From a virus (Duplodnaviria > Caudoviricetes), in the IMG/VR virus record IMGVR_UViG_3300025645_000102, positions 1 to 52,368 of that record: DNA of 52,368 nucleotides; one strand, given 5' to 3'. Numbering within the stretch: position 1 is the first letter of the stretch; every line of letters begins with the position of its first letter. A program made the translations under genes and the position numbers. Of the stretch, positions 1 through 52,368 are shown in pieces. The notes beneath the pieces are model-generated. The model saw only the letters and a list, made by a program, of their open reading frames with translations. It made no database searches and was not told where the DNA came from.

Positions 1-11
1 GGTCTAGATAA

Positions 12-40
12 ATAATACACAAATACTAAACAAATGTCAA
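12..40 (-). promoter_or_regulatory. sigma70-type promoter firing leftward out of the window
   Basis: Minus strand TTGACA (40-35), 17-nt spacer, TATTAT (17-12). Confidence 0.7.
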
Positions 41-84
41 GCGTAGTTTTTTACGCAGGGTTTGTAAACTGTTTTTAAAACTTC

Positions 85-113
85 TTGACCAGTTACTTAT
101 ATTTTGATATAAT
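85..113 (+). promoter_or_regulatory. sigma70-type early promoter
   Basis: TTGACC (85-90), 17 nt, TATAAT (108-113); AT-rich upstream; GAGG SD before ATG 144. Confidence 0.85.
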
Positions 114-143
114 AGTTTTTCTATAAATTAATCGAGGAAGTTT

Positions 144-410
144 ATGAAGATAAGTAATTTTAAGTTGAAGAAAGTACAACCAGGTGTAGGAGATTTTATG
201 CCTCCCTCTTTTTGGGCTACCGTGGACGTTACGAAAACAAAGTTTTTGGTTAATAGAACTAAGACGGTAAGTGTTTTTAAAAACTCTCATGGGGCATGGA
301 GATGGCAAGATACGGGAGTACACACACCCCCAGCCGTAGTAGATTTAGCTCTAGCTTATACTGCTAGGCAATACCAAACGCAACTAGAGAGTTGTACTAC
401 AGATGAATAG
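144..410 (+). CDS. hypothetical phage protein (88 aa)
   Basis: First ORF after a promoter, with GAGGAAG SD; overlaps the next ORF. Confidence 0.75.
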   Translation: MKISNFKLKKVQPGVGDFMPPSFWATVDVTKTKFLVNRTKTVSVFKNSHGAWRWQDTGVHTPPAVVDLALAYTARQYQTQLESCTTDE

Positions 411-678
411 CTTCTACGTAACAGGGTCTTTTCAGCAATCCGTACTGTACATCAAAGTGAATACCGACTGGACTAGAACAGGGTACAACGTTTTCACTAA
501 TGGAGAGGAAAAGATTACTATTCTCACCTCTCCAGATTCTTTACGGGGGCAACGTCCCGTAGGTAAGATCTACTACGACTACACTTTCAGTAAATTAGGG
601 TACCGAATATCGAAGGAGTGGGATGAGATGTTCTACTACATAGGCGTAGACCTAACTGAACTAGAGGAGAGAACATGA
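403..678 (+). CDS. hypothetical phage protein (91 aa)
   Basis: Overlaps both neighbours; ATGA coupling to the kinase gene. Confidence 0.7.
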   Translation: MNSFYVTGSFQQSVLYIKVNTDWTRTGYNVFTNGEEKITILTSPDSLRGQRPVGKIYYDYTFSKLGYRISKEWDEMFYYIGVDLTELEERT

Positions 679-1277
679 ACAAGATAATAATACTTAATGG
701 GCCCCCTGGGTCCGGGAAAGACTCTATAGCTGAAGAGCTGTGTAGTCGATATCGTTTTGTTAGGTGTGAGTTTAAGGAACAACTCCACAAGATTGCGATG
801 GTACTGTCGGGTTTAGGGGTTGCTGAGTACTTTGAGCTGTACAATAACAGAGACGTAAAAGAGGTTGAAACCCCTCTTCTTTTGGGATTTTCTCCTAGAA
901 GCTTTTTAATACATATCTCTGAGGTTTTGTGTAAGCCCTACTTTGGTAAAGAGTACTTCGGTACTTTAGCAGCTGGGGCAATAAAAAAGGTGTTGCAGCA
1001 AAGTAACGCGGTCTTTAGCGATGGGGGTTTCCCAGATGAGATTAACGCCGTATATAGGATGTATGGTAAGAGTATAGTAATTGTTAGGTTATCGCGAGAA
1101 GGCTATACTTTTGAGGGAGATTCTAGGGACTATGTACTGGAGCAAGATTTAGAGAAAGGGTGTGATATTAAATCGGTCGAGTTACGGGTCGAAGGCACTG
1201 TAGCAGATACCGTCACTAGACTCAGAGCATTACTAGATAGCAAGGCCGTACCCCTCAAAATTAAGTATAAAAAATAA
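675..1277 (+). CDS. P-loop kinase, deoxynucleoside monophosphate kinase-like
   Basis: N-terminal Walker A IILNGPPGSGKD; SDGGFxxE and FEGDSRDY motifs typical of phage dNMP-kinase-like proteins; GAGGAG SD. Confidence 0.75.
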   Translation: MNKIIILNGPPGSGKDSIAEELCSRYRFVRCEFKEQLHKIAMVLSGLGVAEYFELYNNRDVKEVETPLLLGFSPRSFLIHISEVLCKPYFGKEYFGTLAAGAIKKVLQQSNAVFSDGGFPDEINAVYRMYGKSIVIVRLSREGYTFEGDSRDYVLEQDLEKGCDIKSVELRVEGTVADTVTRLRALLDSKAVPLKIKYKK

Positions 1278-1290
1278 TTTAAAAAATATA

Positions 1291-1319
1291 TTGACAAATT
1301 AATATATTTGATATATTAT
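1291..1319 (+). promoter_or_regulatory. sigma70-type promoter
   Basis: A-tract, TTGACA (1291-1296), 17 nt, TATTAT (1314-1319). Confidence 0.85.
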
Positions 1320-1324
1320 AGATA

Positions 1325-1690
1325 CTTAGATTGAGATTACAGAGTAATTTCTTGTTTAAGACTTCGGCGCAAATCCAAGAGCCTTTTATTAGGTGTAGCG
1401 TAGGCCGAGCCTACAGAACTTCAGAGGTTGATTAACCTCTCCTGACACAAAGAAACGTACAGCGGGAGCTTGCGCAGGGCATGTGTCGGAAACATAATAC
1501 CCACGATCAGGGTACTAACCGTGGATGCATTGTAATGATGTAAGCCTAGGGTGTTGGCATCGTAAGATGTTTTAGCTAGCTATTCTAGCGCGAAAATCGG
1601 CCACCCACTGTACCGAGGTACGACAAAAAGGTGGTTTAAGACAGCGCACACGGCCTGGAAGGGTATACTCCAAAGGTGTAGGTACCAAAA
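1325..1690 (+). ncRNA. candidate structured non-coding RNA or long structured leader, family unknown
   Basis: No ORF in the track; starts right after a promoter; 49% GC over 1381-1680 by hand count; many stem-loops with G-U pairs on the + strand and a GUAA tetraloop. Confidence 0.55.
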
Positions 1691-1723
1691 AATCAGTAAC
1701 AAAAAATCAAACAGGAATAAACA

Positions 1724-2092
1724 ATGTATAACTTAATCGTGGTGCGAAAGCCCAAACATCTAAGCTACTCAACAGAGGGACTGACCTCGCTAGATATGGA
1801 TATTTATCTTACTCTAGAAGGATTTGAGTTAGTTCAGGACGCTGTCCGTAATATAATGGTGCAGTCGTACGAACCTTACAACCCTGAGTTAGATGACCTG
1901 GACGTAGATAATTTCATACTACCAGAAGAAGAAGACTGCCGAGTAGTCAGACAGTACATAGAAAATGTGTTGTCCTTGATTATAGGATGTGTTAGAGAAT
2001 TTGGAGCAGTCCAAGTAAACTTAGACACATTAAGCGTCTCCAACAAAATAGATCCGTCTATAGAATCCTCAATAACCTTTATAGAGGTTTAG
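1724..2092 (+). CDS. acidic hypothetical protein (122 aa)
   Basis: AGGA SD; stop codon 1 nt before the obp start. Confidence 0.8.
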   Translation: MYNLIVVRKPKHLSYSTEGLTSLDMDIYLTLEGFELVQDAVRNIMVQSYEPYNPELDDLDVDNFILPEEEDCRVVRQYIENVLSLIIGCVREFGAVQVNLDTLSVSNKIDPSIESSITFIEV

Positions 2093-2093
2093 A

Positions 2094-4841
2094 ATGACTA
2101 TTTCAGTACTACATGCTTGTGACTACAACGATAGAAATAAGCACGGTGAGTTTTTTAGAATAACTAGAGAAAACACCTTTTTAACTAAACGAATAGATAA
2201 GCAAGGCAATAAACTTAAAGCCAACTTCCCAAAGAAGTTTAAGCTAGGAGATTTTTATACCCCAGATTCGTTAACGGAATTAAAGCCTATACTAGAGCTG
2301 CTTGGCGAAGACCCCAAAGCTCTAATAATACGGCACCAATATATCAACGCTAAAATGGGAGATACAGTATTTAGACAGGCTAAATTCGTAAAGAATGAAG
2401 CTAGTAGAATAATCTGTATGGACATTGATGAGCTGGATTTACCAATGGATTTGGAACCTACGGACATAGTAGGACAGGGACTATACGTGTGTAATATTTT
2501 ACATAAATGTAATCCTAATATATTTCCAGACGACATGGGCTTTATTGCTCAGGGATCATCGAGCGCAGGACTTAGCAGGACTATAAAGCTACACTTATGG
2601 TTAGAGAACTATGATTGTGTAGACCAGTCTCAACTAAAGAACCTATTCTATAGTGTCAATAGCACTTTTAAATCTAGGTTCGAAACAAATATAAACTTAA
2701 TAGACGTATCACTATATAACGATATACAGGCGCACTATACCGCTTATCCTATGTTTGAGGAGACTTTGTCAGACCCATTAAAAGGTAAGCGTACGAGATA
2801 TAATTATGGGAATCGTTGCTATGTCCCCGAGGATTACGTTAGTTATGTAAAACCAGCAGTTACTACCGACCTTGAGCGTACAACATATTTGAATGCTATC
2901 ACGGGTAGTACCCTTCAAACTCTTGAACTATCTAATAGGATTAATGCCTTGAAAGATTGGGGCTCTTCTACTTCTGGTTTACGTAAAGCTGTTATTGCTA
3001 CATACCATACTGCTGTACAAACCCAGTATTGCTTAGATTTACTAAGAAAAGATATAACAAATGTATTGGATAGTAAACGACCAGGTGAGCTAGAAAACTA
3101 TATTTCACAGGGTATAGCTAGTGCTGTATCTAATGTTAAAGCTTGCTCTGTTCGCGAGGTACCTCTAAAATGTTTGGGTCTCCCACTGAAAACTATTAGT
3201 GGTGGTGGTGAAGAAAAGTTTCTAAATATGGGAGAATACCCACCACCAGATTCTGTAGTATTCTTAAAAGCTACGCTAGGGACGGGGAAAACTTATAACA
3301 TAGAGCAGTGGTTAAAGTCTGGACACATCGAGGGTAGATTCCTAGCTTTGACAGATACTTCGGCTTTAGTAGAATCAAACACGAAAAGATTCAACCCTGC
3401 ACGAGACTTTAGAAATCCCAAAGGAAGATTAGACTTTGCTACAGGTAAGGTTCAACGTCTTTCTGGCACGTTGCACTCTCTTTATAAAATCAAAGACTTA
3501 ACTAATAGCTTTGATTTTTTGTTTATAGATGAGGCAGATTCTCTGATGAATAATTTATTGTTCGCTACAATAATAAGCGAAGAAAAGCGAGTTATCATAA
3601 TAGAAGTTCTACGGGAGTTGTTGCAAAATACAGATAGAGTTATAATAAGTGATGGGGATATATCGGAAGAAACAGTAGCCCAATATGTAGAGTTAATGCA
3701 AGGTTCTAGGAATCTATACAGAGTATCGCACAAACGTCAAAATCTAAAGGGCGTTCCTGCGTACAAACATGTTAAAGAGAGTTCTTTATGGGGAGCTTTG
3801 CAGGGACACTTAGAGCTAGGAGATAAATGCTTGTTAGTTTCCGATTCTTCGCCAAAAGCTATCAATGAGTACTTGACTGCATTCAATAGATTGTTGCCTA
3901 GCAAAGTTATAAAGGTAGTTCATTCTTCATCTACTGACGATCATGATATTCGTGATATTATAGATAATACTACCGTAGCTTTGCGTAGACAAGAGGTAGA
4001 CGCATTAATATGTAGTCCTAGTATTACTAATGGGGTAGACTTTAATTATTTTGATACTGTGTTTATCTTGACCACATCTGAGAATCACACACCAAATATG
4101 AGGTTCCAGGCTATGATGCGAGAACGCTCACCTGAGACTATTCATTATTATTTTGGTCTTATGAAACAGTTTATTACAGGTTTTTCTAGTGTGACAGTTG
4201 ATAAAGACTTCTTGCCCACAGCTAGGAAAGCTTATGCAGCTAGGAGGGAGCGAGAGTATAAAACTTATGTAGCCACGTTTAATTACTATTTGGTAGAGTC
4301 TGGTGCTACAGTAGAAGTTATAGACGTTCCTTACGATAATCCCAAAGAAGCTGTAGATAAAGAAGAATACTTGATAGAAAGAATAATGGCTATATTAAAC
4401 GCCAAAGAAAGTGTATCGCAAGCACGACATAACGATGCCTATGAAATGAAAGAGAAGATAAAATTCTTTTATGATGTAGACGAGTTAGCTTGGGATGATG
4501 TGGCGTGTTTTCTTAAAGAAAAACCAGATAAATGCGCTGAATACTTTCATAAGTTATATAAATCTTTTGGAAAAGAAATTCTGTCGGCTAGCGTAGAAAA
4601 CCTACTGATTGCTTTGAGAAGTAGACCGAATGAGTTTTACTTGGCTGTAGGTGGTTCTTTGCAGGGAATAAACTCTCAAAGTGGGATCAATAAAACTAAA
4701 CAGATACTTAGTAGGTGTGGCGTTAAGAAAACATCTTCTAATTTACTAGAATGGTATACAAAGTACTGTGAGTACACCGATGGAATAATTTTACCACCAG
4801 AACTTAGAGAATCAACGGAGACAATTAATGAATTACTTTAA
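2094..4841 (+). CDS. obp: replication origin-binding protein (UL9-like SF2 helicase) with N-terminal AEP-like domain
   Basis: Walker A ATLGTGKT, FIDEAD, CSPSITNGVDF, QAMMRER; 915 aa; T5 position upstream of D2. Confidence 0.85.
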   Translation: MTISVLHACDYNDRNKHGEFFRITRENTFLTKRIDKQGNKLKANFPKKFKLGDFYTPDSLTELKPILELLGEDPKALIIRHQYINAKMGDTVFRQAKFVKNEASRIICMDIDELDLPMDLEPTDIVGQGLYVCNILHKCNPNIFPDDMGFIAQGSSSAGLSRTIKLHLWLENYDCVDQSQLKNLFYSVNSTFKSRFETNINLIDVSLYNDIQAHYTAYPMFEETLSDPLKGKRTRYNYGNRCYVPEDYVSYVKPAVTTDLERTTYLNAITGSTLQTLELSNRINALKDWGSSTSGLRKAVIATYHTAVQTQYCLDLLRKDITNVLDSKRPGELENYISQGIASAVSNVKACSVREVPLKCLGLPLKTISGGGEEKFLNMGEYPPPDSVVFLKATLGTGKTYNIEQWLKSGHIEGRFLALTDTSALVESNTKRFNPARDFRNPKGRLDFATGKVQRLSGTLHSLYKIKDLTNSFDFLFIDEADSLMNNLLFATIISEEKRVIIIEVLRELLQNTDRVIISDGDISEETVAQYVELMQGSRNLYRVSHKRQNLKGVPAYKHVKESSLWGALQGHLELGDKCLLVSDSSPKAINEYLTAFNRLLPSKVIKVVHSSSTDDHDIRDIIDNTTVALRRQEVDALICSPSITNGVDFNYFDTVFILTTSENHTPNMRFQAMMRERSPETIHYYFGLMKQFITGFSSVTVDKDFLPTARKAYAARREREYKTYVATFNYYLVESGATVEVIDVPYDNPKEAVDKEEYLIERIMAILNAKESVSQARHNDAYEMKEKIKFFYDVDELAWDDVACFLKEKPDKCAEYFHKLYKSFGKEILSASVENLLIALRSRPNEFYLAVGGSLQGINSQSGINKTKQILSRCGVKKTSSNLLEWYTKYCEYTDGIILPPELRESTETINELL

Positions 4842-5037
4842 AACCCCACCAAGACCGATACCAAAAACGGAGGGTGCTTTTCATAATCTATCTCGAATAT
4901 TGCCGCACTACATAGCGGAAAATTTTGAGTATTTTGAACTGCTTCCCGTCCCTCGCAAACTACACAGTAACTATGAGGCTTACATAGCTAATTTTAAGAA
5001 AAAAATAGCTTGCACAAAAGCTGAATTGTTGTTATAA
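4828..5037 (+). CDS. small hypothetical protein between obp and D2
   Basis: GGAG SD; overlaps the obp end; fills the gap to the next promoter. Confidence 0.6.
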   Translation: MNYFKTPPRPIPKTEGAFHNLSRILPHYIAENFEYFELLPVPRKLHSNYEAYIANFKKKIACTKAELLL

Positions 5038-5038
5038 T
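5010..5038 (+). promoter_or_regulatory. sigma70-type promoter for D2
   Basis: A-tract, TTGCAC (5010-5015), 17 nt, TATAAT (5033-5038). Confidence 0.8.
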
Positions 5039-5069
5039 ATGTTTTTAGAAATTGAGAAAAGAGATAAAC

Positions 5070-5741
5070 ATGGCACGTAGAAAGAATATACCAGAAGATG
5101 TAATACTAAGAGCAAAGCTATGGCTTGACGGTGGTGGCACTAAGAAAGGTGCTTGCGATATATTAGGAGTATCCAACAATAAAACAATGGAAGCTTTGCT
5201 TGAGGAGTATGATAATAAACTTCGTGTAGATAAAGAAATTCGCGCTAAAAAGCGTAAACAAGCGGTTACTTCTCAAGAACTCGCTGAGATAATCTCAGAC
5301 CATTTGAGTGGCTATTCTATGCAAGAATTATCAGAGATCTACTATAGAAGTGCTGATACCATAAAGCATCATCTTGTCAAAAATGGTGCGCTAATTAGAA
5401 CTCATACTAAGATTGATCAACTAAGTCCCCCGCTTCTTCCAGAAGAGTGTATGTCTGATTCTTTTGATATAGGACAGTTTGTTTGGTCGGCTAAATACAA
5501 TTGCATAGCAAAAGTTATGTCGTTGTTTGGCAATGCTTATCGTATCAGAGTTTGGGGAGAGGGTATTATGCAGTACGCATATCAAGCATCTTGCGAACTA
5601 GGCAATCTAGCTCATTTAGAAGCTATCGGAGTACATCTAGGTAAACTAAGCCCAGAAATCCTAAGCACTGAAGAGATAAAACATCTAATCAATAAAACGC
5701 TGCTAGAGGCTAATAAGAAAACTAAGGCTAACAAAGATTAA
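5070..5741 (+). CDS. D2: T5 D2-like DNA-binding protein
   Basis: GGTKKGACDILGVSNN HTH-like motif; synteny; start taken at ATG 5070 (MARRK) rather than TTG 5052. Confidence 0.75.
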   Translation: MARRKNIPEDVILRAKLWLDGGGTKKGACDILGVSNNKTMEALLEEYDNKLRVDKEIRAKKRKQAVTSQELAEIISDHLSGYSMQELSEIYYRSADTIKHHLVKNGALIRTHTKIDQLSPPLLPEECMSDSFDIGQFVWSAKYNCIAKVMSLFGNAYRIRVWGEGIMQYAYQASCELGNLAHLEAIGVHLGKLSPEILSTEEIKHLINKTLLEANKKTKANKD

Positions 5742-5749
5742 AAAACAAA

Positions 5750-5778
5750 TTGACAATAAGTCAAAATCAACGTATAAT
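5750..5778 (+). promoter_or_regulatory. consensus sigma70 promoter for the D3 operon
   Basis: TTGACA (5750-5755), 17 nt, TATAAT (5773-5778). Confidence 0.9.
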
Positions 5779-5813
5779 AACCTTTCACTAATAACAAAAC
5801 AGGAAAATATAAA

Positions 5814-6212
5814 ATGGCTTGGACAGACGAAAAACGTAAACTAGTAGTAGATTCTTATGTAACCACTATGGAAACTGAGTATACTACTGACGAAGATAGA
5901 GCTAAATCTTCAGTAGAAGTAGTAAAAGACTTAGCAGATACTCACGGTGAGACTCCAAACGGTGTTCGCCAAATGTTATCTTCAGCAGGTGTTTATATTA
6001 AAGCCACACCAGCAAAATCAAAATCTACCACTCCTGCTACAGGAACTGGCGGTACTAGAGTAAATAAGGCAGAAGCTATCCAGACTTTACGAAACTTGAT
6101 TCTTCAAGCAACTGAAAGCCCAGAGTCTTTAGACGAAGATATTCTAGGCAAAATGACAGGTAAAGCAGCTCAATACTTTGCTGGTATTCTTTTACAAGCT
6201 ACAGGGAGTTAA
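5814..6212 (+). CDS. D3: T5 D3-like DNA-binding protein
   Basis: MAWTDE, TPNGVRxxLSxAGVYIK and KMTGKAAxYFA motifs; synteny. Confidence 0.75.
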   Translation: MAWTDEKRKLVVDSYVTTMETEYTTDEDRAKSSVEVVKDLADTHGETPNGVRQMLSSAGVYIKATPAKSKSTTPATGTGGTRVNKAEAIQTLRNLILQATESPESLDEDILGKMTGKAAQYFAGILLQATGS

Positions 6213-6213
6213 T

Positions 6214-6474
6214 ATGTTAAAAGCGGTTTTCGAAAAGAAAGCCGCCTCTATGGGCGACTTTTACATGTACTATAAAAACCAAGACTCTGTAACATACGGT
6301 ATATGTACTGCCGAGGTTACAGAGGATTATATGTTACCTAGAATTAAATATATCAAACCTAAAGATGATGAGATTTTATTGTGGAACTGGCGATACCATC
6401 GTCCTTTAGTTATTAAATACTCAAGTATTAAACAAATGACACCACTATCTAGCGTATTAAAAAATTATGTCTGA
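6214..6474 (+). CDS. hypothetical protein in the T5-like D3-ligase interval
   Basis: GGGAG SD before ATG 6214; overlaps the next ORF. Confidence 0.7.
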   Translation: MLKAVFEKKAASMGDFYMYYKNQDSVTYGICTAEVTEDYMLPRIKYIKPKDDEILLWNWRYHRPLVIKYSSIKQMTPLSSVLKNYV

Positions 6475-6790
6475 TAATGACTCCTACAAAGGGTTTACCG
6501 ATGTAGCAGAACATATTATCATAGAAAACGAAGCGAAAGGTATACAGTATAGATTTACTATTTCTACTTTTAGAGATAAAACTTATATGGGTATACGTGA
6601 GTGGTATATGAATTTTGAAGGAGAGTATGCCCCGTCAAAAAACGGAGTGACTCTACCTTATAGTTTACATACTACATCCAGGTTGTATAATGCACTAAAA
6701 AGTACACTTAGTACTGCTGAAGTGCTTGACGAAGTTATAGAAGAGGTTAGGAATGCTACAAATAGCCAAACAGTTGAAATATTGGAGTGA
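6467..6790 (+). CDS. PC4/p15-family ssDNA-binding protein
   Basis: STFRDKTYMGIREWY...PSKNGVTL matches the PC4 pattern; T5 position before the ligase. Confidence 0.75.
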   Translation: MSDNDSYKGFTDVAEHIIIENEAKGIQYRFTISTFRDKTYMGIREWYMNFEGEYAPSKNGVTLPYSLHTTSRLYNALKSTLSTAEVLDEVIEEVRNATNSQTVEILE

Positions 6791-7706
6791 GCAGTACTAT
6801 AATGGTACTCCTGAGATTACTAATGAAGAGTATGACGCAGTAGAACAGATTCATGGACAAATGATCCTAGGTCTGGGCGATGTGCCACATGCTTATCGTA
6901 TGTTTTCTTTAAAAAAGCACTACGACAAAGATGGTACTCCACCTGTTTCAGGTAACTTAGTAGCATCCGTAAAACTGGACGGAGCAGCCGTAGCACTTAC
7001 TTACGTCAAAGGTATTCTAGTTCGTGCACTTACACGCGGTGACGGTATCAAGGGTGCTTGTATTACTAGAAACGCTAAGCTTTTACGTGGTGTTCCTCAT
7101 AAGTTAGAAACCGATGAGCCTTTATTACAAATAACTGGAGAAGTTGTAGCTTTATCTACTGTTGATAATAGCAGAAATTATGCTAGTGGTGCGCTAAAGC
7201 AACTGAATGAAATATCCTTTATTCAACGCAGAGACGCCGGTAGTATGAGATTTATAGCTTATAATGCTCAAGCTAGATGTAACATTTGGGGTTTAGAAGA
7301 TACTTATACTAAAGATCTAGAAACTCTGATCAATCTTGGTTTTGATGTTGTAACTTCTGACTTAGGTGAGTATCCAACCGACGGCACTGTGCTTAGGCTA
7401 GACAGCAACTCTGTTTTCAATCATATGGGTTTTACAGATAAGTTTCCACGAGGTGCATATGCCCACAAGGAAGAGCAAGAATATGTGACTACTACTCTTA
7501 TATCAGTTGAGTGGAATACTGGAAAATCTGGCAAAGTAACTCCAATCGCTATACTTGAGCCTGTTCTTATAGGAGAAGCCAATGTAAGTCGGGCTACCCT
7601 TAATAATATAGAATACATTGAAGCCCTAAATCTAGAGATAGGTTGTACGGTAAAAGTCATTAGAGCGGGTGAGATAATCCCCTCTATTATCGGAAGACTG
7701 GATTGA
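6753..7706 (+). CDS. ligA: NAD+-dependent DNA ligase subunit A (adenylation + OB fold)
   Basis: YYNGTPEITNEEYD, KLDG, LTRGDG, RNYASG, TDGTV, RATLNN, RAGEIIP. Confidence 0.92.
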   Translation: MLQIAKQLKYWSEQYYNGTPEITNEEYDAVEQIHGQMILGLGDVPHAYRMFSLKKHYDKDGTPPVSGNLVASVKLDGAAVALTYVKGILVRALTRGDGIKGACITRNAKLLRGVPHKLETDEPLLQITGEVVALSTVDNSRNYASGALKQLNEISFIQRRDAGSMRFIAYNAQARCNIWGLEDTYTKDLETLINLGFDVVTSDLGEYPTDGTVLRLDSNSVFNHMGFTDKFPRGAYAHKEEQEYVTTTLISVEWNTGKSGKVTPIAILEPVLIGEANVSRATLNNIEYIEALNLEIGCTVKVIRAGEIIPSIIGRLD

Positions 7707-7739
7707 GCGGTATTACCTTTAAAAAGTTTAAAAAAACAC

Positions 7740-7768
7740 TTGCAATTTTGCAAAGTTACGTCTATAAT
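7740..7768 (+). promoter_or_regulatory. sigma70-type promoter between the ligase halves
   Basis: A-tracts, TTGCAA (7740-7745), 17 nt, TATAAT (7763-7768), then AGATTC. Confidence 0.85.
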
Positions 7769-7791
7769 AGATTCAGAAATTGAGGAAAGAG

Positions 7792-8559
7792 ATGAAAATA
7801 ATAGCTCCGACACAGTGTCCTTCTTGTGGATCTGACCTAACAAGAGTAAATGCACAGTTGTTTTGTTTAAACACTAAAGAGTGTGTTGCACAGTATTCAA
7901 AGAAGTTGCAAAACTTTTGTAAAAAATTAAAGATAAAAGGTTTTGGTGCGTCTACTTTAGACAAGCTAAAGCTATCAAATTTTAATGACTTAATAAAATT
8001 AACAGCTAGTGATTTAGAAGCTAATGGCCTCTCAGCACATATGGCTACAAAGTTAGTAGAAGTTGTTAAAAACAGACTAGATTTAGGAATTTCTCCTAAT
8101 GACTTTTTAGCTGCTTGTTCAATTCCTCTAATTGGGGATGGGGCAATGCGAAAACTAAACTTCGACTCTATAGCGAATATTACATATGATATGTGCAAAA
8201 AGCAGGGTCTCGGGAACATAGCAGCATCTAACTTAGTACTATGGATTGACACAGAGTGGGAAGATTACAAAGCTTTCTGGGAAGTACATTTTTCTAAAGT
8301 ACTTCCTAAGACAGCCCCCTCTGATAGCGTACTACCTACCGTATGTATTACAGGTAAACTTACAGATTTTAACAACAGAACCGCAGCAGCAGATTACTTA
8401 TCTTCTCTAGGTTTCCAAATTAAGTCTGGCGTCACAAAACAAGTAAAATATCTAATAAGCGAAGATGGGAATACTTCTTCATCTTCATATAAAAAAGCCG
8501 TAGGTTATGGATTGACTATAACCACAATAAAAATTCTAGAGGAAAAATATGACAAATAA
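7792..8559 (+). CDS. ligB: NAD+-dependent DNA ligase subunit B (Zn finger, HhH, BRCT)
   Basis: PTQCPSCGS...LFCLNTKEC, IKGFG, IPLIG, VCITG...GVTKQVKYLI; start at ATG 7792 after GAGG. Confidence 0.9.
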   Translation: MKIIAPTQCPSCGSDLTRVNAQLFCLNTKECVAQYSKKLQNFCKKLKIKGFGASTLDKLKLSNFNDLIKLTASDLEANGLSAHMATKLVEVVKNRLDLGISPNDFLAACSIPLIGDGAMRKLNFDSIANITYDMCKKQGLGNIAASNLVLWIDTEWEDYKAFWEVHFSKVLPKTAPSDSVLPTVCITGKLTDFNNRTAAADYLSSLGFQIKSGVTKQVKYLISEDGNTSSSSYKKAVGYGLTITTIKILEEKYDK

Positions 8560-9277
8560 AATTAGTTGGAACGAAGAAAACACCGCAAAATTAGTATCAC
8601 TAGCTGGAACAGGCGTAGTCTCTCAAGCAGACTTGGTAACTATTGCAGACGAAATGGGTACAAGCGCACGCTCAGTTGGAGCTAAACTACGTAAGCTAGA
8701 TTTCGAAGTAGATAAAGCAGCGGGTAAAGCACCAGCTTGGACACCAGAGCAAGAATCAGCTTTGGGTGACTTTGTTACTTCTAACGCCGGTCAGTATACT
8801 TATGTAGAAATCGCAGAATTGTTCCAAGAAGGCACATTCAACGCTAAGCAAGTACAGGGTAAGTTACTTAATATGGAATTGTTTGGTTCTGTACGTAAAG
8901 CAGAAAAGAAAGTAGCACCTCGTAAGTATTCTCCAGAAGAAGAAGCAGAATTAGTCTCTCTTATCTCTCAAGGTGCTACTATCGAAGCTATCGCTGAAGC
9001 TTTCAACAAACCTATCACTAGTATTCGTGGTAAAGCTCTTAGCCTTTTACGTGCTAAAGAGATTGACGCAATGCCTAAGCAAGCCAATAGCCAAGCTAAA
9101 GAGCCTGTAGATTTGTTGGTTGAAATTAATGTTGCAGAATCTACTGTAGATCAAATCGCAGAAGCTATTGGTAAAACTTCTCGTGGTGTTAAATCTATGT
9201 TAAGCCGCAGAGGTTTAAGTTGTGTAGACTATGACGGCGAAGGTCGTAGAGAAAAGCTAGATAACAAAGACGCGTAA
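8549..9277 (+). CDS. D5: T5 D5-like DNA-binding transcription regulator
   Basis: Repeated HTH units (WNEEN, WTPEQ, YSPEE); RGVKSMLSRRGL..DYDG; synteny. Confidence 0.85.
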   Translation: MTNKISWNEENTAKLVSLAGTGVVSQADLVTIADEMGTSARSVGAKLRKLDFEVDKAAGKAPAWTPEQESALGDFVTSNAGQYTYVEIAELFQEGTFNAKQVQGKLLNMELFGSVRKAEKKVAPRKYSPEEEAELVSLISQGATIEAIAEAFNKPITSIRGKALSLLRAKEIDAMPKQANSQAKEPVDLLVEINVAESTVDQIAEAIGKTSRGVKSMLSRRGLSCVDYDGEGRREKLDNKDA

Positions 9278-9293
9278 GCTAAAGTAAACTTCT

Positions 9294-9320
9294 AAGGGTG
9301 GCACTTCGCCGCCCTTTTTT
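9294..9320 (+). terminator. rho-independent terminator
   Basis: AAGGGTGGC-ACTTC-GCCGCCCTT followed by a T-run. Confidence 0.85.
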
Positions 9321-9343
9321 GTCTCTAAATTAAGGGGGTACTA

Positions 9344-9376
9344 ATGAATATATTTCACTCCCCGAGAGTGCTTTAG
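9344..9376 (+). other. 10-codon leader ORF (MNIFHSPRVL*) in frame with and abutting the D6 start
   Basis: AAGGGGG SD at 9332-9338, ATG 9344, TAG 9374-9376, then ATG 9377. Confidence 0.5.
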
Positions 9377-10762
9377 ATGAATATAGAAGGAGTAACGTTA
9401 TCCCTTCTATTACAAGAACAAGACAAAGACGTCGCATTAACTTACTTTTCAGAACTAAACCAAGACTACTTCAGCAGTTCTTTTAAAACAGTAGCTAAAA
9501 CTATAAAAGACTTTTATTTAGATAAAGGATTTGTTCCTAGCATTGGTGAACTAGAAGTATATAGAAGTCGTGATAAGAAGTTACTTTCTGCACTAGCATC
9601 TATAGCTCTGATAGACTGCGACAACATTGATATACAAGTAGCCATAGAAGAGCTAGCTAATCAATACGCACAAAACACTGCGTTAGATTTATTTGAGGGT
9701 CTACTAGAAAGTATTTCTAACATGGATCGTCATGAGCTTATTGAACAAATATCAGCTTTACCAATAAAAATGGAAGACAAAATTAGTTCTTCCGAAGTAG
9801 TTTATACTATTTCTGATTTGAAACTATTCTGTTCAGCAGAAGACGCTCAGTTAGACAGAATATACTCAGGTATTTGCGATGAATGGGATCATGAAGCAGG
9901 CGGCTATTATAGGCAAGACTTAGTTTTGTTAGGTGGTAAGCGAGGTAGCGGAAAGTCTATTACGTGTGCTAATTTAATTGCACAACAACACAAACAAAAA
10001 AATGTATCAGTATATTTTACCATAGAAGATGGAGCACACGCGACTATGGAAAGGATACTCTGTATATTGTCTCAAGTACCTTATGGGAACATAAAAAAGA
10101 AAACAACAACAGACGCAGAAAATAAATTATTAGCGCAAACATTAGCTTCTCTTTTCGATAATGGTGAAGCCTGTCTAACGGACTATTTAACTGTAGCCCC
10201 TAAACTAGACTTAGTAGAATTTCAGGACGTATTGTATAGAGAATGTAAAGAGAAAGAAGAAGGTCGTATAATAATAGTAGACGACAGACAACTTAGCGTA
10301 GGGTCTATAGATTCTAAAATTTCTAGTATTAAATCAAAATACGGAGATAAACTGGCTTTGGTTGTAGTAGATTATGTTAACCAGGTAATACTAGACGGTA
10401 ACACTGACATGTATGATTGGAAGCCTCAAATAGTTATATCAAAGACTCTGAAGACTTGTGCTAGAAAAAATAACATATGTATCGTCAGTCCATATCAAAT
10501 TGATGATACCGGAGTGGCTAGATTCGCTAAAGGTATACTAGATGCCGCAGACGTTGCTCAAATACTAGAAGTGGCTGATAAAGAATCAGGGCTGCTAGGT
10601 TTGAATACATCCAAAGCTAGGTCGGCTAACGATACTGGAAAATACTTGATGCATATGGATTGGAAGACTCTTACAATAGACCCTAGACCTGTGGTGCTCG
10701 ATGTAGAAGATGACGAAGACAGTGTGGGTTCCGGTAAACCTATTGAAGGATTGGAAATATGA
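9377..10762 (+). CDS. D6: DnaB-like replicative helicase
   Basis: Walker A GGKRGSGKS, VVVDYVN, SPYQ, RFAKGILDAAD, KAR. Confidence 0.88.
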   Translation: MNIEGVTLSLLLQEQDKDVALTYFSELNQDYFSSSFKTVAKTIKDFYLDKGFVPSIGELEVYRSRDKKLLSALASIALIDCDNIDIQVAIEELANQYAQNTALDLFEGLLESISNMDRHELIEQISALPIKMEDKISSSEVVYTISDLKLFCSAEDAQLDRIYSGICDEWDHEAGGYYRQDLVLLGGKRGSGKSITCANLIAQQHKQKNVSVYFTIEDGAHATMERILCILSQVPYGNIKKKTTTDAENKLLAQTLASLFDNGEACLTDYLTVAPKLDLVEFQDVLYRECKEKEEGRIIIVDDRQLSVGSIDSKISSIKSKYGDKLALVVVDYVNQVILDGNTDMYDWKPQIVISKTLKTCARKNNICIVSPYQIDDTGVARFAKGILDAADVAQILEVADKESGLLGLNTSKARSANDTGKYLMHMDWKTLTIDPRPVVLDVEDDEDSVGSGKPIEGLEI

Positions 10763-11631
10763 CAGAAGTAGAAAAATTATTAACTGAAAAAGAGGTAACG
10801 TTTTTCTCGAAAGGGAAAGACTTATTAGTTACATGCTTTAACACAGAGCATGACGACGAAAACCCCTCTATGAGAATAAGTAGAGAAACCGGAGCATATC
10901 ATTGCTTCGGTTGTGGTTATAAAGGAAATGTATTTACTAGGTTTAACCGATATAGAAATATATTTTCTGCTAGAATTACTGCAATAAAAGAATCTATTAC
11001 AGATCTACGGATGGCATCTTGGGCGGGGTTTACTCTACCTACAGATGCTTTTTTTATGTATGAACCTTACAGAGACATACCAGCAGATGTTATTAAAAAA
11101 TTCGAAGCATTTAAAACAGACAAAATAGGGATGGAAGGTAGGATAGTATTCCCTATAAAAGATAATAGAGAAGTTACCGTAGGTTTTCAAGGTAGATTTA
11201 TAAACTCTAAAATTAGCCCTAAATATTTAGCTTACCCTGCGGGAGTGTCTTTCCCCTGGTACCCTAGCCCACCTAGAATTACGCCACTCGGCAACTCCAT
11301 TGTGTTAGTAGAAGGATTAATGGACGCATTATTTTTACACGGAAAAGGTATAACAAATGCCGTCAGTATTTTTGGCACTAAAAGTGTTACATACGATACT
11401 ATACTAGAAAAAATAACCCCCTTCTTACTGATGGGAATAGATACAGTATACTTATTATTAGACGGGGACAACGCAGGTCGCAGTGCCTCCACTAACATTG
11501 CAAAAATGCTTAAACAACAAACAGATGTAATAGTTGAAGAGTTGCCTTTAGAAGATGGGGAAGACCCTGCGACACTAACCGATGAGCACTTAATTAGTAT
11601 AAGAAAGTATTTGACAAAAGATGGAATATAA
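10759..11631 (+). CDS. pri: DnaG-type DNA primase
   Basis: CHC2 zinc finger (C..EH.D..PS...HCFGC), TOPRIM LVEGLMD and DGDNAG. Confidence 0.92.
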   Translation: MTEVEKLLTEKEVTFFSKGKDLLVTCFNTEHDDENPSMRISRETGAYHCFGCGYKGNVFTRFNRYRNIFSARITAIKESITDLRMASWAGFTLPTDAFFMYEPYRDIPADVIKKFEAFKTDKIGMEGRIVFPIKDNREVTVGFQGRFINSKISPKYLAYPAGVSFPWYPSPPRITPLGNSIVLVEGLMDALFLHGKGITNAVSIFGTKSVTYDTILEKITPFLLMGIDTVYLLLDGDNAGRSASTNIAKMLKQQTDVIVEELPLEDGEDPATLTDEHLISIRKYLTKDGI

Positions 11632-11639
11632 AGTATAAT
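11611..11639 (+). promoter_or_regulatory. consensus sigma70 promoter for the polymerase
   Basis: TTGACA (11611-11616), 17 nt, TATAAT (11634-11639). Confidence 0.88.
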
Positions 11640-11670
11640 ACTGTTAACTAAGAAATAAGGAAAAGATTAA

Positions 11671-14049
11671 ATGATAAAAATAGCAGTTGTACAGAAATGT
11701 CCGTCTAACGTTAATTACGAAAAGATGTATCAACTAGGTAGTGTCGATGTTATTAATCTATGTAGCACAAAGCAGTCTAAAGTACTTGTGCGCGACGTAG
11801 ATTTAAATATACAATCACTAGCAGAACACGAAGCTAACCCATCTGGATTTTGTCCAGAGGCTTACGATTGGGTAATTTTGGTAGGCTCGGAAGCATTGAA
11901 AATGTTTACCAAAGCCACAGCAGTTACTGATTATTCGGGCAAAATAGCCCCAGGCAAGAAAGGAGAAACTAATTTCATAGCTTCTATCAGCCCTGCTGCT
12001 TTAGCTTTTAAACCAGAAACAAAACCAGTGTTTGATGCTACAGTATTAAACATTCACGCTATTGTGTCCGGTACTAACCAGCGAGCGTTTGAAGGAACCT
12101 ATGAGTTCTACCAAGAAACTTCTGGATTTAAAACTTATTTACAAAAGCTAGTAGATGGAAACTATCCTGTTATAGCTTTAGATACAGAAACCTCTGCTCT
12201 TTCTTGCAGGGACGGATATTTGCTTGGGATTTCTTTGTCTCATAAAATAGACCAAGGCGTATACGCACACGCAGATTGTGTAGACGAAGAATGTATCGCA
12301 TTAATGCAAAACCTATTAGATACTAGAGCAGTAGTATTGCATAACGCCAAGTTTGATATGCACTTTCTAACCTATCACCTCAACCTCAACTTTATTGGTA
12401 GAAACATACAAGATACAATGATTATGCACTACTTGTTAGATGAAAGACAGGGTACTCACGGGTTGAAGTCTTTAACTATGAAATATGGTACTCTTGGAGA
12501 TTACGATAGAGAACTAGATGAGTATAGACGTGCATATTGTACTGAACATAGCATAGGTTTGGCAGATTTTTCTTATGATTTGTTTCCTTGGGATGTTATC
12601 AAAATATATGCTGCCAAAGATACTGATGCTACTATGGCTATATACAATAAGTTTCAGCCAGTACTTGAGAGCAATCCCCGTTTATTTAATTGCTACAATA
12701 CCTTAATGCTTCCAGCGCTACATTTTTTAACTAAAATGGAAAACAGAGGTATACCAATTTCTAAATCTAGGCTAGTGCTTGGAAAGAAGTTATTAACGGA
12801 TGAGTTAGATATACTTGAGAAAGAACTATACTCATATCCAGAAGTGCATGCCTTAGAAAGTATGCAGGGTGATGTGTTCCTTCCAGGTTCTGTTAAACAG
12901 TTGCGTATTTTATTGTTTGATTTATTAAGTTTAAAACCGACAGGTAAATTGACAAAGACTGGTGCTATTTCTACAGACTCAGAAGTTCTAAAAGAATTGT
13001 CAGAGCAACATAAGTTACCGGGACTAATACTAGAAGTACGACAGAAAACCAAACTGAAAAACACATACATTGATAAGTTGCTTCCAGTTATAGACAAAGA
13101 CTCTAGAGTCAGGACAGGCTTCAACCTTACTAGCACAACTTCTGGTCGATTGAGTTCTTCTGGTAAATTTAATATGCAGCAACTACCCAGAGACAATCCA
13201 ATTATTAAAGGTTGTGTCAAAGCACCAGAAGGCTACAAGATAGTAGCAGTGGATCTAAGTACTGCAGAAGTATATTACGCTGCTGTATTATCCAATGATA
13301 CTAATATGAAACAAATCTTTATTGACATGAAACGTGATCCTAAGAAATATCCTGACTTTCACTCTAGTGTTGCACACATGGTATTCAACCTTAAATGTAC
13401 TCCTGCAGAAGTTAAAAAGCTATACCCAGCTCTTAGACAGGCAGCAAAAGCTATCACATTCGGTATTTTATACGGTAGTGGCCCAGCCAAGGTAGCAGAA
13501 TCAGTCAACCTAGCATTTGCGGAGGAAGGGCAAGCACAAACCTGTACTTTGGATGATGCAAAAGAATATATTGCGGATTACTTTACTAAATTTGCGAAGC
13601 TTAAACGTTGGATTGATTCTACTCATAGAGAAATTAAATCTAAAGGTTACGTTTACAACTTCTTTGGCAGAAAGAGAAGATTACATAACGTCAATTCTAT
13701 TGACAAAGGAGTAGCAGCCGGTGAGGTGCGTTCTGGCTTTAATGCTGTGATACAATCTGTAAGTTCTGACCATTTATTACTAGGTGCTGTTGGTGCTGAT
13801 GAAGAGATTTTGCGTATAGGTATGGATGCTCAGATATTTGCCTTAGTACATGACTCCGTTGTAGCAGTAGTTAAAGAGGAAGAAGTTGAAAGTTATATAA
13901 AACTAATAACTAGATTTATTCAGATAGACAGAGGTTGTTCTATTAGTGATTGTCCAGTAGGAGTAGAGGAAGATTCCGAACCAGGCGGCTCTGAAGATTA
14001 TTCTTGTGGTAAGTTAGTTAAAATGTTCCCAGAACTAGCTGCCGCATGA
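11671..14049 (+). CDS. pol: family A DNA polymerase with 3'-5' exonuclease
   Basis: Exo motifs DTET, HNAKFD, YAAKD; SGRLSS, NMQQLP; motif A DLSTAE, motif B RQAAKAITFGILYG, motif C VHDS. Confidence 0.96.
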   Translation: MIKIAVVQKCPSNVNYEKMYQLGSVDVINLCSTKQSKVLVRDVDLNIQSLAEHEANPSGFCPEAYDWVILVGSEALKMFTKATAVTDYSGKIAPGKKGETNFIASISPAALAFKPETKPVFDATVLNIHAIVSGTNQRAFEGTYEFYQETSGFKTYLQKLVDGNYPVIALDTETSALSCRDGYLLGISLSHKIDQGVYAHADCVDEECIALMQNLLDTRAVVLHNAKFDMHFLTYHLNLNFIGRNIQDTMIMHYLLDERQGTHGLKSLTMKYGTLGDYDRELDEYRRAYCTEHSIGLADFSYDLFPWDVIKIYAAKDTDATMAIYNKFQPVLESNPRLFNCYNTLMLPALHFLTKMENRGIPISKSRLVLGKKLLTDELDILEKELYSYPEVHALESMQGDVFLPGSVKQLRILLFDLLSLKPTGKLTKTGAISTDSEVLKELSEQHKLPGLILEVRQKTKLKNTYIDKLLPVIDKDSRVRTGFNLTSTTSGRLSSSGKFNMQQLPRDNPIIKGCVKAPEGYKIVAVDLSTAEVYYAAVLSNDTNMKQIFIDMKRDPKKYPDFHSSVAHMVFNLKCTPAEVKKLYPALRQAAKAITFGILYGSGPAKVAESVNLAFAEEGQAQTCTLDDAKEYIADYFTKFAKLKRWIDSTHREIKSKGYVYNFFGRKRRLHNVNSIDKGVAAGEVRSGFNAVIQSVSSDHLLLGAVGADEEILRIGMDAQIFALVHDSVVAVVKEEEVESYIKLITRFIQIDRGCSISDCPVGVEEDSEPGGSEDYSCGKLVKMFPELAAA

Positions 14050-14537
14050 TACACTTCCCAGTGTACGCTTTAAGACCTTACCATTTATTGTTTGAAGAAA
14101 ATGAGTACAAAGTAGTACAAACTGCCAAGAGTAGGTTTATATTAGATTTTGTAGACAAAGAGCTAGTGCAATCCTCCTACAGTAAAAGGAGGATTTTGCT
14201 TCTAGGACTAGATCTACCATACAAATTATATCCATTGAATAAAAAAATAGATACACTATCTGGTATTGTATCTAATAAGTACCGTAACTTTATTGATGCT
14301 AAAGGTAACCTGATACGCTGGAAACCAACAAAATTTCATAAAATAATATGTAAACTTATAACGTACAGAGAAATAACATCAGACGGCAACATGCTGTTAA
14401 AAGTACAGGGATACGAAACAGTATTTAAGTCTTACCCAACCGAAGCTTCATACGCTAGAGTGGTACGATTTAAAAATGTAGACATAATTTATGATTTTAC
14501 AGATACTAAAGTACCAAATACTAGGAGAAAACTATGA
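14046..14537 (+). CDS. hypothetical protein in the T5-like pol-D10 interval
   Basis: ATGA overlaps at both ends; synteny. Confidence 0.75.
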   Translation: MIHFPVYALRPYHLLFEENEYKVVQTAKSRFILDFVDKELVQSSYSKRRILLLGLDLPYKLYPLNKKIDTLSGIVSNKYRNFIDAKGNLIRWKPTKFHKIICKLITYREITSDGNMLLKVQGYETVFKSYPTEASYARVVRFKNVDIIYDFTDTKVPNTRRKL

Positions 14538-15841
14538 AAAACAAAGCCGTAGTATCAAATAGAATATATTTGAATTGCGAGCTAAAGTCGGAGCTACGTA
14601 CCGTACTAAATGATAATTTAGTATATAAACTAAGTCAGATGCCTGTATCTCCGTACCCTTTAGTTATAAATAATATTATTAAAGTAACTGATTCAATTGT
14701 ATCCATACCCTCGGGTAGGCTAGATCTAATACCGGAAGACTATGAAATAGTAGACAAACGAGCAAAGACTCCTGCCAGTATACCCAAGCCTTCATTCGAG
14801 CCTAGAGAAGATCAACAGGCTGCAATTGATTTTATAGAAACTTCTGGATTAGTTAATGCTAAACCTGGTTGGGGTAAAACTATAGCGGGTTTGGGCATAG
14901 CGCACAAGTTCCAGCAAAAAACACTTATAATAACCACAACCACTATCATAAGAGATATGTGGATAAAAGAAGTAGAGAAGTGGTTTGGGATTAAGTGTGG
15001 GGTTATTGGTGGTGGTAAACTGAATTTTGATGCGCCCATAACAGTTGGAAACATACAGACCGTCAGGAAAAAAGCGACCGAGCTAGCCAATGAGTTTGGT
15101 TTAGTTATTGTAGATGAAGTACATCGTTGTCCTGCTAAAACGTTCACAGATACTATAGACGCATTCAGAGCAGAGCACAAAGTTGGCTTATCTGGCACAT
15201 TATTAAGAAAGGATGGGTTGCACTGTGTTCTTCCAGATTACTTTAGTACTAACGTGTTTATAGGTAAAGATGAAAACAGAATGAGTCCTGCGATACACCT
15301 ATGGGAAAGTGCTTCTAGCATTAGCTCAAACGAATTTATTCCCTGGGCTAATCAAATAAATAAGCTGTATTCTACACATTCCTATAAAACTGAGATATTA
15401 AACTTAGCAAACCTATACATGGATGCTGGGCACAAAATACTAGTATTATTCGATAGAACTTTTATACTAGAAGAGCTACACAAGCTTACCGAAGATAGGA
15501 CACTGCTTATTACGGGAAGTATTGGAGATAGAGATAAAATACTAGACGAGATAGGTAAGAAAGACTCTATTGCTAAAGGGCTCTGGGGCACTCAATCTAT
15601 ATTTTCAGAAGGTTTTTCGGTTAGTGAATTATCTTGTGTAATACTAGCAACCCCTATAAGTAATGACCCTTTACTGGAGCAGATAATAGGTAGGATACAG
15701 AGACAGGCTGAGGGCAAGAAAACTCCGATAGTAGTTGATATAGGGTTGGACGGTAGCACTGGCAATAGACAAAAGAATACCAGAAAAAGATTCTACATTA
15801 ATAAGGGCTGGGAAATAAAGAGTATGGGAAGCATCAAATAA
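14534..15841 (+). CDS. D10: SF2 (UvsW-like) helicase
   Basis: AKPGWGKT, VDEVH, LSGT, SEG, QIIGRIQR. Confidence 0.9.
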   Translation: MKNKAVVSNRIYLNCELKSELRTVLNDNLVYKLSQMPVSPYPLVINNIIKVTDSIVSIPSGRLDLIPEDYEIVDKRAKTPASIPKPSFEPREDQQAAIDFIETSGLVNAKPGWGKTIAGLGIAHKFQQKTLIITTTTIIRDMWIKEVEKWFGIKCGVIGGGKLNFDAPITVGNIQTVRKKATELANEFGLVIVDEVHRCPAKTFTDTIDAFRAEHKVGLSGTLLRKDGLHCVLPDYFSTNVFIGKDENRMSPAIHLWESASSISSNEFIPWANQINKLYSTHSYKTEILNLANLYMDAGHKILVLFDRTFILEELHKLTEDRTLLITGSIGDRDKILDEIGKKDSIAKGLWGTQSIFSEGFSVSELSCVILATPISNDPLLEQIIGRIQRQAEGKKTPIVVDIGLDGSTGNRQKNTRKRFYINKGWEIKSMGSIK

Positions 15842-15854
15842 ATTAAAAAATACT

Positions 15855-15883
15855 TTGACAAAAAGCTATAATTTTTATATACT
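15855..15883 (+). promoter_or_regulatory. sigma70 promoter, first of a tandem pair
   Basis: TTGACA (15855-15860), 17 nt, TATACT (15878-15883). Confidence 0.8.
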
Positions 15884-15935
15884 ACATAAATCGAGAAACA
15901 GGAAAACAAGTAAGATAAATAATTTAAAGTTTGTT

Positions 15936-15964
15936 TTGACAAAAACGTAAAATTCTTGTATAAT
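15936..15964 (+). promoter_or_regulatory. consensus sigma70 promoter, second of a tandem pair
   Basis: TTGACA (15936-15941), 17 nt, TATAAT (15959-15964). Confidence 0.88.
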
Positions 15965-15989
15965 AGTTAAATCGAGGAAAAGCAACTAA

Positions 15990-16313
15990 GTGAAACGTTT
16001 TGATTATGAAAAAATATTCATACTAGCACACGGCAGACCTGCTCAGATGCTAGACTATTATAAAGAATGGAGTACAGGACCGAATTTTATAGTTAACCCA
16101 AAAGCTATAGTGGCAAGCTTTTGGCTTACAGACAGGCAGAAAGCAGAATACTTAGGTATCTGTGCCTTACGTAGCTATGAAGATTATAAGTTTCAAGGAA
16201 TAACAGACCTAAGCCTAGGCAGTCTACCCAGTTGGGTTCCCTTAACTATAGTCAAAGAAAATCCACTAATTCAAATAACCGATACACAAATAATATTTCT
16301 AAAGGAAAAATAA
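15990..16313 (+). CDS. hypothetical protein upstream of D11
   Basis: GTG start; FDYEKI...AEYLGICALR pattern recalled from T5-like phages; synteny. Confidence 0.7.
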   Translation: MKRFDYEKIFILAHGRPAQMLDYYKEWSTGPNFIVNPKAIVASFWLTDRQKAEYLGICALRSYEDYKFQGITDLSLGSLPSWVPLTIVKENPLIQITDTQIIFLKEK

Positions 16314-16315
16314 AA

Positions 16316-16987
16316 ATGGCTATACAGTTCAATAAATTAAACGGCGGCGCTAAAAAATCAAACATCAAATATATGAAGCTAGTAGACGGTGCGAATACTT
16401 TCCGTATCTTACCTGACTCTATAATTTGTATGTATACATATTGGGTTAAAGGAGCTGAGGGTAAAGACTTGCCTTTTGAAGCTTTACAATTCGATAGAAA
16501 TACAGAAAAGTTTGTTAACACTAGACCCTGCCCTATCTCAGATATGAAATTATCAGACGCAAAGGGTGAGCCTCTTAGATGTCAGTGGTCTTACAAATGC
16601 CGTGTCATCAATGCCGCTACGGGAGCTGTAGAAATATTACAACTTAAAAAGGGTATTCTTACAGATATTATTTCAGTAGCACAACAGCTAGAAGTAGATC
16701 CTACAGATCTAGATACTGGTATGTGGCTTACTGTTACTAGAGCCAAGACTGGCCCTCTAGCATATAATGTAGAATACTCCCTGCAACAGTTAAAGTGTAA
16801 GTCATCTCCTCTAGAAGATGAGCACTTAGCTAAGTTAGCAGAGCTTAAGTCAATGGAAGAGTTGTTTCCAGTAGAAACTTACGCTGCACTATCTGCTAGA
16901 TTGACTAAACATGTCAATGGTGAAGTAGATGCTGAAGAAAGTGAAGGTTCTGCTTCTCAAGATGAAGCAATGAACGAATTAAGTTAA
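16316..16987 (+). CDS. D11: single-stranded DNA-binding protein
   Basis: KTGPLAYNVEY motif; acidic C-terminal tail; AAGGA SD before ATG 16316. Confidence 0.82.
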   Translation: MAIQFNKLNGGAKKSNIKYMKLVDGANTFRILPDSIICMYTYWVKGAEGKDLPFEALQFDRNTEKFVNTRPCPISDMKLSDAKGEPLRCQWSYKCRVINAATGAVEILQLKKGILTDIISVAQQLEVDPTDLDTGMWLTVTRAKTGPLAYNVEYSLQQLKCKSSPLEDEHLAKLAELKSMEELFPVETYAALSARLTKHVNGEVDAEESEGSASQDEAMNELS

Positions 16988-16990
16988 ATA

Positions 16991-17020
16991 AAAGGCGGCT
17001 ATTATGCCGCCTTTACTTTT
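16991..17020 (+). terminator. rho-independent terminator
   Basis: AAAGGCGGC-TATTAT-GCCGCCTTT then ACTTTT. Confidence 0.8.
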
Positions 17021-17029
17021 AGGTATTAA

Positions 17030-17965
17030 ATGAAAATTATATTTATAGCAGATATTCACATTAAACTAGGGCAAAAAAATGTACCTAGAGATTGGCAGTA
17101 TAATAGAACTGTACAACTAGCTGAAAGCATCAATAAGGTTGAGGGTGCTGATTACGTTGTAATAGGTGGAGACCTACTGGACGTAGCTAAACCTTCTATA
17201 GAAGAGGTTGGTTTAATGTATGACTTCTTAGAGGCAATAGATCTTGGGGGGTATATTATACCAGGCAACCACGAGATGGTTACTAAGACTAAAGATTGTT
17301 TTTCTTATGTAACAAATATGCTTAACTCTGTTGGGTTTTCTGTTGTAAGAGAGTTTGATACTATTGACGGTGTAGATTATATACCCTACAATATTCTAAA
17401 AGACACTTGGCCTAAAACTAACAGCAAGATAGCAGTTACCCACGTGAGGGGAGAAATTCCTCCACACGTAGAACCTGAGATAGATTTATCTAAGTACGAA
17501 AGTTATGAGTGTGTTTTTGCGGGTGATTTACATTCATACAAAAATTCACAACTAAACCTGCTATATCCGGGTAGTCCTTTTACGACTTCTTTCCATAGGA
17601 ATAAAACTACAGGTTCAAATGGCTACTTTGTTATTGATACTAATACAGGATGCTATGATTGGGTGGAACTAGATCTCCCTCAGCTTATTCGAACGACTGT
17701 AACTAGTGAAAAAGAGATAGTACCTACAGAAGTTGATCACACAATCTATGAGATTGAAGGTAACTTAGAAGAATTAGCGGGAATCAAAGGTACTGAGTTA
17801 TTAAGTAAGAAAATTACGAAGAATATTAGTAGTCCTAGCACATTAGCTATGTCCGGAAATATCGTACAAGAACTATCAGTTTACCTAGAGCAGATTAAGA
17901 AGATAGATACAGCTAGTATCCCAGAATATATAGATTTATTTAAAAAGGTAGTATTGCATGATTAG
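17030..17965 (+). CDS. D12: SbcD/Mre11-like nuclease subunit
   Basis: Metallophosphoesterase motifs ADIH, GGDLLD, GNHE, THV, GDLH, YPGSP. Confidence 0.92.
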   Translation: MKIIFIADIHIKLGQKNVPRDWQYNRTVQLAESINKVEGADYVVIGGDLLDVAKPSIEEVGLMYDFLEAIDLGGYIIPGNHEMVTKTKDCFSYVTNMLNSVGFSVVREFDTIDGVDYIPYNILKDTWPKTNSKIAVTHVRGEIPPHVEPEIDLSKYESYECVFAGDLHSYKNSQLNLLYPGSPFTTSFHRNKTTGSNGYFVIDTNTGCYDWVELDLPQLIRTTVTSEKEIVPTEVDHTIYEIEGNLEELAGIKGTELLSKKITKNISSPSTLAMSGNIVQELSVYLEQIKKIDTASIPEYIDLFKKVVLHD

Positions 17966-19760
17966 TATAAATAGTATGGAGTTCAGTAACATATTAAGCT
18001 ATGGAGATAGCAATGAGGTACACTTCAATAAGTCTGCCGTTACTCAACTTATTGGGAGTAATGGCGCAGGTAAGTCGTCTATTCCTATCATACTAGAAGA
18101 AGGGTTGTTTAACAAAAACTCTAAAGGAATTAAGAAAGGCGACCTACTTAATAAGTTTAGTACAAAACCGACATATAATATCAAAATCCGTTTTACTGTA
18201 GACGTAGATCAATACGTTATAGACAAGACCGTAGGTAGCACAACAAAAGTTACATTACACAAAAATGATGAAGATATTTCTGGGCATACTACTACTCAAA
18301 CATACAAATCTATGGAAGAAATCTTTGGGGTGGACTTCATGACTTTTACTAAGATAGTATATCAATCTATGGTTAGTAGTTTAGATTTTATAAGTGCTAC
18401 AGATAGTACTAGAAAAAAGTTTCTAATATCACTATTAGGACTGGAAAAATATGTTGCTAAAGAATTGATTCTTAAAGATAATCTAAAAGCTAACAAAACT
18501 CTGTTGATTGGGGCGGAAAGCTCAGTCAATACTATAAACTCTATTATAAAATCTCAAGGCACTATACCTACTGTGGTAGAAGTTCCTGAACTAGAAGATA
18601 TTAATACAGAGGCGTTGTATACCCTACAGGCTACAAAGAAAGCAGAACTAGCTGACATAAAAACTAGGAATAAAGCCATAGAGTCTAACAATAAAGCGAA
18701 AGCAGAGTTAGACGCTTTGGATCTTGTAGTAGAACCTATAAGTACAAAACTTACGCATATTTCTAGAGAAGAGATACAATACCAAGGACATGGTAGAATC
18801 AGCGCAGCACTACATTCTGAACTATATAAGTTAGAATTAGCTAAAGATACTTGCCCTACATGCAAACAACCAGTGGACATATCCGATACTTTACAACGCA
18901 TAGCAGATATAGAAGCCGAATTAGTTTCTAACAGCATAGAAGAGAAAAAGTTAAAAGATTATATAAAAATAGCTACAACACACAACAGTTTAATAGATAA
19001 GTACGAAACTTATACCAAAGAACTAGCAGTGTTGCGTGGTAGGTACGATCCTACGGTTTCTGCGGAATATCTTATTGCTGATACTTTAGTTGCAGAAATT
19101 AAAGTAGTAACTGCTGAGATTGCAGACCTAAACTCTAAAATGCAAGATAGCATAGATTTAAGGGATGCTGCTATACGCACAAACAACTTAGTAGAGATTA
19201 AACAAGCTCAATTAAAAGATAACCAGGCCAAACTTAAAATAGAGAGTACAAAACTTATGGAGTCTAGCGTGTTATGTGCCAGACTCGAGACGTTAGTAGC
19301 TTCTATGGGCAGTAAAGGTCTTATAGCTTATAAAATCGAATCTTTAGTAAAAGTATTCGAAGAACTCATTAATGAATATTTACAAGTTCTTTCTGATGGG
19401 GAGTTTACTCTTAAGTTCGTAATGGACGAGACCAAGCTTCAAATTAATCTAAGATCTGATAGCGTTGATATGGATATTAAGTCTATATCGAGCGGAGAGT
19501 TTAACAAAGTAAATACCGCAACATTGTTGGCCGTAAGAAAGATGTTGACTTCTATATCTAAAATTGATATAAATTTATTATTCTTAGATGAAGTGGTCGC
19601 CGTACTAGACCCAGAAAGTAAAGATACATTGATTAATTTGCTTTTAAGCGAAGAAAATTTAAATACAATAGTAGTAAGTCATGGGTATACTCACCCGCTT
19701 GCTTCTAGACTGAACGTCATTAAGGAGAATAAAATATCAAGGTTAAAATTAGATGAGTAG
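17958..19760 (+). CDS. D13: SbcC/Rad50-like ATPase subunit
   Basis: GSNGAGKS, coiled coil with CPTC zinc hook, SSGE signature, LFLDE, VSH. Confidence 0.92.
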   Translation: MISINSMEFSNILSYGDSNEVHFNKSAVTQLIGSNGAGKSSIPIILEEGLFNKNSKGIKKGDLLNKFSTKPTYNIKIRFTVDVDQYVIDKTVGSTTKVTLHKNDEDISGHTTTQTYKSMEEIFGVDFMTFTKIVYQSMVSSLDFISATDSTRKKFLISLLGLEKYVAKELILKDNLKANKTLLIGAESSVNTINSIIKSQGTIPTVVEVPELEDINTEALYTLQATKKAELADIKTRNKAIESNNKAKAELDALDLVVEPISTKLTHISREEIQYQGHGRISAALHSELYKLELAKDTCPTCKQPVDISDTLQRIADIEAELVSNSIEEKKLKDYIKIATTHNSLIDKYETYTKELAVLRGRYDPTVSAEYLIADTLVAEIKVVTAEIADLNSKMQDSIDLRDAAIRTNNLVEIKQAQLKDNQAKLKIESTKLMESSVLCARLETLVASMGSKGLIAYKIESLVKVFEELINEYLQVLSDGEFTLKFVMDETKLQINLRSDSVDMDIKSISSGEFNKVNTATLLAVRKMLTSISKIDINLLFLDEVVAVLDPESKDTLINLLLSEENLNTIVVSHGYTHPLASRLNVIKENKISRLKLDE

Positions 19761-20211
19761 TGCTCAAAGCCAAAAAGGTTCGCGTTTTGAGTACGCTATA
19801 AGAGACCTCTTAACAGAGAAAACAGGAGTAAAATGGGACAGAGTTCCCCTATCCGGTGGTGGTAGTATGAAAGGAGACTTATATTGTTTAACTAACCACT
19901 ACTACCATTGTTTCGAGTTAAAGTCTTTTAAAGACACAGTTATCCAAGAAAACTTACTATCTGCTAAGTCCAACAATATATATGGTTGGTGGGATCAATG
20001 TGTTAGAGAAGCAAAACAAATGAACAGAATCCCTGCGTTAGTTTTTAAGAAAGATAGAGGTAAGCCTTTAATCTTAATAGAAGAGAGCCTGCCAGACCTT
20101 AATTTTATGCAACTTCAATCAAGTTTAGGGGATACTGAGATCTCAGGATCTATTTACCTATTTACTGAGTGGTTGGCTAAAAAAGATATAAGTGAGTTAA
20201 TAATAAAATGA
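19753..20211 (+). CDS. D14: PD-(D/E)XK Holliday junction resolvase-like endonuclease
   Basis: KGSRFE...RVPLSG...GD...FELK...WWDQ. Confidence 0.82.
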   Translation: MSSAQSQKGSRFEYAIRDLLTEKTGVKWDRVPLSGGGSMKGDLYCLTNHYYHCFELKSFKDTVIQENLLSAKSNNIYGWWDQCVREAKQMNRIPALVFKKDRGKPLILIEESLPDLNFMQLQSSLGDTEISGSIYLFTEWLAKKDISELIIK

Positions 20212-21068
20212 AAAGTATACTAGAGTTAGATCAAGTAGTAAACTCTGTGCCTTTGGAGAATTTACTTATAATAGATTGTATGAACTTTGCGTTTAGATTT
20301 AAACAGCGAGGTTCTACAGATTTTGCAGTAGATTTTCTTAAAACTATAGATTCCTTTGCAAGCTCTTATGGGGCTAGAGAAGTTATTTTAACGGCAGATC
20401 TGAAGTACTCAAAGTATAGGAAAAATATTGATCCTGGGTATAAAGAAGGTAGGAAAGCAAAATACGTTACTCAAACAGAAGAAGAAAAAGAACAAGTAAA
20501 ATTATTCTTTGAGGGATATGAAAAAGCCCTAGAGTTGGCCGCTACTAAATATTCTCTGATTAGGTTAGAGTACGTAGAAGCAGATGATTTGGCCGCTTAT
20601 TTAGTTAGAGAATTAAGCAGCAGCTTTGAGCATACGTGGTTAATAAGTTCTGACGCGGATTGGGATTTATTATTAGCAGATAATGTTAGTCGTTTCTCTT
20701 TCATTACTAGAAAAGAATATATTAACGAGTGTTTCTACGACGATCATTCATGTGATTCCGCAGAACAATTCCTAAGTATAAAAGTGCTACAAGGAGATAC
20801 TGGAGACAGCATTCCTGGAGTAGAAGGTGTGGGCATAAAAAGAGCTTATAATCTAGTTAGAGAATATGGTTCTGCTTTCGATATACACGATCAGATTCCT
20901 TTAGAGGGATCTCAAAAGTTTATACAGAATATAAATGCAAGCGCAGACTTAATACTTAAAAACTATAAACTTATAGATCTTGTTTCTTTCTGTGAGGACG
21001 CTATAGCGTTTCCTTGCCTTAAAAATATAAAAACTATGGAGACATTTTGTGCTAAATATCGTAGTTAA
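20208..21068 (+). CDS. D15: 5'-3' exonuclease / flap endonuclease
   Basis: IIDCMN, YKEGRK, EADD, SSDADW, GDTGDSIPGVEGVGIKRA (H3TH). Confidence 0.93.
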   Translation: MKSILELDQVVNSVPLENLLIIDCMNFAFRFKQRGSTDFAVDFLKTIDSFASSYGAREVILTADLKYSKYRKNIDPGYKEGRKAKYVTQTEEEKEQVKLFFEGYEKALELAATKYSLIRLEYVEADDLAAYLVRELSSSFEHTWLISSDADWDLLLADNVSRFSFITRKEYINECFYDDHSCDSAEQFLSIKVLQGDTGDSIPGVEGVGIKRAYNLVREYGSAFDIHDQIPLEGSQKFIQNINASADLILKNYKLIDLVSFCEDAIAFPCLKNIKTMETFCAKYRS

Positions 21069-21465
21069 TGAAGAAAAACTTACCCCTACAATAGGGACTC
21101 TGGGGTCGGCGGGATATGATTTATATTTATCTTATGACGCTTCAATAACACCAGGGACATCTCGTATGATAGGTACGGGAGTAAAGGTTGCCATACCTTT
21201 AGGATACGCTGGAATAATTTCTCCCAGATCTAGTACCGGAAAATTAGGGCTAGGTCTAGCTAACACGATGGGTTGGATAGATTCAGATTATCGCGGAGAA
21301 ATTATGCTCAACGTAAAAAATACAGGCACAAGTACGGCTATGTTGTATAAATACGACAGGTTATTTCAAATGATAGTAGTCCCAGTAGTAACGTTACCAA
21401 TAAACATTGTAACTACACTAGATGAGACAGAAAGAGGAGAGGGCGGTTTTGGAAGCACAAGTTAA
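21049..21465 (+). CDS. dut: trimeric dUTPase
   Basis: AGYDL, PRSS, GWIDSDYRGEI, RLFQ, RGEGGFGST; GTG start after GGAG. Confidence 0.95.
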   Translation: MLNIVVNEEKLTPTIGTLGSAGYDLYLSYDASITPGTSRMIGTGVKVAIPLGYAGIISPRSSTGKLGLGLANTMGWIDSDYRGEIMLNVKNTGTSTAMLYKYDRLFQMIVVPVVTLPINIVTTLDETERGEGGFGSTS

Positions 21466-21625
21466 TGAAGAGTTACGATTAAAGGGTATATATTTTGATA
21501 TGATAGCCTCATATGAAACTAGGATTAAACATATGGAGTCAGCGTTGTTAAATCTATGTACTACTGCTAAAGTAGAAACGGTACAAGGGTTAAAAGAGTT
21601 TATTGAAGCCAGCATGGAATCATAA
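21422..21625 (+). CDS. small hypothetical protein after dUTPase; true start may be TTG 21449
   Basis: Fills the gap up to the terminator; AGGAG at 21435-21439 precedes the in-frame TTG 21449. Confidence 0.45.
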   Translation: MRQKEERAVLEAQVNEELRLKGIYFDMIASYETRIKHMESALLNLCTTAKVETVQGLKEFIEASMES

Positions 21626-21627
21626 AT

Positions 21628-21657
21628 AAAAAAGCCGAGCATATAGCTCGGCTTTTT
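21628..21657. terminator. bidirectional terminator at the early/late convergence
   Basis: AAAAAAGCCGAGC-ATATA-GCTCGGCTTTTT, between convergent genes. Confidence 0.9.
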
Positions 21658-21675
21658 GCTGTTTGGAGTTATTGT

Positions 21676-22437
21676 TTACACAACGCCCCACACTGCAGCC
21701 ATATTCAATACGGCTAGTTGATGTGCTAGTTTTACATCGGCTAGTGTTACATCTGTCATAACACCTGTGCTTGTATCTGCTAAAGACCACGACATTGAAA
21801 AAGTATCTTCTTCTGCAATGGCTGCTAGTATTGCACTTGCCATACGTCCGATTGATATTTCATCAGCATCAAACTGAAACCCATTAGCATCAACGACAGC
21901 GTTGTCTATTAGAACTTGTCTACTAGACTTAAACGATGCAAGTGCTGCTGCGTTATCTCTTTTAGCTTTCATAGCTACTAGGTCTTGTATAACAGGTCTA
22001 GTAGGAGCTACTAACTCATCAGGTTCTTCCAAAGGAATTTCAACACCATCTTCATCCAACTCAGGAACATAATTAGCTATTAACTCTAATCGTTCTTGAA
22101 CAGCAACAAGATAATCTTTATATTCATTAAACCACTCTAGCTGTTCTCCTGCGGCTACCATAGCTACAAAAGCGTCAATTACACGTGATGGTTTAGATAA
22201 TGAGATTACACGCTCTAAATCAGCCTTAGATTTAGTCTCAGGAGTAGGTAACTCTTTAATATAAAGAACGTCTGCATACTCGCTTACTAGACGTGAACCA
22301 GATTGCTCTACCCCCTCTTCATCAGTATAAGTAAATGTTTCAGATACTTGCTCACCCGTTCGCTCACTAACAGTAACTTCTTCGTAAAACTCCCGTATTT
22401 CTACGGGGACTTCTAGTAGTGTATTATATTCAATCAT
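21676..22437 (-). CDS. tail fibre-associated protein (C-terminus DUF4376-like)
   Basis: Coupled to the fibre gene; FDADEISIGRM...WSLAD C-terminal pattern. Confidence 0.6.
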   Translation of the reverse strand: MIEYNTLLEVPVEIREFYEEVTVSERTGEQVSETFTYTDEEGVEQSGSRLVSEYADVLYIKELPTPETKSKADLERVISLSKPSRVIDAFVAMVAAGEQLEWFNEYKDYLVAVQERLELIANYVPELDEDGVEIPLEEPDELVAPTRPVIQDLVAMKAKRDNAAALASFKSSRQVLIDNAVVDANGFQFDADEISIGRMASAILAAIAEEDTFSMSWSLADTSTGVMTDVTLADVKLAHQLAVLNMAAVWGVV

Positions 22438-25400
22438 TATGATTTTCCTGTGAAGAATGGTAGTGCCACTCGTTTCTGACCTATTAGTACTGCGTTACCG
22501 TTGTCGTCCAATACTGTTGATTCACCGCTTACGATGTTGAACTTGTTGTCATCACCGAAGCCGTTACCGTCCCAACGTTTAAAGTAGACAAACCCATTTG
22601 AACCTATTAAGTTTCCATTTACTTCTGAAAATATTGCGTTAGTTAGTGCGGTGTTGGGGTCATAAACGCAATACCAGTGACCTCGGAATGGCCCGTCCGT
22701 AATGTGGTAGTAATCCCCTACAACCCACACTGTATTAGTCTCCGACTTAATATTAAACTCTGCGCTATTATCCAACGCAGTATCCCAAATCATCTCTTTA
22801 TAAACCCACTGCAAATAATACTGTGAGTTCTCAGATGTGATGTACGGGAAGGTTTTTACTGTTGGTGCAGTCGCTCCAGCATTCCCCATGCCAATAGGTA
22901 TACCTTCATGCTCTGTTGGGTAGAGACTGTAGCCATCTAAATACCCGTTCACTAGTACGTAATTACGTAACTTGTTGCCATACAGTAATGTGGGTGCAGT
23001 GGTTCCTATGGCGACTTTACCTAGGAGTGCGTTATTAAGGCTTGCACCATAAGGGTCTCCGAAGTAGTTACTAGCAAACACATCACCAAGCTCACCAATC
23101 ACTACAGCATTATTAGCCAGTACATATGGGTTAGCGGGTGTTGGGTAAGTCCATAAAGTAACTTGCCCTAGGGGATATGGGACATCTCTCCCATTGATAA
23201 TATTATCAAAAGCAGGAGCGTTTGTAAGCCAAGTGGCTCCGTCATCATTGGTGAAGAATTGCTTTACTGTTCCAGACAAGAGGTTCTTTTTATTCGCTTC
23301 AAATACCTTGCTAGTGCTATCAGGTATAACAGGAATCCACTGACCATAAACACCATCAGGGAACGTAGCAGCTATGTTAGTTGGGTCTCCGATTATGTCC
23401 TGCCAAGGGAGTGTCTCGTATTGTGGTGTTCTGTACTTAGAGGCTGAAATCATAAATGTATCATCACCGCCTGTACGGAAGATGACACCTCCATCTAACG
23501 CCTCCACAACAACTCTTGTTGCTGAGGAGTCCACACCTACAACTTTAATGGGATACCAAGTACCATTACCAAAACTTGCCCCTATATCTCCTAAGGCAAT
23601 CGTACCATTGTGGGCAACATCTAAATTCAAAGTCCCAGATGATACATTTCCTGCTCCGTGACTAGAGAAAGGGAAGAAAGTAAAAGGAACACTCTCCTTC
23701 CCACGAATAGTCCCTGCTATACCTTTCCTGCTGTACTCATTGAGTAATTCATTAGTAGTTTGTCTGTTACTTGATGTACGTAAATCCTGTACTTGTCCTG
23801 CGTAGATTGCATCGTAGTATAGGAATGGGTCGTTAGTGGGTCTGCCTGCGAAGGTAGCACCACCAGAAATGCTACCTTCTGTACCAACATTGTAAGACAT
23901 GCAATCGGCAAGTGAGGTCATAGGTGTAGGTAGATTATACCACTCGTATATACTTACTCCGCTAATATGATAATTGGCAGTTCCCTCAGGATTATAAACA
24001 GGATGATAAGCACCTTGGTTCAATCTCTGTACCAGTGCTATTGGAATGGCGAAGCATAGTCCGTTGTGTGCAAATAAACTTGCCTGAGAAGCATAACGAA
24101 CACCAAAGATTCCAGCATCACCTTTTATACCATCGTACAACTCAACAGCGTAACTTCCTGTTGTACTGGCATACATATGATTCCAATCATTACTGTTGGC
24201 ACGATTGGAGTCAACATTGTCCGTTTTAATTCCTCTAGGTAATACTGATGTATTGAGATTGAGGTTACTATCGAAATTTAGAAATTGGTCAAACAACCAA
24301 TCATCACCCAGTCCCTCAACAACACGCATACGATAACGAACTTGTATTAACTCACCATCATCGTTATAGATGTTATTCTCAGGGTCTTGTAAGAACTTGA
24401 CTTTATCTGCGGCACTCAATGTAGACCACGTAACACCATGACCTGTAGTCGTTGTATCCCACTCACCGAATGCTGAATAACCCTGTGCAACTAGTGAAGT
24501 ACTGAGAGAAATTCCTTCCCACGTAGTAGCACCGTACTGAACATTACCTAGGGGGTAGACTACGTCTTTGTCAGATATAGCTTCATGGAATGATTCAAGG
24601 AATACAAAGTCCTGACGAGTAGTTATGACTGATTCTGTTGCTGGCATTACTGATATAGAGTTGTATATCGCTGTAGCTTCTAAAGTTCCACTTGTGGTGT
24701 CTAGGGTAATGTACTGCACGGCGGTTGTGGATGTAAATTCAACAACAGTTAGTTGGTTATTGGGTAGAGCGGTGGGGGCTAAATCCCCCGAAGTTCCAAT
24801 ACTTGAGCCTATATATATCCTTGAAATTGTTGCAGAACCTCCAGCTTTCGCCACCTCTACCCTGTATGTCTTCCCTATTTCAGTAGTGATTTGTGCATAG
24901 ACGTAGCTTGCATTTGCTGCGCCATTTGTAACAGTTAATACGCCATTAGTTACACTCGCATCACCATTGCTTGCAACACTCCAACCAGTAGTACCATCCC
25001 TAAAGTCACCATTAATAACAACACCCTCAAATGCTTCATTACTCGTAGCATGAGTTACTACTGCACCTGTAGCACTGTCGTATGTTTTAGTACCGTCTGG
25101 GGCAAGTGGGAACTCTAGTACGGCTGCCACAGTGTTACTGGAATTAATATACGCTAACGAGTGATTAACCCCATTAACAGAAGCAATAGCTTCTCCAGTT
25201 CTGGACATACCACTCAAGTTAGACGAGCCTATGAACCTCCCAATCCGAAGTATATCGCTCCCACCTATTGATATACCCTCATTCACTTGGTCAATATTGC
25301 TTTGATTTTTACCCCACTCAGCAAAACCTGAGCCAGCATTATCTCTAATACGTTTCTCAGAAAGTGCGAAGAAGTCTGCTTTAGACATTATTGTTTTGGC

Positions 25401-27878
25401 GAGTTCTATACCTGCGGTGTTAGTTGCTATGTTGCTAGTGTTAGTGTTTACAGTAGTTGTATTAGCTTTTAAATCAAGAGCTGTTTGTTGTGCAGTACTT
25501 ACAGGCTTGTTTGCATCTGACGAGTTATCAACGTTGCTTAACCCAACGTCTGATTTAACAAGAGATACAACTCCCGTTTTACCTGCTACAGAGTCTACAA
25601 CATTAACTTCAGCTCCTGCTGCTATATTGTCAAGTTTAGTATTATCTGCACTAGTAAAACTTATTTCAGATAATCCTCCATCTCCTACCGAGTAAGTTGT
25701 ATCTGTAAATACTGCCCCAGTAGGTACGTTAGTCAAAACTTGCGTATCATCTACTTTATTATTTAAAGCAGCTTGAGTTAGAGTAGATATAGGCTTATTT
25801 GTATCTGATGTATTATTTACGTTACTTAAGCCCACATCTGCTTTAGATAAAGTAACTACACCTGTCTTACCAGCTACCGAAATAATAGCATCTGTATTGT
25901 CTATTTTATCCCAAGTAGTGCCGTTAGAAACAACCCAGTCTCCTACGTTCCAATCTAAAATACCAGAAAGATCGGTAGTTCCTGCTGTAGATACTTTGTA
26001 ATAAATACCCTGTGCAGCAATAGTAGTTAAATCCGGAGTATTAGTTTCCGCATCCCACACACCTGAGTATACTAATGCCCCTAAAAAAGAATCAGGAAGG
26101 TTTATTACAGGAATTTTACTGTCTGCCCCTAGAGGAGCCAGCCCATTAGCAGCATTAATCAGTGTATCGTCTATTTTACTATCTAAAGCGGTTTGAGTAG
26201 CCGTAGATATGGGCTTGTCAGCATCAGAGGTGTTATCTACATTTTCTAACCCTACGTCTGTAGCGTCTAAAGTTATATTAGTTGATAAGTCTTGGTTGTT
26301 GATTGTTCTTGTGGTGAGAACATAATTCTCTGTCCCAGCTACTAGCTCGGCTTGCTCTGACCAATATTTAGCAGAAAATCTACCTGCAATTACTTCAGTA
26401 CTTTTATCTGCCCAATCCTCTGCTAAATCTCTAGCAGTTTCTGCTCCAGTTTCAGCTGTTTCTGCTGAAATGTTAGCCGTCTCGGCTAAACCTTGCGCTG
26501 TCTGTGCCCCAGTCCTAGCAGTTTCTGCTAAACCCTGTGCAGTTTCTGCTGCTGTTTTAGCTGTTTCTGCTCCAGTCTCTGCTGTTTCTGCTAAACCTTG
26601 TGCAGTTTCTGCTGCTGTTTGTGCAGTTTCTGCTGCTGTTTTAGCTGCTTCAGCCAAACCTTGTGCGGTCTGAGCTCCAGTCTCTGCTGTTTCTGCGTCA
26701 GTTTTAGCTGTTTGTGCCGCAATCTCTGTAGCTTCTGCTCCAGCCTGTGCAGTTTCTGCTGCTGTTTTAGCTGTCTGTGCATCGGTTCTAGCAGTTTCTG
26801 CTAAGCCCTGTGCAGTTTCTGCTGCAGTTTTAGCTGTCTGTGCATCGGTTCTAGCAGTTTCTGCTAAACCCTGTGCAGTTTCTGCTGCTGTTTGTGCAGC
26901 TTCTGCTCCAGTCTCTGCAGTTTCTGCTGCTGTTTTAGCTGTCTGTGCTTCAGTTCTAGCGATTTCTGCTAAGCCCTGTGCTGTCTGTGCTGCAGTCTCT
27001 GCAGTTTCTGCTAAACCTTGTGCAGTTTGTGCTCCAGTCTCTGCAGTTTCTGATGCGGTTTTAGCTGTTTGTGCTTCATTTCTAGCAGCTTCTGCTAAGC
27101 CCTGTGCAGTTTCTGCTGCAGTTTTAGCTGTCTGTGCATCGGTTCTAGCAGTTTCTGCTAAACCCTGTGCAGTTTCTGCTGCTGTTTGTGCGTCCGATAC
27201 ACCCGTCTGTGCAGTTTGTGCTCCAGTCCTAGCAGTTTCTGCTAAACCCTGTGCAGTTTCTGCTAAGCCCTGCGCAGCTTCTGCTCCAGTCTCTGCAGTT
27301 TCTGCACCAGTCCTAGCTGCTTCTGCTCCAGTCTCTGCAGTTTCTGCTGCTGTTTTAGCGTTTGTAGCCTGTAAAACTAGGGATAATAATGTCGTTTCTA
27401 TTGTGCCTAGATCTGCCTCGGCCGTATTGACTCTAGTTTCTAGAGCATTTAGATCGGTTGCAGCAGTGCCTGCTGCAACTATTAAAGCCTCCAAGGCAAA
27501 GGGAGTAGATACGTCTCTAGGTGTTCCCGATGCATCTAGCATTTCAGAAGTCACTGCGTCTGTGCTGAGCCAAGTGATAAAACGACCAAAGTGGTTAGAC
27601 CAGGTTTGGTTATTCTCTTCGATTATGTTTAAAGCTTCGGCTAGTCTTACTTGTCCTGATACTATGGTAGCAGTACCCGGTGCCAAAGTAAACTCTGCTG
27701 CTTCTCTAAGCGTTATGTTCTGATTAGAAATACTAGCTATTATAAGCGGTAGATTACTCTCAGTAAATATAAGATCCCCCTCCCTAAATAGGGAGAGATC
27801 CTCGGAACCATTAACAGTGGCGGCGGTGCTGCCACTGTTAATGGTTATACTTGCTATGTTTACAAAATTAGTTGCCAT
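22437..27878 (-). CDS. lateral (L-shaped-type) tail fibre / receptor-binding protein, 1813 aa
   Basis: T5 ltf position; long Ala/Glu/Thr heptad stalk; VGLxNVxNxSDxxKPxS repeats; NGDF..G.TGW CBM-like domain; GAGG SD. Confidence 0.8.
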   Translation of the reverse strand: MATNFVNIASITINSGSTAATVNGSEDLSLFREGDLIFTESNLPLIIASISNQNITLREAAEFTLAPGTATIVSGQVRLAEALNIIEENNQTWSNHFGRFITWLSTDAVTSEMLDASGTPRDVSTPFALEALIVAAGTAATDLNALETRVNTAEADLGTIETTLLSLVLQATNAKTAAETAETGAEAARTGAETAETGAEAAQGLAETAQGLAETARTGAQTAQTGVSDAQTAAETAQGLAETARTDAQTAKTAAETAQGLAEAARNEAQTAKTASETAETGAQTAQGLAETAETAAQTAQGLAEIARTEAQTAKTAAETAETGAEAAQTAAETAQGLAETARTDAQTAKTAAETAQGLAETARTDAQTAKTAAETAQAGAEATEIAAQTAKTDAETAETGAQTAQGLAEAAKTAAETAQTAAETAQGLAETAETGAETAKTAAETAQGLAETARTGAQTAQGLAETANISAETAETGAETARDLAEDWADKSTEVIAGRFSAKYWSEQAELVAGTENYVLTTRTINNQDLSTNITLDATDVGLENVDNTSDADKPISTATQTALDSKIDDTLINAANGLAPLGADSKIPVINLPDSFLGALVYSGVWDAETNTPDLTTIAAQGIYYKVSTAGTTDLSGILDWNVGDWVVSNGTTWDKIDNTDAIISVAGKTGVVTLSKADVGLSNVNNTSDTNKPISTLTQAALNNKVDDTQVLTNVPTGAVFTDTTYSVGDGGLSEISFTSADNTKLDNIAAGAEVNVVDSVAGKTGVVSLVKSDVGLSNVDNSSDANKPVSTAQQTALDLKANTTTVNTNTSNIATNTAGIELAKTIMSKADFFALSEKRIRDNAGSGFAEWGKNQSNIDQVNEGISIGGSDILRIGRFIGSSNLSGMSRTGEAIASVNGVNHSLAYINSSNTVAAVLEFPLAPDGTKTYDSATGAVVTHATSNEAFEGVVINGDFRDGTTGWSVASNGDASVTNGVLTVTNGAANASYVYAQITTEIGKTYRVEVAKAGGSATISRIYIGSSIGTSGDLAPTALPNNQLTVVEFTSTTAVQYITLDTTSGTLEATAIYNSISVMPATESVITTRQDFVFLESFHEAISDKDVVYPLGNVQYGATTWEGISLSTSLVAQGYSAFGEWDTTTTGHGVTWSTLSAADKVKFLQDPENNIYNDDGELIQVRYRMRVVEGLGDDWLFDQFLNFDSNLNLNTSVLPRGIKTDNVDSNRANSNDWNHMYASTTGSYAVELYDGIKGDAGIFGVRYASQASLFAHNGLCFAIPIALVQRLNQGAYHPVYNPEGTANYHISGVSIYEWYNLPTPMTSLADCMSYNVGTEGSISGGATFAGRPTNDPFLYYDAIYAGQVQDLRTSSNRQTTNELLNEYSRKGIAGTIRGKESVPFTFFPFSSHGAGNVSSGTLNLDVAHNGTIALGDIGASFGNGTWYPIKVVGVDSSATRVVVEALDGGVIFRTGGDDTFMISASKYRTPQYETLPWQDIIGDPTNIAATFPDGVYGQWIPVIPDSTSKVFEANKKNLLSGTVKQFFTNDDGATWLTNAPAFDNIINGRDVPYPLGQVTLWTYPTPANPYVLANNAVVIGELGDVFASNYFGDPYGASLNNALLGKVAIGTTAPTLLYGNKLRNYVLVNGYLDGYSLYPTEHEGIPIGMGNAGATAPTVKTFPYITSENSQYYLQWVYKEMIWDTALDNSAEFNIKSETNTVWVVGDYYHITDGPFRGHWYCVYDPNTALTNAIFSEVNGNLIGSNGFVYFKRWDGNGFGDDNKFNIVSGESTVLDDNGNAVLIGQKRVALPFFTGKS
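26420..27368 (-). repeat. 21-nt-period coding tandem repeat (about 45 heptads)
   Basis: Units AETAQGL, AETARTD, AQTAKTA, AETAETG; GCAGTTTCTGC recurs on the + strand. Confidence 0.9.
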
Positions 27879-27887
27879 TTTTACCTC

Positions 27888-30800
27888 TTATCCGCACATA
27901 TATATTACGGCGATTTGTTTTATTTCAGACGGACTATCAAAAGTCACGTCTTGTCTAGCTTTTGCAACCGTATAGTTTCGAACTAGGTTGTCGGCCTGCT
28001 TCATGCCTTTTCCTTGTAAATTTGAACTAGTAATTAAATCACCGGCTTCTATGTTCCCTCCTTGACCACACACATTTAGCATTCCTTCACCTACTGAGTT
28101 TATTACTGCACGTTGGTGAGTATCCTCATATCCAAGTGATTCAGTCATGGCCGCAGGTAAGTCACCAACATCGGTATTAGATGCGCTAACAAATATACCG
28201 ACTACACTTTTAGTATTGGCTGTTATCGTGGGAGCTATTTCAGTGATTGTATCAGAGACGCTTGATGATGCGATAAACGAGCTATCAAAGACGATATCGC
28301 CTGGCTCAATAGTTGTATCATTTAGTATTAATGCATCGTGAGTACCAGTGAAGGGGCCGTAACCACCTCCACGGGAGTAAAAAGCGTTTGTTGTTCCATA
28401 CGCACTAACCCCCTGCCCTGCCCCGTTTCCACCACCACCACCAATAGATATTGCCTGAGGAAGCCCATTTATCGGTACAATAGCAAGTCTCCCACTCGTA
28501 GGTAAGATATTTAAACGTGAAACTCCAGTACCGTCGCGAAAATCAAATCCAGTTTCACCAATAGTAAGTCGGCCTGAAGCACCAACTGCACTACTGCCTA
28601 GGTAATACGTTGTATCACCGTTTGTATTTACGTTGTATCTGTTACCTATCGACAACGTGCCAGAGAAAGCACCGCTAGCACCTGTTATGTCAGCTCCACT
28701 TAATGTTCCACTAAATGAACCACTAGCTCCACTTAATGCTCCACTAAAAGTACTGGTACCACTAATTTGTATATTCTTAGCGTAAACTGTACCAGCATTA
28801 TTAACACCGAAAAGAGTAGTAGCAATGGTTCTTTGAGCAGAATCAGCAGCTAATCCGTACCAAAGATTAAAACCTCTGTAGGAGGTTGTTCTTATGTCAA
28901 ACAAATAACTATTTGTTGAACTAACTGCTACTCTACTTGAAAACGTTCCTGTAGTGCCTGTTATGTCAGCTCCACTTAATGTTCCACTAAAACTGCTGGT
29001 ACCATCAATAGTTAGTCCTTTAGCAAAAATATTGCCAGCACTGTTACCGTAGAACCTACCATTTGTAGTACTTACATTACCTGTACCAAACCAAAATGGA
29101 AGAGCTGCCGTACCATTTAAAACTACTCTAGGTATCTGAGTACTGCCTGCGGTTTGTATTATCCCACCTGTTATGTTTGATCCAGTTATAGTAGAAGCAC
29201 TTAATGTTCCACTGAATGAACCAGTAGCCCCACTTAATGCTCCACTAAAAGTACTGGTACCACTAATTTGTATATTCTTAGCGTAAACTGTACCAGCATT
29301 AGTAACACCGAAAAGAGTATTGGCAACACTTCTTTGTGATGCAGAATGAGTAGCTAAACCGTACCAAAGACTAAAGCCCATATAAGAATCTGGTCTTATG
29401 TCAATCAAATAACCATTTGTTGAATTAACTGCTACTCTACTTGAGAACGTTCCTGTAGTTCCTGATATGTTAGCTCCACTTAATGTTCCACTAAAACTAC
29501 TGTCACCATCAATAGTTAGTCCTTTAGCAAAAATATTGCCAGCATTGTTACCATAGAACTTACCATTTGTAGTATTTACATTACCTGTACCAAACCAAAA
29601 TGGAAGAGCTGCCGTACCATTTAAAACTACTCTAGGTATTTCTGTACTGGCAGATGTTTGTACTATTCCGCCTGTTATTGTCCCACCTGTTATTGTTCCG
29701 CCTGTTATTGTCGCGCCAGACACATTATCTGAGAAAGTACCAGAAGAGCCTGTAATATCTCCTTTAACTACTAGACCTGTACTAGTGTATTCCATGTACG
29801 TATCGCCCGTACCTATTTTAAGGGTGCTTCCTGTCATTCTTGCAGTTTCTACGGAATCACTATTGTACATAAACAAACCTTTGGTACCACTAGACGTACC
29901 CATTCGGATAATGTCTTGCCCCGCAGCGGTCTGTACTAGGTAACTGGCATCGTTTTGAATTAACCAATCCCCGTTCTCATATTCAACGTCACCATCTATG
30001 ACTAGTTTGTCCCCAGCCGCAGCCCAAAACCCATAGTCTCCAGCAGTCCAATTTTGTACGTCTGCTGGTTCTTCATCATCCTTTGGATTTTTAGGTAAAC
30101 CTTGAAGATAACCCATAACGACTTTTTCAACATTGGTATCAAAAATACTTATGCGGTTTTTAGTAGAGTTAAGCTCAACTCTAGCACCAGTATCAGCAGA
30201 TTTTAGTAAGGTCGCGTCTAACTTCCAGCCGCCTATGGTTCCTGATGCTGCTGTAACCGTCCCAGTAAAACTACTGTTCCCATCAATAGTTAGCCCTTTA
30301 GCAAAGAGGCTACCCTCACTGTTACCGTAGAATTTAGCATTATCAGTTTCTACAGCGCCTGTACCAAACCAAAATGGAATAGTTGCAACACCATTTAAAA
30401 CTACTCTAGGTATTAAATTACTACCTGCGGTTTGTATTATCCCACCTGTTATGTTTGCACCAGTTATAGTAGAACCACTAGTGATAGAACCGCCAAAAGT
30501 ACTATCCCCACTAATTTCCATATTCTTAGCGTAAACTGTACCACCATGATCAACACCGAAAAGGGTAGTAGCAACGGTTCTATCAGCAGAATCAGCAGCT
30601 AATCCGTACCAAAGACTAAAACCTCTGTAGGAGGTTGTTCTCATGTCAAACAAATAGCCATTTGTTGAGCTAACTGCTACTCTACTTGAGAACGTTCCTG
30701 TAGTGCCTGTTATGTTAGCTCCACTTAATGTTCCACTAAAACTGCTGGTACCATCAATAGTTAGCCCTTTAGCAAAAATATTGCCAGCATTGTTACCGTA

Positions 30801-33602
30801 GAACTTACCATTTGTAGTACTTACAGCACCTGTACCAAACCAAAATGGAAGAGCTGCCGCACCATTTAAAACTACTCTAGGTACTTCTGTACTGGCAGAT
30901 GTTTGTATTGTTCCACCTGTTATGTTTGATCCAGTTATAGTAGAAGCACTTAATGTCCCACTAAATGAACCACTAGCCCCATCTAATGCTCCGCCGAAAC
31001 TGCTGGTACCATCAATAGTTAGCCCTTTAGCAAAAATATTGCCAGCATTGTTACCATAGAACTTACCATTTGTAGTATTTACATTACCTGTACCAAACCA
31101 AAATGGAAGAGCTGCCGTACCATTTAAAACTACTCTAGGTATTTCTGTACTGGCAGATGTTTGTATTGTTCCACCTGTTATGTTTGATCCAGTTATAGTC
31201 GCGGCAGACACAGTATCTGAGAAAGTACCAGAAGAACCTGTAATATCGCCTTTAACTACTAGACCGGCGCTAGTGTATTCCATGTACTGGGCTGCTCCTG
31301 CAGCTCCTAACCTAACAGCTCCTTGAGTTAGCGAGGTTACAACAACATTATTGCTGTTATACATGAATAAGCCTTTAGATGTGCCAGAAGTACCAAGCCT
31401 TATAATATCGTCTCCATCAGCAGTTTGTACCAGATAGCTCGCATCATTCTGAATTAACCAGTCGCCATTTTCATACTCAACGTCACCGTCTATAACTAAT
31501 TTGTCACCATTTTTAGCCCAAAAACCATAGTCTCCCGGCCCCCAAACCTCATCAGCTACTCCTGAATTTTTAGGTAAATTGTGGAGATAACCCATAACGA
31601 CTTTCTCAACATTGGTATCAAAAACACTTATGCGGTTTTTAGTAGAGTTAAGCTCTATTCTAGCACCAGTATCAGCAGATTTTAGTAAAGTTTCGCCTAT
31701 TGACCAGCCTCCGATAGTTCCTGATTCTGCTGATAATGCACCACCAAAAACAAAATCTTCGGTCTCTGTACTGTACTCAAAAGCTACAGAGAAATCTCCA
31801 GGACGCACAAAACGTATTTTATCCCCTATAAAGTCTAAGGTAGATAATGTCCCATCAGAAGAGCCTTTTACTCCTGCAATCCTGCCGTTAACATCTGCTA
31901 CTAAATAAAACTGAGCCTCTAAGTCTCCTACTGCGTCTTCCACAGCTGTTAATGTTAGACTAGATGCTGCATCCCAGCCAGCGTCTCCTGTAATTTCAGC
32001 CCGTAGATCTGTGATGGCTTCCTGCCTAGCACCATTCTCAGCATTAACTCCATTTCTTGCTGCCCATAAAGTAAGACTACTGCCTATTGCATCTGTACTC
32101 TCTCCTGTTATTTCTGCTTGTAGTGTTGTACTTGCGGTTGTTATATCCGCCTCTAGATCGCTAACTGCTTCGTTTAGTGCCGTTACTGTAGCCTTATTAG
32201 TTTCCAGCCCACTTACAGCAGCCGTAAGGGTAATGTCAGAAGTAGCTCTAGCTAAGGTTTCGGTTGCTAGAGTTGAGTCAAGCGCTACTACAAGGGCATT
32301 AACATCTTCAAACTGAGACTGTACCGCTACCTGCGTTGCAGCACTAGCGCTTGCGTTTGTAGATACTGTACTGGAGAGGGTGTCGATACTGCCTTCGGCA
32401 GTGTCTATCCTAGTATTCAATGCTGTGGCTAGATTTGCTCTAGCTTCGGTTTCAGTAGATAGAGCAGTATCTATCCTAGATATACTAGATTCTGTATCAC
32501 CTACTCTAGTACTTAACAACCCTGCTTGTGTTGCTCTAGCAGTACTTTCAGTTACTACAGCTTCATTAACTAAAATAATATCTGCTTCACTAACAGCAAT
32601 ATCGCTTTCATTCTCTGTAAGTCTAGCATTTATTTGTTCGACTTGAGTAGACCTAGCTAGTGTTTCTGTGGCTAGGGCGTCTCGCACATTAATTATATTA
32701 GCCTCTGAGTCGCCTATCCGAGCCCCTACTTCAATAGTTTCAATAGCCCTAGCTTGGGTTTCAGTTAATAATGTTTCTTGGGTAATCCTAATATCTGCAA
32801 AATTTTGTACGTCTTTTGTAATAAAATTTTGCGACCTAGTATTTAAACTTATTAAATCTTCTAGTATTTCGTCTGTAGTATTTAATAATGTAGCTTGCGT
32901 ACGTGTTATGTCAGTAAAATCTACGTTTATATCAATAACGTATTCTAATATTTCGTAATTAGTAAGAAAAGTAGGCTCTTGGGCTTCTACAACACCAGTA
33001 CTAAAAGTTTTAAAACTAAATAACCTAAAGTTATATATACCCGTTTTGATAGGCATACTTAATACTTTGCCTGTAGCTCCAGTAAAAAGCGTAGTCCAAG
33101 GGCCGTCTTCCAGCTCTGCGTCCTGTACTTCTAGTAGTATAGAGCTAACATTAGGTTCTTCTTTTGTGAAGGTAATATCTACTCCTACCACTGATCCGGG
33201 AGAGGTAACAGAACTTGTTCTAACAATAGATTCTATTACCATAGGACTAGCCGTAGTCACTGTGGGTAAATTAGATATATTTAGTAAGCTATTGACGCCT
33301 TGATATTGTGCGTTTAAAAGAAGTTCGTTTGAGCTAACAAACGTATCTACAAAAGCTGAAGATATATCATACTCAGTACCCACAAGTAAATCAACTACTG
33401 TGGTATGGTTGAGGCCGGTGTAGGGGTTTAAAGTTTTAACGGCGTCTTCTGCAAGACCTTCCGTTAACTTAACCCATGTAACCACCCCCGACAGGTCTAA
33501 GTCTTCGGGAGCGTTGTGGACAAGAAGTACGCTATTAAAACCTACTTCTACATCCACTACCATAGCTTTCGGTATGGCATTAGTAAAAACGTTAACTGTC
33601 AT
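27888..33602 (-). CDS. central tail fibre/spike in the pb4 position, 1904 aa
   Basis: Directly after pb3; FNIII-like N-terminus, coiled coil, repeated beta modules, C-terminal PFTGTH...NSVGEG...GDLITSS...GKGMKQ...IYMCG chaperone-like domain. Confidence 0.75.
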   Translation of the reverse strand: MTVNVFTNAIPKAMVVDVEVGFNSVLLVHNAPEDLDLSGVVTWVKLTEGLAEDAVKTLNPYTGLNHTTVVDLLVGTEYDISSAFVDTFVSSNELLLNAQYQGVNSLLNISNLPTVTTASPMVIESIVRTSSVTSPGSVVGVDITFTKEEPNVSSILLEVQDAELEDGPWTTLFTGATGKVLSMPIKTGIYNFRLFSFKTFSTGVVEAQEPTFLTNYEILEYVIDINVDFTDITRTQATLLNTTDEILEDLISLNTRSQNFITKDVQNFADIRITQETLLTETQARAIETIEVGARIGDSEANIINVRDALATETLARSTQVEQINARLTENESDIAVSEADIILVNEAVVTESTARATQAGLLSTRVGDTESSISRIDTALSTETEARANLATALNTRIDTAEGSIDTLSSTVSTNASASAATQVAVQSQFEDVNALVVALDSTLATETLARATSDITLTAAVSGLETNKATVTALNEAVSDLEADITTASTTLQAEITGESTDAIGSSLTLWAARNGVNAENGARQEAITDLRAEITGDAGWDAASSLTLTAVEDAVGDLEAQFYLVADVNGRIAGVKGSSDGTLSTLDFIGDKIRFVRPGDFSVAFEYSTETEDFVFGGALSAESGTIGGWSIGETLLKSADTGARIELNSTKNRISVFDTNVEKVVMGYLHNLPKNSGVADEVWGPGDYGFWAKNGDKLVIDGDVEYENGDWLIQNDASYLVQTADGDDIIRLGTSGTSKGLFMYNSNNVVVTSLTQGAVRLGAAGAAQYMEYTSAGLVVKGDITGSSGTFSDTVSAATITGSNITGGTIQTSASTEIPRVVLNGTAALPFWFGTGNVNTTNGKFYGNNAGNIFAKGLTIDGTSSFGGALDGASGSFSGTLSASTITGSNITGGTIQTSASTEVPRVVLNGAAALPFWFGTGAVSTTNGKFYGNNAGNIFAKGLTIDGTSSFSGTLSGANITGTTGTFSSRVAVSSTNGYLFDMRTTSYRGFSLWYGLAADSADRTVATTLFGVDHGGTVYAKNMEISGDSTFGGSITSGSTITGANITGGIIQTAGSNLIPRVVLNGVATIPFWFGTGAVETDNAKFYGNSEGSLFAKGLTIDGNSSFTGTVTAASGTIGGWKLDATLLKSADTGARVELNSTKNRISIFDTNVEKVVMGYLQGLPKNPKDDEEPADVQNWTAGDYGFWAAAGDKLVIDGDVEYENGDWLIQNDASYLVQTAAGQDIIRMGTSSGTKGLFMYNSDSVETARMTGSTLKIGTGDTYMEYTSTGLVVKGDITGSSGTFSDNVSGATITGGTITGGTITGGIVQTSASTEIPRVVLNGTAALPFWFGTGNVNTTNGKFYGNNAGNIFAKGLTIDGDSSFSGTLSGANISGTTGTFSSRVAVNSTNGYLIDIRPDSYMGFSLWYGLATHSASQRSVANTLFGVTNAGTVYAKNIQISGTSTFSGALSGATGSFSGTLSASTITGSNITGGIIQTAGSTQIPRVVLNGTAALPFWFGTGNVSTTNGRFYGNSAGNIFAKGLTIDGTSSFSGTLSGADITGTTGTFSSRVAVSSTNSYLFDIRTTSYRGFNLWYGLAADSAQRTIATTLFGVNNAGTVYAKNIQISGTSTFSGALSGASGSFSGTLSGADITGASGAFSGTLSIGNRYNVNTNGDTTYYLGSSAVGASGRLTIGETGFDFRDGTGVSRLNILPTSGRLAIVPINGLPQAISIGGGGGNGAGQGVSAYGTTNAFYSRGGGYGPFTGTHDALILNDTTIEPGDIVFDSSFIASSSVSDTITEIAPTITANTKSVVGIFVSASNTDVGDLPAAMTESLGYEDTHQRAVINSVGEGMLNVCGQGGNIEAGDLITSSNLQGKGMKQADNLVRNYTVAKARQDVTFDSPSEIKQIAVIYMCG
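28740..31720 (-). repeat. interleaved long direct repeats (modules A x2, B x5, C x3) inside the central fibre gene
   Basis: Near-identical DNA blocks, e.g. CCAAACCAAAATGGAA x5, CTGCTACTCTACTTGA x3, GCGGTTTTTAGTAGAGTTAAGCTC x2. Confidence 0.9.
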
Positions 33603-36600
33603 ATTAAATTTGTCCCTTCAATTAAATTTGTCCATTCGGAGGTAATAAAAACCCCGCTAGTAGTTGTGCCTTCAAAAGCATTAGTAGCTCTTATTTTTGC
33701 TGATACTGAGCGATAAGCGCCTACATTGCCAGTTATAGTGGCATAGTCTTCTATATTATCTTCCAAGCTATATTCATATTCAGTAAACCCCGTACTAATA
33801 TATTCTTTGCGAAGAAAAACACTACCATTTCCTGTGTATATGCCTATCTCGTACTCTGTAACTGCTGGGTTAATATGAGTGTCCCAAGACATCTGTAACT
33901 CTGTCCCTAGGAAGTATGCGCCGTCATAAGAGTTTGTAGTTTTAAAGTTTTGTACATTACTAAAACTTACCTGGCTAATAGAAGTAAAGCTACCCGAAGC
34001 AGTCGTCCATTTACTAGTTTTTGCAGCACCGGAAATGGTTCTAACCTTGAAAATATAAGGAGTATTAGCAACTAAATTTCCAACCCTAATAAAATGTTTA
34101 TTAACTCCTTGTACCTCTATTACAGTACTGATAGTTACTTCGTAGTCTGGGCTTTCTTGTAGCCAGTCACGAACATCATATCTGAGCACGTTAGCGGTAG
34201 GATCTACGTCCCAGATTAATAACCCGTTAACATCTTCAAAGCTTTCCCCAGTAAGTGAGGGTAACCTAGTAGATGGTAGGGATATAAACTCTAAACCTCT
34301 AGGAGGAAGAACGTTAGGCACTATCGGAGTATTTTCTCCAGAATTATCGTTGCTATCACTTACATCGTATATGGATTCGTCGTAGTCTTCAAGAGTAAGC
34401 TGTACTAAACCGTCTGGCTGCAGCACACAAGTTTTAACTCTAAAGACTTTTTCATCATAATTAAACCTATCGTATGTAAAAGTTATATTAGCATTAGGAT
34501 ACAGATAAGAATACTTATAATACGTTGTAAAAGTAATTTCTCTAGAATACCTAGATTTAGATAACTGTACTTGAGCCCACTCTCTTGCAGTATAATAGTT
34601 AGTAAGGTTGTTAAATACTATGTTACCTTTTTTAGCTATATTGTTATCTGCGGCTAGATACGCCGAGTTAAAAAAGTTTATTTGTGTAGTTCCCCAACCT
34701 TGTGCGGGGTTTACAATAGTAGCTTGAATAGAGTTCCATTTATTTTTACTAGATAGATCTTTTGTCTTTATAGCCCCTATTACCTCGTTTGATAAGATAT
34801 TAGCTATGGGAGCATTATTACTTTCTACAGATAAATGATACTTACCACCTAGTATATTCAGAGTGCCATCAAATTGTTTGAGCATTCCAGATATATTTTT
34901 AGTTACAGTATTATCGGTCTGAACAACCGTGTTAGTTTGCATTTTAGTTTTTTGAGGATCTGGAATCGCATTTGTCATGTCAGGTAGATTTTTCCAACCT
35001 AAGTATCTCCAATACGTGACAAAACTATTTTCATATGTAGTTGTTACCTGGTCTAAAGAATCTGCTACATCTTTAAAAGAACTTGTGTCGATTAAATTGC
35101 TGTCTAAACCCCCACCACTAATTGGATCTGTAATATAATCCAACAACTGCCACACTGGATTCAATGTGTATTGGTTGGGTACTGCAGTTCCTTGGTCGTT
35201 ATATGTGTCTACTAGTTTGCCAGATACTACTGCATCTAAAACAGGAATCTTTGTATCTTCTGTAATATCTACTTTTAACACTGCGTAGCAGGTGTCCGTT
35301 AGGGTAGAAAACTCATCCCAGTAACTACCTACTTGTGCGGGTGAGAGCGGGCCAACAACCGTTGCGTACTTTTCTGCGAGCCACTGGTCTTGTTGTTGAA
35401 AATTCCTAGCAGCGGCTTGAGCTTTTATCTCTGTACAAGCTTCTTGGTCAGATTTTCCGTGAAATATCTTAACCCAGCGCCTACCAGTATCGTTAGTTAT
35501 AGTAAAAGCTTCACCATGTTCAGTACCTGTAGTTCTAAGCCTATCAGGATCTGTCGGTGGTATGAGGTTTATTCGTGGAGGGTAAGTGGCTAACCCTTCC
35601 TCATCAATCCAACCATCAAACTCTCCGTCTAATAATAAGATTTCGTCCTCTGCCATTTGAGACGAATAAGCAGATAAAGTGTCACCGTTTGCTTGATTAC
35701 CTAAACAAACTCTGTTTAGCCCGTCCTGAGAAGAAGAGCATATTATAGGGCCATCGTCTAAATAAAGATTTAATATAGAGTCTATCTCTCCCTCACAAAA
35801 TGCGTATACAACATACAGTGCACTGTTATCTTTTAATACGTCTACAAAGATAGGTATACCTGGAACTTTGCGTACACCGTAAACTTTAGGTAATGCTTTT
35901 GCTGCTAAAGATACCCCCAGTTCCAAAGTATTAAATACCTCTACTTCAGAGGCTATTACTTTAGTTTTAAAACCAAACCAGCTAGTTTTAGTTCTATACC
36001 TAGTCTCCGAGGTAGTGTACTGTGTGATTAAATCGATAGTTTGATTGGCGTGTTGAAATCCTGTGTCAGTTTTATAGCTTTCTTTTTTAGCTCCAGTACT
36101 AGGGATTGAACTTCCGTCTTCAGCCACACTCAAACCTCTGTGTGCGATATCGTCGGTAATTCTGCCGTTTATTAACTCACCGTCTTGAAACTTACCGGCA
36201 CATTCCCAAGTGACTGTAGAAGACCCTGAGATAACGCTTTCCGAAATATTTATATTAGAAATATCTCCTATAAAGTATTGCATAGGCCCTTCTGTTGTTA
36301 CGTCAAAAGGTATAATAGCACCGCTAGCGTCTAAGTAAGCTCTGAGTACTTCAACCTCCCTACCAACATAAGACTCACTATTATTATCTACTAAACCCCT
36401 ATCAAGCTCTACTTGGAACTCTCCTGCTATATCTACAGATAACTTATAGTTAGTTATACCTTGTGTTTGCCTGAGCTGCCCAACTTTAGTTACTTTACCT
36501 GCCTCATATGTATGACCGTCCCAAACTATATCATTAGCATAGTCAGTAACATACATATAAACGGGAGTACCTGCAGTTGCAAGTTCTATTTTTATTAAAT

Positions 36601-36667
36601 TAGCTATTTTAACTTGAGTAGTGTTGGCTAAATAAGTAATAGCGTTTGGGCGTAAGTTTCTGCTCAT
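33599..36667 (-). CDS. pb3: baseplate hub protein
   Basis: NGRITDD..HRGL, DTGFQHAN, LPKVYGVRKVPGIPIFVD, NPVWQLLDY, C-terminal FNIII-like domains; synteny. Confidence 0.85.
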   Translation of the reverse strand: MSRNLRPNAITYLANTTQVKIANLIKIELATAGTPVYMYVTDYANDIVWDGHTYEAGKVTKVGQLRQTQGITNYKLSVDIAGEFQVELDRGLVDNNSESYVGREVEVLRAYLDASGAIIPFDVTTEGPMQYFIGDISNINISESVISGSSTVTWECAGKFQDGELINGRITDDIAHRGLSVAEDGSSIPSTGAKKESYKTDTGFQHANQTIDLITQYTTSETRYRTKTSWFGFKTKVIASEVEVFNTLELGVSLAAKALPKVYGVRKVPGIPIFVDVLKDNSALYVVYAFCEGEIDSILNLYLDDGPIICSSSQDGLNRVCLGNQANGDTLSAYSSQMAEDEILLLDGEFDGWIDEEGLATYPPRINLIPPTDPDRLRTTGTEHGEAFTITNDTGRRWVKIFHGKSDQEACTEIKAQAAARNFQQQDQWLAEKYATVVGPLSPAQVGSYWDEFSTLTDTCYAVLKVDITEDTKIPVLDAVVSGKLVDTYNDQGTAVPNQYTLNPVWQLLDYITDPISGGGLDSNLIDTSSFKDVADSLDQVTTTYENSFVTYWRYLGWKNLPDMTNAIPDPQKTKMQTNTVVQTDNTVTKNISGMLKQFDGTLNILGGKYHLSVESNNAPIANILSNEVIGAIKTKDLSSKNKWNSIQATIVNPAQGWGTTQINFFNSAYLAADNNIAKKGNIVFNNLTNYYTAREWAQVQLSKSRYSREITFTTYYKYSYLYPNANITFTYDRFNYDEKVFRVKTCVLQPDGLVQLTLEDYDESIYDVSDSNDNSGENTPIVPNVLPPRGLEFISLPSTRLPSLTGESFEDVNGLLIWDVDPTANVLRYDVRDWLQESPDYEVTISTVIEVQGVNKHFIRVGNLVANTPYIFKVRTISGAAKTSKWTTASGSFTSISQVSFSNVQNFKTTNSYDGAYFLGTELQMSWDTHINPAVTEYEIGIYTGNGSVFLRKEYISTGFTEYEYSLEDNIEDYATITGNVGAYRSVSAKIRATNAFEGTTTSGVFITSEWTNLIEGTNLI

Positions 36668-37314
36668 AGTATATTTTCTCTTAAAGATAGGCTAAAAGAT
36701 GAGTACAACCCAGAACTATTAAGTTTAAGGGCTGGAATTGCCGCAGTAGATCGTACTTTAAATAATATATCATTCATTTGTAAGAAGCTTAAACCTATTA
36801 GCTCAGGGTTTATTACATCACAGTTTAATGATACAATTAATTTGGTTCCCACCTGCTGAACTTTAGTTACAAAATATATTTTTTTACTGATACTGAGTTT
36901 TAACATGTCACCAGCAGTTATATCATTGGTACCGCTCATGCTGCTCCAATCTGTAATCTCTATAATATTAGAGGCATCCCCCATATCTATTCTGTATTGT
37001 GCGTTATACCCAACCCAAGCACCTGTCTGTGGTTGAGTATGTTGTGGTATTGAAACATAAAAATCAGAATAAACACCTTGTAAAGAATATAAAAAAGGTT
37101 GTAATGATCTGGCTTGCTCTATGTCTAGGTCTGGGTATGTAATTGATATATTCCAATAACTACCTCCAGGGTAGCGCACGGATACAGTAGCGCCACTATT
37201 TAAAGAATGTACCATGCCAGGGTCTACTGGTGCTAAATCTACGGATATAAAACCCGGCCCTGCTGGTGTTGTTGTTGGGTCAGGTAGCCTGCCCAGAGTT
37301 GAATCGTATGCCAT
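36664..37314 (-). CDS. pb9: distal tail protein (Dit)
   Basis: RLPDP...PGF.SV, YW.ISI.YP, C-terminal LRE; between the tape measure gene and pb3. Confidence 0.8.
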   Translation of the reverse strand: MAYDSTLGRLPDPTTTPAGPGFISVDLAPVDPGMVHSLNSGATVSVRYPGGSYWNISITYPDLDIEQARSLQPFLYSLQGVYSDFYVSIPQHTQPQTGAWVGYNAQYRIDMGDASNIIEITDWSSMSGTNDITAGDMLKLSISKKIYFVTKVQQVGTKLIVSLNCDVINPELIGLSFLQMNDILFKVRSTAAIPALKLNSSGLYSSFSLSLRENIL

Positions 37315-37336
37315 TAAGTGTCCTCCATTTAGATAT

Positions 37337-37365
37337 ATTATATCCTACTATCGTAGAACTTACAA
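37337..37365 (-). promoter_or_regulatory. sigma70-type late promoter for tail-tip genes
   Basis: Minus strand A-tract, TTGTAA (37365-37360), 17 nt, TATAAT (37342-37337); GGAGG SD follows. Confidence 0.8.
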
Positions 37366-37386
37366 TATAAATTTTTTATTTCCCAC

Positions 37387-37414
37387 AAAAAAAGAGCCCG
37401 AAAGCTCTTTTTTT
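37387..37414. terminator. terminator after the tape measure gene
   Basis: AAAAAAAGAGC-CCGAAA-GCTCTTTTTTT. Confidence 0.85.
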
Positions 37415-37415
37415 A

Positions 37416-40400
37416 TTATGCTAGGCTATCTAATGTCAGATTCCTAGCTCTTAGTTCTGTTTCTAGAGAGTTATATAGTTCTACACTGAATCTAGACGTT
37501 ACCGCCTCAAATCCTGCAGAGTCCATAGCTTCTACGTTGAACACAGGGCTAAACACAATACCCTTTCCCCCAGATTTAGCAGATCCAGCAGGAGAAACAT
37601 TAACTGGAACTAAAGGAGTAATTTCTTCCGCCCCTCTTTCTCCTACAATGATACTAGCACCAGCACCAGAGGTACCGCCACCAGCCCTACCTGGGATTCT
37701 GAAGTTGTTAGCAGTGCCCTGACCTTGTCCGCCGTTGATGAATGATAGCTCGCCCGCGTTAGCGTTCCTACTTACATCTACATCGTTTCTGCGGCTTCCG
37801 CCCTCGATCTTCATGTTACTGCCACCGCTAGCACCAGAATCTAAGTTAGATATCTGACCATTAGCAGCTTTATTTATGGCAGCTATTTGTAAAATGCCCA
37901 TACCTGCCATCATAGCAGCGGCTGGTATGCCTGCGATAAACCCTAGTTCCGCAAAAGATTTTGCTATAGCTGTAGCAGTAGATATAACTACTGATGCTTT
38001 TTGCGCTTTAGCTTGCTCTTTAATCTTTTTCTTTTCTAAAGATTTAATCTTAGCTAGGCTTTCTGCACTCTTACCATCGCGTTTCTTTTCTGCGGCTATC
38101 TCTTGGTCTATTCCAGCTACCCTAGCATCTGAAGATGCTTGGTATACTGAACCTATCCCGTCAGCAACTCCTTGCGCAAAACCTTGGAAGGCTTCCATGT
38201 TACCACTCAAAAATTCAGTAAATCCAGAGAAACTTTCTATTCCGTTTTCAGCGGCTAGTGCGAAAACGTCAGAAAACGTTCCTGCTAAGCCCAGTGATGC
38301 GCTTTGTAGATCCGTAATTCCGTCTAATGCTGCCATAGATGAAAATGTTGAAGAAGCATCTTTAAATGGTGCTGCTGCTTCTGCCCTGTCTTGGGTTCCT
38401 TCTTGTACCTGTAACAGCGCTAGAGCTTTACTTTTCTCTATCCCTTCCGCCATCGCCATTATTTCTGCTCTTCTAAGTTCTAAGAGTTTTTGTGCGATTT
38501 CTACTCGTTTTTGTTCTGATCCCGCCAATTGAAGATCAAGCTCAAGTCTGGCTTTATCAGGCAAGCTTGCAGTTACTTTATCTAATGCAGGAGCTCTAGC
38601 TTTGTCTGCGTTTAGTTTTTTCTGTTCTACATTAAGTAAACTAATTGCTAACTGTTTTTCTAAGCCGTCCTTTCCTGCCAAAACTTGTAGTCTTTTAAGG
38701 TTTAGAATCCTCTGTTCAATCTGTGCCCTTTCTACCTCACTTTGTACTGTGCCCAAACTTGCAGTTAAATTTGCAGTTTCTACAGCTCTTTTGTTTGATT
38801 TTCTTTGCGACTCTTCAGTTGCTAGTTGAATATCATACTTTAAATTAAGTAATCCTATCTGATGCTGTAGTGCTGTAATTTCTTTTTTAGCTAAATCAGT
38901 AGCAGCTAGTTGAATATTCAGGCTATCTAATTGAATTTTAATAGAACCAGACTCATATGTGTTCTTTTCGGCCTGCAAAGCTAATAGTGAAGAAGTATTA
39001 TAGTTATTATTTTCTATGTTTTTTAGGAGAGTTTCGTCTACTTTAAGCTGAGCTAGTTTAGCTTCTAATACTTCTAACTCTATTGCCCGTTTATCACTAG
39101 TTTCTTTGGATATTATCTTACCAAGTTTTATTTCTTTATTTTGCAGATCTGTTCTGAGTTTTATAGTTCTTTCTAAATCTGCGACCGCTTCCCCTTTTTC
39201 ACCAGTGCTTATGCTTATTAGTTTATCTTCTGTTGGTAGTCTAGCATACGATGCGGCTAGTTCGAGTGTTGCATCCCTTACTTTACCAATACCATCAAGG
39301 TTTACGTCAGTCCCAAAAGACTTTTGAAACTCTGCAAATCTTTCGGCTTGCTGTATGGTAGCCTCGTCAATTAAAGCACCTTCTACAACAATTGTGGGCA
39401 TGTTAGTAAGCTCACTTATGGTGTCTAGCATTTCTGCTAAAGGCCCAGTTGCTTTTTGTCCTGCAAGGCCTAGTCCCTCGACTTTTGCCATACCCTCGTC
39501 TAGTGCTTTAATGTAAGCTATAAAGTTAGTGCCCGTATTTTCATCAATAGGCTGCGTAATCTCTCTACCAGCTAGGAGTGATAACTGCGCGACCCTCTCT
39601 TTTTGAAGAGCTACAATCTCTTTATTTATTACAACCTGAGTTTGTAATTCGTTGTTATACCTAGCGGTATCGGAGTAACCTGCTCTCAACCGTACATTAG
39701 CTTCTTGGAGACCCTCATTGAAAAAACCAAAACCTGCCATCCCAGCAAACTCAGTAGCTACATTAGCCACAGATATTGCTAAATTTTCTGCTGTCCCCCC
39801 CATGCTTGTAGATAAACTAAGTGCTTCTGTTTTTGAGGCTTTTAGCTGTTCTTTTAAATCTTCTATCTTACCTGAAAGAGCCCCAGTAGCGGTCACAGCA
39901 GCCCCAATATTATCAGCAGATAATGCTTTTGAGAAAATTTCAGCACTAGTACTAGCTTCTTTAGATATGGCTTCCTGGTCTCCTAAAACTCCCATATAAT
40001 CTATTATTTCACTTAACAAAGCCGCCGTAGGTTCTAGTCCTTTAGAGATAAAAACCAAAAGCTCGGTTGTTGCATCCTGCGCATTCACCCCTAAAGTTTC
40101 CCAAGCTGTGGCCCCCGCTGTAATACCAGAAAATTTCTCGTCTAGCTGACCCTGTACTTCATTGGTTAACGCTAGTTGTCTTTCGTAATTAGTTAATTCG
40201 TCTACTGTTTTTCCAACTTCTGCCGCATATTTTTGGAATGCAGGAGTAAGTCTTGTAACAATACCTAATTCATCAAATAGTTCTATTTCTTGTTTTGATA
40301 TACCCCGAAGCACTCTGTCCATGGAGTCTGTAAAATCCCTACCCAAAGCGATAGAGGCTTTTCTAGTAGAAGCTGTTAATTTATCTAGCTGATCTGTGGT

Positions 40401-41291
40401 AAAACTAAAAGCTACACCTTTAGTTGCAAAACTTAAACTTTCCTTCAAAGATAATGCACCCGCAGAGGCCTGTCTTAGTTTAACCGCTAAATTATTAACA
40501 TCTACACCAGTTACTGCAGCAGAAAAACTAGTCAGCTGCTCCTGTAGTCTGCTGAAAGACGCCGCGTCATTTAGTAGTTTAAATGCAGCCCCAATAGCGT
40601 ACAAATTCACCGCAATAGCGGCGTAAGTGCTAACTAAAGGGTTAGCCCCAAAAGCTAAGGCGGAAAAGTTTCTAGTTTGATTGTTTGTAGCTCTAGTGCT
40701 TTGTCTCATTGCTGCAGTGGCTTGTTCTGAGGTATTACTAAAATTAGTATTCGCCCTACTAGCCCTATTGGCCGCATTGGAGTAATCAATAAACTCTTCT
40801 GAAGTCCTTTCTACTGCTCGCTCTACTTCGGATATGTGATAATCAAGTCTTTGTGTGTTTTGTTCTATTTTTTCCAAAACACCAAGTAACCTTGACATAC
40901 CCGTGTTTGCGTCTATACCCTCTAAAGCACCCTCCACCTGATTAGCTGATTCTCTTACATCGTCTAATACACTAATTAAAACTTCCATATTAGTTATATA
41001 TCTATCTATGCCTGCGGTTTGTATATCAGACCCAGAGAGAGATCTATTTATAGATTTAAGTGCCGAAGCAAAAGTCTTTAAACTAGCGGCTGACGTACCC
41101 AGTCTTTCTCCTGTAGCGGCTAAAGTGGATAAAGAAGCGTTTAAGCTACCAGAAACCCCTACAAAATTAGCGCTAGAAGCGCTAACGTCTGTAATAGCGT
41201 TATTTAGTTCCCTTAATTTAGTAGTAGCTTCGGTAGATCCTACTGTTTCTACTCGAACCCGTATATTTCTTATCTGTTGGTTTCTTGCCAT
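37416..41291 (-). CDS. pb2: tape measure protein
   Basis: TRNFSALA, YAAIAVNLYA, ALGRDFTDSMDRVLRGISKQEIELFDELGI; long coiled coil; C-terminal hydrophobic helices; AAGGAG SD before ATG 41291. Confidence 0.9.
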   Translation of the reverse strand: MARNQQIRNIRVRVETVGSTEATTKLRELNNAITDVSASSANFVGVSGSLNASLSTLAATGERLGTSAASLKTFASALKSINRSLSGSDIQTAGIDRYITNMEVLISVLDDVRESANQVEGALEGIDANTGMSRLLGVLEKIEQNTQRLDYHISEVERAVERTSEEFIDYSNAANRASRANTNFSNTSEQATAAMRQSTRATNNQTRNFSALAFGANPLVSTYAAIAVNLYAIGAAFKLLNDAASFSRLQEQLTSFSAAVTGVDVNNLAVKLRQASAGALSLKESLSFATKGVAFSFTTDQLDKLTASTRKASIALGRDFTDSMDRVLRGISKQEIELFDELGIVTRLTPAFQKYAAEVGKTVDELTNYERQLALTNEVQGQLDEKFSGITAGATAWETLGVNAQDATTELLVFISKGLEPTAALLSEIIDYMGVLGDQEAISKEASTSAEIFSKALSADNIGAAVTATGALSGKIEDLKEQLKASKTEALSLSTSMGGTAENLAISVANVATEFAGMAGFGFFNEGLQEANVRLRAGYSDTARYNNELQTQVVINKEIVALQKERVAQLSLLAGREITQPIDENTGTNFIAYIKALDEGMAKVEGLGLAGQKATGPLAEMLDTISELTNMPTIVVEGALIDEATIQQAERFAEFQKSFGTDVNLDGIGKVRDATLELAASYARLPTEDKLISISTGEKGEAVADLERTIKLRTDLQNKEIKLGKIISKETSDKRAIELEVLEAKLAQLKVDETLLKNIENNNYNTSSLLALQAEKNTYESGSIKIQLDSLNIQLAATDLAKKEITALQHQIGLLNLKYDIQLATEESQRKSNKRAVETANLTASLGTVQSEVERAQIEQRILNLKRLQVLAGKDGLEKQLAISLLNVEQKKLNADKARAPALDKVTASLPDKARLELDLQLAGSEQKRVEIAQKLLELRRAEIMAMAEGIEKSKALALLQVQEGTQDRAEAAAPFKDASSTFSSMAALDGITDLQSASLGLAGTFSDVFALAAENGIESFSGFTEFLSGNMEAFQGFAQGVADGIGSVYQASSDARVAGIDQEIAAEKKRDGKSAESLAKIKSLEKKKIKEQAKAQKASVVISTATAIAKSFAELGFIAGIPAAAMMAGMGILQIAAINKAANGQISNLDSGASGGSNMKIEGGSRRNDVDVSRNANAGELSFINGGQGQGTANNFRIPGRAGGGTSGAGASIIVGERGAEEITPLVPVNVSPAGSAKSGGKGIVFSPVFNVEAMDSAGFEAVTSRFSVELYNSLETELRARNLTLDSLA

Positions 41292-41311
41292 TATTTGCTC
41301 CTTGCTAAAAT

Positions 41312-41347
41312 AAAAAAAGTCCCACAACCAATAAGCGGTAAGGGACT
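41312..41347 (-). terminator. terminator-like hairpin between the chaperone and tape measure genes
   Basis: Minus strand AGTCCC...GGGACT followed by a T-run. Confidence 0.55.
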
Positions 41348-41379
41348 GAATAGGGACATTGCCCTATTCTAGAGGATTA

Positions 41380-41820
41380 TTATCCCTTCTTGGCTTTGTC
41401 TGCGGATTTTTTGGCCTCTTTATATGAGGCTTCTCTGGCTCTTCCGTCCAGGAATCTGATTATTTCAAAAACTGTAAACCTATCTTCTCCTTCGATCAGA
41501 TAGAGTGAGAATAAAACTTCTAGGGAGGAGTAATTTTTACCAACGTACATACTAGACATACCGCCGCTGTACGTATCGGGCAGTGCGTTAAATATCTCTA
41601 TGCCTTGGTGTACATAACTAGGGAAGTCTTCAAAACTTGGGGGTATTTTATCGGGGTCGATTTCACCTCCAAGCTGCTCTTCCATTCTTAAGTACGTTTC
41701 AGCAGTAATACCTACTCTAGCATTATCTAAATATTTTTTAAGGTAGTCTAAGGTAGCTTCTGCTCTATCAGTCTCGAAATCGGTGCAAACTGAACACCTG
41801 TTCATTAATCCAAGTATCAA
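41380..41820 (-). CDS. tail assembly chaperone, second (gpT-like) frame, probably reached by frameshift
   Basis: Overlaps the upstream chaperone; no clear SD/ATG; T5 p138 position. Confidence 0.7.
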   Translation of the reverse strand: MILGLMNRCSVCTDFETDRAEATLDYLKKYLDNARVGITAETYLRMEEQLGGEIDPDKIPPSFEDFPSYVHQGIEIFNALPDTYSGGMSSMYVGKNYSSLEVLFSLYLIEGEDRFTVFEIIRFLDGRAREASYKEAKKSADKAKKG

Positions 41821-42172
41821 AAATTTGTGAGTGAGAAACTAACTGCACTACGTTATCTATAGAGAACTCTACCTCAGCTTCTAGGTCTTCTATTTGAGAA
41901 CTATCTATTAGTAGTAACTCGCTAAGATGTTTATACTTTAATCCAGACCAGCCTTTGATTGCTGCTTCTGAGAACTTTTCGACAAATTTGTCTTGATCTA
42001 GCTCTGTTACTGGCATTCTAAGTTTAGGGTCTATTTTAGTGGTCTCTGATTCGGTTCTAATCTTTCTAGATAACTCCCTTGATAGGGCTGCTATCTTTAC
42101 TTCAAAACCATCAATACCTTCAAAGGGTACTGTGACTACTTTTGTTTCTACTATAAGTTGTTTTAAGTTCAT
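41768..42172 (-). CDS. tail assembly chaperone (gpG-like)
   Basis: AIKGWSGL motif; 134 aa; T5 p139 position. Confidence 0.78.
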   Translation of the reverse strand: MNLKQLIVETKVVTVPFEGIDGFEVKIAALSRELSRKIRTESETTKIDPKLRMPVTELDQDKFVEKFSEAAIKGWSGLKYKHLSELLLIDSSQIEDLEAEVEFSIDNVVQLVSHSQIFDTWINEQVFSLHRFRD

Positions 42173-42184
42173 AATTCTTTTCCT

Positions 42185-43072
42185 CTAGAATTTTAATGTT
42201 GAGTTAACAGAGCTAGGCAGTAACACGTAGTCTGTCGCTATTCGATGATAATCTCCAAGATCAAATCTTTCTGTAGTACTGCAGTTGCCGAGCTTAATAT
42301 TAAAGCTAGGACCATATGCAATCTCGATTGATGCGTCTTGTGAAAACGTCGTATTATTATTATTTAGTTTTAATTGTGTTATTGTGCCAGAGATAGTCAT
42401 TGTGTCTATTAAAGGTCTACTTACCTTAAATATACTGCCTATATCGAAAACAGATTTTTGTGTTCCCCACTTAATACCTCTAGTAAGCTCCACTGTAACG
42501 CCCAGTACATTGTTAAAACCTTCTACTACAACACTACTATTTATAAACCCAGAAGAAGTTTGTGAGACTTGTGTTAGGTTATTAAATATTGTCATTTCCT
42601 CAGCTATATCTGTTACATCTTGTAAGTCAGAACCAACAGCAGTTATATTAGCCGCTAGTATCTCTTTTTGAGTAATAGTGAGAGATAGATTTTCTCCTAC
42701 CGCATCAGACACTTTGTATATAGTGCCAGTCGCCGATACTATATAAACAGTAGCTGCGTTGGGGGTAGCATCTAAGGCTATAAATGTAGGGATTTTATGT
42801 GTAGTATCAAAATCATGGGGCAGCCCAAACCAATTAGCTAAAGCCTTTTCGGGTTCAGCAGCCGCTAAGTAAATTGAAAAGTTAAGAGATACAGGAGATT
42901 TCTCTGTTGTAAAAGTCTTGTCCATCAAAGTTCTTTTTTGTAGCGTTTGAGTGGTTTGCCTAGATTCAGAAAACGTCTGGGAAGCAGATACCTCACCCAC
43001 AAGAAACTTGTACTTGTGGGTGTTGGTAGCTAAGTATACAGTGGTACCTATTTTAAAATCGATACCACTCAT
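42185..43072 (-). CDS. baseplate tube / minor tail protein (T5 p140-like)
   Basis: SASQTFSE...TLQ motif; 295 aa; directly after the tail tube gene. Confidence 0.75.
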   Translation of the reverse strand: MSGIDFKIGTTVYLATNTHKYKFLVGEVSASQTFSESRQTTQTLQKRTLMDKTFTTEKSPVSLNFSIYLAAAEPEKALANWFGLPHDFDTTHKIPTFIALDATPNAATVYIVSATGTIYKVSDAVGENLSLTITQKEILAANITAVGSDLQDVTDIAEEMTIFNNLTQVSQTSSGFINSSVVVEGFNNVLGVTVELTRGIKWGTQKSVFDIGSIFKVSRPLIDTMTISGTITQLKLNNNNTTFSQDASIEIAYGPSFNIKLGNCSTTERFDLGDYHRIATDYVLLPSSVNSTLKF

Positions 43073-43077
43073 GTGTT

Positions 43078-44235
43078 TTACTCCGCGAAGAACGCAAAAG
43101 AGATTTCGTCGCCACTGATCAAATCAGTAGAAGAAGGAATCCCCTTGAACTCTATAGAGGTAGATACAACGTCATCTATGGATAATGACGGAACAGATAA
43201 CTGAGCTAATGGTATAGTTATCTCAGCTCGTGAGCCAGTACCACCACCTACCTGAAAGACTATATTGGCAGCATTAGTAACGGCGTCACCAACTTCTGCG
43301 AGCATGTGAGCTAATAAATTAGCCGAACCATATTCTGTGCCAGTAGTACCATCAGATCCAACGTTATCTCTAAGGTATGCTTCAATTGTTCCTGTGACTT
43401 CAAAAGAGCCAGTAAAAGAACCAATCGCATTATCTACTTCAGCTAGTGTATTAGGTGTAAGATACGTAACGTTGTTGTTAACAGTAACAGTACCACTAGT
43501 GATAGGTATAATATAGTTATCATTAACGCCCGCGTTTAATCCTGGTGCTAGATCTGAGTTTAAGCTCATAAGAGTTAGTTTATTGACTAAATAACTTTTG
43601 TTAGTAGGTACTCTTACGTATCCAGAAGCTACAGAAGTTTCGTCAAAACTTGTGCCACCAGCGGCTACAAAAGCAGGTACGGTAATAGGTAAGTAAGTCA
43701 GACCCTGGCCAGACCAAGAAGTTTGCCCAATATCAGAAATATCTATAGAAACTTCTGCTTGACCTACCTGAACTTTATCTATGTAATACATCGTATTATC
43801 TACTAAGAAATACAAATAGAGTTCCGTTAGTACATGAGCTGAGTTATTTTCAAAGTCAACTTTAAAACTAGAAGTATCGCCAAACACTTTAGATGTGCCT
43901 GTACCATTGTCTAGGTCTACTACTGTGGCATTAGATGAAGCTAAGGCGTGCCATAACAACATATCTACAGTAAAGTGGGTAGAACCCTCTAAGTAAGGTG
44001 TCATATAAGTAGTGAAAGACCATTCTACTGGATCCAAAGAAGCGTTAAATCTCTTACTTCCTCTAATGGGTGCGGGGCCTGCTTCTTCTACTGATACATC
44101 TGTGGTAGAAACTGACTGTGAAAAGCTATAGCCTTCCTGGACTGGGATTTCGAAAGTGTTAGCATTGGTATGGGTTCCACCGCTAGCTTCCGTACTGATC
44201 CATAATCTGGTATTACGGGATAAGTTAATTGCCAT
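43078..44235 (-). CDS. pb6: major tail tube protein
   Basis: LSRNTRLW, FSQ, EAGPAPIRGSKRFN.SL.P.EWSF.TY, IGSFTGSFEVTG, DVVSTSIEFK. Confidence 0.9.
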   Translation of the reverse strand: MAINLSRNTRLWISTEASGGTHTNANTFEIPVQEGYSFSQSVSTTDVSVEEAGPAPIRGSKRFNASLDPVEWSFTTYMTPYLEGSTHFTVDMLLWHALASSNATVVDLDNGTGTSKVFGDTSSFKVDFENNSAHVLTELYLYFLVDNTMYYIDKVQVGQAEVSIDISDIGQTSWSGQGLTYLPITVPAFVAAGGTSFDETSVASGYVRVPTNKSYLVNKLTLMSLNSDLAPGLNAGVNDNYIIPITSGTVTVNNNVTYLTPNTLAEVDNAIGSFTGSFEVTGTIEAYLRDNVGSDGTTGTEYGSANLLAHMLAEVGDAVTNAANIVFQVGGGTGSRAEITIPLAQLSVPSLSIDDVVSTSIEFKGIPSSTDLISGDEISFAFFAE

Positions 44236-44252
44236 GTTATAATTCTCCTAAA

Positions 44253-44726
44253 TTATTGTGCGGTCTTACGTATTTTTTCATAACGTACGGTTGCAGTAAC
44301 CTGACCTAATGCTAATGGTGATAAAATACCTTCATCGGTATTTATCTGTGTTATTGTGTTGTCTACTGTAGTTTTGATTAATTCTCCATCCGAAGTAACT
44401 ACAGTATAATCTAATTGGAGGTTGGTGTCAAGAAAAGTTTCTACGTCAGATATGATAGACTCTAGGGATGCTTGGGTCGCTTCCTCGGATTTAACATATA
44501 TCGTAATATTCATATTTAATGTTGCCCACGTAAAATTAGAGGGCATATCTTCTCTAGTTTCTGCACCAGGGGTAATACTAATGTATGGAAATTCTTCAAC
44601 GTCGTCAAAATGAACTACCCTAGAATCCACATTACCATATAGGTTATTAACGTAATCTCCAGTGCCGTCCATTAATTCACTAAGTTTAGAAACCATAGCT
44701 TGGGTTATTCCAGATCTAGCACTCAT
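44253..44726 (-). CDS. tail terminator protein (T5 p142-like)
   Basis: EFPYISITPGAETR and TDEGIL.P motifs; synteny. Confidence 0.8.
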   Translation of the reverse strand: MSARSGITQAMVSKLSELMDGTGDYVNNLYGNVDSRVVHFDDVEEFPYISITPGAETREDMPSNFTWATLNMNITIYVKSEEATQASLESIISDVETFLDTNLQLDYTVVTSDGELIKTTVDNTITQINTDEGILSPLALGQVTATVRYEKIRKTAQ

Positions 44727-45382
44727 TTTGAGTTCTCCTGAATATTAAAGTTTGCTTTCTTGAAGGAGCTAGGGCTTAGTGCCTTTGCTAAAGCTATTGA
44801 TATAGCCTTTTTTATAAGAGAAGCAGGGTCTCTTGTTTTATGTCCTGCAAATACCGCGTAGGGCATTAACATGTAAGAAAAAAATATAGAGCCTCTTGTT
44901 TGGTTCTTACCACCCGTAATGCCATTTATATGTGCACTGTGTGCAAATCTGCCAGTGTCATTGACTAGTGCCGGTGCTACCATTAGGTTTTTTACGTGCT
45001 CAAATAAAGTTACGTTTAATATTTTAGCCAAATTTACTGCCGATATAAACCTACCGTCTGCTCCTTGTAGTCCTGCTATCTTTGCAGCTATATCAACTTT
45101 ACCTGATTTTTTAGTTTTTGTAGTTTTGTTTAAAAAACCGTTAGATAGCATATCTTTAGATAAAACTCCAGATATAATATCTTCTATACGTGTAACAGCG
45201 GCAGTTAGTGCTTTATCTGCTATTTCTTTTTCAGTAGCTTCCGGCATTTCGTCTTTAAACCTAAGCTCTAGAGTACCTTTAAGATCTAATCCCTTGGATA
45301 CTACATCTACTAAAGTTTTGGCAGGTAAAGTATCCCCACCCCTTCCTATAGCTTTTTGAAGTATAGCCTCAAACGTACTCAT
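44723..45382 (-). CDS. tail completion protein (T5 p143-like)
   Basis: GRFIS, TGRFA.S, YM..PY.VF, RDP..LI motifs; synteny. Confidence 0.78.
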   Translation of the reverse strand: MSTFEAILQKAIGRGGDTLPAKTLVDVVSKGLDLKGTLELRFKDEMPEATEKEIADKALTAAVTRIEDIISGVLSKDMLSNGFLNKTTKTKKSGKVDIAAKIAGLQGADGRFISAVNLAKILNVTLFEHVKNLMVAPALVNDTGRFAHSAHINGITGGKNQTRGSIFFSYMLMPYAVFAGHKTRDPASLIKKAISIALAKALSPSSFKKANFNIQENSK

Positions 45383-45900
45383 AGAACTTTATACAAATCT
45401 AACATAAGTTTTATTTGTGGAGGTACTAATGTAGGAGTAGGGCTTGAACTGCTTTCTCCGGTACTAGAGGTTATCTTTGTAGAAAAACTACCCTTATTAA
45501 AATAGCTAACCAATTCATACGCTGAAATAACTAAATCTGCAGGAGGCGTAGTATAGCCGTAAGTATAATCTATTTCTATAGCGTTTCTAGTGGTTGGGAA
45601 CGAATCTACCGCTTCTATCGTGCCGACCGCTAGGTCAACGTAATACTTTGTAGGGTCTAGGTCAACACCGCTTACAGATACTCTGGTTACCGCGTTTAGT
45701 GCGGGGTGAGGTACTAATACCTCTAACTCATTGTCTGAAGTGGCTTTTGCTCCAACAACTGTAACTTCTTCAAAACTTAAAGAACAATAATTTTCTACAA
45801 AAGTATTAACGAAGGCTACCAAAGGCTCTAGTTTCTGATCATTGTTAGGGGTTTTTAGATCTTTATAATCTTTGTAACCCTCTAATGTAATTAATGCCAT
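45379..45900 (-). CDS. head completion / head-tail adaptor protein (T5 p144-like)
   Basis: Y.YGY...P.DL and PPQIK..LDLY motifs; follows the capsid gene. Confidence 0.8.
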   Translation of the reverse strand: MALITLEGYKDYKDLKTPNNDQKLEPLVAFVNTFVENYCSLSFEEVTVVGAKATSDNELEVLVPHPALNAVTRVSVSGVDLDPTKYYVDLAVGTIEAVDSFPTTRNAIEIDYTYGYTTPPADLVISAYELVSYFNKGSFSTKITSSTGESSSSPTPTLVPPQIKLMLDLYKVL

Positions 45901-45915
45901 TTGTTTTCTCCTAAT

Positions 45916-45951
45916 AAAAAAGCCCCGCCCGAGACGGGAGGGGCCTTTTTT
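45916..45951. terminator. terminator after the capsid gene
   Basis: A-run, GCCCC-G-CCCG-AGA-CGGG-A-GGGGC, T-run. Confidence 0.85.
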
Positions 45952-45970
45952 TGTTCGATATCAGTTATTA

Positions 45971-47914
45971 TTAAGCTGCTGCGAACTTAAGAGATACTAC
46001 ACCTTTACCATTACCAGTAGAAGCTACGATCAATGGCTCTAAGTTAAGTCTTTGAGTAGCAACAAATACTGTTCTATCTGTCTCAACATCAAAATCACTA
46101 CGTACTGTAACACCACGTTGACGTGGAACTACGAAGTTACTTGCATTACAGATAACTGCGTAAACAGAAGCATTTGCTCGTGCTGCAAACTCGTTAGATA
46201 CTAGAACTCGCATACCGTAGATATTGCCAACTTCACCAACTAATTTAGTTGCGTTATTCTGGCCAACTTGCTGTACATCAGCCCACTCTGAATCTTGAAT
46301 AAGATCCCAGTATGCGTCTTGAGATATAATAACATATAATTGATCAAGGTTGATACCATAAAGACCTAAGCCTCTACGTGCTGCTAAGATTTCTTTAGCA
46401 GTTACTAAAACAGTCTTATCTGCTTTGGCAAGAGTAGTAAAAGTTTGAGCTGCTACAGCATTTGCTTGAGTAGCTAGACCTTTAGGCTTACCATTACCGT
46501 CTCCGATTAAGAAAGCAGAGTCAATTGACTTGGCGTGTGCTTCAACAAGATGTGAACGTAAGATAGGAACTAGAGCGATAATTGTATCTTCTTCAGTTTC
46601 TTCAGTTAAGTAAACTTTAGCAGCTAACTTAAAAGTCTTAAGTGTGCGTTCAGTAAGAGCGATAGCTAGTTCAGCGCCGGTACGATCTGTATCAGCACCG
46701 TCAGCAAGTGCTGATGCTGCAACCCATGTTGCTGTCTGAATATCAGGATTTACTGGGATAGTCATTGAGGCAGAAGACATAGACATTTCTGCAAACAAAG
46801 GAGCAACTACTAGAGCAGCTTGGATGTCGCGTGCTAAGTTAGTTGAGAAAGTAGTTTCGTAACCGTCAGAACTAACTTCAAGGCTAGATTGATCGTTTAC
46901 GGCTTTGATACGGCTACCAAAATCTGTCTCAAACATACCAACTTTTTTGATTGCGCTAAGGAAAACTAGTTTATCAGCATCTTCGCCGTGTTGTTTCTCA
47001 GAGGTAGCTCCACGCATGCCTTTAGTAATAGTACTAAGACCAGGGTTGTTACGAGCTGCAACTACCTGAGCGATCTCTTCTTTAAGAGCAACGATCTGGT
47101 CGTGGTTGGTTTTAACCATTTCTGCAAAAGCAGCGTCTTTCTGTCCCATAGTGTTTTCTAGGTCAGCGATTAGAGACTTAGCAGCTTCTGTTGCACTAGA
47201 TTTGATTGCTAATTCTTTTTGAGCATTAGCGTCGGCTTCTTTTTGTGCTTTCTCTACTGCGGCTGTTTTAGCAGCTTCAGCTTCATTGAATGCTGCTTTT
47301 ACGCTAGCATTGATATCAGCTTGGCTGTCCAGCTTCATTTGAGCAGCCATTGCCTGCATTTCTTCAAGAGTCATTATTATTTCTTCCTTTTTATCGCCTT
47401 CTGGCGTTAAGTTAATTTTAAACTTCTCAAAGTCTTGAGAGTCCATACCTTTTGAAACCGAAAATACCGAGTCCTGGTTGCAGGGAACTGATACTACCGA
47501 AATTTCGTGTAATTCTACTGATTTAATAAAGTAAGTATCTGTAACATTATCATACTCTGCATCCAATATATTGAATCCAACGCTAAATGTTGTAAGTACT
47601 CCCTCTTTTATTAGATCGTAGATTGCTCCAGCACCTTTACTGATACTGGCTTTAATTTTTAATCCCATCTCTGTGACGCTCCAATCAACCATTTTGCCTA
47701 TTGGCTGTTTATGGTCGTGGTACGCTAAGATAATTGGATTTTTTAAATAGTTATTTAATGCTGATGGTGCTTCCCAAGCTGTGCTAGGGATAACGTCTCC
47801 AGCTCTGTCTTTAGTTACTGTGTTAGCAAAGCCTTCAATAACTAAAGTGTCTGAGGTTTCATCAATAGCTTTTACGCTATTGATCATTCCTAGTAATTTA
47901 GTGTTGTAGTTCAT
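45971..47914 (-). CDS. pb8: HK97-type prohead protease fused in frame to the T5-type major capsid protein; internal start at 47374
   Basis: aa 1-180: DRAGD, HDHKQPIG, FSVGF, EISVVSVPCN; from Met181: coiled-coil scaffold, KAVNDQSSLEVSS..YET.FS, KLAAK..LTEETEED. Confidence 0.9.
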   Translation of the reverse strand: MNYNTKLLGMINSVKAIDETSDTLVIEGFANTVTKDRAGDVIPSTAWEAPSALNNYLKNPIILAYHDHKQPIGKMVDWSVTEMGLKIKASISKGAGAIYDLIKEGVLTTFSVGFNILDAEYDNVTDTYFIKSVELHEISVVSVPCNQDSVFSVSKGMDSQDFEKFKINLTPEGDKKEEIIMTLEEMQAMAAQMKLDSQADINASVKAAFNEAEAAKTAAVEKAQKEADANAQKELAIKSSATEAAKSLIADLENTMGQKDAAFAEMVKTNHDQIVALKEEIAQVVAARNNPGLSTITKGMRGATSEKQHGEDADKLVFLSAIKKVGMFETDFGSRIKAVNDQSSLEVSSDGYETTFSTNLARDIQAALVVAPLFAEMSMSSASMTIPVNPDIQTATWVAASALADGADTDRTGAELAIALTERTLKTFKLAAKVYLTEETEEDTIIALVPILRSHLVEAHAKSIDSAFLIGDGNGKPKGLATQANAVAAQTFTTLAKADKTVLVTAKEILAARRGLGLYGINLDQLYVIISQDAYWDLIQDSEWADVQQVGQNNATKLVGEVGNIYGMRVLVSNEFAARANASVYAVICNASNFVVPRQRGVTVRSDFDVETDRTVFVATQRLNLEPLIVASTGNGKGVVSLKFAAA

Positions 47915-48156
47915 TTTTTCTCTGTCCTAACCGCAGTTTTAGTAACAGCTGATACCATAGGTTTTGTAACTGTAGGTGCTGCTTTACGTTTAGTACCACA
48001 AAACATAGTGTAGGCTTTTTCAAATTCTGCCCAATTTTTGTATTGTTTTATAATAACAGCCGTATTTGTAGGGCTAGCTACTGTAGCATTATATAAAAGT
48101 CTGCTAGGCGTGTCTTGTCCAAACACTTTATAAATCTTTTCGAATAAATCCATCAT
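47911..48156 (-). CDS. capsid decoration protein, pb10 N-terminal-domain-like, no Ig domain
   Basis: Between portal and protease; VFGQDTP....NATVA...WAEFEKAY resembles the T5 pb10 N-terminus as recalled. Confidence 0.55.
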   Translation of the reverse strand: MMDLFEKIYKVFGQDTPSRLLYNATVASPTNTAVIIKQYKNWAEFEKAYTMFCGTKRKAAPTVTKPMVSAVTKTAVRTEKK

Positions 48157-49346
48157 GTATCTTCTCCTGTGGGTTTTCCGCCCTCTTGTCCCGAAACTCC
48201 CGTAGCAGAACCCGCCACGTTTGCTGGGATTCTGATTTTAATCATATCCTCTTCGTCAATTGCAGGAAGTCTAAGCATAGCACGACCTTCATTTCCTGTT
48301 ATGATACCATTATTAACTAGAGCTGAAACTCTTTCGGCTTCCGCTTTTAAATCTGGTATCAAAGAGGGTACTCTATGCGTAGTAAGCTGAATATCGAAAG
48401 CAAAAAATAGCTCTAAAGCTGATTCAAACTTTCGTAACATAGGAAGTATATTAGTATAAAACAATAACTCCAAGTTAGGTTTAATATTAGCATTATTACC
48501 TGAGTTTAGTAAGATAGGTGGTACGCCTAAGGCATAACAAACTTTATCTTCTAGGCTAGTAACACTTTCGGAAAACGCCATTTCTCTGAAGTTAGAGCTG
48601 CCTGTAGTTTTAGCAGTTAAACCTCCGTCTAGAATTAGTGGCTTTCCGTGCCCTCGCTTAGGATTGTATTTAGTAATCCATTCACGTTCCTGTCGTTCTT
48701 TGAACTTTTTACTTAATATCTGGTCAGTCTCAATAATAAGCCCTATTGCAGCACCATTATCAAAGAATTTTTTCTGGAAATCAATCATAGCTTCTCTAGT
48801 CAATAAAGAACCCATAGCGCTGTTTAACCTAGAATCGCCTCTATAAACAGACCTAGTACTATTATCCTTAACAAATATTACCTGCTCTGGTTTATAGTCT
48901 ATTTGCCCATTATATATAAATTTATTTATATAACCTTTGCTGTCTGGAATTATCTCCATAGCACAAGCAGGTAGATGGTAGAATGACGTACCATCAAAAT
49001 GGATGAATGCGTTGCCGTCTATTAGAAAATCCATCAAGACTAATCTTCGAAAAGTGCTAACGTCCATATAGGGGTTTGGTCTAAAGTTTAATAACTTTGA
49101 TAATGTAACACCTCTAGTACTAGGGTATTTACCTGTGAAGGCTAAGATACTACCTACGTCGTAATCGACTAAGGCCGAATTGTCTACTAGCAAGTTTATA
49201 CATCTATTGACTACCTCAACTAATTCATAACTATTTTGAATTGTGTTTAGTTTGGTTTGAGTACTTGCTATATTTGAGCCTTCTTCCCTGGCAATGACTG
49301 CCTGGGCGGGATTTAGCTTCTCTTTTATTCCTTCCCATAGGGACAT
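48153..49346 (-). CDS. pb7: portal protein
   Basis: EKLNPAQ, LLNFRPNPYMD, DGNAFI, FFDNGA, ALGVPP.LL.SGNNANI.PN, GIITGNEGR. Confidence 0.93.
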   Translation of the reverse strand: MSLWEGIKEKLNPAQAVIAREEGSNIASTQTKLNTIQNSYELVEVVNRCINLLVDNSALVDYDVGSILAFTGKYPSTRGVTLSKLLNFRPNPYMDVSTFRRLVLMDFLIDGNAFIHFDGTSFYHLPACAMEIIPDSKGYINKFIYNGQIDYKPEQVIFVKDNSTRSVYRGDSRLNSAMGSLLTREAMIDFQKKFFDNGAAIGLIIETDQILSKKFKERQEREWITKYNPKRGHGKPLILDGGLTAKTTGSSNFREMAFSESVTSLEDKVCYALGVPPILLNSGNNANIKPNLELLFYTNILPMLRKFESALELFFAFDIQLTTHRVPSLIPDLKAEAERVSALVNNGIITGNEGRAMLRLPAIDEEDMIKIRIPANVAGSATGVSGQEGGKPTGEDT

Positions 49347-49356
49347 GTTTGGCTCC

Positions 49357-49827
49357 TTATATTAACCTAGAAAACCTGTCAGAATTATCAGGGTTAACTA
49401 TAAACTTAGAAAATCGACTAGTAGATTGAGAGTCAGCATCCTTGCCGTGTATTCTTCCATGAATCTTTTTCACCCAAACTTCTTGTTTACCTGCACTAGC
49501 TAGTGTAGGCTCTCTGCCGTAGATTCTATGTAGTTCTTTGTGATGTTTGTTGCAAAGGGTTACAGTATACTCTACCAAATCTACCCAGTTATCTGTATAA
49601 AACTGGTCTCTCATTGCTAATACCTCTTCGTCGGTACTGATAGATATATTGCGGTCTTTGCAGTAATTTTTTAATAAGATAGAAACTGTTGTGTAGTGGT
49701 GTAGTTCTAGGTCTTCCGTAGTACCACAACAAGCACATTTCGTATCTTTTTGATAGTTGGACTTAATCCCATCTCGAATATGCCGTGTGGCTGTTCGTTT
49801 ATTATCAGCTCCAGTGTTAGCTGCCAT
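49357..49827 (-). CDS. HNH nicking endonuclease
   Basis: CACCG...LELHH...TLCNKHH..LH; T5 position between TerL and portal. Confidence 0.82.
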   Translation of the reverse strand: MAANTGADNKRTATRHIRDGIKSNYQKDTKCACCGTTEDLELHHYTTVSILLKNYCKDRNISISTDEEVLAMRDQFYTDNWVDLVEYTVTLCNKHHKELHRIYGREPTLASAGKQEVWVKKIHGRIHGKDADSQSTSRFSKFIVNPDNSDRFSRLI

Positions 49828-49854
49828 TTACTTTCTCCATCTCGAATATACATT

Positions 49855-49883
49855 ATTATACTGTGTCACACTTCAAATGTAAA
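49855..49883 (-). promoter_or_regulatory. sigma70-type late promoter for the head operon
   Basis: Minus strand TTTACA (49883-49878), 17 nt, TATAAT (49860-49855); GGAG SD follows. Confidence 0.78.
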
Positions 49884-49904
49884 GCTGTGATTTTTATTTC
49901 AGCA

Positions 49905-51203
49905 CTATATAACATAACTATACAAAGCATAACGCAAAGCATCTCCTAGGTGAGAGAATTGATCGTGCTTAGGTTTCGGGTTGATTAATGAAGGGTTAGG
50001 GTCCCACCTGTAGTTAGCTAGCATAAGTATTACATTTATACAGCTTTCGTCTACGGTTACTTTGTCGTTCTCAAACAATCCTTGCACATAGCTAATTCCA
50101 TCTAGTACTGACTTGTTAGCTTTGTTCGACGGTAAGTCATACATTGCAGCTAAATCTTGTCTGAACTGAGCACTAGCAGGGTCACAAAATACTATATCTA
50201 CGTCCCAGTCGTCAAACGCCTCACTGAACGCAAACGCGTGTTGTTTAGTAGTTCTCTCGTTTTCTTGGTAATCCCACACGATATAAAAATGATCTGCTTC
50301 TGTATCGTAAACTATAACTAAAGCACCAGTATGATCCTTATAGCCAGGATCTATCCCCATTATGTTCTCGTACTTATATGAGTTCTCTTCCCAAGCCATG
50401 TCGCTTAGATCACGGGTGTGCTTCTCTTCATCAAAGCCTTCGTATATTTGTCCTTCGAACGTAGCAAAATCTGCTTCATACTCTTGCTTAAATTCCGCCT
50501 TACTCATTGAGTTCCGGGCGTCTATAATATCGTTACCTACGGTACGAGGGTTATCTCTATACGTTGAGTGAATCGATACCCAGTTTGGGTAGTTAGCGGA
50601 AAATCCTCGTTGGTAGAAGTCATAAAAGTAATTAAGACCACGAGGCGTTGAAATGAAGATACATTTACTGTTTGCTTTGTCCAGTGTTGGACGTAGCTGT
50701 ACGTTAAATACAGAAGCACCGTTGTTTTCTAATGCTGCTTCATCCACTAATATTAAGTCGTACGAGTGTCCAACTAAACTATCAGGGTTGTTGTAAGATC
50801 CAAACTTAATCATCGATCCGTTCTCTAGGTGAATCTCACGTATTGCTTTGTTTTTAGATTCGATTTCTATCTCGAAATCTTTTAGCATCAATACCTGCTC
50901 ATTCCAAGATATATTTGTCAATGAAAAGTTGGGTGATACGATTAGTATCTTTGCTTTAGGTTCTAAAGCTTTCAAGAATGCTAGCGTGTTCGAGATGTAG
51001 GTCTTGCCTGTTCGCCGCGATAAGCAAGCTACTACGAACCTATGCTGGGGATTATTTATTGCGTTAATCAAAGCGATCTGTGGCGCGATTGGCACAACTT
51101 CTCTCAAGGCTAGGAAGTTACCTACGGGTAGCTTTAAGAATCTCTCTTCAACTGGATATTCATCCAAAGTCTCGAAGTTAATATAATCTCTACTTACTTG
51201 CAT
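49905..51203 (-). CDS. terL: terminase large subunit
   Basis: SRRTGKT, LILVDEAA, ISTPRG, FKQEYEADF, GIDPG, CDPA, HLGDALRY. Confidence 0.95.
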   Translation of the reverse strand: MQVSRDYINFETLDEYPVEERFLKLPVGNFLALREVVPIAPQIALINAINNPQHRFVVACLSRRTGKTYISNTLAFLKALEPKAKILIVSPNFSLTNISWNEQVLMLKDFEIEIESKNKAIREIHLENGSMIKFGSYNNPDSLVGHSYDLILVDEAALENNGASVFNVQLRPTLDKANSKCIFISTPRGLNYFYDFYQRGFSANYPNWVSIHSTYRDNPRTVGNDIIDARNSMSKAEFKQEYEADFATFEGQIYEGFDEEKHTRDLSDMAWEENSYKYENIMGIDPGYKDHTGALVIVYDTEADHFYIVWDYQENERTTKQHAFAFSEAFDDWDVDIVFCDPASAQFRQDLAAMYDLPSNKANKSVLDGISYVQGLFENDKVTVDESCINVILMLANYRWDPNPSLINPKPKHDQFSHLGDALRYALYSYVI

Positions 51204-51660
51204 CTGTGCTAGCCCCTAGTATCCTATCTAGCAATGAGTTGTATTTATCTCCGCCATAGCTATTGTTCTGTTGGATCGCTATCAGAGGTGAGTCTTTCTT
51301 CTCTCCAGCTTCTAGCAATTTAAGTTGCATTGCCATTTGATCCATGTTGAACTTGTGCATCTTCTCCATAATCTCTATAATATCTTTACTAGAGCCTAGC
51401 CCAGTCTCATCCATTTCTTCTAGCTTTGATTGCAGTACGGCATCCCACACTGCTCCCATCTTGTCTCTGTTGCGGAAGCCGCTCTCATTGAAAAGTCTAT
51501 CAATGTAGTTGCAAACCTCTCGTTTGCTTAAATGTCTTGTTACTTCATCTAATGGTAGTCCTAGTACTTGGGCCGCTTTTGCAGAATCACTGCCATTTTC
51601 AAGGTAAGCATGTGCGATCTCAAGGCCTTCGGGGCTTATTAGTGTAATCTCTGTTGTCAT
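51190..51660 (-). CDS. terS: terminase small subunit
   Basis: ISPEGLEI..AYL..GSD, GFRNRD, KLEEM.ETG.GS.KDI; AGGAG SD before ATG 51660. Confidence 0.85.
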   Translation of the reverse strand: MTTEITLISPEGLEIAHAYLENGSDSAKAAQVLGLPLDEVTRHLSKREVCNYIDRLFNESGFRNRDKMGAVWDAVLQSKLEEMDETGLGSSKDIIEIMEKMHKFNMDQMAMQLKLLEAGEKKDSPLIAIQQNNSYGGDKYNSLLDRILGASTDASK

Positions 51661-51682
51661 AATGTTTCTCCTATATACTGAT

Positions 51683-51711
51683 ACTATACAGAAAAGTGCT
51701 AAGTTTGTCAA
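51683..51711 (-). promoter_or_regulatory. sigma70-type promoter for the terminase genes
   Basis: Minus strand TTGACA (51711-51706), 17 nt, TATAGT (51688-51683). Confidence 0.8.
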
Positions 51712-51758
51712 GGATTTTTGCTATCTTATGGGGTTGCTCGTGGTCTTGGTTAAATTGG

Positions 51759-51800
51759 GTAGACTTTCGTAGACCTTCGTAGACTTTCGTAAATCTTCGC
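51759..51800. repeat. 10-bp tandem repeat AGACYTTCGT x3 plus one degenerate copy
   Basis: agactttcgt agaccttcgt agactttcgt aaatcttcgc. Confidence 0.9.
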
Positions 51801-51802
51801 AT

Positions 51803-51890
51803 AACATCAGAACATCAGAACATCAGAACATCATAACATCAGAACATCAGAACATCAGAACATCAGAACATCAGAACATCAGAACATCAT
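51803..51890. repeat. 8-bp tandem repeat AACATCAG/T x11
   Basis: Counted directly; copies 4 and 11 end in T. Confidence 0.95.
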
Positions 51891-52066
51891 AACAATTCTG
51901 CTATGTCCAGTGTTGCGGCCACCGCACAAAGCGAAAGCTGCGCCCAAGAAAAGTTGGACGAAAATTCCCCATATCGGGTTTGGAAAGGGGTCTGGGCGTG
52001 TCATCAATATGGGGAGGTCTCGTAACCGCCCCCCCCCTATTGGTGCAACCGCTATAAACTTAGACC

Positions 52067-52366
52067 TTATATGCTTAAGGCCTTGGCAACCCTTCGGGCG
52101 GTTGTTAGTGCATCTAGGCTAAACAACTCTCGACCTAATGAATAGTTGCTTAGGGCTGCTCTCAAGCTGCTCTCTGCTGCTGCTGCATTGTCTACCTTAT
52201 AAAGCTCGATTGTAAGGTTGGTATTCATAGTGATATAAGCCCTCAAACGCTCATACCCGTTAGTAGTCATACCCACCTTTAAACACGTCTCAGCAGCACC
52301 TACAACGCCTGACCTGTTATCTAGGGCGTCAGTGATGTATATGTAGTTCTCACCTTTATAGAAGCA
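52067..52366 (-). CDS. partial GIY-YIG superfamily (T5orf172/MUG113-like) protein; 5' end outside the window
   Basis: Frame is open to the window edge: ...NYIYI...LKVGMTT..YERL..Y...E..L...L......ELF. Confidence 0.55.
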   Translation of the reverse strand, partial: CFYKGENYIYITDALDNRSGVVGAAETCLKVGMTTNGYERLRAYITMNTNLTIELYKVDNAAAAESSLRAALSNYSLGRELFSLDALTTARRVAKALSI

Positions 52367-52368
52367 TT

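What the first reader, a model, noticed from the sequence alone, without database searches (positions are those of the whole stretch)
1320..1700. Promoter-driven, hairpin-dense non-coding RNA candidate of about 370 nt
Seen: the only large ORF-free gap (446 nt) in the early block starts right after TTGACA-17-TATTAT and is 49% GC over 1381-1680, while other spacers are AT-rich. Stems: CTTAGA/TTTAAG (1325-1360) enclosing GAGATTAC/GTAATTTC; GTAGGC/GCCTAC (1400-1414); AGAGGTT/AACCTCT (1423-1440); CCACG/CGTGG (1501-1524); ATACCC/GGGTGT (1497-1554); GGCATC-GTAA-GATGTT (1556-1571, GNRA loop); GCTAG/CTAGC (1575-1589); GGCCACC/GGTGGTT (1599-1636) enclosing GTAC-CGAG-GTAC; long-range TGCGC/GCGCA (1471/1644) and GTACAGCGGG/CCCACTGTAC (1457/1604, 9 of 10 pairs, competing with the local stem). 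Many mismatches are G-U on the + strand, which favours an RNA fold over DNA cruciforms. I could not match it to tRNA, tmRNA, RNase P or group I/II intron cores. Inference: an undescribed structured RNA, possibly a switchable leader, a ribozyme or a replication primer/scaffold RNA.
Basis: partly seen in the sequence, partly recalled or inferred. Interest (0 to 1): 0.82.

Follow-up and report, generated by a model that had tools for sequence, protein, structure and literature searches.

The report
New structured RNA in T5-like phages
A roughly 365-base folded RNA of a kind not yet catalogued sits behind a strong promoter, just ahead of the replication-initiator gene, in a small group of uncultured aquatic T5-like phages; its fold is kept by matching base changes, but what it does is still unknown.

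Summary
Window 1278-1723 is the only stretch of 200 nt or more without an ORF of 60 aa or more. It starts with TTGACA-17-TATTAT (11 of 12) and is 49% GC against 38.9% for the window.

It is a real structured RNA on the + strand. I found 8 distinct homologues in 4 subgroups, in viral and metagenome contigs. In the 7 where the contig reaches far enough, it lies upstream of the origin-binding-protein gene (obp).

- Six sequences, MAFFT alignment, 12 helices: 95.2% of 336 cells paired against 78.8% in shuffles. 31 of 58 pairs have compensatory changes (0 of 500 shuffles reach this).
- Two divergent members that were not used to derive the fold keep the central helices with different base pairs.
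- G-U cells outnumber A-C cells 45 to 6, which fixes the strand.
- There is no conserved ORF and no Rfam 15 match.

Function is inferred, not shown. A cis-acting folded leader of the obp transcript is most likely (about 0.4). Rivals are a processed trans-acting RNA or ribozyme (0.25) and an origin primer or R-loop RNA (0.2).

I rate it as a new RNA family.

The parts
1268..1290 (+). A/T-rich tract upstream of the -35 hexamer (UP-element-like)
   Evidence: A run of A is invariant in the 4-sequence alignment A1. The same arrangement is seen in L006 and L178. Its role is inferred.
1291..1319 (+). Sigma-70-type promoter, TTGACA-17-TATTAT
   Evidence: 11 of 12, the best site in 600-2600. TTGAC and a TATAAT-like hexamer are kept at the same distance in all 8 members. 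The transcription start near 1325 is inferred, not mapped.
1325..1690 (+). The structured RNA as a whole (about 365 nt)
   Evidence: nhmmer and cmsearch matches in 8 distinct sequences. Covariation. Strand from G-U against A-C cells.
1325..1360 (+). 5' hairpin: outer stem CTTAGA/TTTAAG enclosing GAGATTAC/GTAATTTC
   Evidence: Read from the sequences. L005 has AUAGUU/AACUAU, L003 has UAGUU/AACUA, and inner stems are kept through G-U changes. It is degenerate in L002.
1367..1376 (+). Conserved single-stranded block GCGCAAATCC
   Evidence: GCGC(A/G)AAAU(C/G)(C/G)-like blocks occur in subgroups A, B, C and D. MAFFT misplaced it. No partner was identified.
1381..1394 (+). Small variable hairpin GCCT/AGGT
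   Evidence: L060 has GCCC/GGGT, L003 ACAUAUC/GGUAUGU, L071 GCCUAUC/GUUAGGU, L006 CCGUC/GACGG, L178 CCUCC/GGAGG. Read.
1395..1414 (+). Helix Ha, GTAG 1395-98 / CTAC 1411-14, with a conserved 12-nt loop
   Evidence: 91.7% of cells paired in 6 sequences and 93.8% in 8; 2 of 4 pairs compensatory.
1419..1661 (+). Long-range closing helix Hb, CTTC 1419-22 / GAAG 1658-61
   Evidence: 95.8% paired; 2 of 4 pairs compensatory, UA to CG.
1423..1440 (+). Hairpin Hc, AGAGGTT/AACCTCT
   Evidence: 5 of 7 pairs compensatory, 95.2% paired.
1442..1489 (+). Helix Hd, CTGACA 1442-47 / TGTCGG 1484-89, enclosing a variable insert
   Evidence: 100% paired in 6 sequences; 5 of 6 pairs compensatory.
1491..1555 (+). 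Helix He, AACAT 1491-95 / GTGTT 1551-55, closing the central domain
   Evidence: 100% paired in 6 sequences and 97.5% in 8; 3 of 5 pairs compensatory in 8.
1498..1514 (+). Hairpin Hf, TACCC/GGGTA
   Evidence: 100% paired in 6 sequences. L006 has GUACC/GGUAC and L178 has CGUCU/GGACG. 4 of 5 pairs compensatory in 8.
1522..1547 (+). Helix Hg 1522-25/1544-47 carrying hairpin Hh 1527-32/1536-40, whose loop GUAAU is conserved
   Evidence: Hg is about 91% paired. Hh has 3 or 4 pair types per position. The loop reads GUAAU, GUAAC or GUAGU in 6 sequences, GUAAUU in L006 and UUAAUUG in L178. RNA-library contigs of two runs both end at 1533, inside this loop.
1556..1571 (+). Hairpin Hi, capped by a GNRA tetraloop (GGCATC-GTAA-GATGTT)
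   Evidence: 100% paired in 6 sequences; 3 of 5 pairs compensatory. The loop is GUAA x3, GAAA x3 and GCAA x2 across the 8 members.
1589..1646 (+). 3' domain: helix Hj CGC 1589-91 / GCG 1644-46; internal loop GAAAATCGG 1592-1600 / TTTAAGACA 1635-43; helix Hk CCACC 1601-05 / GGTGG 1630-34; hairpin Hl GTAC 1610-13 / GTAC 1618-21
   Evidence: Hj's middle pair switches GC to CG between subgroups. In Hk 4 of 5 pairs are compensatory. The internal-loop sequences are invariant in subgroups A and B but absent from L006 and L178.
1662..1686 (+). 3' terminal hairpin (subgroup A only)
   Evidence: RNAalifold on the three subgroup-A sequences. It is absent from subgroup B.
1687..1723 (+). A-rich linker with direct repeat AAAAAATCA (1687, 1701), a Shine-Dalgarno-like AGGA at 1713-16, and the ATG at 1724
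   Evidence: L002 carries AAAACAAT twice at the same spacing. No + strand terminator-like site lies in 1320-1724.
675..1277 (+). Upstream gene: deoxynucleoside monophosphate kinase
   Evidence: phrog_139, E 4e-37. The same family lies upstream in L002, L003, L005, L060 and L071.
1724..2092 (+). Downstream 122-aa ORF with no known family
   Evidence: No PHROG or Pfam match. Homologous ORFs in L002 and L005. Replaced by SHMT in L003. Not found in the complete genome G004.
2094..4841 (+). Replication origin binding protein (obp)
   Evidence: phrog_3712, E 2e-218. 34-36% identity to the obp of Demerecviridae.

Best explanation
Window 1325-1690 (+) encodes a structured RNA of about 365 nt that belongs to no catalogued family.

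How it is made (inferred). Host sigma-70 RNA polymerase starts at a near-consensus early promoter (1291-1319). The RNA is the first thing it transcribes. With no terminator in between, transcription runs on into the 122-aa ORF and the obp gene. The RNA is therefore the 5' leader of the initiator's transcript.

The fold (shown by covariation).
- A 5' hairpin domain.
- A long-range helix (1419-22/1658-61) that closes a multi-branch core.
- In that core, the central domain (He, Hf, Hg/Hh and the GNRA-capped Hi) is common to all four subgroups.
- A 3' arm whose internal loop (GAAAAUCGG / UUUAAGACA) is invariant in two subgroups.

Most likely mechanism (inferred). The RNA works in cis as a folded leader. 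It sets the amount or lifetime of the obp message by binding a phage or host protein, or a small molecule.

Confidence. About 0.93 that this is a genuine, selected RNA structure on the + strand. About 0.4 for the cis-leader mechanism; the figure in this field refers to the mechanism.
For: Real RNA structure:
- RNAalifold on 4 sequences predicted 52 pairs, 28 of them with compensatory changes.
- A named 12-helix structure on a structure-blind MAFFT alignment of 6 sequences gave 95.2% of 336 cells paired, against 78.8% in shuffles and 40-48% when the partners were slid. 31 of 58 pairs are compensatory, against 17.4 expected; 0 of 500 shuffles reach this.
- With 8 sequences over Ha to Hi: 88.3% against 69.8%, 26 of 41 pairs compensatory, 0 of 500.
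- L006 and L178 were not used to derive the fold. They keep Ha, He, Hf, Hh and Hi with other base pairs and with GNRA loops.
- Strand: 45 G-U cells against 6 A-C cells, so 95.2% of cells are canonical on the + strand and 83.6% on the - strand.
- Non-coding: no shared ORF; window-against-L060 substitutions by codon phase are 22/22/24.

Leader reading:
- Every member has the promoter directly upstream.
- No + strand terminator-like site lies in 1320-1724.
- The conserved structure ends 25-40 nt before the ribosome-binding site of the next ORF in subgroups A, C and D and in L005.
- obp follows in 7 of 8 members; the contig of L071 ends first.
- Contigs from RNA libraries run from the element into the ORF: X12 1591-1923, and X13 1539-1746 and 1728-1903. 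DNA carry-over in these libraries cannot be excluded.
- The other 12-of-12 promoters of the window (5750, 11611, 15936) have no such leader (with ORF starts). The leader is therefore specific to the obp unit.
Against: - No expression platform was found. There is no terminator or antiterminator pair, and no conserved helix that covers the ribosome-binding site.
- The gene right after the RNA is not constant. It is a small ORF in most members but SHMT, plus about 220 further non-coding nt, in L003. The small ORF is absent from the complete genome G004.
- About 365 nt with 12 or more helices and a conserved GNRA loop is larger and more ornate than most cis-regulators. That size fits a ribozyme or a ribonucleoprotein RNA better.
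- RNA-library contigs of two runs both stop at 1533, in the conserved GUAAU loop, while a DNA contig runs through. This is a weak hint of processing.
- The invariant internal loop of subgroups A and B is missing in C and D. Whatever it binds is therefore not universal.
- All 8 sequences come from a few lineages, so the number of independent substitution events is small.
- The helices were derived from six of the same sequences.
Confidence: 0.4

Rival explanations
1. A trans-acting stable RNA, possibly a self-cleaving or otherwise catalytic RNA or the RNA part of a ribonucleoprotein. It would be cut out of the 5' end of the obp transcript and act elsewhere, for example as a decoy against a host defence or as a scaffold.
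For: - Size and complexity: 12 or more helices, a long-range closing helix and a GNRA loop kept in 8 of 8 members with varying sequence, which is typical of tertiary docking.
- The RNA is kept whatever gene follows it.
- No expression platform was found.
- RNA-library contigs of two runs both end at 1533, in the conserved GUAAU loop, where a DNA contig continues. This is a weak hint of an RNA end.
Against: - No terminator or recognisable processing site lies at the 3' side.
- RNA-library contigs bridge the element and the ORF.
- Contig depth over the element (2-5) is like that of the neighbouring genes, not far higher. Contig depth is a poor measure of expression.
- No match to any Rfam ribozyme.
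- The family is confined to one position next to one gene.
Confidence: 0.25
2. An origin-of-replication transcript. The promoter fires into or next to the origin, and the folded RNA forms a persistent hybrid or is used as a primer, or recruits obp. This would resemble ColE1 RNA II or the R-loop origins of T4 (recalled knowledge).
For: - The RNA always lies just upstream of the initiator gene obp, in 7 of 7 members where the contig allows.
- In the complete relative G004 the cumulative GC skew has its minimum in the 32-33 kb bin. That bin also holds the point where the two gene blocks diverge (about 32.6-33.1 kb), roughly 1 kb from the RNA core at 31,568-31,853.
- In L178 the RNA lies in the divergent intergenic region itself.
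- A strong promoter plus an A/T-rich tail with a 9-nt direct repeat.
Against: - GC skew follows transcription direction in these genomes, so the minimum is confounded by the strand switch.
- No iteron family was found around the locus in G004.
- There is no G-rich run of the kind that stabilises R-loops; GC skew over 1351-1650 is only 0.08.
- The phage has its own DnaG-like primase and DnaB-like helicase.
- Dense covariation across 12 helices is more than a primer is known to need.
Confidence: 0.2
3. A processive antitermination RNA of the put (HK022) or EAR type (recalled knowledge). It would modify RNA polymerase right after initiation, so that the polymerase reads through downstream terminators.
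For: The RNA is promoter-proximal, is co-transcribed, does not depend on which gene comes next, and has no classical expression platform.
Against: - The replication block has several further 12-of-12 promoters (5750, 11611, 15936).
- No convincing terminator lies between 1724 and 5750. The first strong one is at 9294-9316.
- Known put and EAR elements are several times smaller (recalled).
Confidence: 0.05
4. Not an RNA-level element at all: a DNA cruciform or protein-binding region, or an unrecognised small protein gene.
For: The folding-energy z-score is the same on both strands. A few sequence blocks are conserved as sequence.
Against: - 45 G-U cells against 6 A-C cells.
- Helices are kept by double changes while their sequences drift to about 50% identity.
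- There is no shared ORF, indels are not in threes, and substitutions show no codon phase.
Confidence: 0.02

Closest known systems
ROOL and GOLLD, large ornate non-coding RNAs often carried by phages (names recalled; listing and abstract of bioRxiv 10.1101/2024.12.08.627333 seen)
   Same: Several hundred nucleotides, many helices supported by covariation, found in phage genomes, no known biochemical function, and not obviously cis-regulatory.
   Different: No match to any Rfam 15 model at gathering score or at E up to 10. Shorter, at about 365 nt. Fixed position as the 5' leader of the obp transcript. Only 8 distinct examples, all in one clade of aquatic T5-like phages.
Riboswitch, T-box and protein-binding 5' leaders
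   Same: A structured RNA directly behind a promoter and ahead of a coding region, with a multi-helix junction, a GNRA loop and invariant unpaired nucleotides in an internal loop.
   Different: No terminator/antiterminator and no helix that hides the ribosome-binding site. The next gene differs among members. No ligand or protein is known. No Rfam match.
ColE1 RNA II and the T4 origin R-loop transcripts (recalled knowledge)
   Same: A promoter-driven, folded, non-coding transcript placed beside the replication initiation functions.
   Different: No evidence here of an RNA-DNA hybrid, of RNase H processing or of an origin. There is no sequence or structure similarity. The phage encodes its own primase.
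Group I introns
   Same: Size of 250-400 nt, many helices, GNRA tetraloops, and common in phage DNA-metabolism regions.
   Different: It does not interrupt a gene: a promoter lies on its 5' side, and a complete dNMP kinase gene ends before that promoter. No hit to intron models in Rfam at E up to 10 in 5 members.
Candidate structured RNAs of IMG/VR (Fremin, Bhatt and Kyrpides 2023, PMC10690425; abstract, outline and found passages read)
   Same: The same data source and the same kind of evidence (covariation in viral contigs), including motifs placed upstream of replication genes such as gp32.
   Different: Those candidates average 67 nt (passage seen). The main text has no occurrence of the words kinase, helicase or primase. 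Their list is in supplements that I could not open, so a sub-hairpin of this RNA may already be listed there.

Membership tests
Any Rfam 15 family (4227 models) | Score at or above the family's gathering threshold | tested here: not met
   0 matches in the whole window and 0 in 6 related loci. At E up to 10 the only hit is SNORA48, on the - strand at 1663-1782 (15.4 bits against a threshold of 50), over window 1200-1800. There are 0 matches at E up to 10 in L005, L071, L002 and L060.
tRNA / tmRNA | Cloverleaf, or a tRNA-like domain with a tag reading frame | tested here: not met
   ARAGORN finds 0 genes in the window.
Group I intron | Inserted in a host gene whose exons flank it | tested here: not met
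   The 5' flank is a promoter after the stop codon of a complete dNMP kinase gene. The 3' flank is an A-rich linker with a ribosome-binding site.
Group I intron | Conserved catalytic core (the P3-P9 core, as modelled by Rfam) | tested here: not met
   No intron model hit at E up to 10 in 5 members.
ROOL / GOLLD / other large Rfam ncRNAs | Match to the family's covariance model | tested here: not met
Riboswitch-type cis-regulator | Conserved aptamer-like fold directly behind the promoter | tested here: met
   Fold conserved with covariation. Promoter directly upstream in 8 of 8 members.
Riboswitch-type cis-regulator | Expression platform: an intrinsic terminator, or a helix that covers the ribosome-binding site, in competition with the aptamer | tested here: not met
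   No + strand terminator-like site in 1320-1724. The tails up to the start codons are A-rich and differ among subgroups.
Riboswitch-type cis-regulator | Binds a specific ligand | not testable with these tools
   Needs in-line probing or ITC.
Origin primer RNA (ColE1 RNA II-like) | Transcript forms a persistent hybrid at the origin and is processed to a primer | not testable with these tools
   Only circumstantial evidence: the position next to obp, and nearness to the GC-skew minimum and strand switch in G004.
Origin primer RNA (ColE1 RNA II-like) | Origin-type DNA features nearby (iterons, an unwinding element) | tested here: inconclusive
   No repeat family beyond short two-copy matches in G004 31.4-33.4 kb. 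There is a 9-nt direct repeat in the A-rich tail of subgroup A.
Self-cleaving ribozyme | Site-specific cleavage without protein | not testable with these tools
   The only hint: RNA-library contigs of two runs end at 1533, where a DNA contig continues.

The most novel reading that the evidence does not exclude
The RNA is a new class of large functional RNA tied to phage DNA replication. Either it is a ribozyme or ribonucleoprotein RNA that cuts itself (near U1533/A1534 in the conserved GUAAU loop) out of the initiator's transcript. Or it is an origin RNA that works together with the origin-binding helicase to start T5-type replication, whose initiation mechanism is, as far as I recall, still unresolved.
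Probability: 0.2. Interest if true: 0.85.

Novelty: categorically new. Interest (0 to 1): 0.66.

Why it matters
Large RNAs with many helices kept by covariation are rare. In the past they have turned out to be ribozymes, riboswitches or cores of ribonucleoproteins.

This one is not in Rfam 15. My three literature searches turned up nothing that describes it.

It has a clean, testable anatomy: a promoter, about 365 nt, a GNRA loop kept in every member, and an invariant internal loop. It also has a fixed genomic partner, the replication-initiator gene of T5-like phages. If it controls or takes part in replication initiation, it would give a handle on a poorly understood step of T5-type phage biology.

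If it is only a stabilising leader, it is still a new RNA family worth adding to Rfam.

Its rarity (8 distinct sequences, all from uncultured phages) limits both the statistics and the immediate experimental reach.

Tried and rejected
1. Folding energy as a test. z is about -2 on both strands. This is not discriminating, so I set it aside in favour of comparative evidence.

2. GenBank phages. blastn of the gap finds nothing. The nearest obp proteins there are at most 36% identical.

3. Pattern scans.
- Viral: 3 of 20 stretches are the element, all copies of loci already held.
- Viral: 4 of 15, none new.
- Viral: 4 of 17, none new.
- Viral: 1 of 6, the contig of L006.
- Metagenome: 3 of 94 stretches are real (L060, L071, and L068, which is the same as L003). 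69 of the 94 share one 58-nt span in gut-metagenome contigs. About 15 are an 'AAAATCGG...TTTTTGAGACAGTGTACA' repeat that also occurs in inverted copies (L110). I took this repeat for a transposon end and dropped it. L085 and L124 match only over that motif.
- Bacterial and archaeal genomes: 0 of 17 are real.

4. Whole-record searches with the RNA models. No copy in G001 or G002, the complete genomes of the clade whose obp is 48% identical. No copy in Vibrio phage Ceto or in Escherichia phage KookSpook.

5. Candidate pseudoknot between the Ha loop (AGGCC 1402-06) and GGCCT 1652-56. 69.4% of cells paired against 60.8% in shuffles (22 of 500 reach it), and a slide of +1 scores the same. Not established.

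6. Other pairings I could not put in one register across the subgroups, read by eye. These are left open:
- a helix between the stretch after Hi and the stretch before Hb's 3' strand, seen in subgroups B, C and D only;
- a helix joining the 5' and 3' ends.

7. The small downstream ORF as an obligatory partner. Rejected: SHMT replaces it in L003, and it was not found in the complete genome G004. That search also found nothing in the other three records, so it has no positive control.

8. put/EAR-like antitermination. Little support.

9. GC-skew origin test. The minimum coincides with the strand switch, so the test is confounded.

10. RNA-library contigs. No contig of the three RNA runs covers 1109-1350. 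Depth cannot rank genes. DNA carry-over is possible.

11. Rad, the T5 'retron anti-defence' factor, turned up in a literature search. It is a 189-aa protein, not an RNA (passages of bioRxiv 10.1101/2023.03.15.532788), so it is irrelevant here.

13. Supplements of PMC10690425 could not be opened. They may list sub-motifs of this RNA.
Full report
**Context**

The window is a 52,368-nt fragment of an uncultured virus, 46% complete by CheckV. Its genes are those of a distant T5-like phage:
- the 915-aa protein at 2094-4841 is a replication origin binding protein (obp; phrog_3712, E 2e-218);
- it is only 34-36% identical to the obp of Demerecviridae in GenBank;
- downstream lie a helicase, a DNA-binding protein, a split NAD-dependent ligase, a D5-like regulator, a DnaB-like helicase, a primase and a DNA polymerase.

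The finding lies between a dNMP kinase gene (675-1277, phrog_139) and a 122-aa ORF (1724-2092) that abuts obp.

Yes.
- 1278-1723 is the only stretch of 200 nt or more in the window free of any ORF of 60 aa or more.
- It opens with TTGACA-17-TATTAT at 1291-1319 (11 of 12), behind an A/T-rich tract.
- GC is 0.49 over 1381-1680, against 0.389 for the window and 0.085 for the promoter spacer.
- Folding energy alone is weak evidence: z = -2.0 on either strand.

**Relatives**

Collecting loci that encode obp relatives, and scanning for the element's own invariant motifs, gave 8 distinct copies:
- subgroup A: the window, L060 and L002;
- subgroup B: L005, L003 and L071;
- subgroup C: L006;
- subgroup D: L178.

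The other pattern matches were chance hits or unrelated repeats; the counts are in Tried and rejected. None of the 17 matches in bacterial and archaeal genomes is real.

The element is absent from two complete genomes of the neighbouring clade (obp 48% identical). It is also absent from Vibrio phage Ceto and Escherichia phage KookSpook. Each record that has it holds a single copy.

Nucleotide identity across the element is 73-82% within subgroup A and about 50% between subgroups A and B.

**Synteny**

- All 8 copies have an A/T tract and a TTGAC(A)-17-TATAAT-like promoter directly upstream.
- dNMP kinase is the upstream gene in the window and in five others. In L178 it is a PhoH-like gene on the other strand. 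In L006 the contig ends first.
- obp follows in 7 of 8; the contig of L071 ends first.
- Between the RNA and obp there is a small ORF of 110-122 aa in six members. In L003 there is a serine hydroxymethyltransferase gene plus about 220 further non-coding nt. The contig of L071 ends inside its own non-coding stretch.
- The small ORF was not found in the complete genome that holds L003 (which has no positive control).

**It is not coding**

No ORF is shared among the members. Indels are not in multiples of three. Window-against-L060 substitutions fall 22/22/24 over the three codon phases.

**The fold**

RNAalifold on the first four sequences already gave 52 pairs, 28 of them compensatory. From six sequences I named twelve helices; window coordinates are in 'parts'.

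On the MAFFT alignment A4, which knows nothing of structure:

| Measure | Observed | Shuffled | Partner slid 1-3 columns |
|---|---|---|---|
| Cells forming a standard pair | 95.2% of 336 | 78.8% | 40-48% |
| Pairs changed on both sides | 31 of 58 | 17.4 | 5-8 |

No shuffle in 500 reaches either observed value.

Two caveats apply. The helices were derived from these same sequences. The sequences also represent few lineages, so the shuffle counts are not probabilities.

The better test is L006 and L178, which were found later and took no part in deriving the fold. They keep Ha, He, Hf, Hh and Hi with different base pairs:

| Helix | Window | L006 | L178 |
|---|---|---|---|
| Hf | UACCC/GGGUA | GUACC/GGUAC | CGUCU/GGACG |
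| Hi | GGCAU/AUGUU | GGCGC/GCGUU | GGCAC/GUGUU |

These are read.

On the model-fitted alignment of all eight, 88.3% of cells pair against 69.8% in shuffles, and 26 of 41 pairs are compensatory (0 of 500). That alignment leans towards the structure. It also still mis-registers Hi in subgroup B.

Hi carries a GNRA tetraloop in all eight members (GUAA, GAAA or GCAA). Hh carries a conserved GUAAU-like loop.

**Which strand, RNA or DNA?**

In the 336 cells there are 45 G-U pairs and 6 A-C pairs. The same helices would be 83.6% canonical on the opposite strand, against 95.2% on this one. This matches the direction of the promoter and of the flanking genes. It argues for RNA rather than a DNA cruciform.

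**Architecture**

- A 5' domain with a hairpin at the very 5' end, a conserved GCGCAAAUCC-like block and a small variable hairpin.
- Helix Ha with a conserved loop.
- A long-range helix Hb (1419-22/1658-61) that closes a multi-branch core. The core holds Hc, Hd, the central domain He(Hf, Hg/Hh), Hi and a 3' arm (Hj, internal loop, Hk, Hl).
- The central domain is common to all four subgroups.
- The 3' arm's internal loop (GAAAAUCGG / UUUAAGACA) is invariant in A and B. In L006, where I traced the arm by eye, very short joints replace it. In L178 the model alignment skips the whole arm, 76 model positions against 7 nt.

A pseudoknot between the Ha loop and 1652-56 is possible but not established.

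**Known families**

Nothing in Rfam 15 matches at gathering score, in the window or in six related loci. At E up to 10 the only hit is SNORA48 on the - strand of the window. Four related loci give none.

ARAGORN finds no tRNA or tmRNA.

The literature searches found no description of such an RNA. The IMG/VR catalogue of candidate structured RNAs (PMC10690425) reports motifs averaging 67 nt (passages). Its lists are in supplements I could not open.

**Expression**

Three freshwater metatranscriptome runs hold contigs identical to the region, at a depth of 2-5, much like the neighbouring genes.
- Contigs cover 1351-1533, 1380-1533, 1362-1512, 1539-1746 and 1591-1923.
- The last two, and a further contig at 1728-1903, run across the 3' end of the element into the 122-aa ORF.
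- Two contigs from two runs stop at the same base, 1533, inside the GUAAU loop, while a DNA contig (268-1853) continues. The tool rates this as a weak hint.
- These are contigs, so they show presence only. They do not show level, strand or ends, and DNA carry-over is possible.

**How it most likely works**

Shown:
- a selected RNA fold on the + strand;
- a conserved promoter in front of it;
- no terminator-like site behind it;
- a structure that ends 25-40 nt before the next ribosome-binding site in most members;
- constant linkage to obp;
- no comparable leader behind the window's other consensus promoters.

Inferred: the RNA is made as the 5' leader of the obp transcript. It acts in cis on that transcript's stability or translation, by binding a protein or a small molecule. 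I put this at about 0.4.

Against it:
- no expression platform;
- a variable next gene;
- a size and ornateness more typical of ribozymes or ribonucleoprotein RNAs;
- the shared contig end at 1533.

A processed trans-acting or catalytic RNA therefore gets 0.25.

An origin-associated primer or R-loop RNA gets 0.2. In its favour are the position beside the initiator gene and the nearness to the strand switch and cumulative GC-skew minimum in the complete relative G004. That minimum is confounded by transcription direction. No iterons were found.

put/EAR-like antitermination gets 0.05. A DNA-level or coding element gets 0.02.

**Verdict**

Its main interpretation, an undescribed structured RNA, is supported, although about a third of the stems were re-drawn.

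This is a new RNA family with strong comparative support, a clear anatomy and a fixed genomic partner. Its function is unknown, and only eight examples are held in the collections I could search.

Noticed in passing
L043 4112-4916 (Vibrio phage Ceto, MG649966.1 61039-61843): Ceto also has a TTGACA...TATACT promoter followed by an 805-nt stretch without annotated genes directly upstream of its obp. It has no Rfam match and no similarity to the present family. 52 Vibrio phage records hold it, 43 of them over at least 80% of its length, at 92-95% identity. That is too similar to test for covariation. Four records (Hades, Pontus and two records of pVp-1) match only about its first 160 nt, and KIT04 only positions 20-159. 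A long non-coding leader ahead of obp may be a wider habit of T5-like phages.
   Followed up: partly
L003 4640-4855; L071 2176-2446: In subgroup B a serine hydroxymethyltransferase gene (PF00464, E 1e-145) has replaced the small ORF. The RNA is followed by a second non-coding stretch that begins with a hairpin-like block shared by L003 and L071 (CCCCTGTTTGACACAGTAACCTG(C/T)GGGG). The stretch is longer and GC-richer in L071. No Rfam match.
   Followed up: partly
window 1533/1534: Contigs from two metatranscriptome runs (X12 1351-1533, X13 1380-1533) end at the same base, inside the conserved GUAAU loop, while a DNA-run contig spans it. This could be a processing site, a reverse-transcription stop or an assembly accident.
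   Followed up: no
window 1687-1709; L002 1213-1240 approx.: The A-rich linker between the RNA and the ribosome-binding site holds a direct repeat, AAAAAATCA twice, starts 14 nt apart. In L002 both copies have changed together to AAAACAAT at about the same spacing. This could be a protein or ribosome-standby site.
   Followed up: no
window 5750-5778, 11611-11639, 15936-15964: Three perfect 12-of-12 TTGACA-17-TATAAT promoters in short intergenic spacers of the replication block. A strong terminator-like hairpin lies at 9294-9316, after the D5-like regulator gene. The layout resembles the strong early promoters of T5 (recalled).
   Followed up: no
window 6753-7706 and 7780-8559: The NAD-dependent DNA ligase is encoded as two separate ORFs (phrog_3359 and phrog_3498), as annotated in T5-like phages such as KookSpook.
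   Followed up: no
G004 (record of L003), about 32-33 kb of 106,179: The cumulative GC skew of this complete relative with direct terminal repeats has its minimum in the 32-33 kb bin. That bin holds the point where the leftward block (RNA, dNMP kinase) and the rightward block diverge, about 1 kb from the RNA.
   Followed up: partly
L110 about 560-940, L058, L065, L076, L085, L124 and others (metagenome contigs): A repeated element of about 60 nt, 'AAAATCGG...TTTTTGAGACAGTGTACA', occurs in direct and inverted copies. It looks like the terminal repeats of a transposon. It matched my search pattern by chance.
   Followed up: no
L006 10-45: A GC-rich hairpin followed by a T-rich run lies just upstream of the RNA's promoter. 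It looks like an intrinsic terminator that would insulate this promoter from upstream transcription.
   Followed up: no
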